This document shows, one piece after another, positions 1-11,574 of a DNA stretch of 11,574 nucleotides (positions within the stretch are counted from its first letter, which is position 1; the number at the start of each line of letters is the position of its first letter). The notes under the pieces were generated by a model. That model did no database searches and was not told where the DNA came from. It was given only the letters and a program-made list of their open reading frames with translations. Source of the stretch: Promethearchaeota archaeon (GTDB lineage Archaea > Asgardarchaeota > Lokiarchaeia > Sigyniarchaeales > SOKP01). The stretch is taken from contig JAFGGO010000064.1 in the NCBI GenBank assembly GCA_016930515.1, positions 1 to 11,574 on the forward strand, written 5' to 3'. The position numbers and the translations under genes are program-made.

Positions 1-30
1 AGAGTAAGTAAAGCACTTGGAAGAAAATAA
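1..30 (+). CDS. 3' end of a gene entering from the left (RVSKALGRK-stop), product unknown
   Basis: Frame 1 reads AGA GTA AGT AAA GCA CTT GGA AGA AAA TAA, followed by AT-rich sequence. Only 9 codons are visible. Confidence 0.35.
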   Translation, partial: RVSKALGRK

Positions 31-151
31 AAAATACAGGACTCTTCTGATAGAAAAGAAATACAAAAACTATATTCAATGAACTTAATTGTAAAGAATC
101 TGACGAGGTTCACAGCAAAATATCTTGCACTTTATAAAAATCTATGCTATC

Positions 152-752
152 TTGAAAATTTATAAAAGTAATATTGTTACTAATAAGGCAAAAACAATAA
201 AAAGATCAATTTTAACGATATTGTTCTTATTTTTTCACATCCAGTTTTCGAATTTTCCCTTTTCAATTTACCTGGACGAAAAACCTGACTATTCAGTAGT
301 CTAAAATAATAATAAAAGATCAATCGAATACCTTGAAAATAAATTCCAAACATAGGACAAAATTATTCTTGGGAGAACGATGGAATAATTATTTGTAATG
401 AATATGTTTCTGCTTTTTATCTATATTAATTCTGCAAAAACCTTGGGATTGGAAGGTGTTGATATTGTAGAGAATCTAATAATAATGAATTTATATTATG
501 GATTGGGTTTCTTAATTTAAATTCAATCCTCTGTTTTTCAAGCAAGGAACAATTGATGTCATAATGAACTATAACGCAATATGTATAATGAAAGATGTGT
601 CCAGAAGAATAATTCATTCTTTCCCTCTAGATTATATACATCGTCTAAAAAAAGAATATTTCGGGGATTCTATCCAATTTGTTTACTTTCTTATAATAAT
701 GGGATTTTTATTTATAGTTCAAATTCTTAAAATTTTTAAATTGATTAATTAA
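152..752 (+). pseudogene. Possible decayed gene for a secreted, C-terminally anchored protein
   Basis: TTG at 152 opens a 50-aa frame with a basic then hydrophobic signal-like segment (KAKTIKRSILTILFLFF), stop at 302-304. A fragment in another frame reads IPNIGQNYSWENDGIIICNE. ORF 564-752 ends in a hydrophobic helix plus basic tail. No intact long ORF. Confidence 0.25.
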
Positions 753-885
753 CTTTATCAAATAACTTTTTTGAACACTTACAACGAGGACACTTGAAGC
801 TATTTTCGTCCAAATTTTCAAATGGTTTCTCGTTCTTTTCATCAATATAAAGGAAATTACATCGCTTACATCGATATATTGCCAT
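745..885 (-). CDS. Rubredoxin-like small protein, 46 aa (MAIYRCKRCNFLYIDEKNEKPFENLDENSFKCPRCKCSKKLFDKVN)
   Basis: Translated by hand; absent from the ORF track. ATG at 885-883, TAA at 747-745, GAGGTGA RBS at 902-896. Pattern YxCxxC..Y...F..L....FxCPxC..K..F is typical of rubredoxins. Starts 26 bp after the oxidoreductase stop on the same strand. Confidence 0.85.
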   Translation of the reverse strand: MAIYRCKRCNFLYIDEKNEKPFENLDENSFKCPRCKCSKKLFDKVN

Positions 886-911
886 TAATCAATATTCACC
901 TCTATTTTTTA

Positions 912-2267
912 TTATTCAAAGCGTTCTTTTTTATAATTCTTTTTTGGAGCATTGCATTCTGGACAAGTCCAATCTTCAGGCAGATCCTTGAATAAAACTT
1001 CCATTATAGCCTCATCGTAAACTGCCCCACAACTCAAGCAAATCCATTTGTATAAGTTGATGGCTTTCCGCAATTCCGCTTCATTTATCGATTTCTCGAT
1101 ATTTTTCGTCACATATGATATAGCTTCATTTTCTCCAAAAAGAATAGCACCTTTTAGGTTATTGTCTTTAAGCACGATTTTCTTGTAACATTTTTCTTTC
1201 GAATCCATACCCTTAAGTATTTGCCATCCCGCACCGATGGTATCCTTGTCCTCAAGATCAAATATACCAATAGAAGTGAGGTCTATTCCCATGATTTTAA
1301 GCGTGTTTTTAGGCACGGTTCCATTGTATTTTATTGAGTGCTTACCAACAATCGAATTTGCGACTATTTTCGCCTGATCAATGCAGGCAGGAATGATGCC
1401 CCATATTTGTCCCTTGAATTCTATGCAATCTCCGACCGCATATACATCTTTTGCGCTCGTCTCTAAAAGATCGTTAACAATGATTCCTCGATTGACTTCG
1501 AGTCCAGAATTTCTCGCTAAATTAATTGTTGGAGTAATTCCCGCTTGAATAAGAACGAGTTCAGCTTTGAGGAAATCTCCCCCATTTAATCGCACGCCTT
1601 TTACTCTATCTTCTTCAATAAGGACTTCTTCAGTTGAAGCATTTAAGACAACCTTGATACCCATCGATTCTATCTTATCTTTAAGTAATCCCCCGCAATC
1701 AACATCCAGTTGCCTTGGTAAAAGCCTTGGAAAAAACTCAACTACAGTTGTGTTCAATCCACAATTTTTTATTTGATTTGCGAGTTCTAGCCCCAACAAT
1801 CCACCGCCTATTATAAGGGCATTCTTGACATCTTCTTGGTCAATGAATCTTTTAATACTTTGAGCGTCTTTAATGTTACGTAAAGTATAAACACCTTTTC
1901 CTACCATGTTGGATGCATTCTTAATCGGAGGGATATTTGGCAAGCTTCCAGTTGCAATAACGAGTTTATCGTAAGAAACGGGATTTTTAAATCCATCAAT
2001 TGAGATATCTTTATTCTCAAGATGTATGCTTGTGATAGTTTTATCCAAGAATTGCTTGATTTGGTTTTTATCGTACCAGTCTTCTTTAAATACGATTAAA
2101 TCCTCAATAGATATCTTTTCCGAGATGACTTCGGGAAGTTTAACTCTCGTGTAATAGGAATGGGTCTCGCTTGAGTAAATCTCTATGTCCGCTTCCGTAT
2201 CAAGGTTTCTTAGATATTGAGCGGTAAAAGTCCCAGCAACGCCGTTTCCAATGATAACGATTTTCAT
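912..2267 (-). CDS. NAD(P)/FAD-dependent oxidoreductase (NirB N-terminal/rubredoxin reductase type) with fused C-terminal rubredoxin domain
   Basis: FAD motif IIGNGVAG, ATGS motif, NAD motif IIGGGLLGLE, ETSAKDVYAVGD. C-terminal WICLSCGAVYDE...FKDLPEDWTCPEC is a rubredoxin signature. Confidence 0.92.
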   Translation of the reverse strand: MKIVIIGNGVAGTFTAQYLRNLDTEADIEIYSSETHSYYTRVKLPEVISEKISIEDLIVFKEDWYDKNQIKQFLDKTITSIHLENKDISIDGFKNPVSYDKLVIATGSLPNIPPIKNASNMVGKGVYTLRNIKDAQSIKRFIDQEDVKNALIIGGGLLGLELANQIKNCGLNTTVVEFFPRLLPRQLDVDCGGLLKDKIESMGIKVVLNASTEEVLIEEDRVKGVRLNGGDFLKAELVLIQAGITPTINLARNSGLEVNRGIIVNDLLETSAKDVYAVGDCIEFKGQIWGIIPACIDQAKIVANSIVGKHSIKYNGTVPKNTLKIMGIDLTSIGIFDLEDKDTIGAGWQILKGMDSKEKCYKKIVLKDNNLKGAILFGENEAISYVTKNIEKSINEAELRKAINLYKWICLSCGAVYDEAIMEVLFKDLPEDWTCPECNAPKKNYKKERFE

Positions 2268-2346
2268 AGGTTTATAACTGTGAACATCTTATATTAAACT
2301 TTTTATTATTTTACATGAATAAGAATATCTCGATTTTATTTTAAGA

Positions 2347-2356
2347 GAACATGTTC
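2347..2356. promoter_or_regulatory. Palindromic putative operator GAACATGTTC in the oxidoreductase/cooS divergent promoter
   Basis: Perfect 10-bp palindrome, repeated identically (with following GA) at 5158-5167 in the next divergent promoter. Confidence 0.65.
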
Positions 2357-2479
2357 GATAAAATCGTTATATCAAGTAGTCGGTTATGTTTCATTGATCA
2401 TCTACAAATTATAAATAAAAATAATATTAATCAAACAATCTTACACGATTCTTAAAAAGAATAAAAGTGGTGAAATAAT

Positions 2480-4384
2480 TTGGAAAAAGAAAGAATTTCC
2501 TATCACGATACGGTCTTAAAGCTTTACGATAGGATTAAAAAGGACGGAATTACCAATATATGGGATAGATATGAAGCACAAGGGTTTAGCGGAGATCCAG
2601 ATAAAAGATGCCCGTTTTGTCTAAAAGGAGCGAGATGTGATCTATGCTCCAATGGCCCTTGTAGGGCAGACGCTTCCATTGATAAACGTGGCGTTTGTGG
2701 GATGACATCAGACGGAATGGCAATGAGGATGATGCTTCTCAGGAATGTGATGGGCACATCCACCTATCATTACCACACGGAAACTACCTTGAGGACGCTT
2801 AAAGCAGTCATTGATGGAAAATCTCCGTTTAAAATAAGCGAACCTGAAAAGTTAAGGAAATTCGCCTCCCGATTGGGGTTAAATGTTTCTGGGTCCGAGA
2901 TTCAGATTGCATCGAGACTTCACGATTTCGTCAAGGAGGATTTCAATAGACCTTTTACCGAACCAAGCAATATAGTTGAGAAATTAGCACCCTTGGAAAG
3001 ACAAGAAATATGGAAAAAAATTGGTATTTTTCCTGGCGGATTGTACGGTGAAATGATGTTCTCCACCAGTTCTTGCCTTACAAATGTGGACGGATATTAT
3101 ATAAGCTTGGCGTTGAAGGCCATGAGGCTTGGCATCGCAATGGCCTATCAAAGTCAAATCGTTAACGAGTATACACAGGACATATTGTTTAATATTCCTC
3201 GACCACACGAGATGCGGGTGGATTTAGGCGTGTTAGATCCCGATTACATTAACATCTTACCGAACGGACACGAACCCTTCTTGGGGTTTGCAATGGTTCA
3301 GCTAGCTCGCAAGCCCGAGTGGCAGGAAAAGGCCAAAGCAGTTGGTGCTAAGGGTTTGAGGATAATTGCAAACATCGAAACAGGCCAAGAAATGATTCAG
3401 AGATGGGAAATGGATGATGTTTTTTACGGTTTCACGGGTAATTGGATCATGCAGGAGGCGCTTCTTGCGAGCGGATGCGTGGATGTTTTCGTATGCGACA
3501 TGAACTGCTCAATGCCGATCGATCCGATATATGCAGAAAAATACAAGTTCAAGCTAATACCAGTCTCTGAAGTAGTTGCGTTCCAAGGCGTTGAAAACCG
3601 ATTGGATTACGTTCCAGAACTGGCAGAACAGCAAGCAGCAAAATTGCTTGAAATGGGGATCGCAAATTTCAAGGAAAGACGTGATACTGTCGATCCGATA
3701 ACGGGACTGACTATTAACAATGCTGTAGTTGGTTTCTCCACGGAAAGCATACTCGAAGCGCTTGGTGGCACGCTTGAACCTCTTTTAGGCGCCATAAAAA
3801 GCGGTACGATACGAGGAATTGCGGGATTAATCTCATGTACGACTCTTCGTGATTCTGGACAAGATGTGCATTCGATTGCTGTAGCCAAGGAGCTCATCAA
3901 GCGAGATGTCTTAGTGCTTTCAATGGGATGCGGAAATGGCGCTATGCAAGTTGGAGGGCTATGCTCTCCCGAAGCCAAGGAATTAGCAGGTCCTGGTCTA
4001 AAGGCTCTATGCGAAAGACTTGGAGTCCCTCCAGTTCTAAGTTATGGGACGTGTACTGATACGGGTAGGGTTGCTGACCTGATCGCCGCCGTTTCAAGCG
4101 CTTTAGGGGGCGTTCCAATCCCGGACCTACCTATCGTGGCTGCTGCACCGGAATACATGGAACAGAAGGCAACGATCGACGCGATTTTTGCGCTTGCGTT
4201 TGGTCTTTATACCTATGTAAATCCAGTTCCCACTGTAACGGGAGGTCCTGACTTGGTAAAGCTTCTCACGGTCGACTGCAAGGACGTTACAGGTGGAATA
4301 ATGCATGTGGAAACGGACGCAAAAGAAGCCGTTGACGCAATGCTCGTTCACATCGAAGCTAACAGAAAAAAATTAGGAATTTAA
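2480..4384 (+). CDS. cooS: Ni,Fe-CO dehydrogenase catalytic subunit family (prismane/CODH fold), divergent hybrid-cluster-like type (CooS-V-like)
   Basis: TTG start with GGTGA RBS. D-cluster CPFC (C44,C47). B-cluster C53,C56,C61,C73. Active-site positions H264 (NGHEP), E300 (NIETG), C343, C453, C484, C525, and EQK (E561, K563). GFSTE motif; 634 aa. Confidence 0.92.
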   Translation: MEKERISYHDTVLKLYDRIKKDGITNIWDRYEAQGFSGDPDKRCPFCLKGARCDLCSNGPCRADASIDKRGVCGMTSDGMAMRMMLLRNVMGTSTYHYHTETTLRTLKAVIDGKSPFKISEPEKLRKFASRLGLNVSGSEIQIASRLHDFVKEDFNRPFTEPSNIVEKLAPLERQEIWKKIGIFPGGLYGEMMFSTSSCLTNVDGYYISLALKAMRLGIAMAYQSQIVNEYTQDILFNIPRPHEMRVDLGVLDPDYINILPNGHEPFLGFAMVQLARKPEWQEKAKAVGAKGLRIIANIETGQEMIQRWEMDDVFYGFTGNWIMQEALLASGCVDVFVCDMNCSMPIDPIYAEKYKFKLIPVSEVVAFQGVENRLDYVPELAEQQAAKLLEMGIANFKERRDTVDPITGLTINNAVVGFSTESILEALGGTLEPLLGAIKSGTIRGIAGLISCTTLRDSGQDVHSIAVAKELIKRDVLVLSMGCGNGAMQVGGLCSPEAKELAGPGLKALCERLGVPPVLSYGTCTDTGRVADLIAAVSSALGGVPIPDLPIVAAAPEYMEQKATIDAIFALAFGLYTYVNPVPTVTGGPDLVKLLTVDCKDVTGGIMHVETDAKEAVDAMLVHIEANRKKLGI

Positions 4385-4390
4385 AAAAAA

Positions 4391-4585
4391 TTATTTTTTC
4401 TTTTTTATTTGATATACTCCATCTGATAAAAGCATGAAGTGCAGTTTTCCGTATTTATATACTTTATCGACCTTGTTATTTTTTGCGATTTCGATAAATT
4501 CTTCCCAAGTTTTAATTTTGACAATCCTACCGGCTTTCATTACATTGGTAACTTCAAGAATTTTAAAATTCTCTGTCATTTTCAC
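4391..4585 (-). CDS. Small basic hypothetical protein (62-64 aa)
   Basis: Protein-like composition on the purine-rich strand; converges on cooS with a 6-bp gap. No recognisable motif. True start may be the ATG at 4579. Confidence 0.55.
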   Translation of the reverse strand: MKMTENFKILEVTNVMKAGRIVKIKTWEEFIEIAKNNKVDKVYKYGKLHFMLLSDGVYQIKKKK

Positions 4586-4753
4586 TTATTCCCTTTTCCT
4601 TTTATTTGTATGGTTTTCATTTTTTAATTTTACATCTAATTTAGATATAATTATATAAATATTAATTTTTTTTTTAAGCAATCACGAATCTCTCTGTCCA
4701 TTATACTTCAAATGGAATATATTCTTCTCAAAAAAATGAAAGATATTTACCTT

Positions 4754-5092
4754 CTAAAGAATCTTTGTTTCTTCCATAGGAGTTGGCGTTTTTATTACTA
4801 AGAATCGGAATGGCTTGCCAGAATTGTTCGAAAGTTTATGGGGGATCCTTGCGGGGCTAAAAACCAAATCGTCCTTTCTTACGAGTTCTTTTTCGTCACC
4901 AATTTCGATTTCACCTTCTCCTTCAATTATGTAAAAGTTCACATCTACGGGAGTGACATGTTTTTTCACGGCTTCTCCCGGTTTTAATTTGATGTGTACA
5001 ATAGTGGCGTGTTCAAATTCCATTAATTTTCGCACGTCAACTCCGTGGGGAGTTTGGGCGATATTTACTTCATTCATGTTTACAATTTTCAT
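4754..5092 (-). CDS. Cupin domain protein (Cupin_2)
   Basis: LKPGEAVKKHVTP..FYIIEGEG and VFSPARIPHKLSN cupin motifs; GAGG RBS upstream of the ATG. Confidence 0.9.
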   Translation of the reverse strand: MKIVNMNEVNIAQTPHGVDVRKLMEFEHATIVHIKLKPGEAVKKHVTPVDVNFYIIEGEGEIEIGDEKELVRKDDLVFSPARIPHKLSNNSGKPFRFLVIKTPTPMEETKIL

Positions 5093-5157
5093 ATTTCAAC
5101 CTCAATTATTTATTTTTTTAAAAACATTAATATTGAAATTGATAAAAAAATTTTTGT

Positions 5158-5167
5158 GAACATGTTC
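5158..5167. promoter_or_regulatory. Palindromic putative operator GAACATGTTC in the cupin/ferredoxin divergent promoter
   Basis: Identical to 2347-2356. A related copy, AAATATATTC(GA), follows at 5176-5185. Confidence 0.65.
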
Positions 5168-5238
5168 GAAATAAAAAATATATTCGAGCCGAAGGTATAT
5201 TCATCTAAAGAACAAGAAATAAATGGAATTGACTTTCA

Positions 5239-5994
5239 ATGACGGAAGCCAAGAAAAAAGTAATAAAACGAAAAATAATTGAAATAAATGAAGAAAAATG
5301 CACTGGTTGTGGACAATGCGTTATTGCCTGCGCTGAAGGTGCTCTTGCCATTATTGATGGAAAAGCAAGAGTCGTAAACGATGTATTTTGCGATGGTTTA
5401 GGTGCTTGTATTGGTGAATGTCCTGAAGGCGCTTTAGAAATTATTGAACGGGAAGCCCCAGATTTCGATGAAGAAGCAGTAGAAAAATACTTGGAAAGTA
5501 CTTCAAAAACTAAAAAAATCCCAGAAGATAAATCCATCAATCAAGGACATGTTTGTAATTGTCCCTCTTCAGCACCAATAGTTTACGACCAACCATACGA
5601 GGAAATCGATGGCTCTGATCAGATTCTATCTGCTTTGCGGCAATGGCCGACAAAACTATCTCTAGTTAATCCAAATGCACCATATTTCAATAATCAAGAG
5701 CTATTAATTATATCTGATTGCTCCCCCGTGGCATTTGGCGATTTTCACAGGAAAATTATGAAAGGTAAGCCTCTTGTCACCGTCTGTCCCATGTTAGGAC
5801 TAGGAGAACTCGAGTTGAATAAGTTAGAAGAAATTTTAAAAAGTAACCCAATCGAGCACGCGGAAGTAATTCTAATGGAAGTGCCTTGTTGTCAGAAATT
5901 AAAAATCTTTTTGGACCCAATCATTGGAAAGATAGATCGGGATATTTCAATCGAAGAAAAGATTATTTCTCGAGAAGGTAAGATAATCAATTGA
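5239..5994 (+). CDS. 4Fe-4S dicluster ferredoxin-domain protein with C-terminal Cys-containing domain (FrdX-like, family often adjacent to hcp)
   Basis: CTGCGQCVIAC and CDGLGACIGECP ferredoxin motifs, CNCP, family motifs LRQWPTKL.LV.P.APYF, SDC..AFGDFH, CPML and MEVPCC. Confidence 0.85.
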   Translation: MTEAKKKVIKRKIIEINEEKCTGCGQCVIACAEGALAIIDGKARVVNDVFCDGLGACIGECPEGALEIIEREAPDFDEEAVEKYLESTSKTKKIPEDKSINQGHVCNCPSSAPIVYDQPYEEIDGSDQILSALRQWPTKLSLVNPNAPYFNNQELLIISDCSPVAFGDFHRKIMKGKPLVTVCPMLGLGELELNKLEEILKSNPIEHAEVILMEVPCCQKLKIFLDPIIGKIDRDISIEEKIISREGKIIN

Positions 5995-5997
5995 TAA

Positions 5998-6053
5998 AAT
6001 TTTATTTTTTCGGACCTATTTTTATTTTTCAAATCTGGTTTTTTTATATTTTT
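5998..6053 (+). terminator. T-tract terminator region between convergent ferredoxin-domain and regulator genes
   Basis: Several runs of 4-7 T immediately after the TGA TAA stop, typical of archaeal intrinsic terminators. Confidence 0.4.
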
Positions 6054-6112
6054 AGCAATATTATAATCCAAATAAGTCATATCAATATATAGATTATAAT
6101 CAAGAGCATGTT

Positions 6113-6769
6113 TTATTTGTTGAAAACTACTTTTTTCTTAATGATCTTTCTCATCATGACGGAGAGCGCGGATTTAGATTTACCCAAATCGTTTGCGAGC
6201 TCTTCAAGCGATATTTTCCGGGGAATTTCGAAAAATCCTGTCTCTATTGCTTTATCCAAAACGGTTGATTCCTCGAGCGTGAGTTTATTCGAATCGTCGT
6301 TGAGATTGTAGGGGGCCCTACCTAAACGAAGTAATTCGAAATCTAAGCCTTTCTGTTCGAATAACGAGAGCAGCTTGTCGATGCGTTCCCTTGAGGCAAT
6401 AAGTCTCCAGTAAGCATTACCATCTCTCACATTTACAGGAAAGTTAACCAGCACGCCGCATTTAATAACAGCGTATAATAAGTAGGGATCTTTTGTTTTC
6501 ACATTAAATTTCACGCGAGTGTCTTCTCGCTCCATCAGGTTAAATTCAAATACGGAAGGATGGTTTTTAATTACTTCGATAATAGCGTCGATTTTATGGT
6601 ATAAAATTTCAACGATCGAATTTCCAATGGATTTCTCCAAATCGTAAGGAAGAAAATATTGAATTTCCATCTTAACATCCGGAAATTGGTTGTAAATCGT
6701 TGCTATCCAAATGTCTTTAGGAAATTTTATTTTTATTCGAGCGAGAGATGGTTGAGTGCCACCGTTCAT
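6113..6769 (-). CDS. Transcriptional regulator with C-terminal HTH_10 (bacterio-opsin activator-type) domain
   Basis: C-terminal LTLEESTVLDKAIETGFFEIPRKISLEELANDLGKSKSALSVMMRK matches the LT..Q..L..A...GY(F)..PR...L.ELA..LGIS pattern of HTH_10. The N-terminal ~160 aa is a putative effector domain. Confidence 0.88.
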   Translation of the reverse strand: MNGGTQPSLARIKIKFPKDIWIATIYNQFPDVKMEIQYFLPYDLEKSIGNSIVEILYHKIDAIIEVIKNHPSVFEFNLMEREDTRVKFNVKTKDPYLLYAVIKCGVLVNFPVNVRDGNAYWRLIASRERIDKLLSLFEQKGLDFELLRLGRAPYNLNDDSNKLTLEESTVLDKAIETGFFEIPRKISLEELANDLGKSKSALSVMMRKIIKKKVVFNK

Positions 6770-7082
6770 TGCAAGTGCTTAAATGATTTGATATTAATAT
6801 TTTTTTATTTTATTTATAATAAAAATTTTACACGGAGTTCTTTTTAGAGTTCCTAATTATAAAATAAAAAATAAAATAAACCGAAAGACATTGAAATAAG
6901 AAAATGCTTGGTTTGATAACTACTAGGGATTTATTTAAGATATTGAGAGAAATATATCGTGGTTCAGAAGAAATTGTTATATATTGAAATGAAGATTATT
7001 ATATTATCAAATATCACTTTCTTAAAGAATCTGTTTTAAGTTAATAATGGGGAATTTTTTGTAATAAACGAGGTAATATAAT

Positions 7083-7889
7083 ACGGACAGTCTTGAGTTA
7101 TTTATTATAGTTGTTTACAATTCGATTATTGCCATATTTGCGTGCGTGGCGTTAGGACTAGCTAGTAAAACGCAAAAGAACTTGAGATCTTGGCTTTTAG
7201 TATATATATCTTTTGCCTTAGCGAATCTTTTCTTATTTATCCGTTTTGCTTTGTTCCTGTTTTACTACTTGGCAAATATTTTCTTTGCGGTGGCAGTAGT
7301 ATTCTTGTTCGGAGTAGTATTTAAGGAATATTTCAAACTTTTCGTTAGAGCTGACCACATCAAAACGAGTTTAAAAAATACAACGATTGGTGTTTCGCTA
7401 GTTCCTCCAATAGTAATAGGGATTCAAATTTTTATGTTTATTTTTATATCGATTAGTATCTTAATGTTGATAAGAATTTATATGAAAACTCGGTCTGTCA
7501 CCAAGTTATTCTTCCTTATAAGTACCGTATCAGCGTTATTAAGCGTGCTAATGAATATTCTATATAGTTTTGGGGTTAAAGGCACTTCCTTTCTCAGTTA
7601 TCTCTTTAATGCTTTTTTTTCTACATTAATGCTATCTTCTGGATTCATTGCATTATTAGAGAAAAAGTTTTATGACACTTTGAACGAAAAAAACTCGCTA
7701 AAGGACAAATATTCTCACGATTTAGGAAATATACTCCACGTCATTTCTATGACATACGATTTATTTAACATTGATTCTGTTTCAAATTTCAAAAAGGACG
7801 AAAAAAAAGAGTCTAACGATTTAGACGATCTAATAAAGGTCAAAATAAACGAAGCATCAAAGTTGGTCAGAGATATCAGAGATCTTTAA
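7083..7889 (+). CDS. Multi-pass membrane protein with C-terminal HisKA/DHp-like segment, no HATPase domain
   Basis: About six hydrophobic helices, then H-box-like YSHDLGNILHVI and a second helix (INEASKLVRDIRDL), then stop. The frame is open upstream of the track's GTG (7146) back to 7077; GAGGT RBS at 7070-7074 precedes ACG at 7083. Confidence 0.7.
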   Translation, partial: TDSLELFIIVVYNSIIAIFACVALGLASKTQKNLRSWLLVYISFALANLFLFIRFALFLFYYLANIFFAVAVVFLFGVVFKEYFKLFVRADHIKTSLKNTTIGVSLVPPIVIGIQIFMFIFISISILMLIRIYMKTRSVTKLFFLISTVSALLSVLMNILYSFGVKGTSFLSYLFNAFFSTLMLSSGFIALLEKKFYDTLNEKNSLKDKYSHDLGNILHVISMTYDLFNIDSVSNFKKDEKKESNDLDDLIKVKINEASKLVRDIRDL

Positions 7890-8042
7890 TTTTAGGAAAA
7901 AAATTAAATAAAATCCAATTTTTAAAAAAAAGAAAGTGAGTTAGCTAATTTCTATTTTCTTTCTTTATATTTGGGTTTTTAATTATCGAAATACTGCCTA
8001 TTAACCAGTAGCTTAATAAATTAGCAGATATAATTAATTTGC

Positions 8043-8639
8043 ATGGAACAAAAAGAAAATTTACTTCTTGGAATATGTGGTAGCCCGAGAAATCAAGGTA
8101 CGGAATACGCCGTTAAATATGCCTTGGATTACGCTAAAGAGAAGTTTGATTTTAAAACGGAATTTTGGAGCGTTAGAGGTAAAACCATAAAGTTTTGCAT
8201 CCATTGCGACTATTGCATTCGAGAGAAAAAAGGATGCATGCATGTTGATAACTTGGATGAACTTTATTCCTTACTAAAGGAAGCTAAATTCCTCCTCCTT
8301 GGAACACCCGTTTTTCAAGGAAATTTATCAGGACAACTCAAGACTGTAATGGATCGCTGTCGGGCTTTAATCGCGTTAAATCCAGATGTATTCAAGGGAA
8401 AAGTTGGGATGGCACTAGCGGTCGGTGGAGATCGGAGCGGAGGACAAGAAATCGCAATCAGGACGATACTTGATTTTTTTCAGCAAAATCACGTGATTTC
8501 CGTTTCTGGAGGAGCTTTTGGAGCAAATATTGGAGCAAGTTTATGGACGAGAGATCAGGGAAGAAAAGGCGTGGAACAGGATGAAGAGGGCCTTAGAGCG
8601 ATCAGGAAAGTCGTTAAAAGAATGGCAGATTTCTTATAA
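8043..8639 (+). CDS. Iron-sulfur flavoprotein (Isf-like; flavodoxin-fold NADPH-dependent FMN reductase family)
   Basis: GICGSPR FMN-phosphate loop, compact CIHCDYC-x6-C 4Fe-4S motif, GTPVFQGNLSGQLKTVMDR and GGDRSGGQE motifs. Confidence 0.9.
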   Translation: MEQKENLLLGICGSPRNQGTEYAVKYALDYAKEKFDFKTEFWSVRGKTIKFCIHCDYCIREKKGCMHVDNLDELYSLLKEAKFLLLGTPVFQGNLSGQLKTVMDRCRALIALNPDVFKGKVGMALAVGGDRSGGQEIAIRTILDFFQQNHVISVSGGAFGANIGASLWTRDQGRKGVEQDEEGLRAIRKVVKRMADFL

Positions 8640-8693
8640 AATCTTGTTAATATTCTTCAAGTGTTTCCATTAAAAAAATTAATAAAAATAAAA

Positions 8694-8990
8694 TTATTTT
8701 ACATCGAATAATTTTTTTGCTTCCTTTTCTCTCAAACCCGACACTCCCCACAACTCCTTGAACCAATATTTTCCCTTATGAATGACCACGGGTGTGTTCA
8801 CGACGCATTTATCCTCGTCGCAAAATATTTTCAGGAAGTTTGGATCGTGCACTAGCTGGTCCACGAGTTCTTTGTCTTCGATACTTTTTTCTACATACTG
8901 GACATTCTTTTTCTTTAGCCAATCTTTTAGATCGTGACAATGAGAACAACCTTCTTTTGTGATAACAATGGGTAATTGCATTTCCGTCAT
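8694..8990 (-). CDS. Glutaredoxin-like protein
   Basis: N-terminal TKEGCSHC active site, K.WL....V.Y.E.SI segment, cis-Pro-like NTPVVI..GK. Confidence 0.82.
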   Translation of the reverse strand: MTEMQLPIVITKEGCSHCHDLKDWLKKKNVQYVEKSIEDKELVDQLVHDPNFLKIFCDEDKCVVNTPVVIHKGKYWFKELWGVSGLREKEAKKLFDVK

Positions 8991-9116
8991 GATAGTTACA
9001 GAATCGAAATTAAATATAAAAGATTACTCTTTTAAATTAAAAAATAAATTATTGAATTTTCTCTCTTAAAGATTTAAAACCTTTTACTTTTCCATTAAAA
9101 GAACTTCAAATGAGAG

Positions 9117-11273
9117 TTATTGGACATCCAATTGATTTTTACAATAGGGGCAATTTAATAATATTTCCTCGTCGCAGGTCTCTAATTCTTCGCTTTTTAA
9201 AATGTTCTTCCAGCACACGAGCTTGTCACCTTTTAAAATCATGTCTCTCCCGTGATGTTGAGGAATGATGTCCTTTGTCTTGCAATGGGAACAAATCAGC
9301 GAAGTTGCTTGCGATTCGATCTCTTCTATGGGCATTTGTTTGTATAAGAACTTATAACGGAAGATAGTCATTCCGTTTGCGAGTACGAGCAATGAAACGC
9401 CCATATCGCCAATACCTACGGCTAACCAGAGTGTCATGAGTCCAATTACGGTTAAAAACGCAAAAGTGAGCTTTATTGAAATAGAAGTCCAAATATTTTG
9501 TTTAATTTTTTTGTTCGTTTTTTTTGCAATATCCACGAAAGTAAGAATCTTTTTAAGATCGTCGTTAATTATAATTACATCGGCAGTCTCAACGGTAATA
9601 TCTGTCGCTGATGCACCAATTGCTATCCCTAAATCAGATAATGCCAAAGCAGGAGCGTCATTGATCCCATCTCCGACCATCGCAACGCCTTTATATTTCT
9701 TTTTTAAATCTTTTATTTCCTCTGATTTTTGGTTTGGTAACCTCTCACCTAGCGACTCATCTATATCCAAACAGGACCCTATTGTATTGCATACGAGTTG
9801 ATTGTCGCCTGAAATTAATACAGTCTTAAATCCACGCTTTTTTAAACCTTCAATAATGATTGGTGCAGTCACTCTAAGCACGTCCCGTATAGTGATAAAA
9901 CCGATAAATTTAGTATCGAGAGCTAATAAGATTGGAATGGTGCCTAACTGTTCGACTTCTTCTAAGTCCTTTATAGGTAGATCAACACCGAATTCTTCCA
10001 GATACGCTTGATTTCCAATTCGATAGGTTTTACCCTCAATTTCACCTTGGATCCCCTTGCCTTTCGCAATTTCAAAATTATTTACGGGATAAAACGATAT
10101 TTCTAACGTGCTAGTTTGATTCGTTATGGCTTTTCCTATTGGATGTTCCGAAAGAGATTCCAAGCTTCCGGCAATCTTCAGAAGTTCGCTTTTTTCAAGT
10201 CCATTATATGGTACGATATCAAATATTTTAAGCTTTCCTTCCGTCAATGTTCCCGTTTTATCAAACGCAAATACTTCAATTTCTTTTACCTTCTCTATAA
10301 AACGATTTCCTTTGACTAAAATTCCTTCTCTTGCGAGTTTTGTAAGTGAGGCGATGTTAGCTAAGGGTGTTGACAATGTTAATGCGCACGGACAGGAAAC
10401 CACGAGGAGAACCAGCCCTCTATAAAACCAATCGTAAAAATTATGAAAGAAGAATTGAGGGACAATCATTACTGTCAAGGATAATGCTAAAATAACCGGC
10501 GTGTAATATTTTGCAAATTTTTCAATAAATTTTTCTTGCTTGCTCCTATTTAATTGGGCAGTTCTCACACTGTCAGCGATCTGTGCAACCAAAGTATTCG
10601 TGCTTTCCTTTAAAACGGTCATGTCTATAAAACTATCTGAATTTAGGCTAGCTGCAAATATTTCATCACCTTCTTTTTTATAAACGGGAATTGATTCACC
10701 AGTTATCGCGCTTTCGTTGAAATATGAACTTCCTTTTATTATTCTACCGTCTAAAGGCACCTTCATTCCCGGTTTAATGCCAACTATTTCCCCAATTTTG
10801 ACATCCTTCGATAGTACACTCTTATATCCCTTTTCTGTTTTCAATAAAGCTTCGTCTGGTGCTAGCTCTAATAAGTCCTTTATTGCGTTTCGGGACTTAT
10901 CTGCCGTTATTTCTTCTAATTTTTCGGCAATTGAATATAATAAAATTGCCATTGCACCTTCTTGACCGTGTAGTATGAAAAAGGACGCAATTGCTGCGAT
11001 AACCATTAATATATTAGCAGATATTCTCTTATTTTTTAAGTCTTCGATGGCTTCCAACACCACTCCTGGACTCGAAAACATTATCGATGTAAAAGCAAGT
11101 ATTTGAGAGATAATTACCTCTTCAAGAACAAACTCTACAAATATTGCAATACCAATCAATATTGCTGATGGAATGATAAAAAACCAGAACTTTTCTTCAA
11201 AAAACGATTCTTTTTCTTCCTCGATTTCTCCTAATGGAACTTCGCAAATAGAACTAGAGCAGGCGTGCGTCAC
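9117..11273 (-). CDS. zntA: Heavy-metal P1B-type ATPase, probably Zn/Cd/Pb-exporting (P1B-2)
   Basis: TGES, SCPCAL, DKTGTLT, SEHP and GDGINDAP motifs. Lys in the penultimate TM and Asp (GDMG) in the last TM fit P1B-2. Start placed at GTG 11273-11271 because the track's GTG at 11282 lies inside an AGGTGA RBS. Confidence 0.9.
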   Translation of the reverse strand: MTHACSSSICEVPLGEIEEEKESFFEEKFWFFIIPSAILIGIAIFVEFVLEEVIISQILAFTSIMFSSPGVVLEAIEDLKNKRISANILMVIAAIASFFILHGQEGAMAILLYSIAEKLEEITADKSRNAIKDLLELAPDEALLKTEKGYKSVLSKDVKIGEIVGIKPGMKVPLDGRIIKGSSYFNESAITGESIPVYKKEGDEIFAASLNSDSFIDMTVLKESTNTLVAQIADSVRTAQLNRSKQEKFIEKFAKYYTPVILALSLTVMIVPQFFFHNFYDWFYRGLVLLVVSCPCALTLSTPLANIASLTKLAREGILVKGNRFIEKVKEIEVFAFDKTGTLTEGKLKIFDIVPYNGLEKSELLKIAGSLESLSEHPIGKAITNQTSTLEISFYPVNNFEIAKGKGIQGEIEGKTYRIGNQAYLEEFGVDLPIKDLEEVEQLGTIPILLALDTKFIGFITIRDVLRVTAPIIIEGLKKRGFKTVLISGDNQLVCNTIGSCLDIDESLGERLPNQKSEEIKDLKKKYKGVAMVGDGINDAPALALSDLGIAIGASATDITVETADVIIINDDLKKILTFVDIAKKTNKKIKQNIWTSISIKLTFAFLTVIGLMTLWLAVGIGDMGVSLLVLANGMTIFRYKFLYKQMPIEEIESQATSLICSHCKTKDIIPQHHGRDMILKGDKLVCWKNILKSEELETCDEEILLNCPYCKNQLDVQ

Positions 11274-11290
11274 TTTTTTCACCTATGATA

Positions 11291-11327
11291 TTTATGAAAT
11301 TACTTCATAAAAGGTTCACTTTTATGA
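11291..11327. promoter_or_regulatory. Two overlapping inverted repeats upstream of the ATPase; putative metalloregulator operator
   Basis: TTTATGAA-N5-TTCATAAA (11291-11311) and TCATAAAAG-N5-CTTTTATGA (11305-11327), just upstream of the RBS. Confidence 0.55.
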
Positions 11328-11574
11328 TAAATAAAACAAGTATGTTTTTAGGAATTTAAAAAAAACTCGCATATTGTTTTTTTTTATAAAAATTCTAATA
11401 TTTATAATAACATAAATCTAAAGCAATAAAAGAATATATATTAGGATTTCAATTATTTTTTTTCCTCAATCCTACAATCATTTTTTGAACTAGTATATAA
11501 TAGAAAGTAAATCTCGGAGCAAAAATTTGTTAAACTAATAACTTGAAAGCTTTATTGTTTTATGATCCATAATA

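Follow-up and report, generated by a model that had tools for sequence, protein, structure and literature searches.

Gene content of the contig

The window analysed here is a whole contig of 11.6 kb from a Promethearchaeota MAG (4.0 Mb, 94% complete, GC 0.35). One of its genes (2480..4384, plus strand), which starts with a TTG codon behind a GGTGA stretch, encodes a Glu-type CooS-V homolog with a CODH scaffold and a predicted Fe/S/O hybrid cluster. The protein scores 708 bits against TIGR01702 and only 23 bits against the Hcp model TIGR01703, which has a cut-off of 361 bits. Its top match in the PDB is 7b7q, the CooS-V of Carboxydothermus hydrogenoformans (CooS-V Ch; E 1e-201). The motif NIETGQE replaces the CCTGNE of canonical enzymes, Glu stands in place of Cys295, and the CxxC-type D-cluster motif is kept together with the other ligand motifs. 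Homologs occur in 39 of 201 Asgard genomes and share 74-78% identity across phyla. The GC content of the gene is 0.44-0.46, compared to 0.35 for the genome.

On the minus strand, divergent from cooS-V, lies an operon of two genes. The first (912..2267) encodes an NAD(P)H:rubredoxin oxidoreductase that uses FAD and ends in a fused rubredoxin domain (NROR-Rd; Pyr_redox_2 E 2e-54, Rubredoxin_C E 7e-14). Its rubredoxin domain scores 27.6 bits against a cut-off of 23 bits, and a NorW-like match (E 2e-49) stays below the cut-off of that model. The last gene of the operon (745..885) encodes a Cys4 mini-protein of 46 aa with a CxxC...CxxC motif, which is kept directly downstream of NROR-Rd in relatives at 50-60% identity. 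It reaches 19.9 bits with the Pfam Rubredoxin model (E 7.7e-4), below the same 23-bit cut-off. An earlier note on this DNA had described a fusion plus a free rubredoxin; the fusion stands, and the free protein is better called rubredoxin-like.

The second divergent pair consists of a Cupin_2 protein of 112 aa, of the kind associated with hcp (4754..5092, minus strand, E 1.5e-15), and a FrdX-family protein (5239..5994, plus strand). The latter combines an N-terminal dicluster ferredoxin (Fer4) with a C-terminal alpha/beta domain. This C-terminal part is covered by PF27217 (precomputed) and carries four invariant cysteines, C161, C183, C217 and C218, in alignments A2 and A3. The FrdX model has a pLDDT of 80, and a fold search with its C-terminal domain gave no informative match. 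Behind frdX follows an HTH_10 regulator gene (6113..6769, minus strand; PF04967, 45.7 bits), whose product is modelled as two beta-alpha-beta-beta modules plus an HTH; neither a conserved Cys nor a recognisable cofactor site was found in this protein.

The rest of the contig encodes a membrane protein, an FMN_red flavoprotein resembling iron-sulfur flavoproteins (8043..8639, plus strand; PF03358 E 7e-27, compact CX2CX2CX6C motif), a glutaredoxin-like CxxC protein (8694..8990, minus strand; PF00462) and a P1B ATPase. The flavoprotein and the glutaredoxin-like protein are syntenic in relatives, at 70-80% and 60-74% identity, respectively. Both belong to the conserved block and add to its stress context. 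Genes for cooC, cooF, ACS or hydrogenase are not annotated anywhere on the 11.6 kb. What the earlier note had seen, i.e., Glu-type CooS, two divergent gene pairs sharing one palindrome, a following HTH_10 regulator and none of the genes just named, is confirmed; its interpretation as a whole is partly supported.

The palindrome and its regulon

Each of the two divergent intergenic regions contains one copy of the operator-like palindrome GAACATGTTC, extended identically by GA. The copy in the NROR-Rd/cooS-V spacer (2347..2358, 10-mer at 2347-2356) is followed by a TATA-like element, TTATATCA, at 2367-2374. The copy in the cupin/frdX spacer (5158..5169, 10-mer at 5158-5167) is followed by AAAAATATAT at 5174-5183. 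A pair of copies is not significant if only the window is considered, where 15 of 200 shuffles reach that number; the palindrome gains its weight from its genome count and its conservation. The 12-mer GAACATGTTCGA has only these two copies in the 4.0-Mb genome; the 10-mer has five, against 4.4 expected, of which two fall within the 358 bp of both intergenic regions.

In 36 related loci (545 kb) we found 32 exact palindromes where approximately 0.6 are expected, nearly all of them upstream of cooS-V or frdX. Orthologous NROR/cooS-V spacers carry the exact motif in 13 of 17 cases and, in three more, a version with one mismatch. Next to the TATA boxes of cooS-V and frdX the motif keeps a fixed register, 7-10 nt ahead of the box in the case of cooS-V, and in nearly all family members it lies 38-71 nt upstream of the frdX start, even where frdX directly follows cooS-V. 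The distance from the NROR-Rd start varies between 55 and 170 nt. In two related loci (L011 and L057) the cupin gene has a palindrome of its own. These comparisons support the view that the palindrome defines a conserved regulon, present in relatives of the same family. Separate promoters would serve cooS-V and frdX, and also the cupin gene of some relatives, each with TTCGAACATGTTCGAA at the position of the archaeal BRE immediately ahead of the TATA box.

Probably, TTCGAACATGTTCGAA is bound by the HTH_10 protein, whose action on these promoters may be positive or negative. Its gene lies tail-to-tail with frdX in every family locus, orthologs are restricted to this family (35 of 40 genomes), and its phyletic range equals that of the palindrome. 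As adjacency and co-distribution are observed within a single clade, they do not count as independent evidence for this pairing. The promoter of the HTH_10 gene itself is without a palindrome, and none is present in the HTH_10/FMN_red spacer. As a further sign of a stress context, CooS-V of other lineages is encoded behind a 3-Cys Rrf2 regulator or next to an HxlR/RrpA-like one.

CooS-V in the probable role of Hcp and its proposed electron supply

The earlier note had placed the CooS homolog in the genomic role of Hcp and had named the ferredoxin-domain family and cupins as common neighbours of hcp in anaerobes. Both points find support. A FrdX profile built solely from CooS-V-linked proteins retrieves a full-length gene (E ~1e-90) directly downstream of hcp, on the same strand, in about 57 of 75 hcp-bearing deltaproteobacterial genomes of one order. 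This is in good agreement with the hcp-frdX link described previously (PMC1274295). In Methanolobus sp. WCC5, hcp is immediately followed by a cupin gene whose product shares 53% identity with the present cupin over 112/112 aa, and hcp and cupin are paired in 12 of the 15 hcp-bearing genomes of that order. A separate hcp was searched for and not found in the host genome (94% complete); among 201 Asgard genomes, one was found in only two.

Gene neighbourhoods were compared for 56 further CooS-V loci, taken from Asgard families other than this one and from other phyla. The most frequent neighbour there is FrdX, directly adjacent in 13 loci (including Dehalococcoidia, WOR-3, Methanofastidiosum, Methanophagales, Thermoplasmata and Jordarchaeia) and not next door in the remaining 43. 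A cupin ranks second, and NROR-Rd is adjacent in none. FrdX is not an exclusive partner of CooS-V, since it also occurs in Asgard families without CooS-V and hcp (75 of 201 genomes).

From gene context, the assignment of CooS-V to the role of Hcp is well supported. On balance we favour the following reading as the probable one: the locus is a cluster of genes against oxidant stress in a single Asgard family of the Loki type, in which CooS-V replaces Hcp and is served by FrdX. The terminal enzyme would carry an Fe/S/O hybrid cluster in a CODH fold, and would act in place of Hcp rather than as a CO dehydrogenase. FrdX is most likely its electron partner and the small cupin a putative third component, as both accessory families also accompany true hcp. 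The substrate may be an oxidant of the Hcp type, i.e., NH2OH, NO or peroxide. With the purified CooS-V Ch, turnover of NH2OH was slow (0.13 per s) and no reduction of NO was seen (PMC9311411), so that an Hcp-like catalytic role is a tentative assignment. The earlier note had called the physiological role of CooS-V-type proteins unresolved, in line with the literature (bioRxiv 10.1101/2025.09.14.676152). NROR-Rd and the mini-rubredoxin would be an input module for NAD(P)H electrons, co-localised with the cluster, whose conserved neighbour is frdX rather than CooS-V. Its electrons may go to high-potential steps of FrdX/CooS-V, or else to superoxide reductase (SOR), rubrerythrins and flavodiiron (FDP-like) enzymes, which are encoded elsewhere in the host genome and are possible users of reduced rubredoxin.

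In a different reading, NROR-Rd, the mini-rubredoxin and FrdX could constitute a three-part reductase, a functional analogue of Hcr, which passes electrons from NAD(P)H to any terminal enzyme present: CooS-V where it exists, otherwise something else or the Cys4 domain of FrdX itself. The divergent NROR-Rd/frdX pair with its palindrome is indeed the most conserved core of the locus, and the second FrdX domain has its four invariant cysteines. However, electrons would have to move uphill to pass from rubredoxin to a ferredoxin domain with conventional [4Fe-4S] clusters of low potential (potentials from PMC10502027), and outside the family FrdX accompanies hcp or CooS-V without NROR-Rd. We regard this arrangement as possible but rather unlikely.

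Somewhat more doubtful is the linear chain of the earlier note, from NAD(P)H via the FAD of NROR and the fused or free rubredoxin to CooS-V and on to NO, NH2OH or peroxide, which is not supported as written. In 17 of the 24 family genomes with CooS-V, the operon and cooS-V diverge from a spacer that holds the palindrome, but the operon is retained beside frdX, again divergent and separated by the palindrome, in 10 of the 11 family genomes that lack CooS-V. Its absence beside CooS-V in all 56 loci of other lineages and its variable distance to a palindrome held in register for cooS-V and frdX also speak against the chain. Redox titration of the hybrid cluster in CooS-V Ch gave -390, -170 and +80 mV (PMC9311411), and rubredoxins lie near -50 to +50 mV (PMC10502027). 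Rubredoxin could reach the +80 mV couple, but the two others are far below it, and by analogy the three potentials would fit better with a [4Fe-4S] ferredoxin-type donor. In Methanobacteriales, a rubredoxin domain is fused to class III Hcp (PMC10502027), a precedent for the chain, so that rubredoxin may make contact with this enzyme class.

It is improbable that CooS-V serves in redox sensing or regulation instead of being a detoxifying enzyme, with neighbours that are merely co-regulated stress genes. A redox-sensing role has been suggested for clade D in a genomic-context preprint (bioRxiv 10.1101/2025.09.14.676152), and the very low NH2OH turnover and redox-dependent restructuring of the cluster in CooS-V Ch (PMC9311411) would suit it. 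Yet CooS-V and the enzyme Hcp have dedicated partners for electron transfer and accessory functions in common, and the 74-78% identity of CooS-V across phyla is expected of an enzyme active site and interfaces. A working Ni,Fe CO dehydrogenase for CO metabolism or the Wood-Ljungdahl pathway can be practically dismissed: the protein exceeds the cut-off of the CooS equivalog model TIGR01702 and the genome encodes acetyl-CoA decarbonylase/synthase (two cdhA genes), but Cys295 of the C-cluster is Glu as in CooS-V Ch, which has neither Ni nor CO activity, and the contig offers stress genes instead of cooC, cooF and acs.

Comparison with known systems

The closest known counterpart is CooS-V (CODH-V) of C. 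hydrogenoformans (7b7q; Jeoung et al. 2022, PMC9311411), a member of the Glu-type subclade of clade D. It matches over the full length, shares the exchange of Cys for Glu and agrees in the D-cluster motif of the CxxC type and in every other cluster-ligand motif. That enzyme was described as having no informative gene neighbourhood, and no pattern for clade D emerged when same-strand operons were surveyed in 2026; the present one is archaeal and lies within a defined conserved cluster with an operator motif.

In gene organisation, the locus resembles those modules of anaerobic bacteria in which hcp and frdX are controlled by HcpR or NsrR (Rodionov et al. 2005, PMC1274295). In both, a FrdX-family gene stands beside a hybrid-cluster enzyme, each of these two genes is preceded by a palindromic operator, and a regulator is encoded next to them; the same small cupin accompanies hcp in methanogens. 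Here, the scaffold is a dimeric CODH and not Hcp, the regulator is an archaeal HTH_10 protein and not of the CRP/FNR or Rrf2 type, the motif is GAACATGTTC, and an NROR-rubredoxin operon is attached. The latter, with its FAD-dependent NAD(P)H:rubredoxin oxidoreductase with Rubredoxin_C and its rubredoxin, has counterparts in other stress systems.

Chains of this kind serve against oxidative stress in strict anaerobes such as Pyrococcus and Clostridium acetobutylicum, and NorW/NorV of E. coli is a comparable system. SOR, rubrerythrin and FDP-like acceptors are likewise found in the host genome. The present operon differs in its reductase-rubredoxin fusion, followed by the shortened mini-protein, and in its position divergent from frdX or cooS-V. 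Class III Hcp of Methanothermobacter (PMC10502027), finally, is also a homodimeric hybrid-cluster enzyme associated with rubredoxin and poses the same thermodynamic puzzle, but there rubredoxin is a domain of the enzyme, whereas here it resides on a separate reductase linked to frdX.

Gene content of the window and its arrangement in the host family

The window represents an entire contig (11,574 bp) of a 4.0-Mb assembly (35% GC, 94% complete), and the nearest relatives of its proteins all come from MAGs labelled Promethearchaeota or Asgard. The gene set and the shared palindrome reported in the earlier note are confirmed. Two genes lie leftmost on the minus strand. One encodes a 46-aa Cys4 mini-protein (Rd, 745-885) with two CxxC pairs and one shortened loop, whose Pfam Rubredoxin score of 19.9 bits is slightly below the 23-bit cut-off. 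The other encodes NROR-Rd (912-2267), an FAD-dependent pyridine-nucleotide oxidoreductase with a fused C-terminal rubredoxin. Since Pyr_redox_2 FAD/NAD domains and a Rubredoxin_C domain were both found, NROR-Rd is assigned as an NADH:rubredoxin oxidoreductase, at the broad family level only because all its scores against NCBIfam equivalogs are below their cut-offs. The sequence to their left (1-740) has 27% GC and holds no convincing ORF or family match.

On the plus strand follows the CooS homolog (2480-4384; PF03063, TIGR01702), then a 112-aa Cupin_2 protein on the minus strand (4754-5092), a dicluster-ferredoxin protein with an added C-terminal domain (FrdX, 5239-5994, plus strand) and an HTH_10 regulator (6113-6769, minus strand). 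Further right we find an FMN_red flavoprotein (8043-8639, plus strand; PF03358), a glutaredoxin-like (Grx-like) protein gene and, at the contig end, a P1B-type heavy-metal ATPase (9117-11282, minus strand). The FMN_red protein carries a compact four-Cys motif, CX2CX2CX6C, which may be of the iron-sulfur flavoprotein (ISF) type. A multi-pass membrane protein of 247 aa without a Pfam match (7146-7889, plus strand) shows a histidine-kinase-like H-box (SHDLGN) without the ATPase domain. It separates HTH_10 and FMN_red in the window genome only, the two genes being directly divergent in relatives. As the earlier note had stated, the contig lacks cooC, cooF, acs and any gene for a hydrogenase.

The CooS homolog is of the Glu-type clade D, hereafter CooS-V. 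Within the host's own Loki-type Asgard family, 17 out of 24 genomes that carry CooS-V share one gene order: Rd and NROR-Rd (both leftward), the palindrome, cooS-V, a frdX-like gene, HTH_10 (leftward), FMN_red and the Grx-like gene (leftward). Protein identities across these 17 loci are merely 45-85%. The NROR-Rd/Rd operon, divergent from frdX and with the palindrome in between, is kept in 10 of the 11 family genomes without CooS-V, where HTH_10, FMN_red and the Grx-like gene again come next in order. As this arrangement persists without CooS-V, the core of the locus consists of NROR-Rd/Rd, frdX and the regulator block. CooS-V seems to have been inserted together with a second operator copy, in agreement with a GC content of 0.44-0.46 for the window gene vs 0.35 for the genome. 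The cupin, present in the window and a few relatives, is a further insert, and in two relatives (loci L011 and L057) it comes with a separate palindrome.

The shared palindrome and the candidate regulator

The palindrome GAACATGTTC occurs at 2347 and 5158 and is followed by an identical GA extension at both sites. The resulting 12-mer is restricted to these two sites genome-wide. The 10-mer alone has five copies in the genome, about the number expected, two of which fall into the 358 bp of the two window spacers. The CooS-V loci of 36 Asgard genomes, 545 kb in total, contain 32 exact palindromes vs approximately 0.6 expected. Nearly all of them are located upstream of cooS-V or frdX, also where frdX comes directly after cooS-V, and the pooled sites give the consensus TTCGAACATGTTCGAA. 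Thus, the proposal of a regulon with a shared operator is well supported by independent comparisons.

In cooS-V and frdX promoters, the palindrome ends 7-10 nt before the TATA box, which places it where the BRE of both plus-strand promoters would be expected. Many frdX transcripts must be leaderless, since the ATG follows the palindrome by 39-42 nt. For the minus-strand promoters the palindrome is far upstream; NROR-Rd starts 55-170 nt from it and has a separate TATA box. The palindrome is absent from the HTH_10/FMN_red spacer, and the FMN_red and Grx-like genes are therefore considered syntenic and not assigned to the palindrome regulon. Further regulon members were sought among 41 non-coding one-mismatch sites genome-wide and rejected, as all of these sites lack the T-rich/A-rich flanks and the TATA register. 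The genes beside them are unrelated (RIO-like, DUF166, PEPCK, TM1586-type nitroreductase, PAS kinase, SDR, and others).

The HTH_10 protein is a plausible candidate for binding GAACATGTTC, judged from its adjacency and its phyletic range. Its C-terminal PF04967 helix-turn-helix scores 45.7 bits vs a cut-off of 23.1. Orthologs with at least 61% identity occur in the own family only (35 of 40 genomes), the same range as that of the palindrome, and the gene lies tail-to-tail with frdX in every own-family locus. As this co-distribution is confined to a single clade, it counts for little as evidence of a pairing. The motif is absent from the promoter region of the HTH_10 gene itself. The structure model consists of two beta-alpha-beta-beta modules and the HTH; the protein has neither a conserved Cys nor a cofactor site that could be recognised. 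A fold search with the sensor part returned Ta1207, YajQ and DapE-type beta-alpha-beta-beta modules only, from which no cofactor or signal can be derived. A second HTH_10 paralog with approximately 30% identity was observed in several genomes of the family (L014:604-1239, minus strand; genomes G183, G147, G125, G071, G153 and G195), and in the same-genus genome G168 this paralog lies just downstream of cooS-V.

CooS-V and the partner families of Hcp

The window CooS matches the CODH (Prismane/CooS) scaffold over its full length (PF03063, E 6e-133; TIGR01702, 708 bits vs a 478-bit cut-off). Among solved structures, the best match is CooS-V of Carboxydothermus hydrogenoformans (CooS-V Ch, PDB 7b7q; E 1e-201, residues 5-634 aligned with 4-629). 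Both share the CxxC-type D-cluster motif and the remaining ligand motifs, and RCPFC...C..C, NGHEPF, DMNCS, SCTTL, GCGNG, GTCTDTGR and MEQKATID agree between them. Cys295 of the C-cluster is replaced by Glu (NIETGQE in the window vs IESGQE in 7b7q vs CCTGNE in canonical enzymes); the Cys/His ligand set of the C-cluster is hence incomplete, and the assignment as a functional Ni,Fe-CODH (CooS) was rejected. In the alignment, the His, the four Cys and the Glu556-region ligands appear to be kept, and an extra Cys (Gly41 to Cys) would give a bridging cluster predicted as [2Fe-2S]. Among representatives of 50%-identity clusters, only two clusters carry the Glu, and the next relatives retain Cys.

Membership in the Hcp family was likewise rejected (TIGR01703, 23.4 bits vs a cut-off of 360.8). 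Though outside this family, the window CooS may work like an Hcp. CooS-V Ch carries an Fe/S/O hybrid cluster, does not oxidize CO, shows no detectable NO reduction and reduces NH2OH slowly, at 0.13 per s (PMC9311411).

A scan with one genome per species yielded more than 538 Glu-type CooS loci. Homologs with 74-78% identity to the window protein occur in Dehalococcoidia, WOR-3, Actinomycetota, Desulfobacterales, Methanolobus, Methanofastidiosum, Bathyarchaeia, Thermoplasmata and Jordarchaeia. A quick FastTree calculation (loci including L094-L145) gave interleaved bacteria and archaea on very short branches. All this suggests a very slowly evolving protein that has been widely transferred laterally. 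A homolog from Methanosarcinales (72% identity; G305:C1:1841650-1843551) contains one in-frame TAG, which could mean pyrrolysine read-through or a broken gene.

Outside the own family, neighbours were surveyed at 56 Glu-type loci with at least 1 kb of flank on each side. FrdX is the commonest neighbour family (same strand and directly adjacent in 13 of 56 loci), followed by a small cupin and then a P1B ATPase. Neither an adjoining NROR-Rd nor the palindrome was found at any of the 56 loci. In WOR-3 and one further bacterium (L097, L105, L107, L131), cooS-V-frdX is preceded at a distance of approximately 20 bp by a 3-Cys Rrf2 regulator in the same orientation. Methanofastidiosum has an RrpA/RrpB-like regulator of the HxlR type, transcribed divergently from frdX-cupin-cooS-V (HxlR loci L100, L104, L109, L124). 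Thus, the redox-type regulator joined to this module differs between lineages. A relative of the window's P1B ATPase is found directly downstream of CooS-V at seven loci (L112, L116, L118, L120, L121, L123, L136) from Methanolobus, Methanosarcinaceae, Bathyarchaeia, Methanophagales and Syntrophobacterales, a possible sign that the module is connected with metal export.

FrdX itself has an N-terminal dicluster region (CxxCxxCxxxC / CDGLGACxxxCP) and a conserved C-terminal Cys4 domain of the alpha/beta type with four invariant Cys (PF27217 in precomputed annotation). Fold searches with this domain gave generic alpha/beta matches only (RecR Toprim, Z 7.5; beta-carbonic-anhydrase-like, Z approximately 6), which point to no function. 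An FrdX profile built solely from CooS-V neighbours was searched against 81 genomes of one deltaproteobacterial order, 75 of which carry hcp. By manual count, approximately 57 of these 75 have a full-length match immediately after hcp and in the same orientation. The window protein hence belongs to the hcp-associated FrdX family, and the arrangement corresponds to the hcp-frdX pair of Rodionov et al. (PMC1274295). At the two Asgard hcp loci inspected (L044 and L045, the contig of one being just 5.9 kb long), no FrdX adjoins hcp.

The cupin shows a similar association. A true hcp in Methanolobus sp. WCC5 lies 49 bp ahead of a cupin gene whose 112-aa product is 53% identical to the window cupin over its full length. 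In a sample of the Methanolobus order, 15 genomes carry hcp, and 12 of them have a cupin of this type immediately after it. The cupin is also found alone, so the partnership is not obligatory. A cupin that invariably goes with either enzyme, depending on which one a genome has, was rejected as an idea, since in Methanosarcinales genomes without hcp the cupin does not adjoin CooS-V.

A TIGR01703 search of the window genome for the separate hcp that the earlier note had wished to see checked gave no match; CooS-V and two cdhA genes are the sole members of the Prismane family there. The latter are of the ACDS alpha type (782 and 797 aa; G000:C167:3583-5328 and C158:12226-13965), so true CO/acetyl-CoA chemistry is encoded away from the window. 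Across 201 sampled Asgard genomes, hcp (TIGR01703) occurs in 2 vs CooS-V in 39. Some other organisms have both, as does C. hydrogenoformans. With FrdX and cupin common to both enzymes and hcp nearly missing in the sampled Asgard genomes, independent comparisons support well the view that, at the genomic level, CooS-V fills the role of Hcp.

Electron supply and relation to known systems

The idea of rubredoxin as the electron chain of CooS-V is the weakest link of the earlier note, given the restriction of NROR-Rd neighbourhood to the own family among the loci surveyed and the better fit of the potentials to FrdX. Rubredoxins have potentials of approximately -50 to +50 mV and Cys4 [4Fe-4S] clusters of approximately -300 to -400 mV (PMC10502027). 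The cluster potentials of CooS-V Ch are -390, -170 and +80 mV (PMC9311411). FrdX is the better thermodynamic match because of the couples at -390 and -170 mV, and only the +80 mV couple could be open to rubredoxin. Of the two donor candidates, FrdX is also the phylogenetically conserved neighbour. A simple rubredoxin-to-CooS-V chain is therefore probably wrong. Some contact between the two may still occur, as in Methanobacteriales class III Hcp has a rubredoxin domain fused to it (PMC10502027).

The genome also encodes SOR, at least three rubrerythrins, two FDP-like proteins and a canonical rubredoxin, so that NROR-Rd may act as a supplier to such enzymes in general. An oxidative-stress gene cluster elsewhere (G000:C156:19790-21219) combines a rubrerythrin with a rubredoxin-like tail, a superoxide reductase and a second rubrerythrin-like gene; the palindrome was not found there.

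A more far-reaching joint reading, which we regard as improbable, takes CooS-V/FrdX/cupin as a general, interchangeable replacement of Hcp/FrdX/cupin among anaerobes and as the main hybrid-cluster detoxifier of Asgard archaea, with NROR-Rd and FrdX of the Loki family as a two-potential input, possibly by flavin-based bifurcation. In such a scheme, electrons from NAD(P)H would reach the high-potential rubredoxin as well as the low-potential FrdX, and the latter would be needed for the -390 mV state of CooS-V.

CooS-V and the hcp-frdX module are each already known. For the sole characterised clade D member, CooS-V Ch, the gene context was uninformative (PMC9311411), and a recent same-strand operon survey found no pattern for clade D (bioRxiv 10.1101/2025.09.14.676152). 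Three points appear to be new: both Hcp accessory families, FrdX and the 112-aa cupin, accompany CooS-V across unrelated phyla; the Loki family has wired the module to an operator, a candidate HTH_10 regulator and an attached NROR-Rd operon; and hcp is nearly absent from the sampled Asgard genomes. CooS-V is present in about one fifth of these genomes and hcp almost never, and the module bears on oxidant handling in the archaeal relatives of eukaryotes. The partners shared with Hcp provide experimentally addressable hypotheses for the function of clade D.

Follow-up and report, generated by a model that had tools for sequence, protein, structure and literature searches.

In metagenome-assembled genomes, including those of Asgard archaea, matches to cooS routinely serve as markers of CO oxidation or of the Wood–Ljungdahl pathway (PMC7495880; marker list in PMC11216029). 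The 11.6-kb window considered here, which is the whole stretch of Asgard archaeal DNA that was analysed, carries such a gene and raises the question of whether its product handles CO at all. The open reading frame is unbroken on translation, encodes 634 amino acids and is preceded by a Shine–Dalgarno-like GGTGA about 8 nt 5′ of its TTG start. The protein scores 708.6 bits against TIGR01702 (CO_DH_cata, the NCBIfam equivalog model for CO dehydrogenase, CODH), for which the cut-off is 478, and every relative at 80–90% identity for which a source name is given is called "anaerobic CO dehydrogenase catalytic subunit". A reading of the same DNA made from its letters (the sequence-only reading) had claimed that the enzyme is probably not a CO dehydrogenase and that automatic annotation would likely over-call CO metabolism. 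The names of the relatives and the score above the cut-off indicate that the over-annotation is real, and the first claim is supported by homology to CooS-V of Carboxydothermus hydrogenoformans and by the ligand residues. The explanation that we consider very probable as a whole is that the gene encodes a CooS-V-type, nickel-free hybrid-cluster enzyme, likely a low-potential reductase, which belongs to a local redox-stress module.

HMMER alignments to solved structures, with the Thermococcus AM4 enzyme (6T7J) and C. hydrogenoformans CODH-IV (6ELQ) as canonical references, revealed where the protein (hereafter, the query) departs from Ni-CODHs (Table 1). The two adjacent Cys of the canonical CCTGNE motif lie opposite I299 and E300, with Cys294 replaced by Ile and Cys295 by Glu, and the canonical C-cluster set of one His and five Cys is thus incomplete in the query. 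The catalytic acid–base residue, the His of the canonical AAAHSDH motif, lies opposite Y96, and the Ser or His of the canonical WMSEKA or YQHEKA lies opposite E561. Furthermore, canonical CODHs have Gly in the column of C47 (Gly41 to Cys), which in the query forms part of a C44-x2-C47-x5-C53 motif. The CODH-II numbering used for these sites (His93, Cys295 and Lys563) was taken from PMC9311411 and transferred through the CooS-V alignment. The sequence-only reading had placed E300 at the GICCTG C-cluster motif and Tyr96 at the position of His93; both the codons and the formal alignment agree, with Glu and Tyr instead of the canonical Cys and His at these sites. Codons read by script also gave GAA for E561 (4160–4162, within YMEQKA) and placed K563 at 4166–4168, and every position given in that reading proved right. 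Y96, the ligand residues and the EQK motif show no variation across 15 orthologues, which come from bacteria, Asgard archaea and other archaea; this indicates a conserved signature rather than chance or sequencing error. The Asn at 342 and the Gly41-to-Cys change are likewise invariant in orthologues.

Table 1. Features of the window, with residues numbered as in the query protein
Feature	Position	Strand	Remark
46-aa rubredoxin ORF	745–885	-	CxxC...CxxC; 3′ of the reductase gene
FAD/NAD(P)H oxidoreductase, rubredoxin-reductase type (NROR)	912–2267	-	Rubredoxin fused at C-terminus; divergent to cooS-V
GAACATGTTC palindrome	2347–2356		Divergent NROR/cooS-V promoter region
CooS-V-type gene (Ni-CODH clade D, structural group D-1)	2480–4384	+	634 aa, TTG start
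N-terminal cluster motifs	2609–2698	+	Motif match to CooS-V (PMC9311411)
Tyr96 (TAT)	2765–2767	+	Site of catalytic acid–base His93 of Ni-CODHs
His264 (CAC)	3269–3271	+	CooS-V His259; CODH His261
Glu300 (GAA), in ANIETGQE	3377–3379	+	In place of C-cluster Cys295; CooS-V Glu295
Asn342-Cys343	3503–3508	+	C343 at 3506–3508; CooS-V Asn337/Cys338
Cys453	3836–3838	+	CooS-V Cys449
Cys484	3929–3931	+	CooS-V Cys480
Cys525	4052–4054	+	CooS-V Cys521, persulfide-forming Cys
Glu561-Gln-Lys563 (EQK)	4160–4168	+	CooS-V Glu556 and Hcp Glu494 motif; Lys kept
Small cupin	4754–5092	-	Repeatedly found with AF_0155 protein
Second GAACATGTTC copy	5158–5167		Immediately 5′ of TATA-like box preceding the ferredoxin-like gene
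2x[4Fe-4S] ferredoxin domain with Cys-rich C-terminal AF_0155 (PF27217) domain	5239–5994	+	Candidate electron partner
HTH_10 transcription regulator	6113–6769	-	Kept in cluster; candidate binder of the palindrome
NAD(P)H-dependent FMN reductase	8043–8639	+	Kept in Asgard cluster
Glutaredoxin-like protein	8694–8990	-	Kept in Asgard cluster

The best solved relative of the query is CooS-V (CODH-V) of C. hydrogenoformans, the precedent that the sequence-only reading had named, which aligns along its whole length in 7B7Q at about 58% identity (E value 1e-201, 674 bits), whereas the score to any true Ni-CODH structure is at most 379 bits. CooS-V deviates from canonical CODHs as the query does (SIESGQE, GTSTYTYH and YMEQKA), and H264, E300, C343, C453, C484, C525 and E561 of the query correspond one-to-one to its hybrid-cluster ligands H259, E295, C338, C449, C480, C521 and E556. 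The C44-x2-C47 motif is a type III D-cluster motif, whose equivalent in CooS-V holds a bridging [2Fe-2S] cluster, and all four Cys of the [4Fe-4S] B-cluster (C53, C56, C61 and C73) are kept. Structures of CooS-V (PDB 7B7Q, 7B7T, 7B95, 7B97 and 7B9A; Jeoung et al. 2022, PMC9311411) revealed a Ni-free enzyme with a morphing [4Fe-3S-nO] hybrid cluster, which neither oxidizes CO nor reduces CO2. Hydroxylamine, the sole substrate shown for CooS-V, is reduced slowly (kcat 0.13 per s), and NO reduction was not detected (PMC9311411). The potentials are −400 mV for the B-cluster and −390, −170 and +80 mV for the hybrid cluster, and redox state governs the opening and closing of both the cluster and the substrate channel, the channel being open only when the enzyme is reduced, which its authors interpret as reductase behaviour (PMC9311411).

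These features also place the query among known CODH groups. ChCODH-V belongs to clade D (PMC13056359), and group D-1 of Inoue (2019, PMC6344411) is defined by a type III D-cluster, an H-E-C-C-C-C ligand set, a Tyr/Lys pair and a Glu two residues before the Lys. All of these signature positions occur in the query, including C-x2-C-x5-C, Tyr96/Lys563 and E561. The sequence-only reading had expected a grouping with CooS-V and clade D, and the query does fall in a clade of sequences with the D-1 signature at 100% SH-aLRT support, in a tree made without the sequences of CooS-V and CODH-II themselves but with P0122 (705 bits to 7B7Q) in that clade. Judged by its sequence, the query is a CooS-V-type member of Ni-CODH clade D, group D-1, a classification that is already in the literature. 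Among the 80 best loci of a genome scan, orthologues 74–84% identical to the query come from many archaeal and bacterial phyla, and at least 538 species genomes had a match in one genome scan. Such wide occurrence and unusual conservation across domains imply an important function.

The query reaches 23.4 bits against TIGR01703, the model for the hybrid cluster protein (Hcp), for which the cut-off is 360.8, and is thus not an Hcp by sequence. Profile–profile alignment (hhalign) to true Hcp nevertheless gave a probability of 96%, in which the His, the Asn-Cys pair, three further Cys and the E-Q-K motif align while the N-terminal half of the query has no alignment to Hcp. YMEQKA lies opposite WYEQKA, as the sequence-only reading had proposed for E561. 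Its claim of a His-Glu-4Cys-Glu hybrid-cluster set, in contrast, holds one-to-one against CooS-V but in part against Hcp, as the Hcp ligand Glu (in THGEM) lies opposite E304 and not E300; the first Glu is therefore analogous and probably does not occupy the same alignment column. No Hcp was found in the query genome. Of the 201 Asgard genomes sampled, 2 have a true Hcp and 39 have the CooS-V-type enzyme.

Homology to the CooS-V crystal structures suggests how the enzyme may be built. It is predicted to be a homodimer on the CODH scaffold, with a [2Fe-2S] D-cluster, bound by C44 and C47, as the bridge between its subunits. Each of these would hold one [4Fe-4S] B-cluster (C53, C56, C61 and C73) and one nickel-free Fe/S/O hybrid cluster bound by the seven ligands listed above, which would be [4Fe-3S] when reduced and would switch on oxidation to an oxo-bridged form with a persulfide on Cys525. 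The enzyme would not interconvert CO and CO2 and would most likely reduce a small N- or O-containing oxidant at low potential. The cluster type, the lack of Ni and the lack of CO activity are carried over from a homologue that is only 58% identical, and are to be read accordingly as expectations from homology.

The neighbouring genes provide the context. The most widespread neighbour is the AF_0155 ferredoxin-like gene, which lies on the same strand and at most three genes away in 26 of 81 loci. When the count is limited to loci whose two flanks each span 1.5 kb or more, it accompanies cooS-V in 23 of 53, from many phyla, and is missing from 30; no full-length AF_0155 partner was found in Methanolobus genomes bearing a CooS-V-type enzyme. 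In an AF_0155-centred look, one case lay directly upstream of a 513-aa Prismane-family (Hcp-sized) gene and two further cases lay within ROS-defence clusters. The structure model of the partner has a mean pLDDT of 60 and is confident solely in the C-terminal alpha/beta domain. Foldseek found no PDB structure that matched the model at E ≤ 0.001, and a profile search of PDB sequences gave matches confined to the ferredoxin domain. The closest relatives keep the gene order NROR-Rd, cooS-V, Fer4, HTH_10, FMN_red and Grx, with NROR-Rd present in 19 loci, and in two other Asgard loci (L006 and L007) a 45-aa rubredoxin occupies the place of the 46-aa ORF. Flavodiiron protein, rubrerythrin and desulfoferrodoxin are encoded close by in the loci of Asgard relatives. 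Rfam and tRNA scans found no RNA genes in the window.

The promoters of cooS-V and of the ferredoxin-like gene share the GAACATGTTC palindrome, a putative operator, which is found 72–133 nt 5′ of the CooS-V-type gene in about 20 Asgard loci. The query genome has five exact copies, and control palindromes of the same composition have a median of four, so that there is no excess. Three of the five copies lie between genes; two of these belong to the cooS-V cluster, and the third precedes a DUF166 gene. The operator is thus local and is not the mark of a broad stress regulon.

Typical rubredoxin potentials lie far above those of the CooS-V B-cluster and hybrid cluster, so the NROR-rubredoxin pair is unlikely to be the direct donor. 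Electrons probably enter via the adjacent 2x[4Fe-4S]/AF_0155 protein, and the divergent NROR and rubredoxin genes would be part of the same operator-controlled unit.

Several features could instead suit a protein that is mainly a sensor of redox state or small molecules, with a regulatory role and a morphing cluster that reports redox state rather than turning over a substrate. CooS-V turns over its one known substrate very slowly, and both its cluster and its channel are redox-gated (PMC9311411); a genomic-context study suggested that clade D acts in regulation or redox sensing (PMC13056359); and a transcription regulator is adjacent in the window, as is a PAS protein in relatives. We regard a sensor as improbable, since the complete three-cluster electron wire is kept, a dedicated ferredoxin-like neighbour is frequent, and a domain search found no DNA-binding or signalling domain in the query itself.

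A working CODH, perhaps weak or specialized, that removes or senses CO beside the two CdhA-type enzymes encoded in the query genome is very unlikely. In addition to passing TIGR01702, the query keeps five of the six C-cluster ligands and Lys563, and the two CdhA-type genes mean that Ni-cluster maturation is presumably available. Furthermore, cooS1F and cooS2 of Methanosarcina acetivorans, whose products Inoue assigned to group D-1 (PMC6344411), are reported from genetic work to aid CO removal at high CO pressure. Against this, CooS-V has the same ligand set without Ni or CO/CO2 activity, and the C295E exchange by itself abolished both Ni and CO oxidation in CODH-II (PMC9311411). Tyr replaces the catalytic His, and no cooC, cooF-type, ACS or hydrogenase gene was found in the window or in L006 and L007. 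In Clostridium autoethanogenum, cooS2 (D-1) is dispensable and cannot oxidize CO in an acsA mutant.

The oxidative direction, in which a low-potential substrate would feed rubredoxin and then flavodiiron- or rubrerythrin-type O2/H2O2 reductases, fits the divergent NROR-Rd and Rd genes, the flavodiiron protein, rubrerythrin and desulfoferrodoxin genes that adjoin the gene in relatives, and an electron path that runs downhill to rubredoxin from a wire at −400 mV (CooS-V potential from PMC9311411), but is highly improbable because hybrid clusters have no known oxidizable substrate and the CooS-V channel opens in the reduced state alone.

The CooS-V-type enzyme is best seen as a likely reductase that works at low potential in the defence against oxidative or nitrosative stress, a role weakened by the very slow NH2OH turnover and undetected NO reduction of CooS-V. 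More tentatively, the Asgard enzyme, its AF_0155-type partner and NROR-rubredoxin may form a dedicated detoxification module that stands in for Hcp, for instance by reducing NO, hydroxylamine or peroxide, and that is switched by HTH_10 at GAACATGTTC. If so, this orphan class of enzymes would acquire both a physiological donor of electrons and a function that can be tested, and in many Asgard reconstructions cooS could no longer be taken as a sign of CO metabolism. The query passes a curated CODH model yet is almost certainly unable to handle CO, and reconstructions that use this gene would thus over-call CO metabolism. The Asgard host context, the cross-phylum orthologues, the AF_0155 neighbour, the NROR-Rd divergence and the shared operator are added here. 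They leave the basic, published classification unchanged, and the conserved partner gene and operator provide concrete handles on CooS-V-type function.

Compared to known systems, the query combines several features. First, it has the same fold and cluster wire as canonical CooS (CODH-II, CODH-IV and the Thermococcus AM4 CODH), but differs in an extra Glu two residues ahead of the Lys. Second, Hcp (e.g., 1W9M of Desulfovibrio vulgaris) has the same kind of Fe/S/O cluster as CooS-V, and both Hcp genes and genes of the query type are found in stress-type genomic settings; CooS-V differs in cluster potentials about 300 mV lower and in being dimeric with a bridging cluster. Third, the neighbours that Inoue reported for D-1 are a zinc-binding dehydrogenase and HypA/HypB (PMC6344411), neither of which is encoded in the window; the recurrent neighbour in the present loci is the AF_0155-type ferredoxin. 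Fourth, CooS-V shares with the query the hybrid-cluster ligands, the Asn beside the first Cys, the CxxC [2Fe-2S] D-cluster, the B-cluster, the Tyr and the Lys. It comes from a Firmicute rather than an Asgard archaeon, and is an outlier to the far more conserved subclade of the query (74–84% identity across phyla). Finally, whereas relatives of CooS-V were described without informative context (PMC9311411, PMC13056359), the query gene lies in a conserved, operator-controlled cluster.

The CooS-type protein encoded in the window differs from canonical Ni-containing CO dehydrogenases (CODHs) at its active site. A sequence-only reading had singled out Y96, H264, E300, C343, C453, C484, C525, E561 and K563, and each of these residues and its codon was confirmed by script. 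HMMER alignment with the canonical enzymes of Thermococcus AM4 (PDB 6T7J) and C. hydrogenoformans (CODH-IV, 6ELQ) showed that the canonical Cys and His are not retained at E300 and Y96: I299-E300 lie opposite the Cys-Cys of CCTGNE, Y96 opposite the catalytic His, and E561 opposite a Ser or His two residues ahead of the conserved Lys. By far the best structural relative was CooS-V of C. hydrogenoformans (ChCODH-V, PDB 7B7Q; E 1e-201, 674 bits, about 58% identity, full length), the runner-up solved structure scoring 379 bits, and 7B7Q departs from canonical Ni-CODHs at the same positions. The CooS-V hybrid cluster is ligated by His259, Glu295, Cys338, Cys449, Cys480, Cys521 and Glu556, and Asn337 is a second-sphere residue; a further change, Cys41, turns its bridging cluster into a [2Fe-2S] cluster (PMC9311411; Jeoung et al. 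2022). The counterparts in the window protein (H264, E300, C343, C453, C484, C525, E561, N342 and Cys47) are all exact and are invariant among orthologues of many phyla. At the sequence level, the proposed His-Glu-4Cys-Glu hybrid-cluster pattern thus corresponds one-to-one with the 7B7Q ligands; the original observation is confirmed and its CooS-V interpretation supported. In two Asgard genomes (G171, contig C41, 40581-42257; G192, contig C4, 36662-38341), the match to the window protein ends at residue 560/561, just ahead of ligand Glu561; unlike these matches, the window gene runs uninterrupted past it.

Enzymes of this type have been characterised and catalogued before. In the scheme of Inoue et al. 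(2019, PMC6344411), four features define structural group D-1 within clade D: a D-cluster of type III (C-x2-C-x5-C), replacement of the first C-cluster Cys by Glu, replacement of the acid-base His by Tyr with the Lys retained, and a Glu at the position equivalent to Glu494 of hybrid cluster protein (Hcp). These authors had also pointed out the Hcp-like nature of the site. All D-1 signature positions are present in the window protein. ChCODH-V was placed in clade D by a 2026 study (PMC13056359). In a maximum-likelihood tree built from 54 full-length representatives of the family, which do not include the CooS-V and CODH-II sequences themselves, the window protein fell within a clade of D-1-signature sequences (100% SH-aLRT), with D-2-like, clade-C-like and canonical sequences outside. 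The anticipated grouping with CooS-V-like sequences of clade D was thereby recovered; P0122, a D-1 sequence of the same clade, scores 705 bits to 7B7Q. P0137, a long branch within this clade, retains hardly any of the cluster ligands (signature -KCLSSEPPSSDM); its scaffold may have degenerated or been repurposed.

The window protein belongs to the Prismane/CODH family of Pfam (E 6e-133). A pipeline would call it a CODH, because it scores 708.6 bits on TIGR01702 (NCBIfam equivalog, anaerobic CO dehydrogenase catalytic subunit; cut-off 478) and falls below the cut-off of the Hcp (hydroxylamine reductase) model TIGR01703 (23 bits versus 361). All source-named relatives at 80-90% identity are named "anaerobic carbon-monoxide dehydrogenase catalytic subunit". 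The suspicion that automatic annotation over-calls CO metabolism was therefore justified.

[quoted passage not shown] By extension from this homologue, the window protein likely has the same cluster chemistry. The counter-evidence is genetic: in M. acetivorans, cooS1F and cooS2, group D-1 according to Inoue et al. (PMC6344411), were reported to aid CO removal at high CO pressure. In C. autoethanogenum, by contrast, cooS2 is dispensable and supports no CO oxidation in an acsA mutant.

The nearest relatives of the CooS-V-type protein are Asgard archaeal throughout. The 4.0-Mb host assembly contains one CooS-V-type gene and two CdhA-type genes, consistent with the literature, in which CooS-V-like genes are described from organisms with other CODHs (PMC9311411), and no Hcp was found in it. 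Among 201 sampled Asgard genomes, 39 carry the CooS-V-type enzyme (24 of 40 in the host's family) and two a true Hcp. When species genomes were scanned, relatives were confirmed in at least 538 places; the best 80 of these (74-84% identity) range over Asgard lineages, Methanolobus, Methanofastidiosum, Thermoplasmata, Bathyarchaeia, Dehalococcoidia, WOR-3, Desulfobacterales and Actinomycetota. The subclade is remarkably conserved and evidently mobile, with CooS-V as an outlier. Orthologues at loci L008-L087 are 74-78% identical across many archaeal and bacterial phyla, far above the expectation for vertical descent, which, judged from the sequences, implies repeated horizontal transfer under strong constraint.

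Features of the window around the CooS-V-type gene
Feature	Position	Strand	Remarks
Rubredoxin, 46 aa	745-885	-	Just downstream of the reductase-rubredoxin fusion; length filters readily overlook it
NAD(P)H:rubredoxin-reductase-type flavoprotein fused to rubredoxin	912-2267	-	
CooS-V-type gene, 634 aa	2480-4384	+	Uninterrupted ORF; TTG start behind GGTGA box
Small cupin	4754-5092	-	
2x[4Fe-4S] protein with Cys-rich AF_0155 domain	5239-5994	+	
HTH_10 regulator	6113-6769	-	
Membrane protein, 247 aa, multi-pass	7146-7889	+	
FMN reductase	8043-8639	+	
Glutaredoxin-like protein	8694-8990	-	
P1B-type (heavy-metal) ATPase	9117-11282	-	

When neighbours were clustered at 81 loci, the most widespread companion was the AF_0155 ferredoxin-like gene, found on the same strand within three genes at 26 loci (23 of the 53 whose two flanks each span 1.5 kb or more) in Asgard, Dehalococcoidia, WOR-3, Methanofastidiosum, Thermoplasmata and Methanophagales. 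The association is not strict: no full-length AF_0155 protein was found in Methanolobus genomes carrying the enzyme. The reductase-rubredoxin fusion occurred only in the 19 closest Asgard loci, where genes for flavodiiron protein, rubrerythrin and desulfoferrodoxin frequently lie close by. Judged from the CooS-V potentials, the -400 mV wire of the enzyme would suit a low-potential ferredoxin-type donor better than rubredoxin. Neighbourhoods of four unrelated AF_0155 proteins were also inspected: one lies behind an Rrf2 regulator and directly ahead of a 513-aa, Hcp-sized Prismane-family gene, two within ROS-defence clusters, and one beside a cupin gene and genes for metal handling.

AF_0155 proteins number in the thousands, most of them labelled "ATP-binding protein", a frequent mislabel, or "ferredoxin". 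The domain itself (PF27217), which follows the ferredoxin domain in the protein at 5239-5994, shows C-P, D-C, H, C-P and MEVPCC as invariant motifs and might house an additional metal or thiol site; its predicted alpha/beta fold had no PDB match. The AF_0155 protein is repeatedly found together with a small cupin, whether or not the CooS-V-type gene is present (also L042, 7611-7931; L101, 4853-5176). A P1B-type ATPase recurs near CooS-V-type genes (L052, L054, L059, L062, L063 and L066), directly downstream in Methanolobus and others (8 of the 81 loci), and one lies near the AF_0155-cupin pair of L101, an Altiarchaeota contig; it may be a link to metal homeostasis. The membrane protein contains an H-box resembling that of histidine kinases (SHDLGN), close to its C-terminal part, but has no ATPase domain and gave no Pfam hit; it could be a sensor kinase that is truncated or split. 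Window positions 1-744 (27% G+C) hold no convincing ORF.

The palindrome GAACATGTTC occurs at 2347-2356 and 5158-5167, and further at 4715-4724. At about 20 Asgard loci one copy is found 72-133 nt ahead of the CooS-V-type gene and another ahead of the ferredoxin-like gene, every time with a TATA-like box 10-15 nt downstream; the palindrome was not found at the non-Asgard loci examined. A genome-wide search of the host gave only five exact copies, three of them intergenic: two in the window cluster and one preceding a DUF166 gene on contig C47. This scarcity, with copies ahead of both genes, indicates local co-regulation of the enzyme and its putative AF_0155 partner, for which the conserved HTH_10 protein is the probable regulator. 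The occurrence in an Asgard host, the conserved companion gene, the operator of local reach and the rarity of Hcp among the Asgard genomes sampled are leads rather than proof.

Compared to Hcp, the CooS-V-type site is similar in most of its ligands. Profile-profile alignment with two true Hcps from Asgard genomes, both over the TIGR01703 cut-off, gave a probability of 96% and paired the Hcp His, Asn-Cys, three Cys and Glu-Gln-Lys with His264, Asn342-Cys343, Cys453, Cys484, Cys525 and Glu561-Gln-Lys563, so the "EQKA" likeness is real. The claim of shared Hcp ligands held for these residues but probably not for the first Glu: in a local alignment of modest reliability, the Hcp Glu (THGEM) fell at E304, the Glu common to all CODHs (CTGNE), rather than at E300, and the two ligands therefore look analogous, not column-homologous. 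This is consistent with a published view of two separate origins for hybrid clusters; Hcp potentials lie about 300 mV above those of the CooS-V hybrid cluster, and the CooS-V substrate channel is open in the reduced state only (PMC9311411).
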